A stretch of 64,000 nt of DNA. Origin: Eledone cirrhosa. Its lineage: Eukaryota. Both the position numbers and the translations under genes were made by a program. This document shows, in pieces, positions 1 to 64,000 of this stretch (positions are counted from its first letter, which is position 1; every line of letters starts with the position of its first letter). The stretch covers positions 14,818,001-14,882,000 of the forward strand of contig OZ024754.1 of the NCBI GenBank assembly GCA_964016885.1. Direction: 5' to 3'. The notes beneath the pieces are model-generated. The model saw only the letters and a program-made list of their open reading frames with translations, was not told the origin of the DNA and made no database searches.

Positions 1-1208
1 TGTAGTTTTAAAGTTTAAGTGTTTGTAGGATCAGTCTATTTTAGCACCCCTCATACCTGTAGTTTTAAAGTTTAAGTGTTTGTAGGATCAGTCTATTTTA
101 GCACCTCTCTCACCTGTAAGATTAATCTATTTTAGTACCCCTCTTGCCTGTAGTTTTAAAGTTTAAGTTATTTTCTGCTTTGGTAATTAAAAATAAAAAC
201 TGTACAAGAAAACAATCATAATAACAGAAAAAAAGCAACTAACAACTTTTCTGACGTATGAAGTACGATAGAAATTAACATGTTATTGACATGAATGGGG
301 TAGAAGAAGGAAATCTAAGACATAGTTTTTCGGTGGTGCGGTATCTGCCCTGGCAATTGAACAGCAATAATAAAACAAACGCAACTAATAATTTTTCTGA
401 CGTCTGAAATACGATAGAAAATAACATGTTATTGACATTGGGGCACAAGCAAATCTAAGGCACAGTTTTCGGTAGTACGGCTGTACAAATAATTACCAGT
501 GTTTCTAACATAGATTTACTACTGTTTGTTCCAGCCCGCTGCACTCTTCTTATTGAGTTTTCATTACTAATGATATTGTTTACTTAAGCTAGGCTAGAAT
601 TGGTTTTATGCTCTTTGTTATACTGAAGCATTGCTTGTTGAAAACCTTCAGTGGTCCTTAGAGGTAGGGTTAATCGATTACATTAATCTCGATATTTGAC
701 GGGTACTTTATTTTATATTATCCCGGAAGTATGAAAGGAAAAGTTGGACCCTGGGGGATTTGAACCCAGAATATGCCGGAATTAAATACACCAAGGTATT
801 TCATCCGGAATTTAATAATATTTTTTCTTGACTGTTTCCACAAATGTGCCGGATTAGAGGATACGAGAGGGATAGGTTATCAAAACAATGTGTGTGTGTT
901 TGTTTGTTTCAGTGCGTGTACTTATTTCTTTTTGTGTGTGTGTTTATGTGTTTTGTGAGTATGTGTGTGTTTGTGTGTAGAAATCGTAAAATGGAAAATA
1001 AACGAAAGCACATGTATACTGAATATACGCCATCATTTACCGTAGGTACATGTTTAGAGATTTGTGAAAGGGAGAAGTTGGTATCGATCCTTATATATAG
1101 ATAGTGTTTTACTTTATCGACCCCAGAAAGCGGGAAATAAAGGATAAATATTAATAATGTCCCAACATTTATGAAATACGGAATTTCCACGAGCCCCGCT
1201 AAATATTA

Positions 1209-1405
1209 ATTGTTTCTACATTTGGCACAAGGCCAGCAAATTACCCAGTGCATTATTGGTACTTTTAATTTATCGACGCCGTAAGGATGAAAGGCAAAGT
1301 TAACCTCGGCGGGATTTGAACTCACAATGGCAAGGGCTGTACGTTCTATGCTGGAAAGCATTGTGTCCGACCCTCTACCGATACTCCCAACCCACCGCCC
1401 CGCTA
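1209..1405 (-). mobile_element. tRNA-derived SINE family S1
   Basis: B box GAGTTCAAATCCC and body ctttgcctttcatccttacgg..tcgataaa on the minus strand; many copies in the window. Confidence 0.85.
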
Positions 1406-1715
1406 AATAGTAATAACATTTACCAAGAGAAGGAAAACTCTGATGTAAAACCTACGACTCGTTGGCAGTCAATGTTGACCTGTTCTTCTGTGTTGTTCAG
1501 GGAGTGGGAGTGGTCCATAAAACTTCAAGCACATGCATTACTTGATCTAAACGATGTTCACGTGTGTTGCGTCAGCATGGTCTTTCATTTTTTTTTTCGC
1601 TGCAGTATATGTAGAAAGGAATCTAAATCCTCGGTAGGTTAAGCTCTCAATTAAGCACTCAATGGATCGAGAAGCTAGACATTATTGTATACATATGCAT
1701 ATATATGTATCGTCA

Positions 1716-1928
1716 GTCGATCAACTTTCGTCAAATCGGACCGAGGAAACAATGTTTCCATGGGTCTTTCCAATTGCTAATACTATCTATCGGTCGCAAC
1801 TCCAGGTAGAAGGAGCAACGTGAAATAAAGTGTCTTGCTCAAGGACATAACGCATCACCCGGTCCAGGAATCGAACTCACAACCCCACCATTGCGAATCT
1901 AATTCTTTAACCACTCAGCCACGCGCCT
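1716..1928 (-). mobile_element. SINE S2
   Basis: Reverse-complement homolog of 17227-17449. Confidence 0.88.
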
Positions 1929-2144
1929 ATACATATATGTGCATATATATCTATATATATTATCCTGTTGGTTTTCTCGTTGCTTCGGTGTCGTGGCTGG
2001 GCCTGCTTGCCACAGTTTTCAATTTGGTATGCCGTCTAACGAATGTTATTACTCTGAGATTCCTCATCGAATGATTGGCAGCACATTTCTCATTGTATCT
2101 CGTTGGCTTGGCTACAGCCGAATCTTCGATCTTACCAAACTTTC

Positions 2145-2186
<42 letters not shown>

Positions 2187-2881
2187 TAAAATATGTCTTT
2201 AGAATCACTAGATATAATATATGCCATTTCCTCTCCCAATTAGTATAATTAACCATATAAAAAATCAATTAGACCAAGCTATAAGAATAAAGGCTCCTAT
2301 GAAGAAATCTTCGACAAATAACCGAAAGCAGCCCCTTCGCGGTGGCTACAATAGATTATTTATCTAACATTTCGACAGCATGTAAAAATCGACCAGATAT
2401 ACAGTCAACTAAACACAATTAGGTGTAAAATTGAACTTAGAAGAATTGCGTACATACCTAATTACCTCTACCATGGTTTCATATTGATTGATTGATTGTT
2501 CCAAAGAAGACGGTATGATCGAACCCATATATTATGTCTGATATACAGTATACAGTTCTATAACTGCTATAGATAGGTCAATATATCGATATGATCAACC
2601 CTCCCAAACGATCGTAAAACAATGAATGAGATATGTAAAATAACTTGCCTTTGTTATCATTGTTTAAAAAAAATTACATAAAATTATAAAAAAAAATTAC
2701 ATAATATATCAGACTGTATATAAAAGATTGACTCAGTGAAATACAAACCTATGATTTATATACCTAATATCTAATGGAACCAATCACCAGATCTCACTGA
2801 AATACATTTTGACAGATTACAATGAGTTCTAACTACGGTATAAACCCTACTATGAAAGGTAGACCACATCGAATATATATA

Positions 2882-2922
<41 letters not shown>

Positions 2923-3237
2923 GGAAAAAATGAAACGAAATTTCATTTCCTACTCTTAGTACGGCTGTTACTTAAATATAAGTATGTACACGTACATACA
3001 TATATGTATACAGACGTACAGTAGTATATATATATATATACATACATGCACACATATATATATATGTATGTATGGATTCACCGAACATTTATTATAATGC
3101 TCGGTGTGTTTGTAAAGAAACATCCCGTATTAAGCCGTAGTGTCCAGCAACCATCGTTGCTCATTTGTTCAACACTGACAAAGGAACACTGTAATAGTTT
3201 CAGGTTTATTAGCTATATATATATATATATATATATA

Positions 3238-3568
3238 ATATAAGATCAAAAGATGGTTAAAGGAGTTCCATATATTTTATTATGCGCATTTCAAAAACAA
3301 ACATCATCAAGCAATAATATTTGTGTTTTCATCAGATAAAACAGGAGAACATGATATGAAGGCTAAAAAACACTTGTTGATAGTGCAGGTTTAAATCAAA
3401 TATTATTGCTTGATGATGTTTGTTTTTGAAATGCGCATAATAAAATATATGGAACTCCTTTAACCATCTTTTGATCTTATATTATGCATACTCCAGTCCC
3501 ACAAACTGTAGAGTGCTTCTTATCCGATATCTGCATTGCTTTATTGTACTACAATAAAACTCACCTCC

Positions 3569-3572
<4 letters not shown>
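3238..3572. mobile_element. Family B head-to-head insertion, HHR at 3273-3343 (-)
   Basis: Minus strand: uguuuuau-CUGAUGA-long stem II-GAAA-ugcgca-UA-auaaaaua; inverted partner and tail on +; TA flanks. Confidence 0.88.
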
Positions 3573-3664
<92 letters not shown>

Positions 3665-3916
3665 GAATAAAAATAACCAGGATTAAATTACTTTAAATTA
3701 TTTAATTGATTTACGATCGTTTTAATATAGTAGGAAGTACCATTTCATTCCTCTGTACTGAATTCTTCAAAACCATAAACAATATAAAAAAAAAATTATT
3801 TACCAATTGCATGTTTGGATTAAACTCTGAATTCTCTGTTTTACCTGTCTGATTGTGGACTATAAAATCACATTTGAGTTTGAATGTTGAATTATATGGT
3901 TGTAACATCAACTCAT

Positions 3917-4991
<1,075 letters not shown>

Positions 4992-5396
4992 TTGCTGGAC
5001 CGACAATCGCTCTGTATAATCAGTTCCTGATTATTACTGGAATTCTATAAGAATCCAGCCTCTATAATTTTCGGCAGAGGTCGGCGAGTACGTTGCTCTG
5101 AGGATCACCAACAGTGTGAAACAGATCTGTCAGCTTCTCTCCCTTCCTTTGCTGAAAAAGAAGTAAGTGACATAGTCACTACTTTAAAATAATAGTGCAA
5201 GGTCTTCAAAATGTTTTTAATTAAACAAGGTCTTCAAAATGTTTTTAATTAAACATACGGTATATTATCAAATATATTATACATACATTCATATATATAT
5301 ATTTAAATAGATATAAAAGCCATACAATGCATTAGAAAATTAAAGGTGCCAAGATAACGATCGAATTTCACATTAGCAAATTTAACTATATTATAG

Positions 5397-5538
5397 TATA
5401 GAGTTACGGCCCTTGCCATTCTGAGTTCAAATCCCGCCGAGGTTAACTTTGCCTTTCATCCTTATGGGGTCGATAAAATAAAGTACCAGTAATCTACTGG
5501 GTAATTGCTGGCCTTGTGCCAAAAGTAGAAACAATTAT
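5397..5538 (+). mobile_element. SINE S1, 5'-truncated
   Basis: B box and 3' body. Confidence 0.88.
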
Positions 5539-5742
5539 AATATATATATATATAAGGTGTAAATCCTTGAAAGGTTTCAAGGATTTACACCAGTCCAGCC
5601 TCCTGTTATTTTATTTCATTTATAATTAACTCCGTATTCGCACCACCAACTACACAAACGAAGACGGGTGAGCTGCATTACGTTGAGTACTCTTCACAAT
5701 ATTACACCAGGATTGACCATACGGAATGACCAGCAAACCTAA

Positions 5743-5794
<52 letters not shown>

Positions 5795-5976
5795 AATACA
5801 ATATCGGAGAAAGCTTTTTAGCGATACTCCGGCCCAATTCCAACTCACTCAACAAACATTGGAAATAAGTGATTATATTCCCAATTATGCGTTCGGGGTG
5901 CTAACTAAAAGTATTGCGTGGAAAATTGGCTGTATCTCATATGAGATATATCTATTATATCTTATCATCCATTACA

Positions 5977-6036
5977 CATGTCGAACTGACGAGCTGCGGA
6001 AAGTTCTTACCCAGCGAAACACGCGTATTCGACATG
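5977..6036 (+). ncRNA. Canonical-core type I HHR (family I, within insertion ~5798-6170)
   Basis: caugucgaa-CUGACGA-gcug..cagc-GAAA-cacgcg-UA-uucgacaug; perfect 9-bp stem I; GUA triplet. Confidence 0.9.
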
Positions 6037-6273
6037 AAAATGTTGTGAATTCAACCAGGTTTTGTATACTAACAGCAGTATTCTACTCTTACATAAAAAC
6101 ACATGAAACCAGAAGGCGCTTTTTGACTGACCTGTTTATAGGCTTGAGAAATTAAAAACAATATATTCAAATATGTATATATATATATTCAAATATACTT
6201 ATCTATATCTATCTAATATATAATAGAATAAATATGGTTTTATAAATTTAGTTTCCATTTATTTAATATCATT

Positions 6274-6404
<131 letters not shown>

Positions 6405-6735
6405 TTATTAAAATAACAGATTAAAGTTTAAGCAAAGAATCGCTGCTTTCAGCCTTAACGGGATCTTATATATAATCATTTGCGTGTGTGTGTGCAAGTG
6501 TGTGTTTGTGAGTGTGTGTGTGTACATTCAAACTATAGCGTTTCTATACAAAGTTCAATTCAAAATGGCGTTTCAAAGATGTAGGGAAAACCCACTGACA
6601 CCAAAACAGTGAAGTATTTTCTGTAGACTGAAACTTGTAGCAATGCCATTCTGTCTCAAACTATTTATACAAAATAATACAAAAATATTCTCTACCAAAC
6701 TATCTATCTATCTATCAATCTATCTACCTATCTGC

Positions 6736-6836
<101 letters not shown>

Positions 6837-7191
6837 CCCATATGTCTTCCTGAAAGATGTAATTATTTTAGGACAAGATTAACCAAGTCACAAATCCCAA
6901 TAACAGCCCAAAGATGGAAAGATAGATAGATAAATAAATAGTTAAATAGATAGATAGATAGATAAAATCAAAGTCATCGAGATTTAGTGTATATATGTTT
7001 GATAATAATTAATAACAAGATAAAAGGAAATTGATTTAAATGAACGGCTCGAGTGACACGAGGGAGAAGGCCAAGGAAAATAGAATATTGTAATCAAGGA
7101 ATTATTAAATGAATTCTTTTTTACTATAAACGAGTAACTTAATATGTCCCTTCCATATACTGTACCGATTGTGTTGTTATTTCTGTTTACC

Positions 7192-7262
<71 letters not shown>

Positions 7263-7263
<1 letters not shown>

Positions 7264-8225
7264 GTAATAATAATTGTTTCTACTTTTGGCACAAGGCCAT
7301 CAATTATCCCAGTGCATTACTGGTACTTTATTTTATCGACCCCGTAAGGATGAAAGGCAAAGTGAACCTCGGCGGGATTTGAACTCAGATCGTAAAGGGA
7401 CGTAACTATGCTGGAAAGCATGGTGTCTGACCCTCTACCGATACTGCCAATCCACCGCCCTTATATAGTAATAATAATAGTGACGAAACATAAGTCAATT
7501 GCATGAACTCATAGTCCTTTATTTAATGCTATATATATTTCGATGATAGCCATTGAATGGCTATGACCTCATCAGGCAGTTAGTCAGTTCTTAGATATGC
7601 CAGCTCTGTGTTTATAATGTTGATGGTATCAGAGCCTTGGGACATATAGTAATAATTGTTTCTACTTTAGGCACAAGGCCAGCCATTACCCAGTGCATTA
7701 CTGGTACTTTATTTTATCGACCCCGTAAGTATGAAAGGCAAAGTCAACCTCGGCGGGATTTGAACTCAGATCGTAAAGGGACGTAACTATGCTGGAAAGC
7801 ATGGTGTCTGACCCTCTACCGATACTGCCAATCCACCGCCCTTATATAGTAATAATAATAGTGACGAAACATAAGTCAATTGCATGAACTCATAGTCCTT
7901 TATTTAATGCTATATATATTTCGATGATAGCCATTGAATGGCTATGACCTCATCAGGCAGTTAGTCAGTTCTTAGATATGCCAGCTCTGTGTTTATAATG
8001 TTGATGGTATCAGAGCCTTGGGACATATAGTAATAATTGTTTCTACTTTAGGCACAAGGCCAGCCATTACCCAGTGCATTACTGGTACTTTATTTTATCG
8101 ACCCCGTAAGGATGAAAGGCAAAGTCAACCTCGGCGGGATTTGAACTCAGATCGTAAAGGGACGTAACTATGCTGGAAAGCATGGCGTCCGACCCTCTAC
8201 CGATACTGCCAATCCACCGCCCTTA
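7263..8225 (-). repeat. 381-bp tandem unit (SINE S1 + family C HHR fragment), about 2.5 copies
   Basis: agtgacgaaac at 7479 and 7860; three SINE copies and two HHR copies. Confidence 0.92.
7525..7580 (-). ncRNA. Minimal type I HHR (family C); duplicate at 7906-7961, C3U-mutated copy at 25492-25547
   Basis: acugc-CUGAUGA-ggucauagccau uca auggcuaucauc-GAAA-uauaua-UA-gcauu. Confidence 0.84.
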
Positions 8226-8562
8226 TAGTAATAATAATATATATATAGTAATAATAATAATATATATATATATATTAAACAAAACTATGTGAAGTTTCGT
8301 TTACATATATTGATTATCGATCTGTTACGCACATTTACGCAGAGGATTAGCTCTGGGTCACCCATAGGAGTTATGGACCCGACACCATTATCGGTCTGCT
8401 CTTCAGACTGATGATGCGATAAAAAATATAGTGTTTCATAGAAATCTAATACATGAAAACGAAGCTTGTTTTTTTTTTTTTAATATATACACTCTCTCAG
8501 TGCATAGAGTGCTTGTTGTGGTACCACCACCACCAGTAATTCACTGAATCACCTACACACTA

Positions 8563-8655
<93 letters not shown>

Positions 8656-8656
8656 G

Positions 8657-8890
8657 ATATAGATATGTGTGTGTATCCCGGGTTCAATCGGAGGTAACCG
8701 CAGTAAGTAAGGTACTCAATACATAGCAGAGTATTTCCTTCGAATGAAACAGTTCTAATCTTGTAGAAGCCATTTCTCTACAAGACTAGAACGGTTTCAT
8801 TCGAAGGAAATACTCTGCTATGTATTGAGTACCTTACTTACTGCGGTTACCTCCGATTGAACCCGGTATACACACACACATATCTATCTA
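8657..8890. mobile_element. Family D rearranged palindrome
   Basis: ~105-bp inverted arms containing gtattgagtaccttacttactgcggttacc. Confidence 0.82.
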
Positions 8891-9160
8891 TCTATCTATC
8901 TATCTCTATGTATATATTAATAAAAGATTGGAGGCCATAGTCAGTTGATTCAGGTTTATTTAAAATAAGCCTGAATCAACTGAATATGGCTTCTAATCTT
9001 ATATTAATATTTAATGCTCCAACTTGCGCCATTTTTACAGGTCGTTCAGCGTTTCTTTTTATCTGCTTTACAACCGACAGACCATAATGCGGTTTGTACA
9101 TTCCTGTTCGGTTAGCCCTATACTCTACCCCCCCCCCCTCTCTCGCTCTCTATACACACG

Positions 9161-9193
<33 letters not shown>

Positions 9194-9203
9194 ACACACA
9201 CAA

Positions 9204-9245
<42 letters not shown>

Positions 9246-9345
9246 CGGATGTAGAAGTAACACACGAGTTGATATATATAATTGTTTCTACGTTAGGCAC
9301 AAGGCCAGCAATTACCCAGTGCATTACTGGTACTTTATTTGATAT

Positions 9346-9412
<67 letters not shown>

Positions 9413-9593
9413 CAAATAGATTGGATATGTATATATATATATATAATAACAAATAGTAGAAAGGAAAAATACTTTTTCAGTAGAAAATGTTGACCAAGCT
9501 ATTAACAGAGAAAGATGGACAGAGAAATGAACTCCCGTCTCTGAATGAACATGTATGTGAAAATTATTTTTTCTGCCCCTTTTTATTATTATT

Positions 9594-12500
9594 ATGTCAT
9601 AGAAACCAGGGTTGGTATGTCATATATAGCAGCGTTGGTATGTCATAGAAACCAGGGTTGGTATGTCATATATAGCAGCGTTGGTATGTCATATATAGCA
9701 GGGTTGGTATGTCATATATAGCAGGGTTGGTATGTCATATATACCAGGGTTGGTATGTCATATATAGCAGGGTTGGTATGTCATATATAGCAGAGTTGGT
9801 ATGTCATATATAGCAGGGTTGGTATGTCATATATAGCAGGGTTGGTATGTCATATATAGCAGGGTTGGTATGTCATATATAGCAGGGTTGGTATGTCATA
9901 TATAGCAGGGTTGGTATGTCATATATAGCAGGGTTGGTATGTCATATATAGCAGGGTTGGTATGTCATATATAGCAGGGTTGGTATGTCATATATAGCAG
10001 GGTTGGTATGTCATATATACCGGGGTTGGTATGTCATATATAGCAGGGCTGGTATGTCATATATAGCAGGGTTGGTATGTCATATATACCGGGGTTGGTA
10101 TGTCATATATAGCAGGGTTGGTATGTCATATATAGCAGGGTTGGTATGTCATATATAGCAGGGTTGGTATGTCATATATAGCAGCGTTGGTATGTCATAT
10201 ATAGCAGCGTTGGTATGTCATATATAGCAGGGTTGGTATGTCATATATAGCAGGGTTGGTATGTCATATATACCAGGGTTGGTATGTCATATATAGCAGG
10301 GTTGGTATGTCATATATAGCAGAGTTGGTATGTCATATATAGCAGGGTTGGTATGTCATATATAGCAGGGCTGGTATGTCATATATAGCAGGGTTGGTAT
10401 GTCATATATATAGTAGTGTTGGTATGTCATATATAGCAGGGTTGGTATGTCATATATAGCAGGGTTGGTATGTCATATATAGCAGGGTTGGTATGTCGTA
10501 TATAGCAGGGTTGGTATGTCATATATAGCAGGGTTGGTATGTCATATATAGCAGGCGTGGTATGTCATATATAGCAGGGTTGGTATGTCATATATAGCAG
10601 GGTTGGTATGTCATATATAGCAGGGTTGGTATGTCATATATAGTAGTGTTGGTATGTCATATATAGCAGGGTTGGTATGTCATATATAGCAGGGTTGGTA
10701 TGTCATATATAGCAGGGTTGGTATGTCATATATACCAGGGTTGGTATGTCATAGAAACCAGGGTTGGTATGTCATATATAACAGGGTTGGTATGTCATAT
10801 ATAGCAGGGTTGGTATGTCATATATACCAGGGTTGGTATGTCATATATACCAGGGTTGGTATGTCATATATAGCATGGTTGGTATGTCATATATAGCAGG
10901 GTTGGTATGTCATATATACCGGGGTTGGTATGTCATATATACCAGGGTTGGTATGTCATATATACCAGGGTTGGTATGTCATATATACCAGGGTTGGTAT
11001 GTCATATATAGCAGGGTTGGTATGTCATATATAGCAGGGTTGGTATGTCATATATAGCAGGGTTGGTATGTCATATATAGCCGGGTTTGTATGTCATATA
11101 TAGCAGGGTTGGTATGTCATATATACCGGGGTTGGTATGTCATATATAGCATGGTTGGTATGTCATATATAGCAGGGTTGGTATGTCATATATAGCAGGG
11201 TTGGTATGTCATATATAGCAGGGTTGGTATGTCATATATAGCAGGGTTGGTATGTCATAGAAACCAGGGTTGGTATGTCATATATAGCAGGGTTGGTATG
11301 TCATATATAGCAGGGTTGGTATATCATATATACCAGGGTTGGTATGTCATATATACCGGGTTTGGTATGTCATATATACCAGGGTTGGTATGTCATATAT
11401 AGCAGGGTTGGTATGTCATATATAGCAGGGTTGGTATGTCATATATACCAGGGTTGGTATGTCATATATAGCATGGTTGGTATGTCATATATAGCATGGT
11501 TGGTATGTCATATATACCAGGGTTGGTATGTCATATATAGCAGGGTTGGTATGTCATATATAGCAGGGTTGGTATGTCATATATAGCAGGGTTGGTATGT
11601 CATATATAGCAGGGTTGGTATGTCATATATACCAGGGTTGGTATGTCATATATACCGGGGTTGGTATGTCATATAGCAGGGTTGGTATGTCATATATAGC
11701 AGGGTTGGTATGTCATATATAGCAGGGTTGGTATGTCATATATAGCAGGGTTGGTATGTCATATATAGCAGGGTTGGTATGTCATATATAGCAGGGTTGG
11801 TATGTCATATATAGCAGGGTTGGTATGTCATATATAGCAGGGTTGGTATGTCATATATAGCAGGGTTGGTATGTCATATATAGCAGGGTTGGTATGTCAT
11901 ATATACCAGGGTTGGTATGTCATATATAGCAGGGTTGGTATGTCATATATAGCAGGGTTGGTATGTCATATATAGCAGGGTTGGTATGTCATATATAGCA
12001 GGGTTGGTATGTCATATATAGCAGGGTTGGTATGTCATATATAGCAGGGTTAGTATGTCATATATAGCAGGGTTGGTATGTCATATATACCAGGGTTGGT
12101 ATGTCATATATAGCGGGGTTGGTATGTCATATAGCAGGGTTGGTATGTCATATATAGCAGGGTTGGTATGTCATATATAGCATGGTTGGTATGTCATATA
12201 TAGCAGGGTTGGTATGTCATATATAGCAGGGTTGGTATGTCATATATACCAGGGTTGGTATGTCATATATAGCAGGGTTGGTATGTCATATATAGCAGGG
12301 TTGGTATGTCATATATAGCAGGGTTGGTATGTTATATATAGCAGGGTTGGTATGTCATATATAGCAGGGTTGGTATGTCATATATAGCAGGGTTGGTATG
12401 TCATATATAGCAGGGTTGGTATGTCATATATAACAGGGTTGATATGTCATATATACCAGGGTTGGTATGTCATATATAGCAGGGTTGGTATGTCATATAT

Positions 12501-13463
12501 AGCAGGGTTGGTATGTCATATATACCAGGGTTGGTATGTCATATATACCAGGGTTGGTATGTCATATATACCAGGCTTGGTATGTCATATATACCAGGGT
12601 TGGTATGTCATATATACCAGGGTTGGTATGTCATATATAGCAGGGTTGGTATGTCATATATACCAGGGTTGGTATGTCATATATAGCAGGGTTGGTATGT
12701 CATATATAGCAGGGTTGGTATGTCATATATACCAGGGTTGGTATGTCATATATACCAGGGTTGGTATGTCATATATACCAGGGTTGGTATGTCATATATA
12801 CCAGGGTTGGTATGTCATATATAGCAGGGTTGGTATGTCATATATACCAGGGTTGGTATGTCATATATAGCAGAGTTGGTATGTCATATATATCATGGTT
12901 GGTATGTCATATATAGCAGGGTTGGTATGTCATATATAGCAGGGTTGTTATGTCATATATAGCAGGGTTGGTATGTCATATATAGCAGGGTTGGTATGTC
13001 ATATATAGCAGGGTTGGTATGTCATATATACCAGGGTTGGAATGTCATATATAGCAGAGTTGGTATGTCATATATCATATATAGCAGGGTTGGTATGTCA
13101 TATATACCAGGGTTGGTATGTCATATATACCAGGGCTGGTATGTCATATATACCAGGGTTGGTATGTCATATATAGCATGGTTGGTATGTCATATATAGC
13201 AGGGTTGGTATGTCATATATACCGGGGTTGGTATGTCATATATAGCAGGGTTGGTATGCCATATATAGCAGGGTTGGTATGTCATATATACCAGGGTTGG
13301 TATGTCATATATAGCAGAGTTGGTATGTCATATATAGCAGGGTTGGTATGTCATATATAGCAGGGTTGGTATGTCATATATACCAGGGTTGGTATGTCAT
13401 ATATAGCAGAGTTGGTATGTCATATATAGCAGTGTTGGTATGTCATATATAGCAGGGTTGGTA
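9594..13463. repeat. 23-bp satellite ggtatgtcatatatagcagggtt, ~3.9 kb
   Basis: Direct tandem array with agc/acc variants. Confidence 0.97.
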
Positions 13464-13650
13464 GTGGATCGGCAGTATCGGTAGAGGGTCGGACGCCATG
13501 CTTTCCAGCATAGTTACGTCCCTTTATGATCTGAGTTCAAATCCCGCCGAGGTTGACTTTGCTTTTCATCCTTACGGGGTCGATAAAATAAAGTACCAGT
13601 AATGCACTGGGTAATTGCTGGCCTTGTGCCTAAAGTAGAAACAATTATTA
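13464..13650 (+). mobile_element. SINE S1 fused to the end of the 23-bp satellite
   Basis: A-box-like ggcagtatcggt, B box gagttcaaatccc. Confidence 0.9.
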
Positions 13651-13698
13651 TTATCACTATTTGTCTAAATATGAAACTTAACAATATTCTGCACATCC

Positions 13699-13737
13699 GC
13701 AATTGACGATGCATATAATGCTGAAACCGGTATTGTA
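13699..13737 (+). ncRNA. Very minimal HHR (family K), core UUGACGA
   Basis: gcaa-UUGACGA-ugca uauaa ugcu-GAAA-ccgg-UA-uugu; palindromic ACCGGU. Confidence 0.6.
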
Positions 13738-13805
13738 AATAAATTAATGTTTTGATACTTCACTGAAAGAATCTCTTCAGCATTTTCTACTGAAAAAATC
13801 TTTTT

Positions 13806-13870
<65 letters not shown>

Positions 13871-13929
13871 TATATATATATATTAAAATATATATATTAA
13901 TAAAATAGATGTTCTTTTGATCAATTAAA

Positions 13930-13980
13930 TTTTATTATACATATTTCAGATGTACAACAGTACGTCCTCATCAGACAAAA
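13930..13980 (-). ncRNA. Minimal type I HHR (insertion ~13900-14132)
   Basis: uuuugu-CUGAUGA-ggacguac uguu guacaucu-GAAA-uaugua-UA-auaaaa. Confidence 0.86.
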
Positions 13981-14127
13981 TATAATGATACATGACATAC
14001 CCTGAGATGTTAAATGATTAAAATTTAATCAAGGTAGTGCTTCCAATTAGTTAAGATTTAATCAAGGTAGTGCTTTCAATCTACTGTAAAACTTATTCTT
14101 TGATGTACTCATTGAATCTTGTTTAAC

Positions 14128-14192
<65 letters not shown>

Positions 14193-14581
14193 CACAGAGG
14201 TATCCACTGTAAGTTGTGGGGTCTATTCTGTATGAAGAACTCAATGTAATCCATATGTTGAAAATGTTGTAGGTTAAGATAAATCTCAGAAAACAATAAA
14301 ACATTAAAAGGAAAACAGAGTCATGATAAAAGTTAAAACAATGACTCCAAATATGGACATGATACTAATTCTGAGTAAAATTATTATTGAATAAAATTCT
14401 TATTGCTTTTGAAAACAGCTGGTGATATGCATGTAAGTAAATATTCTCTCTATCTGATAGTTTGTAAACTTACATAGATCAATAGCTGAGTATAGATACA
14501 ATGTATTATCACCATCTAGAAACGATCGTAAAGCAGTGAAGTATATCTCTAATGACTTGATTTTTTATTTCATTGTTTTAA

Positions 14582-14985
<404 letters not shown>

Positions 14986-15519
14986 ATAAATGAAACAAAA
15001 CAAAAGAAACACGGGAATGCAATTGCAATTGGAGGAAATATCTGGAAAGTGTATGTACTCTGCCAGGTTCAAAGTAACCAGGTTACTCCGATGCTCCGGC
15101 AACTCAATCAGGCGTTACAGGTCCGTACAAACAGTGAAATTATAATTATGAGATTTTCGCCGCTTAATAATAAATAAATAATAAGTTAGTTGGCGATGCT
15201 CCAGCATGGACACCGCATAAAGAAACGGCTTGAAAATCTGAAATAAACAAATACCACTTCACAATTGTAACGCCCAGTTTAACTATTATAAAGTGCCGCT
15301 GACATACCTATAACTAATACCTCCTTCACTACAAAAGGGAGCCTTTTATACGTTTATAAAAGCCCATCTTAACTAATATAAAAACACAGATTAACTTTAA
15401 TATAGCCCGGCTTAAGACTGTCAAGTTTCTTAAATAATGGAAACCTCCTCAGTAGTTGAACTAGCATATCTTAACTGTCATTGTAAATCAGTGTAAACCG
15501 TATCCGTATTGTAATCAAT

Positions 15520-15610
<91 letters not shown>

Positions 15611-15745
15611 ATGTGTGTGTGATGCGTACGCGCATCTCTGGGCCGACATGTATTTATGTATGTGTATTCATACATATATTTGCAATATGTTTATACTTAC
15701 GTACGTGCATTCATACATAAACACGCACACACACATATATACATG

Positions 15746-15799
<54 letters not shown>

Positions 15800-15801
<2 letters not shown>

Positions 15802-16185
15802 AAGAATGAATAATAACAGGTAGACATCATAAAAGGGTAATTTATTCCGTGTGCTTACAAGTGTTTCCACGGTGGTACTGCAGCCTAGTTATGCTACGTG
15901 CAAATTCACAAGTACTTGCAGAACTCGAATATCCAATGCTGTGACCACTGTTTCCTCAGAGCAGAATGGTAAATGTACAATGTAAGCACACGGAATAAAT
16001 TACCTTTTTATGATGTCTACCTGTTATTATTCATTCTTTATATACACTCCGGAATATTGAAGGATCAGGAACTAAGTTTCTTGAACAATTCTTCCATAAC
16101 TCGTAGAGTAACCTCTTACCGTACGTCAACCATATCGAGTGTAGTAATTAACCATTACTACATCTTGGATAATCCTATACCTAAT
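15800..16185. mobile_element. Family H head-to-head insertion, HHR at 15852-15963 (-) with enlarged stem II
   Basis: ugcu-CUGAGGA-aacaguggu...accaccgug-GAAA-cacuug-UA-agca; inverted arms 15800-15859 and 15981-16040. Confidence 0.8.
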
Positions 16186-16208
16186 ATATATATATATATA
16201 TATATATA

Positions 16209-16400
16209 AAACAAAGGAATTGTGGTAAGGAACCAGATGGACCATAACTCACCAGAGTACTCAATACTTAGGGTAGTAGAGTGGGAAATAGGAAAAAGTA
16301 TGACCCCGACGGCAGAGCTCAAGCCGTTTCGACGGCTATTTCTGGACTAAATTAGAATTTTTAGCCTGGTGAATAAATACCCGAACTTTTGAAGGGGATA
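16209..16400 (-). mobile_element. Family E subfamily 3' fragment with HHR fold at 16303-16398 (core UUCAAAA)
   Basis: Homologous to 25673-25860. U3/A8 retained, G5 changed to C. Confidence 0.85.
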
Positions 16401-16424
16401 CTTCTTGTAGAAGCCATTTCTATA

Positions 16425-16470
<46 letters not shown>

Positions 16471-16472
<2 letters not shown>

Positions 16473-16645
16473 TATAGAAATGGCTTCTACAGGACTAGAA
16501 CTGTTTCATTCGGGAGAAATCACGAGAAAGCCGCTTCCTGATGATTTCTCCCGAATGAAACAGTTCTAGTCCTGTAGAAGACATTTCTATAAATATTTAT
16601 ACTCTGTTATGTATTGAGTACCTTACTTACTGTTGAACCCGAGAT

Positions 16646-16648
<3 letters not shown>
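16471..16648. mobile_element. Family D insertion, HHR at 16533-16580 (+)
   Basis: cuuc-CUGAUGA-u uuc uccc gaa u-GAAA-cag uucuaguc cug-UA-gaag. Relatives at 8667-8880, 21817-21980 and 46320-46460. Confidence 0.82.
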
Positions 16649-16718
<70 letters not shown>

Positions 16719-16988
16719 ACATCTTAAAAACTAGAAATTCTCGAACGCAGACGATAACTGTGAACACAGAACTTTAGGCACAAGGCCAGTAATTTGAAGG
16801 TGAGGGGAAATACGATTAAATCTACCCCCAGTACGTTACTGGTACTTTATTTTATCGACCCCGTAAGGACGAAATACAAAGCATGTTGTCCGACGCTCTA
16901 CCAAAACCCAGCCCTTTAGACAGAAAAATTGGTCAGTAGCCACTACAGAGAATCGCACGCTGTAGCCGCTGTTGGGCCACTTATTTCG

Positions 16989-17483
16989 TTTACCCTTTAG
17001 TGTTCAAACCGGCCAAAACCGACCTGAATTCTCTACCTCTTTCTGGCTGTAACTGGCTGTAACTGGCTGTAACTGGTCGCTCAAACTGATGTTACGGTAT
17101 TGTTCTCAAAATAAATACTTTTAAAATCTCATAGATTCGATATTATGAGATATTATGAGATATTATGAGATAATTATGTGAGGTAAAACCTTTACTATGA
17201 AAATATAATAGTATATATATAAAGTAGTGAAGGCGTGTGGCTGAGTGGTTAGAGAATTGGATTCGCAATCGTAAGGTTGTGAGTTCGATTCCTGGACCAG
17301 GCGATGCGTTATGTCCTTGAGCAAGACACTTTATTTCACGTTGCTCCTTCTACCTGGAGTTGCGACCGATAGATAGTATTAGCAATTGGAAAGACCGACG
17401 GAAACATTGTTCCCTCGGTCCGATTTGACGAAAGTCGATCGTTCCTTTCTATATATAAAGTAATGTGAATGCTAAAGGGTTAA
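16989..17483. mobile_element. piggyBac-type MITE interrupted by SINE S2
   Basis: Termini ccctttag / ctaaaggg-TTAA; homologous to 62220-62435. Confidence 0.78.
17227..17449 (+). mobile_element. tRNA-derived SINE family S2 with CORE/V-like central segment and 13-bp TSD
   Basis: A box TGGCTGAGTGG, B box GAGTTCGATTCC, tgtccttgagcaagacactt; TSD tatatataaagta at 17214-17226 and 17450-17462. Confidence 0.9.
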
Positions 17484-18079
17484 ACGGGCTTTTACTCGAT
17501 TTTCTAAGCCAGTGGTGGTAAGAAGTTCTCAGGAAAGCTGATTAGCAGAAAGAAGTTTTTCAGAGAAGGACCCTACCACCACCAGAAGCAAGATTTTCTA
17601 CAGTGGTGGTGTTAAAGAGTGGGCCTTTAACCCTAAAAGGGCTTTACTCGATTTTCTAAGCCAGTGGAGTGGTGGTAAAAAGTTCTCAGGAAAGCTGATT
17701 AGCAGAAAGAAGTTTTTCAGAGAAGGACCCCACCACCACCACCACAAGCAAGATTTTCTACAGTGGTGGTGGTGTTAAAGAGTGGGCCAGTGTGGTATAG
17801 CACACCTGCACAACCTTATCTAGCATGGCAGCAGAAATGGTTATGGTGGTGGTGGTGGTGGATTATAGTTGTAGTGGTGATAGTCGTGATGCCGATGATA
17901 ACGGATGGTGATTATGATTATGATGATGATGATGATAAAAAAGTTAAGCCTTTAAACACGTGTAGCTTCCTTTGCTTCTGTATGAGTTAGGGGGGGGGGG
18001 GAGTAATTATAGAGAGGTAGAGAAGTAAGGTCGAAATCAGGCGAACCGGATTAAATAAGGGAATATACGTAGCTGTATG

Positions 18080-19860
18080 ATGTATGTATGTATGTGTGTA
18101 TATATGTCTGTGTATGTATGTATGTATGTATGTATGTATGTATGTATGTATGCGTATATCTCTGTGTATATATGTATGTATGTGTGTATATATGTCTGTG
18201 TATGTATGTATGTATGTATGTATATATGTATGTATGTATGCATATATCTCTGTGTATATATGTATGTATGTGTGTATATATGTCTGTGTATGTATGTATG
18301 TATGTATGTATGCGTATATCTCTGTGTATATATGTATGTATGTGTGTATATATGTCTGTGTATGTATGTATGTATGTATGCGTATATCTCTGTGTATATA
18401 TGTATGTATGTGTGTATATATGTCTGTGTATGTATGTATGTATGTATGTATGTATGTATGTATGCATATATCTCTGTGTATATATGTATGTATGTGTGTA
18501 TATATGTCTGTGTATGTATGTATGTATGTATGTATGTATGTATGTATGTATGTATGCGTATATCTCTGTGTATATATGTATGTATGTGTGTATATATGTC
18601 TGCGTATGTATGTATGTATGTATGTATGTATGTATGTATGTATGTATGTATGTATGTATGTATGCGTATATCTCTGTGTATATATGTATGTATTTGTGTA
18701 TATATATGTCTGTGTATGTATGTATGTATGCGTATATCTCTGTATATATATGTCTGTGTATGTATGCGTATATAAGTATGTGTGTATATATGTCTGTGTA
18801 TGTATGTATGCGTATATCTCTGTGTATATATATATGTATGTGTGTATATATGTCTGTGTATGTATGCGTATATCTCTGTGTATATATGTATATATGTGTG
18901 TATATATGTCTGTGTATGTATGCGTATATCTCTGTGTATATATGTATGTGTGTATATATCTCTGTGTATATATGTATGTATGTGTGTATATATGTCTGTG
19001 TATGTATGTATGTATGCGTATATCTCTGTGTATATATGTATGTATGTGTGTATGTATGTATGCGTATATCTCTGTGTATATATGTATGTATGTGTGTATA
19101 TATGTCTGTGTATGTATGCGTATATCTCTGTGTATATATGTATGTATGTGTGTATATATGTCTGTGTATGTATGCGTATATCTCTGTGTATATATGTATG
19201 TATGTGTGTATATATGTCTGTGTATGTATGTATGCGTATATCTCTGTGTACATATGTATGTGTGTATATAAGTCTGTGTATGTATGTATGTGTGAGTCTA
19301 TATATGTCTGTATGTATATATGTATGTTTGTATGTATATATGTGTGAGTGTATATATGTCTGTATGTATATATGTATGTATGTGTGAGTGTATATATATA
19401 TGTATGTATGAATGTCTGTGTATGTATGTGTGAGTGTATGTATGTCTGTATGTATATGTATATATGTGTGTATATATGTCTGTATGTATATATGTATGTG
19501 TGTATATATGTCTGTATGTATATATGTATGTATGTATGTGTATATATGTCTGTATGTATATATGTATGTATGTGTGTGAGTGTATGTATGTATGTATATA
19601 TATGAGTATATCTATATACGTATGTGTATGTATGTATGTGTGTGTATGTGTGTACATGTGTATGTACGTATATATGTATGTGTATATGAGTGTGTGTGTG
19701 TGTGTATGTGTGTATATACGTATGTATGTATGTGTATATATGTATCTATCCATCTATATTTGTATGCATTTATATGTGTGTGTGCGTGTATGCATATATG
19801 TATGTATATATATATATATGTATGTATGTATATATATGTGTATATGTTTATATATGTTTA
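18080..19860. repeat. Compound (TATG)n-derived minisatellite
   Basis: Recurring gcgtatatctctgtgtatatatgtatg units. Confidence 0.93.
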
Positions 19861-19884
19861 TCTTTCTCTTAATTTCGAGTATAT

Positions 19885-20300
19885 TTTTTTGACCGGCCAC
19901 CTTCCTGGTGGCAAGGTTGTAAAAGAATGAAATTGTCATCCCTTGAATCGCAAGAATGTTTTGCAAATTTTGAAGGTGCCAGCTATCGCAGCCATTTGTA
20001 GACTATGAATTAGGGAGCTGCGCTTTTTGTCCACAAATCGAAGTTCAGTCATACTTTGGTCCAAGCGGGTTGGTATATAACCCGTAGCACCAATAATGAT
20101 GGGTATGAAGCTAAAGGTGTATCTTGGATACTGGATTTGTAAACTCCTCATCAATTGTCCGTAGATGTCCTCCTTCTCCTGTATTTTTCTGACAACGTTT
20201 ACATCAAGTGGGCAGCTGATCTCCACAACAGAACACGTTTTCAATGTGTGGTCCCAAACTACAATATCAGGCCGGTTGTGCTTTAATTTGGTGGCAGTTT
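19885..20300 (-). mobile_element. 3' fragment of an RLE-type non-LTR retrotransposon (R4/Dong-like)
   Basis: HNRPDIVVWD..VVEISCP..EKEDIY..IPIIIGATG is a restriction-like endonuclease domain, followed by a stop and short A-rich end. Confidence 0.82.
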
Positions 20301-21109
20301 TTATATAGGTATATATGTATGTATGCATTTATATATGTATATATTTATATATGTATGCATTTATATATGTATATATTTATATATGTATATATTTATATAT
20401 GTATATATTTATATATGTATATATGCATGACTATCAGTATTACGTATGCGTATGTAATAGTTGTGGTGGTGGCGGCGGTGGCAGTAATATGTGGTGGTGG
20501 TGGTGGTAGCGGTGGTGGTGGTGGTAGCGGTGGTGGTGGTGGTGGTGGCGGCGGTGGTGGTGGCGACGGCGGTGGCAGTAATATGTGGTGGTGGTGGTGG
20601 TGGTGGCGGCGGTGGCAGTAATATGTTGTGGTGGCGGTGGTGGCGGTGGCAGTAATATGCTGTGGTGGTGGTGGCGGCGGTGGCAGTAATATGTGGTGGT
20701 GGTGGTGGTGGTGGTAGCGGTGGTGGTGGTGGTGGTAGCGGTGGTGGCAGTAATATGTGGTGGTGGTGGTGGTAGCGGTGGTGGCAGTAATATGTGGTGG
20801 TGGTGGAGGTGGCGGCGGTGACAGTAATATGTTGTGGTGGAGGTGGCGGCGGTGACAGTAATATGTTGTGGTGGAGGTGGCGGCGGTGACAGTAATATGC
20901 GGTGGTGGCGGTGTATGATAGCTCCTCGACCCGAAGAAACTTTACAACGGCTGTTTCACAACTGTTCAACAGATGTAGCCCCTGAAATGATCTGTAAACT
21001 GCTACGGACCCTAAACTAGCAGCTTTCTTAAAGGGCTCTACTCTCTACCTACGGCATAATCACTCTTTCTAGATAGATGTTTGCAGTGATTCTTATATAA
21101 TATATACAT

Positions 21110-21196
<87 letters not shown>

Positions 21197-21235
21197 CATT
21201 CACACACACATATATATATACATATACATTCACAA

Positions 21236-21328
<93 letters not shown>

Positions 21329-21343
21329 CATATATATTCACAA

Positions 21344-21453
<110 letters not shown>

Positions 21454-21492
21454 TCACACACACACAAACACACACACATATATATATACATT

Positions 21493-21621
<129 letters not shown>

Positions 21622-21646
21622 TCACACACACACACACACACACATA

Positions 21647-21686
<40 letters not shown>

Positions 21687-21754
21687 GGTGTATGCATGTA
21701 TAACACATGTATATATTATATATATACATGTGTTATACATGTATATATAACTTA

Positions 21755-21806
<52 letters not shown>

Positions 21807-21816
21807 TATATATAAG

Positions 21817-21975
21817 TTATTCCGGGTTGAATCGGAGGTAACCACAGTAAGTAAGGTACTCAATACATAGCAGAGTATAAAAGTTTTAATATAGATGAGA
21901 TTCTACAGGACTAGAACTGTTTTATTCTTTAGAATGATGATTTCTAAAGAATGAAACAGTTCTAGTCCTGTAGAA

Positions 21976-21980
<5 letters not shown>
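21817..21980. mobile_element. Family D head-to-head insertion
   Basis: Tail on -, truncated arm on + ending aatctcat(AT)n. Confidence 0.82.
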
Positions 21981-22029
<49 letters not shown>

Positions 22030-22035
22030 TTCTAC

Positions 22036-22185
22036 ACGAAGGAAATGTGGTAAGGAACCAGATTGACCATAACGCACCAAAGTACTCAATACTTAGGGTA
22101 GTAGAGTGGGTAATAGGAACGAGTAGGACCCCGACGGCAGAGCTCAAGCCGTTTCGGCGGCTAATTCTGGGGTCCTACTCGTTCC

Positions 22186-22188
<3 letters not shown>
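22036..22188. mobile_element. Family E 3' fragment with short inverted arm
   Basis: Homologous to 25673-25810, plus inverted ggggtcctactcgttcctat; lies within (TA)n. Confidence 0.85.
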
Positions 22189-22270
<82 letters not shown>

Positions 22271-22282
22271 AATATATATATT

Positions 22283-22358
<76 letters not shown>

Positions 22359-22438
22359 AATATATAATATTTATATAATATATATATATATATATATATA
22401 TTATATAAATATATATATTTTATAATATATATATATAT

Positions 22439-22529
<91 letters not shown>

Positions 22530-23077
22530 CATATATATTTAAATACATATATGTTAGAATTATACGATTGTATATTTATCAGTTTAACAATCTCTCCTTC
22601 TGCTTCTCTCTTGTTCCCCCCCTCTCTCTCCCACTCTCTCTCCCCTCTCATTCTTTCATTCTCTTTCTCAATCTCAGTCTTCTTTTCCCTAACACTCTTT
22701 GTTTGCATACAACCACACATACACGTACACACACACACACACACACACACCCATGTGCACATATACATTAAGAACGTATATATATATATATGTATGCATG
22801 TATGTATGTATGTATATATGTATGTATGTATGTATATATGTATGTATGTATGTATATATGTATGTATATATGTATGTATGCATGTGTTATATATATATAT
22901 ATGTGTGGTAAATATGTATTACATAATTAAGCTGCTATTAACTGCTCTCATTTCTTAAATATGTTAAACTCTTATCTGTTATACTTGTACGTATATATTT
23001 ACACACACGTGTGTGTGTGTGTGTGGGCACGCGTGTGTGTGTGTATGTGTGTGTGTGTGTGTAAGCCTATTTCTTTC

Positions 23078-23102
23078 TATCTGTTACGTGTGGTTCGCTG
23101 AC

Positions 23103-23136
<34 letters not shown>

Positions 23137-23164
23137 TATCTGTTGCGGGTGGTTCGCTGACACT

Positions 23165-23207
<43 letters not shown>

Positions 23208-23289
23208 TATCTGTTGCGGGTGGTTCGCTGACACTATGTGTGTGTGTGTGTGTGTGTGTGTGTCTGTCTGTTGCGGGTGGTTCGCTGAC

Positions 23290-23323
<34 letters not shown>

Positions 23324-23399
23324 TATCTGTTGCGGGTGGTTCGCTGACACTATGTGTGTGTGTGTGTGTGTGTCTGTCTGTTGCGGGTGGTTCGCTGAC

Positions 23400-23447
<48 letters not shown>

Positions 23448-23473
23448 TGTCTGTTGCGGGTGGTTCGCTGACA

Positions 23474-23508
<35 letters not shown>

Positions 23509-23537
23509 TGTCTGTTGCGGGTGGTTCGCTGACACTA

Positions 23538-23570
<33 letters not shown>

Positions 23571-23605
23571 CTGTCTGTTGCGGGTGGTTCGCTGACACTG
23601 TGTGT
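23078..23605. repeat. Minisatellite ctgttgcgggtggttcgctgacact(gt)n, 9 units
   Basis: Constant core with variable-length GT tract. Confidence 0.93.
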
Positions 23606-23802
23606 GAGTTCATATCTATATGTGAGGAGCAGTGTGGGTTGCTTCTGGTAAGCTATGTAACTGTTGCACACATGCAGGGTTGCACACTAAGTTAATAATT
23701 GCGAATTATCTACTGCAGATTGCATGATAAACCTACTGGTATACATCTACCGTTTTTTAGGCACGCTGCTCACATCATGCACATTCTTTTATAGGAATAC
23801 GG

Positions 23803-23852
<50 letters not shown>

Positions 23853-23858
<6 letters not shown>

Positions 23859-24540
23859 AAGTTAAATAAAAGTCAAATGATTAAAATTTAGCTTCGTTTA
23901 TTACTGCTATATATATTTCAGTGACAGCCATCTTTGGCTGTGACCTCTTCAGGCAGTCCGAATTAGTATGGTATAGACAAGTACATATGTTGTTGAGGTG
24001 TATAATATTGTCAATACTCTGATATGCCCAGTTCCTGGTTGGGTTGTTATTTCACTGAGGAACTGGAATCATATGATTCCAGTTCCTCAGAGAAATAACA
24101 ACCCAACCAGGAACTGGGCATATGATTCCAGTTCCTCAGAGAAATAACAACCCAACCAGGAACTGGGCATATGATTCCAGTTCCTCAGTGAAATAACAAC
24201 CCAACCAGGAACTGGGCATATGATTCCAGTTCCTCAGTGAAATAACAACCCAACCAGGAACTGGGCATATCAGAGTATTGACAATATTATACACCTCAAC
24301 AACATATGTACTTGTCTATACCATACTAATTCAAACTGCCTGAAGAGGTCACAGCCAAAGATGGCTGTCACTGAAATATATATAGCAGTAATAAACGAAG
24401 CTAAATTTTAATCATTTGACTTTTATTTAACTTTATTTTACACTACTCCGGAGTAACCAAACCAACCTGCGCACTTCGTCGAGTGCTCCAGCCTGCATAC
24501 TGAGGTGTTGGTATACAACCAACATAAACTCAAAATCTCT
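23853..24540. mobile_element. Family C' head-to-head insertion, HHRs at 23903-23957 (-) and 24335-24389 (+), four 49-bp repeats at the junction
   Basis: acugc-CUGAAGA-ggucacagcca aaga uggcugucacu-GAAA-uauaua-UA-gcagu; ~220-bp inverted arms. Confidence 0.9.
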
Positions 24541-24879
24541 CTCTCTATATATATATATATATATAATTCAAGAAAGAAGATTGACATGGTTCGCTATACA
24601 ATAAGGGCTTTATTCAAATTGCTGACAATTGTTTCTTTGATCTGGCAGGTCTAGAGTTCGCTTTACGCCTGATTTTACGCCAATCGATCTCCAATACTTT
24701 GTTTATAACCAGTCTGTTTCATCGGAGCGGGTGAAATGAAGAAAATACATAAGGCATGGTTTTTATATAAGTGTGGTATTAAACCAGCCACTAAGCCACA
24801 CGTTAATACTATCCACTACAAGAACTACTCCAGCTGGACTACATCTAAGTGGACTGCCATAACGATAACCTGTTATCCC

Positions 24880-24910
<31 letters not shown>

Positions 24911-24918
<8 letters not shown>

Positions 24919-25174
24919 CAAAAGATGGTTAAAAGAGTTCCATGTATTTTATTATGCGCATTTCAAAAACAAATATCATCATGCAATAACATTTGTGTTT
25001 TCATCAGATAAAATAGGAAGACATGATATGAAGGTTAAAAACACTTGTGGATAGTGCAGTTTTAAATCAACATAATCTTACATATTATGTATACTCAAGT
25101 CCTACAAACTGTAGAGTGCTTCTTATCCGATATCTGCATTGCTTTATTGTACTACAATAAAACTCACCTCCTAC

Positions 25175-25177
<3 letters not shown>
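24911..25177. mobile_element. Family B insertion, HHR at 24945-25015 (-)
   Basis: Homologous to 3238-3572. Confidence 0.86.
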
Positions 25178-25252
<75 letters not shown>

Positions 25253-25403
25253 GTAATAATAATAAATTTGAAGACTAAAATACAAAGAGGGCTCGATAAG
25301 GAAAAATATATATCAAATATATAAGAACTCTAGAAGATCCCGTTAAGGGTGAAAGCAGCGATTCATTACTTAAACTTTAATCTGTTATTTTAATATATAT
25401 ATT

Positions 25404-25436
<33 letters not shown>

Positions 25437-25621
25437 TATATATATAGTGACGAAACATAAGTCAATTGCATGAACTCATAATCCTTTATTTACTGCTATA
25501 TATATTTCGATGATAGCCATTGAATGGCTATGACCTCATCAAGCAGTTAGTCAGTTCTTAGATATGCCAGCTCTGTGTTTATGGTGTTGATGCTTTTAGA
25601 GCCTTGGGACATAATCTGTTA

Positions 25622-25674
<53 letters not shown>

Positions 25675-25765
25675 CGAAGGAAATGTGGTAAGGAACCAGG
25701 TGGACCATAACGCACCAAAGTACTCAATACTTGAGGTAGTAGAGTGGGTAATAGGAACCAGTAAG

Positions 25766-25859
25766 ACCCCGACAGCTGAGCTCAAGCCGTTTCGACGGCT
25801 AATTCTGGACTAAATGAAAATTTATCCTGGTATTTAAATAGCCGATCTTCTCAAGGGGT
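25766..25859 (-). ncRNA. Type I hammerhead ribozyme with U3-A8 variant core (family E)
   Basis: Minus strand reads acccc-UUGAGAA-ga(u)cggcua...uagccguc-GAAA-cggcu ugagcuc agcug-UC-ggggu. All three stems close; GUC cleavage triplet. Confidence 0.78.
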
Positions 25860-26959
25860 AATTCCATATATGGTCAAAGTGATTGTCAAAAATCAGTAGT
25901 AATTCTGTGGTTGCAAATTAGTAGGGGAGATGGTGGCTAAACCTGCCAGTAGGAGAAAGAGGGGAGGGGTGGAGTAGCCCCAATCAAGCGTTTGTAGTGC
26001 CAGCTACAGCTGGGCATGAGGTCAAAGAAGATACAGGGAAGGGGGAGGGGGAGGAAGTCGGAACGGTAGGTAGAACAATGGGGGGTAGAAATATATAGGA
26101 AAGAAAAAATACGTGTAAAGAAAAACAAATGAGTGTAAAGAAAAAAGTAAAGTAAATTAAATTCTACGACCTAGGTCTCAGGCTATTGTTAGGCTAGAAT
26201 AAATAAATAAATAAAGAAAGAAAGAAGTAAAGAAAGAAATAACGAAATAAGTAAAGGAACTAGGTGGGACGGATAAGGCGATGACCCTTTTAAGAGGTAC
26301 GTAAATGATACGGTGACGGGTCAACAAAAGGGGCCAAAATACTAAAGAGACTACCACGAAATAAACAATAAAGGTTTCCATCCCGGGCACAATTCCAGCA
26401 ACCACCCAGTGCCGCAAAGTGAACTAATACGAGATAATAATTCTGAGTCCCGGGAAAAATATATACTAATGCTAACTCTAAAGATCTAAAACAAGCTACA
26501 TGAAAGTTCGTACGAAGTAAAGGTAGAATACGGAAGAATAAATTCAGAATCCACCCCGCCCAAAAGAAAAGCGAAGAAAGAAATACTGAAACGAAAAAAT
26601 AAGGCATAAGTGCCACTAAGAAATATAGAGGGCACAGAGAATGGTGGGAGCGGTCGGAAAAAGGGGACAAGTATCCGGGGTCTAAACCAACTGCTATAAA
26701 GGGCGGAGTCCGCCAAATCTATCCTATACTAGGGGAGGGGGTGGGGGTACTAAGGCTACAAGGGGCCAAAGGGCAGCCTCGGGTGGGCGAGAAAAGACGC
26801 CGACAAAGGAGAAGAGCTGGGGTAGAAGGACTAAGGAGAGAGGGGGGAAGGAAGGAAATAAAGGAAGCGATAAAAGAATACAAAGAAGATCTTACGTCTC
26901 CCTTGGCAAGCAGGGGTTACCCATTGCAAAATCGGCAAGTGGGGTGTTATAGCCCTAGT

Positions 26960-29122
26960 CTACCCCCCCCCCCCCCCGGGGTCATTATGGGGTTTGAGGG
27001 CGAGGTAAGTCCTACGCAATCTATGTTTACATGCAGTAACCAGTTCATCTTTCTTGTTTAGGAGTTGGTCCGTCGAAAACAGCATTTGTAAAGTTTCCTC
27101 CGAGCATAAATTGCACGGACGGCGTCCTCCCGTGTAAGAATTGGCTCTGGACAGTAATCTCCAAGTGAGATCATAGGTGATGTTGTTGTCCTTGAGGTCC
27201 CATATGTGGCCCGAAAGTGTAGTGGCGTGACGCCGGGCCGGGTTTCGGAAGGTATGTCTATGTTGGTATAGCCGGGTCTTGAAGTCACATGCGGTAAGTC
27301 CTATATAGGCTTTGTTGGAGGTATCCGTCCTCACGTTGCACTGGTAGATCACATTACGGTCTCTGCATCTATTGTCGAGTGGGAAAATAGATCTATCCGG
27401 GCAGTTACACCGCCTGGTCGGTTCTCCACTGCTATTTAGGTTATTTCTGCCATCGGGGTTGAGTTTTTTGTTGTTAGAGGAGACGATGTTTTGTGCGAAG
27501 TTTGGTGTAGTGCTGTAAGAGAGTTTGATGGTATTTTTGTTAATTATGTTGTGGTAGCGGTGTTGTAATGGGAAGTATTTTTCAATGAGCCTAAAGAATA
27601 GTTTCCCGATGGGAGTTGTCACCTCTGCGTTGTGGGGAGGATTGAACCATGTTACATTGCGTGAGCGGCGGTGTCTCCTGCTGGTCCCGCTAATGGGAGC
27701 TGGACAGTAGGATATTTCCTCCCGGAAACCACTCCGCTTGAGGGCCTGGTTGTAATAAGGCGCATGTTCATCGAATATCCGCTCATTAGCTGACAAACGG
27801 GATATGCGGAGGGAGATGTTTTTGACCAGGTTGTTTGTGATGTTCCTAGGATGGTTTGATCGGCGGTGGATGTAGTGCAGATTGTCATTAGGTTTCCTGT
27901 ATGGGTAGTACAGGTCGTTTTCGAGGTCGAGGGTCACGTCCAGGAAGTTTACTCTGGTCAGGGACGTTTGTAGGGTTATTTTAAATCCCCAGTCGCGGAA
28001 GAATCTGATTAATTGTTTCCGGACCCGATCTGTACTACTGGGGTTGTACCCTTTAAGGGTAAGGAGCCCATCATCACGGTACAATCCACCACCGAAAGCA
28101 GGAAACATATCAGTGAGTTTGGCTATTAGGAATAATCCTATAAGATCTGTGACCTCCGCCGAATCCGTGGCGCCCATGCTGACGTCGAAGGGTGAGTCGG
28201 GAGCTCTTTTTATCCATTTAGAGTCGTCAAAGAGTAAGACTGTCTTCCTGGCGTGGAGGATGATTTCTCTTTCCTGGTCGGTGATGGGCACAAGTGTTTC
28301 GGCGAAGTCCAAGGCGGCAGTAAGTAGCGGTAAGGTGATTGAAGCATAGTAGCTCTCTATGTCGAACTGTATGAATTTAGTTTCTCGTTTATCCTCCATA
28401 TTGCTGAACCAGGAGATTACTTCCTGGGTGTTGATCCATAGGCTAAGTCGGGTGTGTTGCTTGACTTTTGGTATCACGCGGTCTAGGATTTTTTTGCTGA
28501 TTCTCCCTATGTCGGACTTCGTTGGGTTAATAAGCCTGATAGAGGGTTTACGGTCAAAATCGGATTTATGGTCCTTCAGTGTGAAGTATGGTGTCCGTGG
28601 GTCTAGAGGTTCCGTGCGGTCGGCGACCCCGAGGCTGGAGGTGATTTGTTGTCCATCTCGATTTATGTCCTCGATGCAAGATAGGTTGGCCTTTTTATAG
28701 GTGGAGTTTAGGCTGCTCCTGATCAGTGTGTGGTATCTGTCAGGGTTGACAAAGTATAGGTTCCCAGTTTTATCCGAATGCACCATGATGTCATTTGTGT
28801 TATCATACTCTGTTAGGTTGCTACGGAGTTTTTGTAGGAATCGGTTGTGTCTGGGTTTAAATTTAATGTTCTTGACCAGTTGGAAGAGGTCGTTCTCGAA
28901 GGGTGCGAGCAAGGGGTTCAGGGGCGGAGATTTGTAGGTAATAAATCCGAATCTCTCCTTGGTGCCGAAGTCTTGGTTGTCGCAATATCTGTCATAGAAA
29001 AAAGTTCTCCATCTAAGTCTTTTCGCAAATAGATCGATTTTTTGCGTGAGCATCCGAAGGTAAAGTTTTTTCGGTGGGATTGGGATGTTCTTGGTAGAGA
29101 AGTCAATGTTGTGTTTTCGCAT
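26960..29122 (-). CDS. Penelope-like element polyprotein (RT + C-terminal GIY-YIG endonuclease), about 720 aa, probably Hydra-type clade
   Basis: Uninterrupted ORF. RT motifs FIQFDIESYYASI, FDVSMGATDSAEVTDLIG, LYRDDGL, NFLDVTLDL; thumb YPYRKPN..YIHRRSNHP; WFNPP; CNC linker; GIY-YIG VIYQC..AYIGLT..FKTRLYQH; C-terminal CNLC and CKH. Start placed at MRKHNIDFSTKNIPIP because the ATG at 29224 lies in an adjoining, unrelated inverted repeat. Confidence 0.93.
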   Translation of the reverse strand: MRKHNIDFSTKNIPIPPKKLYLRMLTQKIDLFAKRLRWRTFFYDRYCDNQDFGTKERFGFITYKSPPLNPLLAPFENDLFQLVKNIKFKPRHNRFLQKLRSNLTEYDNTNDIMVHSDKTGNLYFVNPDRYHTLIRSSLNSTYKKANLSCIEDINRDGQQITSSLGVADRTEPLDPRTPYFTLKDHKSDFDRKPSIRLINPTKSDIGRISKKILDRVIPKVKQHTRLSLWINTQEVISWFSNMEDKRETKFIQFDIESYYASITLPLLTAALDFAETLVPITDQEREIILHARKTVLLFDDSKWIKRAPDSPFDVSMGATDSAEVTDLIGLFLIAKLTDMFPAFGGGLYRDDGLLTLKGYNPSSTDRVRKQLIRFFRDWGFKITLQTSLTRVNFLDVTLDLENDLYYPYRKPNDNLHYIHRRSNHPRNITNNLVKNISLRISRLSANERIFDEHAPYYNQALKRSGFREEISYCPAPISGTSRRHRRSRNVTWFNPPHNAEVTTPIGKLFFRLIEKYFPLQHRYHNIINKNTIKLSYSTTPNFAQNIVSSNNKKLNPDGRNNLNSSGEPTRRCNCPDRSIFPLDNRCRDRNVIYQCNVRTDTSNKAYIGLTACDFKTRLYQHRHTFRNPARRHATTLSGHIWDLKDNNITYDLTWRLLSRANSYTGGRRPCNLCSEETLQMLFSTDQLLNKKDELVTACKHRLRRTYLALKPHNDPGGGGG

Positions 29123-29215
29123 GGTGCGGGTGAAATGAATTGGGCTTAGCGGAAAAGTCTGGATACGGCGTGGTAAGGTCGGAAAGTGCTCTACTACGGG
29201 GGTAGGAGCTAGATA

Positions 29216-29494
29216 ACGTACCATAAATATTGAGCAACCTTTATGTAAAGGTTGCTCAATATTTATGGTACGTCAAAATTATTTATAAAACTGTTTATAT
29301 ATTGTATTTTATCTGAAGAAGGCATGCCATATTTTTAATATGGTATCCCCGAAATATGTATAATGAAATAAATATGGTTTTATAAATATAGTTTCCATTT
29401 GTTTAATATCGTATATCTACTCCAAAACTTGTCGAGTGCTTTATATCAGTTATAAAATATTTACTTGTAACCCAACAATTTTAAATAAAACTTT

Positions 29495-29497
<3 letters not shown>
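29216..29497 (+). mobile_element. Family A PLE-type 3' fragment with a perfect 28-bp 5' hairpin (29216-29273)
   Basis: Homologous to 35926-36090, 38647-38918, 46693-46965 and 53823-54045; ends cttttgca(TA)n. Confidence 0.85.
29305..29370 (+). ncRNA. Minimal type I HHR (family A)
   Basis: uauuuuau-CUGAAGA-stem II (augccauauu/aauaugguau)-GAAA-uaugua-UA-augaaaua. Confidence 0.8.
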
Positions 29498-30379
<882 letters not shown>

Positions 30380-30845
30380 AGGAATTTGTAGTTTACTTGA
30401 AGTATTGTATATGGTATAAATTATTCGAGGTTTGAAAGCCACGCCAATGCGAATTGGACGGAAAATAATTATATCGTAAGATACAGGAGGTGTTTTTTAC
30501 ATTAATTTATTCATATATTCTAATGTTTTGAGATTAATATCTCTTCTTCCGAGGAAAATAAAGGAACTATTCCAGTGTCCGATTTGGCTTACGATACCAT
30601 GCTGACCGGAAGTGGTATTTGACAGCGTGGTATAACAAGCCAGATCGCTCAAAAACATTTCTTTTCTCTGCTTTCTCTCCTTATAGCCTCTTGCTATTAT
30701 TCCTTTATTATATAACTGTTATGCAATATGCACCCGATGATGTCACCAGGATCTTACGTTCCCTGGCCACTGAAATGTACATGTGTTTGCTGAAATAAAT
30801 CTTTGAAGGAATTTATATATATACATATATATATATTTATATATG

Positions 30846-30889
<44 letters not shown>

Positions 30890-30936
30890 ACATATGAATA
30901 TATAATACACACACACATACATATATGTATATATAG

Positions 30937-30968
<32 letters not shown>

Positions 30969-31106
30969 TGGTCAGTACTACAAATGCGCCATGTTAGGTA
31001 CGTACGTTTCGTTGACCGTTGACGAGCAACCTGTGACGTGAAAAAGAATGTATATAGGCCTATAACTCCTTTAGATTTACCCTAAATCTTCGCGTATACA
31101 CACACA

Positions 31107-31215
<109 letters not shown>

Positions 31216-31375
31216 AAAGTCAGACTACTAATATAAAGTGTTTCCCGGTTTGATGGAAGAATCATTTGATACTATTTTGTTAGAGTTTGGAGACCTACCG
31301 GGTCTCTTTCGAAATGTTGATAACTTCCTAAAAATGTCTCCCAACAATCATTGCTATATAATATATATATATATA

Positions 31376-32031
31376 TCATCATCATCATCATCATCATCAT
31401 CAGGTTTAGCGTCCGTGTTCCACGCTTGCATGGGTTTGGACGGGGGTTTTCCCACTTGAGGCAAGAGTGGTTGTCTTGCTCGCATAGGACTGTCTGGCGG
31501 GTTTTCTACAGTTGGATGCCCTTCCTAACACCAACCACATTTACAGTGTGGGGCTGGGAGGTTTTTACCGTGTTGCCTACACGGCCACATTACAGCGTGG
31601 ACTGTCTGGCGGGTTTTCTACAGCTGGATGCCCTTCCTAACACCAACCACATTTACAGTGTGGGGCTGGGAGGTTTTTACCGTGTTGCCTACACGGCCAC
31701 ATTTACAGCGTGGACTGTGTGTTTTTTGTCGTGACACCTACACGATCTCATTTGTTTCGGCCTGGATGTTGTGGGACCAACATAACTTTACATTGAAAGG
31801 GGCGGTGTGGGTGGGGTGGAGGTGGTGGGACGGGGGTGTGTTTTGATAGAGATGCCTACTGACTGTAGTAGGTTTTTACTTTGTATTTAGGTAAGGCGGG
31901 TCTTCTCTATTACTGAGTACCGCCAAAGGTCTCGGTCCAGTGACATTGTCTTGGAGAGGTGTAAGCGTGTGAGGTCGGAATTTATCAGCTCGTCCCATGT
32001 TTTTCTGGGTCTGCCTACTCCGTGGCTACCG
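31376..32031 (-). mobile_element. RTE-clade LINE 3' fragment with (ATG)n tail and internal 112-bp duplication
   Basis: Minus frame [35 protein letters not shown] at ~31887-32030; ggatgcccttcctaac motif. Confidence 0.85.
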
Positions 32032-32035
32032 TCTA

Positions 32036-32122
<87 letters not shown>

Positions 32123-32570
32123 CAGGTGACTGTCTGCATATATATATATATCACAGATATATGTGTGTGTGTGTGTGCGTGCATGTGTTTGTGCGTGTGC
32201 ATGTGTGCATGCGTGTGTGTGTATGCATGTGTCTATGTGTGTGATTGTGTATGTGTATATGTGTGTGTATGTGTCTATGTGTGTGATTGTGTGTGTGTGT
32301 ATGTGTATGTGTATATGTGTTGATCGTCCACCACCTTGTTGGTCGTTCACCTCACTACAGCCACCACCCACTGCTCTACTGCTTCATCCCAATATGAATG
32401 TGTGTGTGTGTGTATGTGTGTGTGTGTGTATGTATGTTTGTGTGTGTATGTGTGTGTGCGCGCATGTGTGTGTATGTATATGTATGTATGTGTGTGTATG
32501 TATGTGTGTGTGTATGCGTGTGTGTGTGTGTGTATGTATATGTATGTGCGTGTGAGTATGTGTGTGTATG

Positions 32571-32640
<70 letters not shown>

Positions 32641-32815
32641 TGAGTGTGCGTCAGTTTGGGTGTTTTCTCTGCGCATCAGCTTCTCACGTTTAGAGAAATG
32701 ATACACTGGCTTTCACACAATAACAATAGACCGAGTGCAAATCAATAGATCGATATGTACGTGTGTCTATAAGTGTGTCTGTTTGTAAGTGGCCTGCAGT
32801 AGGTCTTTGTGTACT

Positions 32816-32856
<41 letters not shown>

Positions 32857-33006
32857 TTGTAGATGTTTAGGTGTACTGCAGAAGGCCAGTGTGGGCTTGG
32901 ATGTGTCTGTATTTGTGGGGGGGGGGGGCCTTCAGTCGGTCTGTTCATTTGCATATATATATATATGTGTGTGTCTAGGTGTCAAGGTGAGTTTGCATAT
33001 GTGTAC

Positions 33007-33042
<36 letters not shown>

Positions 33043-33111
33043 TTGTGTGCGTATAAGATTGGTGCAACGTGGTAATATGTTTTTGCATGTGTATGCTTGT
33101 GTGTGTTTATG

Positions 33112-33152
<41 letters not shown>

Positions 33153-33180
33153 ATGTATCTAGGTGTCAAGGTGAGTTTGC

Positions 33181-33224
<44 letters not shown>

Positions 33225-33248
33225 ATCTAGGTGTCAAGGTGAGTTTGC

Positions 33249-33286
<38 letters not shown>

Positions 33287-33925
33287 TTGTGTGTGTATAA
33301 GATTGGTGCAACGTGGTAATGTTTTTGCATATGTGTATGCCTGTGAGTGTTTATGGGTGCTGTAGTGTGCCAGTGTGTGTTTGCATATATGTGTGTGTGT
33401 GTGAGTGTATAAGAGCAGTGCATGTGTCAATGTGTGTTTACATATGTGTGTGTGTGAGTGTCTCGCTATACTGTAGTGTGTGTGTGGCGTGTGCGCGTGT
33501 TTGTGTGTGTGTGTACGTATGTTTCTGAGTGTCAAGGTGTGCTGCAGTGTGTCAGTGTGTTTGCATGTGTCTATATGTATGTTTGTAAGTGTTTAGGTGT
33601 ACTGCAATGTGTGTGTGTGTGTGTGTGTGAGTATGTAGGTGTACTGTAGCGTGTCAGTATATGTTTGCAAAGATGTGTATAGGAGTTCTGTCCGCGAGGG
33701 ATTGTAAGTGTGTGTGTTTGTCTATGTTTGCATGTGTGTGTGTGTATGTGTATGAGTGTGCATGTGCATGTGTGTGTATGTGTGTATGTGTGTGTGTCTA
33801 GATGTACTATAGTGTGTAGTTTGTACTGTTTCAGAAGTACAATAGACTCAGTCAGTAGAAGTGACAATAGAAAATTTACATTACATGGAAACAAACAGAT
33901 AGGTACTCACACACTCACACACACA

Positions 33926-34014
<89 letters not shown>

Positions 34015-34023
34015 GTACACACG

Positions 34024-34093
<70 letters not shown>

Positions 34094-34879
34094 CACATAT
34101 TCAATGTGTTATTCCGAGCTGAGGTTTGTAATAGTGAAATGTGTAAAGAAAAAATTGTTAATTCCCAACAAACGGCAAACATAAACCACACCCCTCTACT
34201 CTCTCTCTCTCTCTCTCTTTGTCTGCCTCCTCTCTCTCTCAGACTCTTTGTCTCCCTCCTCTCCCCTCTCTCTCTCGCTCTCATTCTTCGTCTCCCCCTC
34301 TCTCTCTCTCTCTCTCTCATTCTTTGTCTCTCTCCTCCTCTCTCTCTCACACTCTTTTTCTCCCTCCCCTCTCTCTCACTCTTTGTCTCCCTCCTTTCTA
34401 TCTCTCCCTATCTCTCTCACTATTTGCCCCCCCCTCTCTGTCCCTCTCCCATCTCTATCTCTCTCCCTTATACCTCTCATTCTCCTCCCTCTCCACAATT
34501 ACCGCTCAAACAACCCCTCTATTGCATAGTAAATGATAATAATTGCTATATATTTGCCACAAAGACCCACACATCACAACACAAACGGTGGTACAAGATA
34601 CGTGGAGATGAACACTCACACACGCACTCACTCACACACACGCACACACTCACACACTCACACACACACATACTCACACGCACATGGCACACACAGACAG
34701 AGCAATATCTAAATATAAAAGGGCAATCCTCTGGCATAAATTTTGTTGTGCACCCCTTGGTCAGAAGAACGTTGCACCACCCTAAACCAACAATCTTCTG
34801 CCCCAGGGCTTCATCTTGATATTCCCTAAGTGCTGCTGTGAATATCCAGTGTCTTGTAAGACGAGAAACATCCCGCATC

Positions 34880-35392
34880 CTTTTAGCACAAGGTCAACAA
34901 TTTGAAAAGGAGGGGAAGATTGATTAAACCCAGCCCATTACGTTTCTCGTACTTTATTTTATCGATCCCAGAAGGTTAAAAGGCAAAGCTAGCCTCGCTT
35001 GGATTTGAACTCAGGACGTAAAGAGTTGTAATGAAACACTGCAAAGCATTTCACCCGACGCTCTACCGATTCTGCTAAGCCAGCGCCCTTTCCATATTGA
35101 CGATGATAATGATGGGTTCTGATTTAGGCACAGGACCAACAATTTGAGAGGAGGGGAAAGTCGATTAAATCGACCCCGTAAGGATGAAAGGCAAAGCTAA
35201 CTCTGGCCTGATTTGAACCCAGAACGTTAAGAGCCGTAACTCTATGCTGCAAAGCAGGGTGACCGACACTTTATGAATGAAAGGCAAAGTTCGTCATCGA
35301 CAGGATTTGAACTCAGATCGTAAAGCACCGCAGTTAAATATCACAATGCACCTTGCTCGACGATCTGGCAGTTCTACCAATGCACCACTCTC
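34880..35392 (-). mobile_element. Cluster of older, longer SINE S1 copies (others ~660-810, 16772-16915, 62675-62830)
   Basis: Diverged S1 body with an extra gaggggaa..gattaaa segment. Confidence 0.75.
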
Positions 35393-35983
35393 ATGATGGT
35401 GATGATGATGATAAGACTGAAATAGTCATCTAACTCAGGTAGACAGACAAGCATCATTTCAGATATAATCTGGTCACTCGAGAAACAAGTTTTTATAATA
35501 ATGTATTTATTAAATACGTATTTCCGTTAGTAAAAAAAATGGCGAGGCGTTGTTCGTTTAGGTTTTGTACGGTTAACTGCTTCGGTAGTTCAATGACCCG
35601 CCCGCTGGTCAAACCCCGCAATGTTATTTGCATGCAGATATTCAATTTGTGCATTGTGCGCATTTATTCAAAGTGGTGCATGGACATACATAAAACATAG
35701 CCACGAGCAGAGAATGTTCTTTATGTAACCATAACACGTGGTTTGGGGATTGAACCCTCTGCGTGACGATTTGGGCTTGTCTTCTGCTGTAGCCTCACAT
35801 TAACAGTTACCTTGTTCTCCATGAGTGGAAACTGGGAGCAGTTCAGAGGTCTATCATTTTATATATATATATATATATATACATATATATGTATATACGA
35901 ATGTATGAAATATATATATATATAGTAATGGTTGCATTTTTTAAGGGTATGTCAATATTTATTTATAAAACTGATCTATATTA

Positions 35984-36048
35984 TATTTTGTCTGATGAAA
36001 GCACACCATAATTTAACTTGGTGTCCTTGAAATATGTATAATGAAATA
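35984..36048 (+). ncRNA. Minimal type I HHR (family A; element 35926-36090)
   Basis: uauuuugu-CUGAUGA-aag cacacca..uggugu ccuu-GAAA-uaugua-UA-augaaaua. Confidence 0.82.
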
Positions 36049-36087
36049 AATATGGTTTTATAAATATAGTTTCCATTTGTCAATATC

Positions 36088-36153
<66 letters not shown>

Positions 36154-36158
36154 ATATA

Positions 36159-36238
<80 letters not shown>

Positions 36239-36596
36239 CATACGTACAAACATACATAGAGATATCCGGGCTTACATGACCGCAGTTCATTGACCGAAGC
36301 AAACACACACACACAAATGTGTTTGTATATGATTATATATATACACATACACAAATACACAAACACATACACACTTACATACATACACAGGAGAAAAATT
36401 GTCTGGAGGAAAAAAATCACGCACACAAAGAAAGAAACAATAGATAAATAAATACAGATAAAAATGTTTGAAAGAAGCCTTTGAGTCGGCTTGAGAGAGG
36501 ACACACTCCATTGACCGTAGCTAATGGAGCTGGTTGGCAACTAGTGAATCAGTTAACAACGGTCGCCTGGACTTCTACGACATCGGGAACAACGTC

Positions 36597-37259
<663 letters not shown>

Positions 37260-37532
37260 AGCCAGGAAAAGATGCAGCCTCATGATCATGCAACATCTCT
37301 GTTGCATAAAATGTAAAGTGTGCTACACCTGCATTACTGCTTTTAGTACAGGTATATAGATATCGATCAATTGATCAATCGAACGCCAGACAATAGATGA
37401 CCAGGTAGATAGGTAGGATAGGGAGGTGGGGATGTAGATAGGTAGGGATGTAGGTAGGTAGGTAGGTAGGTAGGGATGTAGGTAGGTAGGTAGATAGATA
37501 GATAGATAGATAGATATATAGATATATAGATG

Positions 37533-37579
<47 letters not shown>

Positions 37580-37580
<1 letters not shown>

Positions 37581-37718
37581 TGTTTCTTTTATTTGCCACC
37601 AGGGCATCAAAAGTGAAGCAAGTACAATGGGGGGAGTTTACAAAACAAGGCGTCCTCAATAAGGAGGAGGCAATAACAATATATAAAAATAAAATAAAAT
37701 ATAACAAAAAATAAAATT

Positions 37719-37719
<1 letters not shown>
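37580..37719 (-). mobile_element. 3' UTR fragment of the Tx1-like family in (AGAT)n
   Basis: Reverse complement of 41567-41708. Confidence 0.85.
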
Positions 37720-37761
<42 letters not shown>

Positions 37762-37987
37762 ATAGATAGGGATGTAGAATGGTAGGTAGATATGTAGGTA
37801 GATAGACATGTAGGCTGATAGTAATGTAGGTAAGTAGGTAGGTAGGTTGGTAGTGGATATCTAACTAGCTAAGTACAACTTAATATATTGGCTGATAGAT
37901 GTGTCGCAGAGGCTGATAATATATGTAAACGTGTGTACTATGGTTGTGTCAACACTATATATTTATATGGATGGACACATATAAACA

Positions 37988-38064
<77 letters not shown>

Positions 38065-38096
38065 AAGCATATATATGTATATATATATATATATAT

Positions 38097-38520
38097 ACTG
38101 AACCGAGACCTTTGGCGGTACTCAGTAACAGAGAAGACCCGCCTTGCCAGTAGGCATCTCTAACAAAATACACCCCGTCCCGCCACCACCCCCACCCCAT
38201 CCACACCACCCCGTTCTATGTAAAGTTATGTTGGTGCCGCGCCATCCAGGCCGAAACAAATGAGATGGTGTAGGTGTCACGACAAAAAAACACACAGTCC
38301 ACGCTGTAATGTGGCCGTGTAGGCAACACGGTAAAAACCTCCCAGACCCACACTGTAAATGTGGTTGGTGTTAGGAAGGGCATCCAACTGTAGAAAACCT
38401 GCCAGACAGTCCTATGCGAGCAAGACAATCACTCTTGCCTCAAGTGGAACTACCCCCGTCCAAACCCATGCAAGCGTGGAACACGGACGTTAAACGTTGA
38501 TGATGATGATGATGATGATG
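38097..38520 (+). mobile_element. RTE 3' fragment, same family
   Basis: Reverse complement of 31376-31937; (GAT)n tail. Confidence 0.85.
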
Positions 38521-38547
38521 ATATATACACACACACACACATATATA

Positions 38548-38582
<35 letters not shown>

Positions 38583-38588
38583 ATGTAT

Positions 38589-38648
<60 letters not shown>

Positions 38649-38723
38649 CCGGGAGCTTCCAGCAGGAATGGTTGCATTTTTTAAGGGTATGTCAATATTT
38701 ATTTATAAAACTGATCTATATTA

Positions 38724-38788
38724 TATTTTGTCTGATGAAAGCACACCATAATTTAACTTGGTGTCCTTGAAATATGTATAATGAAATA
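38724..38788 (+). ncRNA. Minimal type I HHR (family A; element 38647-38918)
   Basis: Identical to 35984-36048. Confidence 0.82.
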
Positions 38789-39160
38789 AATATGGTTTTA
38801 TAAATATACTTTCCATTTGTTAATATCGTATGTTTACTCCAAATACTTGTTGAGTGCTTTATATCAGTTATAAAAATATTTGCTTGTTGTATCCCAACAA
38901 TTTAAATAGAACTTTTGCATATATATATATATATGTAAGTATGTATACGTACATACATATATGTATACAGATGTACAGTAGTATGTATATACATACATAC
39001 ATGCACACATACATATATGTAAGAAAGTGAGGGTTTTTTTACAAAATGAAAAATAATCGAGGTGTCCTACACGAGTGAAAGTATAAGGAAAAAAGATGAA
39101 ATCGAAAATGCAACTGGAGTCTTTTTTTTTTTTAAATATATATATATATTTATTTGGTTC

Positions 39161-39196
39161 CTTTACCGGTTTCGCAGTTCTTCTGCTTTTCAAAAG
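39161..39196 (-). ncRNA. 36-nt minimal HHR with U3-A8 core
   Basis: cuu-UUGAAAA-gcag aagaa cugc-GAAA-ccgg-UA-aag. Confidence 0.62.
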
Positions 39197-39774
39197 TAGA
39201 GTTGAGATGGAGGGTCTGTGGTTTTTCTCACACATATATATACACACACACACAGTGATTGACTATTTTGGCACAGTGTCTGCCAAAATAGTCAATCACT
39301 GTCCTAGGAGTAAACAGACTAGCATGAAGAAGAGACAGAAAGAAGAAAGAACATATAATCAACGAGGAGGTCACAGAATGAGCGACGAAAGAGCTTTGAC
39401 AAAGTAATCAACAACTAATGACAATAGAGCTGAAGTGAAAGTCTGGTAGTGCGTGTGTTTGTATTGGCAAGATTGGCAAAACAACATTGCATGCTGCCCA
39501 AGTCCACTTTACTGAAAATGAGTACCAGCTCTAGCTATAGGTGCGATGTCCTCTTGTCCAGCAGGGATGGCTTGTACCAAAAAAACAGGGATAACCACTG
39601 ATCTGGTGAGCCTCCGGTCTTGGAGCAGACTTTCTTTCTCTATATCTAACTCAGTGCAGTATCTTTCTAAGGATGACATTGTGTATCGTTTTCTAAACTT
39701 CTTCTTATCGTGTCCACCGTAGCTTTGTGGCTTGTAGCTTTCATCTTGTAGCTGAAAACTGTTGCTTGTGGTGG

Positions 39775-40030
39775 TAGGATTAGCAATATCTTATCAATAC
39801 TTCCAGGGCACAGCAATAGGATTAACAGTCTCTTATCAATACTGCTAGGGCCACAGTGATAGGGTTATTCGTATCTTATCAATACAGCCAGGGCCACAGT
39901 GATAGGGTTATTCGTATCTTATCAATACTGCCAGGCCACAGTGATAGGGTTAGTCGTATCTTATCAATACTGCCAGGGCCATAGCAATAGGATTAGTAGT
40001 ATCTTATCAACATTGCAGGGCCACATCAAT
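39775..40030. repeat. ~41-bp degenerate tandem repeat (tcttatcaatactgccagggccacagtgataggg)
   Basis: About six copies. Confidence 0.85.
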
Positions 40031-40313
40031 AGGTTTAGCCGTCTGTTATAAACCATATTATGTCGTACTGGGAGTTAATATCTTTGGACAGCTGAAGTTC
40101 ACATGTGTTATAACCCCTTTTAAAATGTGACATAAACAACATTTTTGGTCGCGTATTGAGGCATTAAGGACTTCAGTTTCTTCTGTTCTTTACATATTCC
40201 ATAGTGATTTCCTGCTATGACAAGTCTTAACCTTCGAAATGTGACTAGGTGTATGTGTGAGTGTTTGTTTGTGTGTGTTTGAGTGTGTATGTGTATATAT
40301 GCATATAAATATG

Positions 40314-40347
<34 letters not shown>

Positions 40348-40927
40348 TGTATGTATGTTAAGAGTCAATAGTCATCCAAAATCACCGGGAGAGATGACCC
40401 CTTAGCCTTTGTCAAGGCAGAATTCTAGGAGAAGGAAAACTCTGATATAACACCTGCAACCCTGATGGTATCCAATGATGTTGACTTGTTCTTCTTTTTG
40501 GTAAATATCATCTTGGTTAAGAGAGTGGGACTGGCTTTGTGCAGTGCCTTTGCTCACTATAAAAGCTTCACAGCACAGGCATTGCTTTATATCTGGAGAT
40601 CTCTCTGCACTTGTCATCACATGGTACCATGGGCCCTGCACTATGTGTCAATAATGGTCACAAGTGTAGTCTTTGTACCAGAGTTTTCAAGTCGCTGGCT
40701 GGACTAAAAAGTCACATTCGTTCAGCGCATCGGTAGGGGTTCTCCTACATGGATATAAAGTAGTGGCCGTACTCGAAAACGAGTTGGCAGCCACCATGTA
40801 TGTATGTAGGTATGTATGTATGTGGGTATGTAAGTGTAATCTGCGTTTATGTATTAGCATTCATGCTTGTGACATAAATGCTGATGTGTATATCTATCTA
40901 TCTATCTATCTATTTATCTATCTATAG

Positions 40928-41705
40928 AAGTCCCTGGCCTGGCAGTGCTACCGAGGGGCTTTACCCGTTCGAGAAAGGCTCTACAGACACGGGCGCCCGG
41001 GTAGGGACCCCGCCAAAAAGATCTGTCCCAGATGCGTGTGCGACGAGGAAACCGTTGCACACGCATTGGTACACTGCTCGGGCGTAGCCGATCTGTGGGG
41101 CTATGTCGAACAACTGCTGTCAAGGGTGGGACCGATCCGGTTGACCACCGAGTCTATTGTAATGATCAAGCCGCCTCCCCCCTTCAAAGATGAAGCAGAG
41201 GCGGTGTTTCTGTGCGTAATAGCCATGGCGAAAGAGGTTGTATGGTGGACGCGTCTGAAAGGACTGAGGTCAGGCACCTTTCTCTCTGGCCAACAACTGG
41301 TCCGTTTCTTCCGATATCATTTCGGAAGAAGGATCAGGATGGAGAGAGAGGTGCTGCACCCCAGTCGTTTTTATGAAAGGTGGGTGAAAGTGGCGAGAAT
41401 GGCCCGTGTGAATGGGCCTTCTCTTTACATAAGCCTGTAGGTGGAAAAGAGGAAGGAACGAGGGAGCACCCCCTCTCTGTGCTCCTGAGGAAAAGGGTTG
41501 CACACTTTTTTCGGGGGGTGTGTGCGACCCCCCAAGGCGCCTCCTCTCTATTGAGGATTTTGTTATAAATTTTATTTTTTGTTATATCTTATTTTATTTT
41601 TATATTTTGTTATTGCCTCCTCCTTATTGAGGACGCCTTTTTGTGTAAACTCCCCCCTTTGTACTTGTCCCACTTTTGATGCCCTAGTGGCAAATAAAAG
41701 AAACA

Positions 41706-41708
<3 letters not shown>
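40928..41708 (+). mobile_element. 3' fragment of a Tx1/L1-clade LINE inserted in (ATCT)n
   Basis: KSLAWQCYRGALPVRERLYRHG..CPRC..EETVAHALVHC..W is a C-terminal CCHC finger; stop at 41440; 3' end aataaaagaaacat(atct)n. Confidence 0.85.
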
Positions 41709-41744
<36 letters not shown>

Positions 41745-41745
<1 letters not shown>

Positions 41746-42110
41746 ACCTTGGAAGAAGAATCAGGATGGAGAGAGAGGTGCTGTACCCCAGCAAGTTTTA
41801 TGAAAGGTGGGTGAAAGTGACGAGAATGGCCCAAGTGAATGGGCCTTCTCTCTATATCAGCCTCTAGGTTGAGGAAAAGGAGGAGGAGAGGAAAGGAGTA
41901 CAAACTCTTCGTACTACTGGAGATGAGGGTTGCACATTTTTTTCGGGGCTATGTGTTACCCATATAAACTGTCTCCCCCCTATTGGGGAAAATCGATTAA
42001 TTCTTTAAATTGCATTTGTGATAACATTTTACACGTTTTTATTGTATATAAACTTCCCCCTTTGTATTTGTCCCCTTCTTTTGTGCCCTTGTGGCTGATA
42101 AAGAAACATA
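41745..42110 (+). mobile_element. Second, diverged 3' fragment of the same Tx1-like family
   Basis: Homologous to 41320-41708; flanked by (ATCT)n. Confidence 0.82.
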
Positions 42111-42148
42111 TCTATCTATCTATATATCTATCTGCCTATCTCCCCCCC

Positions 42149-42201
<53 letters not shown>

Positions 42202-42240
42202 TGGTGTGGGATGCTTAAAGCGTCCGTATATATATATATA

Positions 42241-42271
<31 letters not shown>

Positions 42272-42558
42272 CTGTGTGTATGTTTGTATGTGTGAGCACA
42301 TTCTTGTTTCCTCCTTTTAATATTTCAAATTCCTACCGTCTACAATGAGCTGATCTCAGACCAAGAAACCTAGTTTCTCTCTCTTTAACAGAATACAATG
42401 ACTGCAGTCAATAAAGATGTTCAAAATATTCGAAGACAATGCATGTTTTTATTGTCTTACTTACAGATTGTAATTGCAGAAAACACAGATTGCGGTTTCT
42501 CTGGCTGAAAAAAAAAATTGAAACTATTTACGTATATTATATGTGTGGTATATATATA

Positions 42559-42640
<82 letters not shown>

Positions 42641-42768
42641 CCACACATATAATATGTATATATATAATATGTATATATATATATATATACACACACATAT
42701 ATATATAAATGTATATATGTATACACATATATATACATATATATATGTATATATACATATATATATAC

Positions 42769-42826
<58 letters not shown>

Positions 42827-42982
42827 ATGTATATATATACATATGTATATATATATATATGTATGTAATATATGTGTATGTATATATATATACATATATA
42901 CATATACACATATATATATACACACGCACACGCACACGTATATATATGAATGTTTATATATATATATATGTGTGTGTGTCTG

Positions 42983-43059
<77 letters not shown>

Positions 43060-43174
43060 ATGTATATATGTATATATATATATATAGTAATAATAATAAA
43101 ATTGAAGACTAAAATCCAAAGAGGGCTCGATAAGGGTGAAAGCAGCGATTCTTTGCTTAAACTTTAATCTGTTA

Positions 43175-43246
<72 letters not shown>

Positions 43247-43254
43247 ACATATAT

Positions 43255-43340
<86 letters not shown>

Positions 43341-43392
43341 TATGTATATATATATATATAATATATATGTATACATATATGTATACATATAT

Positions 43393-43447
<55 letters not shown>

Positions 43448-43450
43448 CAC

Positions 43451-43499
<49 letters not shown>

Positions 43500-43614
43500 C
43501 ATATATATATACATATATATATATATACATACATATATATATATATACATATATATATATATGTATACATATATACACACACATATATATATATATATGT
43601 ATATATATATGTAT

Positions 43615-43646
<32 letters not shown>

Positions 43647-43687
43647 GTATATATATATGTATATATACATATATATACATATATATG

Positions 43688-43718
<31 letters not shown>

Positions 43719-43743
43719 GTATATATATATATATATGTATATA

Positions 43744-43788
<45 letters not shown>

Positions 43789-43868
43789 GTATATATACAT
43801 ATATATACATATATATATACATATATATATGTGTGTATATATATGTGCATACATATATATATATATAT

Positions 43869-43926
<58 letters not shown>

Positions 43927-44409
43927 GCGCGCGCGCGCACAGACATACACGCATAATTTAGGTATAATAATATATATATAGTAAAACTAAGCATAGTAAG
44001 CAAAAATAGATTTAAAGGAAAACGCAATTTTACTTAGATTATAACTGGTAAATTCAATCATAATTGGTTAAACCGCGGTTTCGGGTGACAAACATAAAAT
44101 ATCAACTACCATAATTAAAATAGTTAATTAGTAAATTAAAACAAATCATGTTATTCAGTAAGCATTATCTTATATGTATGAACCCGTAACTCCTGACAAA
44201 GGGCGTTTCTTGGGGCATTTTTAAGCCTGGCAGATTCCACCCCTCTCCTGGCATAAACATTGTCTTTCAAACACTATACTCAGCCTTTACAAAAGAGTTG
44301 AAATAATTTGACTTGTGACAAGAAGACGACGAAATTTACACCCAAAATACACACGTTTTAATTTAAAAACTAACCAGCTGTTGATTAGGCACTATCACTC
44401 TCTCTAACA

Positions 44410-45052
44410 TTCTTCTTCTTCTTCTTCTTCTTCTTCTTCTTCTTCTTCTTCTTCTTCTTCTTCTTCTTCTTCTTCTTCTTCTTCTTTTTCATTTTCTTCT
44501 TCTTCTTCTTCTTCTTCTTCTTCTTCTTCTTCTTCTTCTTCTTCTTCTTCTTCTTCTTCTTCTTCTTCTTCTTCTTTTTCATTTTCTTCTTCTTCTTCTT
44601 CTTCTTCTTCTTCTTCTTCTTCTTCTTCTTCTTCTTCTTCTTCTTCTTCTTCTTCTTTTTCATTTTCTTCTTCTTCTTCTTCTTCTTCTTCTTCTTCTTC
44701 TTCTTCTTCTTCTTCTTTTTCATTTTCTTCTTCTTCTTCTTCTTCTTCTTCTTCTTCTTCTTTCTTCTTTCTTCTTCTTCTTCTTCTTCTTCTTCTTCTT
44801 CTTTCTTCTTCTTCTTCTTCTTCGCCCATTTATTCCTTGGAGGGTGGTGAGGGCAGAGTCCTTAACCCCCCCCCCAACGGAGGGAAGCAACCGTCTCCAA
44901 CTGATCCGGTTGGATCCCCAGGCGTGAACAACCAAACTCATTCATGATGTTACCCAACCATGTTGCCCGGGGTCTACCCCTGACTCTCCTACCCGTTTGT
45001 TTCGCCCATAAAATCTGTCCAACGATTCTTTCCTGAGACATTCTAACCACAT
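44410..45052 (-). mobile_element. RTE-type 3' fragment with expanded (GAA)n tail
   Basis: VVRMSQERIVGQILW..GRRVRGRPRATW; (TTC)n at 44410-44823. Confidence 0.78.
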
Positions 45053-45920
45053 ACCCTCCCCGCTCCGCCTTATCCAGACATCTCCAGTACGAACTCTATT
45101 GTATACGTCATCACCTCATCTGCTTCCAATCACATCTGTTTTTATTGTTGTTATTGTTGTTGTTGCTGTCTGCTGCTCCTATTGCCGTTCTCGTCGTCGT
45201 CATTTCTTCTTCTTCTTCTTCTTCTTCTTCTTCTTCTTCTTCTTCTTCTTCTTCTTTTTCTTCTTCTTCTTCTTCTTCTTCTTCTTCTTCTTCTTCTTCT
45301 TCTTCTTCTTCTTCTTTTTCTTCTTCTTCTTCTTCTTCTTCTTCTTCTTCTTCTTCTTCTTCTTCTTCTTCTTCTTCTTCTTCTTCTTCTTCTTCTTCTT
45401 CCTCCCCGCCCCGCCTTATCCATACATCTCCAGTACGAACTCTATTGCACTTGTAACTGTGGCAAATATATACTAAATATTTTGCTTTATTCTGTGTCGA
45501 GGATCCATTTTTTGTTTTTTTTTGCTTCGTCTCAGTTTTGGTGTGTGTGTGTGTCAGTGTGTGTCAGTTTTGGTGTGTGTGTGTCAGTTTTGGTGTGTGT
45601 GTGTCAGTGTGTGTCAGTGTGTGTCAGTTTTGGTGTGTGTGTGTCAGTGTGTGTCAGTTTTGGTGTGTGTGTGTCAGTTTTTTTGTGTGTGTGTCAGTGT
45701 GTGTCAGTTTTAGTGTGTGTGTGTGTCAGTGTGTGTCAGTTTTGGTGTGTGTGTGTCAGTGTGTGTCATTATGTGTGTGGTGGTGTGTGTGTTGGGGGGG
45801 GGGGGGGTATGCATTTGAATATACGTAGTTGTATGTCACTAATAATGTGAATATGTAAATATTGTATTTGTATATATGTATGCATATGCACGGTTATATT
45901 CGTATGTTTATATATGTCTG

Positions 45921-45959
<39 letters not shown>

Positions 45960-46320
45960 CGCGTGCGTGTGTGTGTGTATTCAGAAGAGATTGTTTTGGT
46001 AAAAACAGGAGCAAACAGGAGAAAAACTCTCAACATTCGTAGTTTGTAGTTACAATGAAAATTCAGTATAAGAACAACGTTAAGAAATCTGCTGATGTTA
46101 CATAAACCGTTTATTCATATGTCTGCCGGGCGCACGAACAGAAAGACGTCTTTTTTTCTGCCTGCAGCATATCACAAAATCGAATTTCATCTGAAGATAT
46201 CGTTCTCATAACAACAACAAATACATGAATTACATCTTGGATTGCAAGAGGCAACTGTTGAAATAATTATATAATAAACGATTTATGTAATATCAGCATC
46301 TTTCTTAATGTTATATATAT

Positions 46321-46371
46321 AAGCTCCTGAAGATTTCATCTGAATGAAACAGTACTAATCCTGTAGAAGTT
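46321..46371 (+). ncRNA. HHR (family D; element 46320-46460)
   Basis: CUGAAGA-uuucaucugaau-GAAA-cag..cug-UA-gaag; weak stem I. Confidence 0.65.
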
Positions 46372-46457
46372 CCTTCTATACAATAAATATATTTTACTCT
46401 GCCATGTATTGAGTACCTTACTTACTGTGGTTATCCCCGACTCAACCCGGGACCTAC

Positions 46458-46504
<47 letters not shown>

Positions 46505-46507
<3 letters not shown>

Positions 46508-46965
46508 GATATTAAACAAATGGAAACTATATTTATAAAACCATATTTATTTCGTTATATATATTTCTGGGATATCATATTAAAAATATGGTATGCCTTC
46601 CTCAGACAAAATACAATATATAAGCTGTTTTATAAATAATTTTGACATACCTTAGAATAATGCAACTTCCATTTAAAAAGTTGATTTGCTACCAAATCAA
46701 CTTTTTAAATGGAAGTTGCATTATTCTAAGGTATGTCAAAATTATTTATAAAACAGCTTATATATTGTATTTTGTCTGAGGAAGGCATACCATATTTTTA
46801 ATATGATATCCCAGAAATATATATAACGAAATAAATATGGTTTTATAAATATAGTTTCCATTTGTTTAATATCGTAAACCTACTCCAAAAACTGTTGAGT
46901 GCTTTTATATCAGTTATAAAATATTTACTCGTTGTAACCCAACAATTTTAAATAAATCTTTTGCA
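46505..46965. mobile_element. Family A head-to-head insertion: ~184-bp inverted arms, HHRs at 46548-46613 (-) and 46768-46833 (+)
   Basis: Arms 46505-46688 and 46693-46876 with a 4-nt loop; core CUGAGGA..GAAAuauauaUA; tail only on the right arm. Confidence 0.9.
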
Positions 46966-47203
46966 TATATATATATATATATATATACATGTGTGTGTCT
47001 GATGGTAGCTATATATATATATATACGGGATAACAAGTTATCGTTATAGGCAATCCACTTAGAGGTAGTCCACCTAGAGTACTCCGTGTTATGGATGGTA
47101 TTAACGTATGGCTTAGTTTGACTCAACAAGACGCTTCCATGGTGATGCAGCGAGTTCACGGTGATTTCTCTATATTATATATATATATATATATAATATA
47201 TAT

Positions 47204-47246
<43 letters not shown>

Positions 47247-47249
<3 letters not shown>

Positions 47250-47462
47250 GAACGATCGACTTTCGTCAAATCGGACCGAGGGAACAATGTTTCCGTTGGT
47301 ATTTCCAATTGCTAATACTATCTATCGGTCACAACTCCAGGTAGAAGGAGCAACGTGAAATAAAGTGTCTTGCTCAAGGACATAACGCATCGCCTGGTCC
47401 AGGAATCGAACTCACAACCTTACGATTGCGAATCCAATTCTCTAACCACTCAGCCACACGCC

Positions 47463-47465
<3 letters not shown>
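47247..47465 (-). mobile_element. SINE S2
   Basis: Near-identical reverse complement of 17227-17446. Confidence 0.9.
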
Positions 47466-47505
<40 letters not shown>

Positions 47506-47587
47506 AAAAATGGAAAGGGAACAAAACAGAGAGGCAGTACGAACAAAGGTTTATTAGTTTCACGCTCTTGAGAGTGGAGGGGTGATA

Positions 47588-47624
<37 letters not shown>

Positions 47625-47919
47625 ACACACACACACATATCCATATATACATTCTTGAATAAGTGCATACGTGTATACATACATAATACGCGCTTATGAG
47701 TGTTTTGCATATTCGTGTGTGTTTGTGTGAGCGAACTTGTGCGTGTGTTTATGTGAGTTTGTGTGTCTGTACGCTTGTGTATGTGAGGGGCATATTTTCT
47801 TGCATCTTTGTTTCACACCATTAGCTACACAGCAGTCCAAGTACATACCTAGGCAGTGTTCTCTTCGTTCTTGTTGTCGTAAACATTTAAATTACTTTAG
47901 CAAATACAGTAAGACTGTT

Positions 47920-48730
47920 CATCATCATCATCATCATCGCTGAAAGTTCATTTTCCACCTTGGCATGGGTTAGACGAGTTGCCCCATTGGAGACTAGACA
48001 GATTACATGACTGTCTATTGCTCATACACAACAGTTTCTGGCCAGGTTTCTACGGCTAGATGCCCTTCCTAACAGCAAACCACATATGCAGTGTGGACTG
48101 GGTGCTTTTTGTCGTGATACCTACACGACTACTTTACAGTGTGGACTGGGTGCTTTTTGTCGTGACACCTACACGACTACTTTATAGCGTGGACTGGGTA
48201 CTTTTTGTCGTGACACCTACAGAACCAATTTACAGTGTGGACTGGGTACTTTTTGTCGTGATACCTACAGAACCAATTTACAGTGTGGACTGGGTACTTT
48301 TTGTCGTGACACCTACAGAACCAATTTACAGTGTGGACTGGGTACTTTTTGTCGTGACACCTACATGACTACTTTATAGTGTGGACTGGGTACTTTTTGT
48401 CATGATACCTACACGACCACTTTATAATGTGGACTGGGTACTTTTTGTCGTGACACCTACATGACTACTTTATAATGTGGACTGGGTACTTTTTGTCATG
48501 ATACCTACACGACCACTTTATAATGTGGACTGGGTACTTTTTGTCATGATACCTACACGACCACTTTATAGTGTGGACTGGGTACTTTTTGTCATGATAC
48601 CTACACGACCACTTTACAGTGTGGACTGGGTACTTTTTGTCGTGACACCTACATGACCACTTTACAGTGTGTACTGGATACTTTTTGTCATGATACCTAC
48701 AGAACCACTTTACTATGTGGACTAGGTGCT
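47920..48730 (-). mobile_element. Related RTE 3' UTR expanded into a 48-bp minisatellite (48091-48730, ~13 units)
   Basis: (CAT)n, atgcccttcctaac, then repeats of gtgtggactgggtactttttgtcgtgacacctac. Confidence 0.82.
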
Positions 48731-49176
48731 TTTTATCACTTTTTTGTGTTACTTCCGCCTGTTACCACTTCCACTTGTCATTTCTGGATACGATTTGGTA
48801 CCGAGCAGACGTACCCCCCCCTCTCTCTCTTTCTTCGATTTATCTACCTACCTATCTATTTGTTCATTTTCGCAGGTACACAACATACGAGCAGAAATAC
48901 TTAATTTCTGTTGCACGAGCCGGCAATTATATATCCCTCTATTTCAATTATATACCCTCTATTTTAAATCACGTGAAACTGCATGCCGGTACGAGAGCTG
49001 ACGACGTAATACAATCTTGTGTGACTTTGTCTCGTTCATTTCCATTCTTCCATCTTCTCCGCCTGCTTCTCTCTACCAATTCTCCAGATCTCCAGCACTC
49101 TTCTAGCATGTTATTCCTGTCCTTTGAGGACATTTTGCTGTTTTGGCAGTTTTCTTTGTATTTAATTTCTCCTTGT

Positions 49177-49210
<34 letters not shown>

Positions 49211-49225
49211 GAGAGAGAGAGAGAT

Positions 49226-49426
49226 AACAAAGAGGGTGTGGTAAGATACCAGGTGGACCATAACGCACCAGGGTAATCGATACTTAGGGTAGTAGAGTGG
49301 GTAATATGAAAAGATTCAGGACCCCGACGGCAGAGCTCCGGACGTTTCGACAGCTAGATCCGAACTCAGTTCGGATCTAGTTGTCGAAACGACCGGAGCT
49401 CAGCCGTCGGATCCTGAATCTTTTCA
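49226..49426. mobile_element. Diverged family E 3' fragment with inverted arm
   Basis: gtggtaag..ggaccataacgcacc..agagctc..gtttcgac, followed by an inverted copy. Confidence 0.8.
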
Positions 49427-49442
49427 TATATATATACATACA

Positions 49443-49561
<119 letters not shown>

Positions 49562-49858
49562 CCAACAATCTACACACACAGAATACATTATGTTATAAAC
49601 ATTATAATCACAGCCACACTCTCAATAAGCTATATTTGAAAGGCAATATCCAAGTAAACACACCCCAGCCCCACCTTATCGTGATAGCTGATAATATTCT
49701 GTAACAATATCGTGATAGCTGATAATATTCTGTAACAAATACCACTGCAATACTAGCTAGGTTTTATAGTTTCTCTTATTTTTATCTGTTGCTGCTGATG
49801 GCGGTGGATTAAGATGCTGACGATGGTGATCACCACCACCACCACCACCACCACCACC

Positions 49859-49892
<34 letters not shown>

Positions 49893-50336
49893 TCGCCATT
49901 CTCCTCCCCGCCGCCACCATTTTAATGCATGTCTCCGTAAGTTTCACCATTTGTTTTTCATTTTTGCCCTAGAAAGGATCCGCATACATTATTTTAGTTG
50001 CATTTTATTTATTTTACTTTATTTTATTTTATTTTATTTTATTTTATTTTTTGTTGTTGTTGAAAGTTTTGTAGTAGCACTGACCTGCAATATAGGGTCG
50101 TGGTTTATTCCTCTTTAATAACGTCCTACATGGGGGCTTATCCTTGTTGGGTCATATTGCTTTTCAAGAATATTGAGGTAAATATGATTTTCACATGAAT
50201 GTTATAGTCAGTCGGTGGTCCTAAACACAATCACCAGTTAATATGACTGTGTGACCCCAACCCCCAACGGTTGAACTTGTCTGGAATGCATGCTTTTTAG
50301 CTTCTTCTGGAAGGGTACAGGTTTGATGGTCTAGAG

Positions 50337-50613
50337 CAGCGTTTCTCAACCGGTGTTCCCCGGAACCATAGGATTCCGCAAGAGGTCGCTAGGGGTTCCG
50401 CGAGAACCAGTGATAAATAAACTAATGTATTTTAAAAAGTAATTTTACTATACATTCACGGCATATTGTCGGAAAACCCTTGTTTATTTTAAGAAAGGCT
50501 TCAACCTCTTATATTATTTAAAACTAGGTCAATATAAAAGATAGATATTAATAATGGTATATAATAATTTTTATGTAGGGGTTCCACAGGGGTAAAAAGG
50601 TTGAGAAACGCTG
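50337..50613. mobile_element. hAT (Charlie-like) MITE, 277 bp
   Basis: 15-bp TIR cagcgtttctcaacc; perfect 8-bp TSD gtctagag. Confidence 0.93.
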
Positions 50614-50955
50614 GTCTAGAGATTTATCTGTTACCAACATCTCCTTTGTGGGTGTCACCGATGCTGTTGCTGATGATGTACAATCTCGCATAGAAGGTGA
50701 GCTACCTGTCAGGATTTTTGGAATACTACAATGAGAAATGCGGTCGTCTTCTGCAACGGACTGTAGCTTTCGGTCAAACGCAAACCGAGATGCGTAGACA
50801 GCTCAAATATGAATCATTGCCTATTGGAGACAGGGTATACAGGCACCCGAGTGCCAATAGCCTAAGATACACCCAGAGAGAAAACAATATAAACCTGTTA
50901 ATACTTTCTTTTGCCTCTGGTGCGTTTGGGTAACACATTATTTCTACCGTAAGCG

Positions 50956-51150
50956 TAAGGCGGTGGATTGGCAGTATCGGTAGAGAGTCGGACTCCATGC
51001 TTTGACGCATAGAGTTACGGCCCTTGCCATTCTGAGTTCAAATTCCGCCGAGGTTAACTTTGCTTTTCATCTTTACGGGGTCGATAAAATAAAGTACCAG
51101 TAATGCACTGGGGTAATTGCTGGCCTTGTGCCAAAAATAGAAACAATTAA
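50956..51150 (+). mobile_element. SINE S1, full length
   Basis: agggcggtggattggcagtatcggtag...ctgagttcaaattcc...tagaaacaatt. Confidence 0.9.
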
Positions 51151-51707
51151 TTCTACTGTAACCCACAGAAACGCTGCATTCTTAGATCTTTGCTTATTTT
51201 TATAGTTTTTCTTAATGTGTCAATCCATTTATTTTCCAACCCACTAAGTTTGGAATCAACCGTTTGAAGAACCCTGCGTCAGGGTATTCCAGAACTTTGT
51301 ATGGAGGTATTTTTCCCCAAATCACCCTAAATAGTTTTTTCCCTAATTGGGGGACCATTTTCATGATTCCGACATATTTTTGCTCAGGGTTTTGTTCGTT
51401 TACTCACCTTAACGTCTTGGGGCCTTATGGTTAATAGTAGAAATCATTGACGATGTAAAATATCCTCCTCTTCTTACTCCTCCTCCGCCTCCTCCTCCTA
51501 TAATTTTATCATCAACATTATTATCACTACTACCACCACCACCACCACTACTACTACTACTACTACTGCTACTGCTACTACTACTACTACAACTACTACT
51601 ACTACTACTACTGCTACTACTACTACTACTACTACTGCTGCGCCTGCTGCTACTACTACTACTACTACTGCTGCTGCTACTGCTACTACTACTACTACTA
51701 CTACTGA

Positions 51708-51761
<54 letters not shown>

Positions 51762-51833
51762 TAGTACATTAAACGAGATGCGCAAGTTTCAATATCTAGG
51801 AAAGAGAGAGAAAGAGAGAGAGTGAGAGAGTGA

Positions 51834-51898
<65 letters not shown>

Positions 51899-52019
51899 TG
51901 AGAGAGTGAGAGAGAGAGAGAGAGAAAGTTGGCATCTATAGTAAAATGTTAAAGTATTTATAGAATTGTCTAGAATTTAAGCGTAACGGGTATCTTTGGA
52001 GGAGGGTACCATTTGTATG

Positions 52020-53278
52020 AGTGTGTGTGTAGGTGTGTATGTCAGTGTGTATGGAGTTCTGTGTGTAGGTGTGTATGTCAGTGTGTATGGAGTGGTGTGT
52101 GTAGGTGTGTATGGAGTGGTGTGTGTAGGTGTGTATGTTGGTGTGTATGTAGGTGTGTTTGTAGGTGTGTATATAGGTGTGTATGTAGGTATGTATGTAG
52201 GTGTGTATGTAGGTGTGTATGTAGGTGTGTATATAGGTGTGTTTGTAGGTGTGTATGTTGGTGTGTATGTAGGTGTGTATGTAGGTGTGTATGTAGGTGT
52301 GTATGTAGGTGTGTATGTAGGTGTGTATGTTGGTGTGTATGTAGGTGTGTATGCAGGTGTGTATGCTGGTGTGTATGTAGGTATGTATGTAGGTGTGTAT
52401 GTTGGTGTGTATGTTGGTGTGTATGTTGGTGTGTATGCAGGTGTGTATGTTGGTGTGTATGTAGGTGTGTATGTAGGTGTGTATGTAGGTGTGTATATAG
52501 GTGTGTTTGTAGGTGTGTATGTTGGTGTGTATGTAGGTGTGTATGTTGGTGTGTATGCAGGTGTGTATGTAGGTGTGTATGTAGGTGTGTATGTAGGTGT
52601 GTATGTAGGTGTGTATGTTGGTGTGTATGTAGGTGTGTATGTAGGTGTGTATATAGGTGTGTATGTTGGTGTGTATGTAGGTGTGTATATAGGTGTGTAT
52701 GTAGGTGTGTATGTTGGTGTGTATGTAGGTGTGTATGTTGGTGTGTATGTTGGTGTGTATGTTGGTGTGTATGTTGGTGTGTATGTTGGTGTGTATGTAG
52801 GTGTGTATGTCGGTGTGTATGTAGGTGTGTATGTAGGTATGTATGTTGGTGTGTATGTAGGTGTGTATGTTGGTGTGTATGTAGGTGTGTATGTTGGTGT
52901 GTTTGTAGGTGTGTATGTTGGTGTGTATGTAGGTGTGTATGTAGATGTGTATGTAGGTGTGTATGTAGGTGTGTATGTAGGTGTGTATGTAGGTGTGTAT
53001 GTTGGTGTGTATGTTGGTGTGTATGTAGGTGTGTATGTAGGTGTGTATGTAGGTGTGTATGTAGGTGTGTATGTAGGTGTGTATGTTGGTGTGTATGTTG
53101 GTGTGTATGCTGGTGTGTATGTTGGTGTGTATGTAGGTGTGTATGTAGGTGTGTATATAGGTGTGTATGTAGGTGTGTTTGTAGGTGTGTATGTCGGTGT
53201 GTATGTAGGTGTGTATGTAGGTGTGTATGTTGGTGTGTATGTAGGTGTGTATGTAGGTGTGTATGTAGGTGTGTATGT
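52020..53278. repeat. 12-bp minisatellite gtaggtgtgtat
   Basis: Tandem array. Confidence 0.96.
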
Positions 53279-53556
53279 TTTAATCTAACTCTGGATTGGA
53301 ATGGAGCTCCGCTGATTTTGACGAGTGTTTCCTTGGGAGTTCGATCAACAGAAAGGCCTGCTTGTGAAGTTAATGTGCGACGGATGAGTATTCGCAACGA
53401 CAATAACTATAAAGTGGACTGAGGGACATGCAAGGAATCGATTTTTTTCAATAATTATTTATGGTGATTGACTATTATTATGGAAAAAGAGAGAGAAAGA
53501 AAGGCGAGAAGTGAGTAAGCTATATACAAGAGACCTCAGTATTGAGTGCTACATTA

Positions 53557-53595
<39 letters not shown>

Positions 53596-53599
53596 ATAT

Positions 53600-53737
53600 A
53601 ACAAAGGTATTGTGGTGAGGAACCAGATGGACCATAACGATCCAGAGTACTCAATACTTAGTGTAGTAGAGTGGGAAATAGGAAAAAGTATGACCCCGAC
53701 GGCAGAGCTCAAGCCGTTTCGACGGCTATTTCTGGAC
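53600..53737 (-). mobile_element. Family E 3' fragment (further pieces at 55067-55137 on - and 61739-61796 on +)
   Basis: Direct homology to 16209-16350. Confidence 0.85.
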
Positions 53738-53863
53738 ATGAAAACAGGGAGAAAGAGACGATTATGAGGAAGAAAAATATATTCTTTTCCTTTTTTGTAT
53801 ATATATATATATATATATATATAAGGGTATGTTAATATTTATTTATAAAACTGCTCTATATTA

Positions 53864-53928
53864 TATTTTATCTGATGAAAGCACACCATAATTTTACTTG
53901 GTGTCCTTGAAATATGTATAATGAAATA
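53864..53928 (+). ncRNA. Minimal type I HHR (family A; element 53823-54045)
   Basis: CUGAUGA..GAAAuauguaUA with stem I uauuuuau/augaaaua. Confidence 0.82.
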
Positions 53929-54044
53929 AATATGGTTTTATAAATATAGTTTCCATTTGTTAATATCGTATTATTTGTTGAGTGCTTTATATCAGTTATA
54001 AAAATATTTGCTTGTTGTATCCCAACAATTTAAATAGAACTTTT

Positions 54045-54161
<117 letters not shown>

Positions 54162-54167
54162 GAGAGA

Positions 54168-54905
54168 GAGATTACAGTAATCAATTTAAGTCATTTATTT
54201 GCTTACAATTGTTTCCTCCAAACCGAGGTTTGGATTCTTCGAAGCGGTTATTTATAACATACTTGACCTCCTTTTCAACCCAAGAGACACATAAAACATA
54301 TGCGCATATTGATCAACAGTGGGGTGACATTCATCAAATGAAATAGCATGGCAATTTAGATATAAAGTGTTACATGATAAAAATAAAATAAAATAAAAGC
54401 AAGAGTGAAAATAAAGATAAACATGAAGCGTTGGCAGTCTATGAAGATAAAGCAAGAGGAAAGCTTAGAGTAGTCAGTGCATGAAGCAATCTCCCGTGTA
54501 GCATGCACGCTTGTCTTATCTATACATGATTAGAGTGCGTCAGAATGATATTTGCAGGGTCAGGCAGTTGAAGCAGGCAATCGATCTTATAATATAGGCT
54601 GAATTATTAAGTCTCTTGGGTTGAAAAGGAGGTCAAGTATGTTATAAATAGCTGCTCCGAAGAATCCAAACCTCGGTTTGGAGGAAACAATTGTAAGCAA
54701 ATAAATGATTTAAACTGAACTTTGATTACTGTAATCTCTATATAACTGCTCTGTATAACAACTGATGTTATTACATTGAGCTATTTAACTTACTGGTAAT
54801 AGGATAGTAATTAAAGACTATCTCTCACTATTTAGGGTTTGTGTATATATAATATATTACCATCAAAGGTTTTATTGCATACATAACCATAAATAGTACC
54901 CTTAA
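54168..54905. mobile_element. Family M head-to-head insertion, HHR at 54653-54699 (+) with core CCGAAGA
   Basis: ugcu-CCGAAGA-auccaaac cucg guuuggag-GAAA-caauug-UA-agca; inverted arm 54168-54287. Confidence 0.8.
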
Positions 54906-54907
54906 TA

Positions 54908-54978
<71 letters not shown>

Positions 54979-55010
54979 ACATATATATACATATATATAT
55001 ATATATATAA

Positions 55011-55067
<57 letters not shown>

Positions 55068-55158
55068 ACGGAGGAAATGTTGTAAGGAACCAGGTGGACC
55101 ATAACGCACCAAAGTACTCAATACTTAGGGTAGTAGAATATATATATATATATATATA

Positions 55159-55354
<196 letters not shown>

Positions 55355-55484
55355 TTACGGTAAATATTGATGCAATTGAAGTCGATCAGTCAACGCACTA
55401 CTTTTTCCACATAGGAGTGACGGAGTATATTTAGAATAAGAAAATGCGAAGTTGTTTCAGATGTTAAAGTCCTTTAATGATAAT

Positions 55485-55559
55485 GCTGTGATGCATATTT
55501 CAATGATGTCAGCGGCCACACGATTCCGTGTACCCAGTGCCGTGACATCATCAGACAGC
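55485..55559 (-). ncRNA. HHR-like fold (insertion ~55355-55800)
   Basis: gcugu-CUGAUGA-uguca..ugaca ucauu-GAAA-uaugca-UC-acagc; an alternative pairing could sequester the core. Confidence 0.6.
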
Positions 55560-55842
55560 TTCTTACATAATAAGGTTACGTACCCGAGGCAATCCAAATT
55601 GAATTGACAAGGGAACGGACAAAGCAGGTGTTCTTGAACCCTTCGCCCGTTCCCTTGTAAATCCCAATTCAACCCCACCGGTTAGCGCAGGCGCAAGTCC
55701 GAAGGAAGTTGACCATCCACTACTCCAAAACTCTACGAAACTCGACAAGGCAGCCCCCCCCCCCCTAACCTTTCAAAACTTCCTACTATAATTTAAACAT
55801 CTCTCTATTTATTTTTATTATATATATTTTATATTATATATA

Positions 55843-56008
55843 TTTTATCGACCCCGTAAGGATGAAAGGCAAAGTCAACCTCGGCGGGATCTGAGTTCAA
55901 ATCCCGCCGAGGTTGACTTTGCCTTTCATCCTTACGGGGTCGATAAAATAAAGTACCAGTAATGCACTGGGTAATTGCTGGCCTTGTGCCTAAAGTAGAA
56001 ACAATTAT
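55843..56008. mobile_element. SINE S1 with head-to-head inversion
   Basis: 48-bp perfect inverted arms around ctgagttcaa. Confidence 0.9.
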
Positions 56009-56455
56009 TTATTATATATATATTTTTTTATTTACTTCAATCAAGATTTTAACTTGTAATTTTTAATTTCTAATTTTCAATCATAATTTCCACTGTGAAA
56101 CCATAATATCTAGAATTAAGTTTATATTCTCTTAGCGGGTCCAAGCATAATTTAGGGGTCGTAGCGAGGACTATTGAAACTCATACTCTGCTACCAGCAC
56201 TAGCTTTCGGTCAACGGCCACTGGCAGGGCGACTAGCAGTAAACTATAACCGTGTCATAGTACCGACCTGGTGTGGGAGGACCTACCTAGGCGAGTTTCG
56301 AACCTGTATAATTACCTGCGCCTTCTGACTGCTCTATATTATATATATATATATAATTCAAGAAAGAAGAGTGACATGGTTGGCTATACATTAGGGGCTA
56401 TACTCTAACTGGACTACATCGAAGTGGACTGCCTATAACGATAACCTGTTATCCC

Positions 56456-56501
<46 letters not shown>

Positions 56502-56649
56502 CTGTTTCTACGTTAGGCACAAGGCCAGCAATTACCCAGTAGATTACTGGAACTTTATTTTATCGACCCCGTAAGGATGAAAGACAGAGTTAACCTCGGC
56601 GGAATATAACGATATATATATAGATATAACGATAACCTGTTATTATTCC

Positions 56650-56705
<56 letters not shown>

Positions 56706-56708
<3 letters not shown>

Positions 56709-56876
56709 TGTTTCTACTTTTTGGCAAAAGGCCAGCAATTATCCCAGTACATTACTGGTACTTTATTTGATCGACCCCGTAAGGATGAAAGGCAAAGTTA
56801 ACCTCGGCGGGAATTGAACTCGGATCGTAAAGGGACGTAACTATGCTGGAAAGCATAATCCGACCCTCTACCGATA
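56706..56876 (-). mobile_element. SINE S1 (partial copies also at 56502-56605 and 9278-9341)
   Basis: Homology to other S1 copies. Confidence 0.88.
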
Positions 56877-57200
56877 ATAATTCAAGGACGATTTGTTAAG
56901 CCTTCATTACATTTAATGATTGATGATGCGCGTTTCGCTATTGATCAGATCAAGATTCGATCTGTATCGATCTGGACGGACTCTGGAATCAAAATCTCGT
57001 CGGACCTCTGCGGTAGTAATGACAGAAACGTCCGGCTCGTTCATCAGATGAAATAGTTATAACGTTTCTGTAAGGATCGTCTAGTTTCCTGAAACCTTTG
57101 GTAATGGAATAATTATATTGTGTTGTTTATCATATAATTAGATAGCTCTGTACTATACATAGAGCACGCTATTTTCCTTTACCTTTTCTACGGTAATACT

Positions 57201-57314
<114 letters not shown>

Positions 57315-57748
57315 TTTGGGAGGGTCTAACTACCAATAAAAACACACGCACCTGTTGGTTTCGCTTCAATTTATTATAAATTTCCGGTTGATTGGTTGGT
57401 TCGATAACCAGATGGCTGCTTATATATTGTCAAAGCTCTTTCGTCACACATTCTGTGACCTCCTCTGTGACTGAGTTATTTTTTATTTTGTGTCTCCCCT
57501 TTGGCCTGTCCTACACCATCTTGCTTTTGTGTGTTGAAATTTAAAATAAATACATTTATTTGTTGCTGCTGCTACTGCGGCTACTACTACTGCTGCTGCT
57601 ACTGTTACTGCTGCTGCTGCTACTGTTACTGCTACTACTACTACTACTGCTACTATTTGAAGTTCTTACTGTCACTACTGCTGCTTTTGTTGGTGGTGCT
57701 GAGCTAGAGTTGCCATCAATGTTGTTATCTTTGTTGTTGATGTTGTTG

Positions 57749-57803
<55 letters not shown>

Positions 57804-58045
57804 GATGGTGAGAAAGTAAAAGGGTGGCGGTGGCGGGGTAGATAGAGATGTAGAGAGGGTAAAAGATAAGAAGCTGTCATTTCAACGTTTTCTTATCTTA
57901 ACATGTTTTCTTAACCGCTTCTCTAGAATCCAAAATGGCCTCCGTTAGATTTTGATGTTTTGGTTTTTTTTTTTGGTTCGTATCTTTCTCCTTTCTCCTC
58001 GGTTCCATCCTCTACAGCCCTCCTCCGTACATCCATCACCACCAC

Positions 58046-58105
<60 letters not shown>

Positions 58106-58557
58106 CATCACTAATACGACCTCCACGCTCTCATCATCATCATCATCATCATCGACATCCTTACCACAATCATCGTCAATACCACATCTACCACCACCAT
58201 CATCGCCGTCGTGTTTCTCCGCTTCTTTCTCCCCCTCATCAACAACAATAACACCAACAACAATAATAACATCACCACAACCTAGAACAGCACCATCCTC
58301 ATCATCACCATCAACAGCACCATCCTCATCATCACCATCACCATCACCAGCACCATCATCATCATCACCAGAATTCCTGCACTACTCCATAATTAACTAC
58401 AATCCATTCAAGCCAGCTGATCTCTTAAATTACAGAGAACAAACACAACTGATTTCCGTATGTTTCCGCCAATCTCCGTTATTTAATGTTCGTTAACTTT
58501 TTTCCTGCCACAAATTTACCGCATTCACATTCCCCCATCCCTCTCTATCTCTCTTTC

Positions 58558-58669
<112 letters not shown>

Positions 58670-59227
58670 TTTCTATTGTCTTCCCCCACCATTTTTTTCA
58701 TTCTTTTTGTAGGATCGCAGCCACGCAGGACACTTTTTCAAATTGATATGTATTTAAACTTTACACCGCCTGCGTTCTCTATTATCTCCCCTATCTTTCT
58801 CTTTCTCAGTTTCTCTCTGCTCTCTGTTCGTTGTGTCTATATATTTCTCACTTCGCCATCTGTGCATACTTTTTCTTCTTTGCTAATATGTTGGGCTTTG
58901 TTTCTATCTCTCCTGTTGCAGCATATTGGTTTATGGCAAAAGACCAATCATCCTGATGTGTCAATTTGTTACTGTCCTATGATGAGAAAGGACTGCATTG
59001 TGTTTCGGCCATTTCTCCCTTGTCTTCGTCCACTTTTTTTAAAATCATTTTGTATGATCTTAGCTACGAGAGACACTTTTCCAAATTGTTATATATATAA
59101 TTATATATATATATATATATATAATAATATAACAGGATCAAGCAGGAGAAAGCTCTGTACATTTGTAGTTTGCACGGGCAAAAGTACGTGTGTTTTTTCC
59201 TGCCGGCGGTATATCACAAAATCGAAT

Positions 59228-59329
59228 TTCATCTGAGGATACCGTTCCCATAACAACAACAACAACAACAACAAAAGCATGAACTCCATCTTGATTGCAT
59301 CGGAGAACCGTTGAAATAATTGTAATGAA
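59228..59329 (+). ncRNA. HHR (family P) with (CAA)n inside loop II; relative at 46186-46275
   Basis: uucau-CUGAGGA-uaccguuc...gaaccguu-GAAA-uaauug-UA-augaa. Confidence 0.72.
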
Positions 59330-59394
59330 TAAACTATTTATGTCAGCATCTTTATTAGTGTTATTATATATATATATATATAATAACACTAATA

Positions 59395-59588
59395 AAGGGC
59401 GGTGGATTGGCAGTATCGGTAGAGGGTCGGACGCTATGCTTTGACGTATAGAGTTACGGCCCTTGCCGTTCTGAGTTCAAATCCCGCCGAGGTTAACTTT
59501 GCCTTTCATCCTTACGGGGTCGATAAAATAAAGTACCAGTAATGCTCTGGTTAATTGCTGGCCTTGTGCCAAACGTAGAAACAATTAT
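59395..59588 (+). mobile_element. SINE S1, full length
   Basis: A and B boxes; ends in (TA)n. Confidence 0.9.
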
Positions 59589-59607
59589 ATATATATATAT
59601 ATATATT

Positions 59608-59983
59608 TATTAAAATAACAGATTAAAGTTTAAGTAAATAATCGCTGCTTTCACCCTTAACGGGATCTTCTGAAACTAACAAAGTCAATCTGTAAACGCA
59701 GAAGTGGATATTTCCCGTTCTTTGCCAGGGAACGTTTCCACGAACCAAAGTATCGTCTTCCTGTCTTCCTCCGGTTGCAACGTTTTTTTAAATATCCACT
59801 TCTGCGTTTACAGATTGACTTTGTTAGTTTCAGAAGATCCCGTTAAGGGTGAAAGCAGCGATTCTTTGCTTAAACTTTAATCTGTTATTTTAATAAATAT
59901 TTGCTCTACGGTTCTTATATATTTGATATATATTTATCCTTATCGAGCCCTCTTTCGATTTTAGTCTTCAAATTTATTATTAT

Positions 59984-59990
<7 letters not shown>
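59608..59990. mobile_element. Family G head-to-head insertion, HHR folds at 59627-59677 (-) and 59826-59876 (+), core CAGAAGA
   Basis: aguuu-CAGAAGA-uccc guuaa gggu-GAAA-gca..ugc-UU-aaacu. Fragments also at 6402-6470, 25250-25393 and 43085-43180. Confidence 0.8.
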
Positions 59991-60053
<63 letters not shown>

Positions 60054-60061
<8 letters not shown>

Positions 60062-60463
60062 AGAACAAAAGATGGTTAAAGGAGTTCCATGTATTTTATT
60101 ATGCGCATTTCAAAAACAAACATCATCATGCAATAATATTTGTGTTTTCATCAGATAAAACAGGAGGACATGATATGAAGGCTAAAAAACACTTGTGGAT
60201 AGTTCAGTTTTAAATCAACATATGAACTATCCACAAGTGTTTTTTAGCCTTCATATCATGTCCTCCTGTTTTATCTGATGAAAACACAAATATTATTGCA
60301 TGATGATATTTGTTTTTGAAATGCGCATAATAAAATACATGGAACTCCTTTAACCATCTTTTGTTCTTATATATTATGTATACTCCAGTCCTACAAACTG
60401 TAGAGTGCTTCTTATCCGATATCTGCATTGCTTTATTGTACTACAATAAAACTCACCTCCTAC

Positions 60464-60466
<3 letters not shown>
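60054..60466. mobile_element. Family B head-to-head insertion with two complete HHRs (60092-60162 -, 60267-60337 +)
   Basis: Long inverted arms; CUGAUGA at 60275-60281, GAAA at 60318-60321, palindromic UGCGCA in stem III. Confidence 0.9.
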
Positions 60467-60512
<46 letters not shown>

Positions 60513-60999
60513 TATACTTATATATGGTTTATATATAATTATAAATATGGAGGGTAGTACTAAGCACCGGTAAGAGAAAAGGCTCAATGTAAATTATCAA
60601 ATGTATTACAGAGCCGAGATGCAAAATATAAAACAAAATCAAATCTTAGTTTAAAACATTTAATTGCTGACAATTGTTTCCTCCAGATGAATGTCTGGAA
60701 GAAACAATTGTCAGCAATATATATATTTGTGTGTGTGCTGTGTGTGGTATGTGTGGGTGTGGGGGTGTGGGGGTGCTAGTTTGCATGTGTTGGTGTGGGT
60801 GAATGTCACATACGGAGATATCGATAGATATTGGATGATTTCCGAGTGGCGTCACAAGCGGAGGAATGTGAGTGGAATTGCAGATAAAAATGTGAGTGGG
60901 ATTTGATGTTCCTACAAATTGTATAATATTTCAACACCATCATCTTTGTAAGAAGGTGCGGGTACATTGTTTATTTTGCGTCTCTCTCTCTCTCTTTCT

Positions 61000-61084
<85 letters not shown>

Positions 61085-61244
61085 GGGGGGGGGGGTTGTT
61101 AGTGTGTGTGTAGGTGGTGCGTTTTGTTTTACACAAGGTTCACATGTTTTCTAAACATTGTATGACTAAGATATACGCTCCTTTCAAAATAGGTATATAC
61201 ATATGTGTGTGTGTGTGTGTCTGTGTGTGTGCGTGCGGTGTCTA

Positions 61245-61324
<80 letters not shown>

Positions 61325-61397
61325 TACATATATATATACATATATACATCAATATATATATATATATATATACATATATATATACATATATATACAT

Positions 61398-61454
<57 letters not shown>

Positions 61455-61531
61455 CATATATATATATACATATATATACATCAATATATATATATATATA
61501 TATACATACACATATATATATATATATACAT

Positions 61532-61600
<69 letters not shown>

Positions 61601-61791
61601 TATATATATATATAAGTGGTTACACAACAGTTAGTTCACCATGCCGAGAACAAACTGTTGTGTAACCACTTCTACCTAACTCGTCCCATGGACGGATATT
61701 TCCTTGCAGTGTTCCACCACTATATATACATATATATATCAGAATTAGCCGTCGAAACGGCTTGAGCTCAGCCGTCGGGGTCCTACTCGTT

Positions 61792-61859
<68 letters not shown>

Positions 61860-62219
61860 TATGTATATATGTGTGTGGGTTAAATTCCTATGATGTATTT
61901 CAGTAGTTGATATCCTCTCTTCCCCATCAGTTGACCTGTGTGAGGCAGACATATAATGGGGTGAGACTATTCCTTGTTTTTACGACAATATCAAATATAA
62001 TTTGCAGGGTATTTTAAAGGAAGTAGTATATAGTTTGAGTATTTAGTTGGTATTTCTATATTTCTACCAGTTTCATCCAACAAACAATGCGAGGACACCT
62101 ACAGTTAAATGTATACTCACTTATCAGTTTATGTCTGATCTCATTCGCCTGTAGTAACAGAAAAGCTGTCTAATCTAGAAATGTCTGTGTGTCTATGTGT
62201 ATGTATAAACTGTGAACAT

Positions 62220-62435
62220 TTAACCTTTTAGCATTTAAACCGGCCATATCCGGCCAGAATTCTCTCACCTCTTTCTGTTCAAACTGTCCATAACTAGCTG
62301 CTCATACTAATGTTAAGGTATTGTTCTCAAAATAAATAATATCGAAATCTCATAGATTCGATATTATGTGAGGTAAAGCCTTTTCTGTGAAAATACAACA
62401 GTAAGTACAGAGTAATGTGAATGCTAAAGGGTTAA
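62220..62435. mobile_element. piggyBac-type MITE, ~208 bp
   Basis: TTAA on both sides; TIRs ccttttagcatt / aatgctaaaggg. Confidence 0.85.
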
Positions 62436-62957
62436 AGAACTCAATGAAATATTTAACCATTTCATAAGTAAGTTGATGTTTCAAACATTGTATGTATGAT
62501 ATGTATGGACCCTTTAACTACAGATGGAGTCATAGGCTCGCCTTGTCTTGGACCTTTTTAACTTCGTAGAACTAACCTCTATTCCCCGGTCTGAACACAA
62601 GCGAATCCTTCCGGAGACAGAGAGGAAGATTGAGAGAGAGAGAGAAAGGAAGTGAGAAAGAAGAAGAATCGTTGCCAGTACTAGACTGGTAGATTTTTTA
62701 TCGACCTTGAATCGATGAAAGACAAAGTAGACCTCGGTGGAATTTGAACTAAGAAAACAGAGAGCTGAAACGAATACAACAAAGTATTCTATCTGACGTT
62801 CTAACGACTCTGCCAATTCACCGCCTTTTAATATAAATATGAACGTTTTAAAATGAGCAGTTATGTATGATATGATGAGCCGCGGTTTGAAACGAGTGTC
62901 AAAATGGTTAATATGATTCATGAATTCTAATTATCATCTCAACATGTCTTCCTGTGT

Positions 62958-64000
62958 CTTTCGTTTTTACCGTTGCCATGGGGACCAATACACTTCTCGT
63001 TTTTGCCATTGCCATGGTGACCAATACACTTCTCGTTTTTACTATTGCCATAGGGACCAGTAGACTTCTCGTTTTTACCATTGCCATGGGGACCAATACA
63101 CTTCTCGTTTTTGCCATTGCCATGGTGACCAATACACTTCTCGTTTTTACCATTGCCATGGGGACCAATACACTTCTCGTTTTTGCCATTGCCATGGTGA
63201 CCAATACACTTCTCGTTTTTACCATTGCCATGGGGACCAATACACTTCTCGTTTTTGCCATTGCCATGGGGACCAGTACACTTCTCGTTTTTGCCATTGC
63301 CATGGAGGCCAATACACTTCTCGTTTTTACTATTGCCATAGGGACCAGTACACTTCGCGTTTTTACCATTGCCATGGGGACCAGTACACTTCTCGTTTTT
63401 GCCATTGCCATGGTGACCAATACACTTCTCGTTTTTACCATTGCCATGGGGACCAGTACACTTCTCGTTTTTGCCATTGCCATGGTGACCAGTACACTTC
63501 TCGTTTTTACCATTGCCATGGTGACCAATACACTTCTCATTTTTACCATTGCCATGGAGGCCAATACACTTCTCGTTTTTACTATTGCCATAGGGACCAG
63601 TACACTTCTCGTTTTTACCATTGCCATGGGGACCAATACACTTCTCGTTTTTGCCATTGCCATGGGGACCAGTACACTTCTCGTTTTTACCATTGCCATG
63701 GGGACCAATACACTTCTCGTTTTTGCCATTGCCATGGTGACCAATACACTTCTCGTTTTTACCATTGCCATGGGGACCAATACACTTCTCGTTTTTGCCA
63801 TTGCCATGGTGACCAATACACTTCTCGTTTTTACCATTGCCATGGGGACCAATACACTTCTCGTTTTTGCCATTGCCATGGGGACCAGTACACTTCTCGT
63901 TTTTGCCATTGCCATGGAGGCCAATACACTTCTCGTTTTTACTATTGCCATAGGGACCAGTACACTTCGCGTTTTTACCATTGCCATGGGGACCAGTACA
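62958..64000. repeat. 36-bp satellite cttctcgtttttaccattgccatggggaccaataca, running off the window
   Basis: Tandem array with recurrent variants. Confidence 0.97.

Follow-up and report, generated by a model that had tools for sequence, protein, structure and literature searches.

In the Cercyon Penelope-like elements (PLEs) of Schistosoma mansoni, about 1,300 hammerhead hits carry U3-A8 in place of the C3-G8 core pair (Cervera and De la Pena 2014, PMC4209133). As described in that paper, the Cercyon motif is of type I, with a stem I of 4-5 bp, a long stem II opening on G10.1-C11.1 and a palindromic stem III region, and it is a relative of the minimal motifs that lack a real helix III. PLE hammerheads are described there and elsewhere as slow and dimer-dependent (PMC4209133; PMC6765202), and the tertiary contact between stem I and loop II is often absent from them (PMC4209133; PMC6155905). 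Covariation from C3-G8 to U3-A8 is also on record for several natural ribozymes in Perreault et al. 2011 (PMC3088659), who cite earlier in vitro activity; the active core variants of that study come from phage and bacterial contexts, and its available text mentions neither a PLE link nor a dimer palindrome.

According to Craig et al. 2021 (PMC8557442), Hydra-clade PLEs are recognised by their DKT motif, CxCx5C linker and insertion into (TA)n. The search in that work used a canonical descriptor plus relaxed ones, and all 25 families with a tabulated hammerhead (27 are listed) have CUGANGA with C3-G8. In the Poseidon element PAc of Anolis (Frangieh et al. 2024, PMC11167929), the hammerhead cleaves only with the element's protein, and insertion in vitro is independent of cleavage.

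Here we describe a hammerhead motif in the window, the 64,000-nt stretch of Eledone cirrhosa DNA that was analysed, which combines features of these systems. It shares with Cercyon the U3-A8 pair in a PLE, the type I topology, the length of stem I, the long stem II with G10.1-C11.1 and the palindromic stem III region. Unlike Cercyon, it has a stem III of 5-6 bp with a 7-9-nt loop, a 37-nt loop II and a Hydra-clade host. With the published Hydra-clade elements the host shares the 3'-terminal type I hammerhead, the (TA)n insertion, the DKT motif, a putative C-terminal endonuclease, a tail on one end and inverted truncated copies (PMC8557442), whereas in the hammerheads tabulated for that clade stem III does not exceed 4 bp and the loops are short. 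Like Poseidon PAc it carries a PLE hammerhead, and both elements have two ends, with a tail lying between two start sites of reverse transcription; in contrast, the PAc motif is a minimal one with C3-G8 that overlaps the start of the ORF (PMC11167929).

In the literature searched, largely open-access papers, we found no natural C3·A8 class and no U3-A8 in Hydra elements. The core variant is already known and by itself will not surprise specialists, and the word "rare" in the original prediction, which was made from sequence alone, overstated the case in view of the roughly 1,300 hits published for one genome in 2014 (PMC4209133). The occurrence of U3-A8 in the Hydra clade is new as far as our searches reach. 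Coordinates of all features are collected in Table 1.

Table 1 Features of the hammerhead motif, its host element, related copies and neighbouring repeats (window coordinates).
Feature	Position	Strand	Basis or remark
Type I hammerhead motif, U3-A8 core	25766..25859	minus	sequence, folding, descriptor scan
Stem I, 5' strand	25855..25859, pairs with 25770-25766	minus	pair probabilities 0.57-0.98 in 94-330-nt contexts
Core positions 3-9, UUGAGAA	25848..25854	minus	U3 = 25854, G5 = 25852, N7 = 25850, A8 = 25849
Stem II and loop of ~37 nt with inner hairpin	25794..25847	minus	folding
G12-A13-A14, stem III (5-6 bp) with GAGCUC palindrome, U16.1, C17	25771..25793	minus	
PLE ORF, 720 aa: TERT-like RT and putative C-terminal GIY-YIG-type endonuclease	26960..29122	minus	Hydra clade features
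5' UTR with hairpin resembling the tail hairpin	29123..29218	minus	starts with a 6-nt word recurring at the element 3' end
3' UTR, 1.1 kb	25860..26959	minus	single copy in window; X4 contig spans 25789-26010 with 2 differences
3' "tail" between two alternative element ends	25671..25750	minus	each end followed by (TA)n
(TA)n target microsatellite	25627..25670		
Decayed copy holding both halves; another repeat joined upstream	16210..16397	minus	U3 and A8 kept, G5C
Fold-back copy, only 3' half of hammerhead in both arms, tail on one arm	14694..14890		
3'-half copy with short inverted arm	22035..22188	minus	arm stops at reference 25768-25770
Fold-back 3'-half copy, diverged subfamily	49225..49431		stem III weakened, GAGCUC kept
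3'-half copy with tail	53599..53744	minus	
Tail-only copy	55066..55137	minus	
3'-half copy without tail	61739..61799	plus	ends at the 25751 end
Second repeat family	29257-29500; near 35987, 38727, 46771, 53867 (plus); 46610 (minus)		
Third repeat family	25007-24953, 3335-3281, 60154-60100 (minus); 60275-60329 (plus)		

Anatomy and folding of the motif

Three stems surround the core and both the 5' and the 3' end lie in stem I, the arrangement of a type I hammerhead. Stem I comprises one A-U and four C-G pairs, and stem II opens with G10.1-C11.1 (25847/25794) and continues beyond a 2x1 internal loop into six further base pairs (25844-25839 with 25796-25801). The letters U3, U4, G5, A6, G7, A8 and A9 are followed on the 3' side of stem II by G12, A13, A14 and A15.1 (GAAA, 25793-25790). 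Stem III can form six pairs, one of them a G·U (25788/25774), which enclose the palindrome UGAGCUCA in a loop of 7-9 nt. With U16.1 at 25772 and C17 at 25771, the predicted cut falls between 25771 and 25770. Every invariant base (U4, G5, A6, A9, G12, A13, A14, A15.1-U16.1 and H17) is present in this copy; only the C3-G8 of the strict consensus is absent, replaced by the U3-A8 Watson-Crick pair.

This three-stem structure is the minimum-energy fold of the 94-mer. The fold with GAAA, GUC and a UUGAGAA core, the extended stem II and the predicted cut site all agree with the original prediction, as does the reading of U3-A8 as a compensatory pair, which is a published natural covariation (PMC4209133, PMC3088659). 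The pairs of the hammerhead have probabilities of 0.47-0.98 in contexts of 94-230 nt and of 0.38-0.73 in a 330-nt context; in 601 nt, stems I and III drop to about 0. The stability of the fold is ordinary (z = -0.96; 32 of 200 shuffles of the 94-mer are as stable). A three-stem descriptor requiring at least 4 bp in stem III had a single match in the window; 30 versions of the window shuffled block-wise by dinucleotides gave one match in total, a chance rate of 0.03 per 64 kb. The motif at this position is therefore beyond chance, despite its ordinary fold stability.

Scanning with the Rfam hammerhead families gave no match at the gathering threshold and none at E values up to 10. The same gathering-threshold scan also missed canonical-core motifs of other families in the window, and its failure here thus cannot be attributed to U3-A8. 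The expectation that CUGANGA searches would pass over this element holds for a strict descriptor, which would miss the motif. As for the metazoan minimal hammerheads, defined by a helix III that is absent or 1-2 bp long, the stem III found here is too long at 5-6 bp, while the palindromic, dimer-capable stem III or loop 3 of that class is represented by GAGCUC. A 20-nt pattern derived from the motif had no match in viral and prokaryote contigs.

The host is a Hydra-type Penelope-like element

The motif lies near the 3' end of a unit-length PLE of 3.55 kb that runs on the minus strand from about 29218 to about 25671. Of 8,000 candidates scored, 2,054 are homologues of its ORF; most of them share about 40% identity with it and have a length of about 700 aa. 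In the predicted structure (mean pLDDT 82) the three top Foldseek matches are telomerases, the best at E = 1.7e-8, and the reverse transcriptase has a YRDD motif. A Pfam scan of the ORF returned no family and a sequence search of the PDB no match. In the C-terminal domain a VIY...YIG...R...H...E pattern is visible by eye, with no direct profile or fold match there; the best homologue of the ORF carries PF01541 (GIY-YIG).

The residues D117-K118-T119, a DKT in place of DKG, are invariant in 14 of 14 alignment rows. Of the CxCx5C linker, C572 and C574 are present and the third cysteine is Phe580 in this copy; it is a cysteine in all 11 full-length homologues aligned, from an alignment that took 13 of 120 listed homologues, two of which end before the linker. 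On the DKT motif, the CxCx5C-type linker and the insertion into (TA)n, the element is assigned to the Hydra clade. The family resembles Hydra-1_Obim, which like it is listed without a pLTR (PMC8557442), but is a different family in a comparison made by eye, which took in the N-terminus. The element is also long for the clade: 3.55 kb with a 1.1-kb 3' UTR against mostly less than 3 kb in the published Hydra families (PMC8557442), and a tail of about 80 nt against a published 30-40 bp.

An upstream ATG at 29224 lies inside the fold-back arm of another repeat (29216-29273), and most homologues start level with Met 29122; since the former ATG belongs to that fold-back, we take 29122 as the ORF start. 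The element had been called intact, which is correct for the open frame and less so for the protein, given Phe580 and the spurious ATG. The ORF closes on about 14 consecutive G (26961-26975), which encode a poly-Gly C-terminus just before the stop and may differ in number from copy to copy.

The 3' end of the element takes two forms, at about 25751 and at about 25671, and loose ends leading into (TA)n recur at 25751 and 25677 in all four read runs that we sampled. Neither a pLTR nor a tandem arrangement was found: this is a lone unit, with only the 6-nt word common to both ends, which is weak by itself as three of its six letters may be the neighbouring repeat's. A metagenome relative, L001, has the order hammerhead, hairpin, hairpin, ATG, that of a tandem (permuted) junction. 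It is one of eight loci found in a metagenome scan for PLE relatives, all distant (34-48% identity); six of them (L001-L003 and L005-L007) have C3-G8 hammerhead-like motifs 3' of the ORF, L004 and L008 have no recognisable hammerhead, and none of the eight matches the family's sequence model.

Hairpins with a CUC...GAG(C/U)ACU motif occur in the tail (25720-25745, minus) and in the 5' UTR (29185-29212, minus). Similar motifs are found twice in L001 (60-150) and once in the tail of Hydra-2_Amil, and the hairpin may be a conserved signal of the Hydra clade for binding of the reverse transcriptase or for its start.

Most related copies in the window keep only the 3' half

Eight loci of the family lie in the window: the full element, the decayed copy at 16304, five that hold only the 3' half of the hammerhead and one that is tail only. 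The whole motif thus occurs in two copies. In the decayed one (16304-16398) the core is UUCAAAA, with G5C, and stem II has a G·G mismatch. Beyond it, another repeat forms a near-perfect fold-back at 16420-16600, and part of that fold-back is joined 5' of the decayed hammerhead.

The five 3'-half loci span the cut site and lack the 5' core, which implies that they were copied from uncut RNA unable to self-cleave in cis. Their upstream boundary is narrow: the four short arms that align best have their 5' ends at reference positions 25807-25810 and a fifth arm has its own at 25820, all in loop II, and 10 of 11 opposite-strand joints in reads have one side at 25801-25823. Stalling at the hairpin and a transcript start there would both explain this boundary. 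All nine window arms that hold stem III keep GAGCUC, even where stem III is weakened. One inverted arm (22169-22188) ends, as one made from cut RNA would, at the predicted cut site; this is a single case with a 2-nt ambiguity.

The excess of 3' halves is taken from the window's own loci; summed contig depth falls likewise across loop II but is no copy number. A drop of about 40-fold in raw-read depth across loop II in run X17 was considered as further evidence and rejected, as the restriction (RAD) library explains part of it: five of the six read-end peaks listed for that run sit on AATT sites.

U3-A8 is the majority form, beside a C3·A8 class

To sample the family beyond the window we used four public read runs (X1, X4, X6 and X17, of 19 listed) under three species labels, tallied at thresholds of 80% likeness and 3% share. 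At position 3 (25854), C was found in 60 of 354 raw reads of X17, from 19 start places, the other 294 not being C, in what is a RAD library. In contig depth, which is no copy number and in which diverged copies are clipped in loop II, the share of C was 24% in X1 (29 contigs) and, from a single contig in each run, 39% in X4 and 28% in X6. Among the rows listed for the four runs, C was the only alternative letter tallied at this position; 41 of the 81 variant rows stand outside that list, and minor G5 changes or A8 transversions may lie there. U3 is accordingly the majority letter in all four runs, at 61-83% by run.

At position 8, G8 (a plus-strand T>C change) was absent from the tallies of all four runs among the rows listed. 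A quirk of the tool was considered as the source of this absence and rejected, as the 43 distinct differences between window copies include no sense A>G. The absence is further supported as real by one X4 contig, whose six differences could all be assigned without 25849. We conclude that U3-A8 is the majority form of the family and not decay. The family-level reading of the original prediction stands on these runs, in which the CUGANGA consensus that would have spoken against it was not seen. The witness first offered for it, the 16304 copy, has U3 and A8, but it is a weak one, since G5 is lost from it and its stem II is mismatched, changes that the original prediction does not mention.

The second class combines C3 with A8 and amounts to 17-39% by run, under all three species labels examined. 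In X4, the C3·A8 contig (six differences, none at position 8) has a depth of 22.1 against 26.1 for a near-identical form, and two subfamily backgrounds carry C3 (X4 record 15 and a contig of depth 8.24 in X6). The sizeable share of this mismatch class argues for weak selection on catalysis. The original prediction contained neither this class nor the absence of the 5' half from most copies.

Stem III also varies. The G·U of the focal copy is a minority state, with G15.3-C16.3 in 82% of raw reads, and the sixth pair is lost in 37% of reads, leaving 5 bp. The stem had been described as a full 5-bp helix around GAGCUC; the palindrome is as stated, while the length applies to that share of reads and up to six pairs are available in the focal copy.

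Substitutions in 25671-25860 and its copies are strand-biased: sense A>G is absent from the 43 differences between window copies and from the tallies of the four runs, in contrast to frequent A>T, T>C and C>T changes.

A candidate mechanism and its alternatives

On balance we lean towards a type I hammerhead that would slowly cut tandem or read-through transcripts after 25771, with dimerisation assisting. A tandem array or a read-through transcript carrying the element's 3' end would yield an RNA that folds in this way and is cut after C17, probably slowly. Two copies would mostly pair through stem III and the GAGCUC palindrome into a double hammerhead; the computed homodimer is the classic form of that structure, at -61.9 kcal/mol against -45.4 for two monomers, 16.5 better. 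Unlike in minimal PLE hammerheads, a stem III of 5-6 bp should permit the monomer fold too. Cutting within a tandem array would produce a 5' end about 190 nt ahead of the next unit's ATG, whereas a lone copy such as the focal element would just be shortened by about 100 nt. Insertion probably benefits from cleavage but does not require it.

In favour of this mechanism, the core of the focal copy is canonical everywhere except at the covaried positions 3 and 8, and the predicted hammerhead is placed near the element's 3' end, as in Hydra hammerheads. The published U3-A8 covariation, the U3 majority in all four runs with no G8 tallied, the retention of GAGCUC in every arm with stem III and the inverted arm ending at the cut site also speak for it. 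Against it, C3·A8 is common, and a mismatch at 3-8 is expected to cripple cleavage: a G8C change costs 10^5-fold (PMC8495972), and C3·A8 would be predicted to behave in kind. Five of the eight loci in the window appear to derive from uncut RNA without the 5' core, and the fold, of ordinary stability, disappears in the 601-nt context. Mutating the hammerhead of the Anolis PLE had no effect on insertion in vitro, and RNA ends at the cut site were not found (PMC11167929).

Much of this would also be expected if the motif were hammerhead-derived and catalysis nearly dispensable, a possibility that we take seriously but consider doubtful. Position 3 would then have drifted between U and C after G8 changed to A, and, with a doubt no smaller, the conserved 3' half (stem III, palindrome and tail hairpin) would serve as a dimerisation or protein-binding signal near the reverse-transcription starts. 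The spread of C3·A8 over species labels and subfamily backgrounds fits such drift, as do the G5C of the only other window copy with a 5' core, the predominance of 3' halves and the insertion without cleavage of the Anolis element in vitro (PMC11167929). The U3 majority, however, fits selection that restores the pair, the focal copy retains all other core bases with stems I and II complete, and C3 adjoins a C-run, where repeated slippage is plausible.

A bolder version, which we think unlikely, would make the family a hammerhead that switches its 3-8 pair and has amplified the C3·A8 mismatch beside U3-A8 under several species labels, with most genomic copies starting inside loop II and encoding just the substrate half. 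The classes could then act as paired or split ribozymes, a U3-A8 partner cutting the others or dimerising with them through GAGCUC. If it were true, the family would offer an experiment of nature on whether a PLE hammerhead has to cut.

A hammerhead split into two strands at loop II is a classic laboratory format. Very improbably, the short copies would supply the substrate strand of such a split ribozyme, to be cut in trans by full-length transcripts or to dimerise with them; that strand, no more credible as a part of the scheme, would consist of the 3' arm of stem II, GAAA, stem III, GUC and the 3' arm of stem I. The clustering of short-arm 5' ends and of opposite-strand joints inside loop II is what one would expect of it, but fold-back copies would bury the strand in their own hairpin, and the boundary is more simply accounted for if reverse transcription stalls or if a transcript begins in loop II.

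We give still less credence to a shifted register, in which N7 is deleted, 25850 is G8 and the next A is inserted. Position 3 would then form a U3·G8 wobble, or C3-G8 in the minority, which would render the C3 class canonical at positions 3 and 8. A8 is kept in the loose-end consensus of the diverged subfamily, however, where N7 is G or C, and N7 is A in the 16304 copy; such variation at 25850 is expected of N7 and not of G8, and with A8 constant it fixes the core register. Chance resemblance within a structured 3' UTR, to which the unremarkable folding z-score and the missing Rfam match might point, is most improbable given the descriptor's rate in shuffled windows and the agreement of position and anatomy with Hydra-clade hammerheads.

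The motif extends the U3-A8 core to the Hydra clade and carries a warning that strict CUGANGA descriptors undercount PLE hammerheads. Within one family, U3-A8, C3·A8, G5C and 3'-half-only copies form a natural allelic series that bears on what PLE hammerheads do; comparing the classes by copy age and ORF integrity would tell whether selection acts on catalysis.

Neighbouring repeats

Other repeats in the window carry hammerhead-like motifs as well. A second short family has a canonical C3-G8 type I motif (CUGANGA...GAAAUAU), with six cores, and ends in (TA)n; one of its copies lies directly against the 5' end of the focal ORF and contains the fold-back from which the ATG at 29224 derives. A third family has a canonical core with a palindromic stem III (AUGCGCAU), four cores and fold-back copies. 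Two single motifs on the plus strand lie at 5986-6027 and 13703-13732; one of the two is canonical with a 9-bp stem I, and the other has U3·G8 and a palindromic ACCGGU.

At the window end (62908-63987, minus), a 359-aa ORF in DNA of ordinary composition gave no tblastn match to the PLE protein. The sequence at 38330-38520 is SINE-like, presumably of a type present in octopus genomes. Upstream of the element, a direct repeat of 182 bp (29527-29708 and 30016-30197) is 96% identical between its two copies and is separated from the element by (TA)n.
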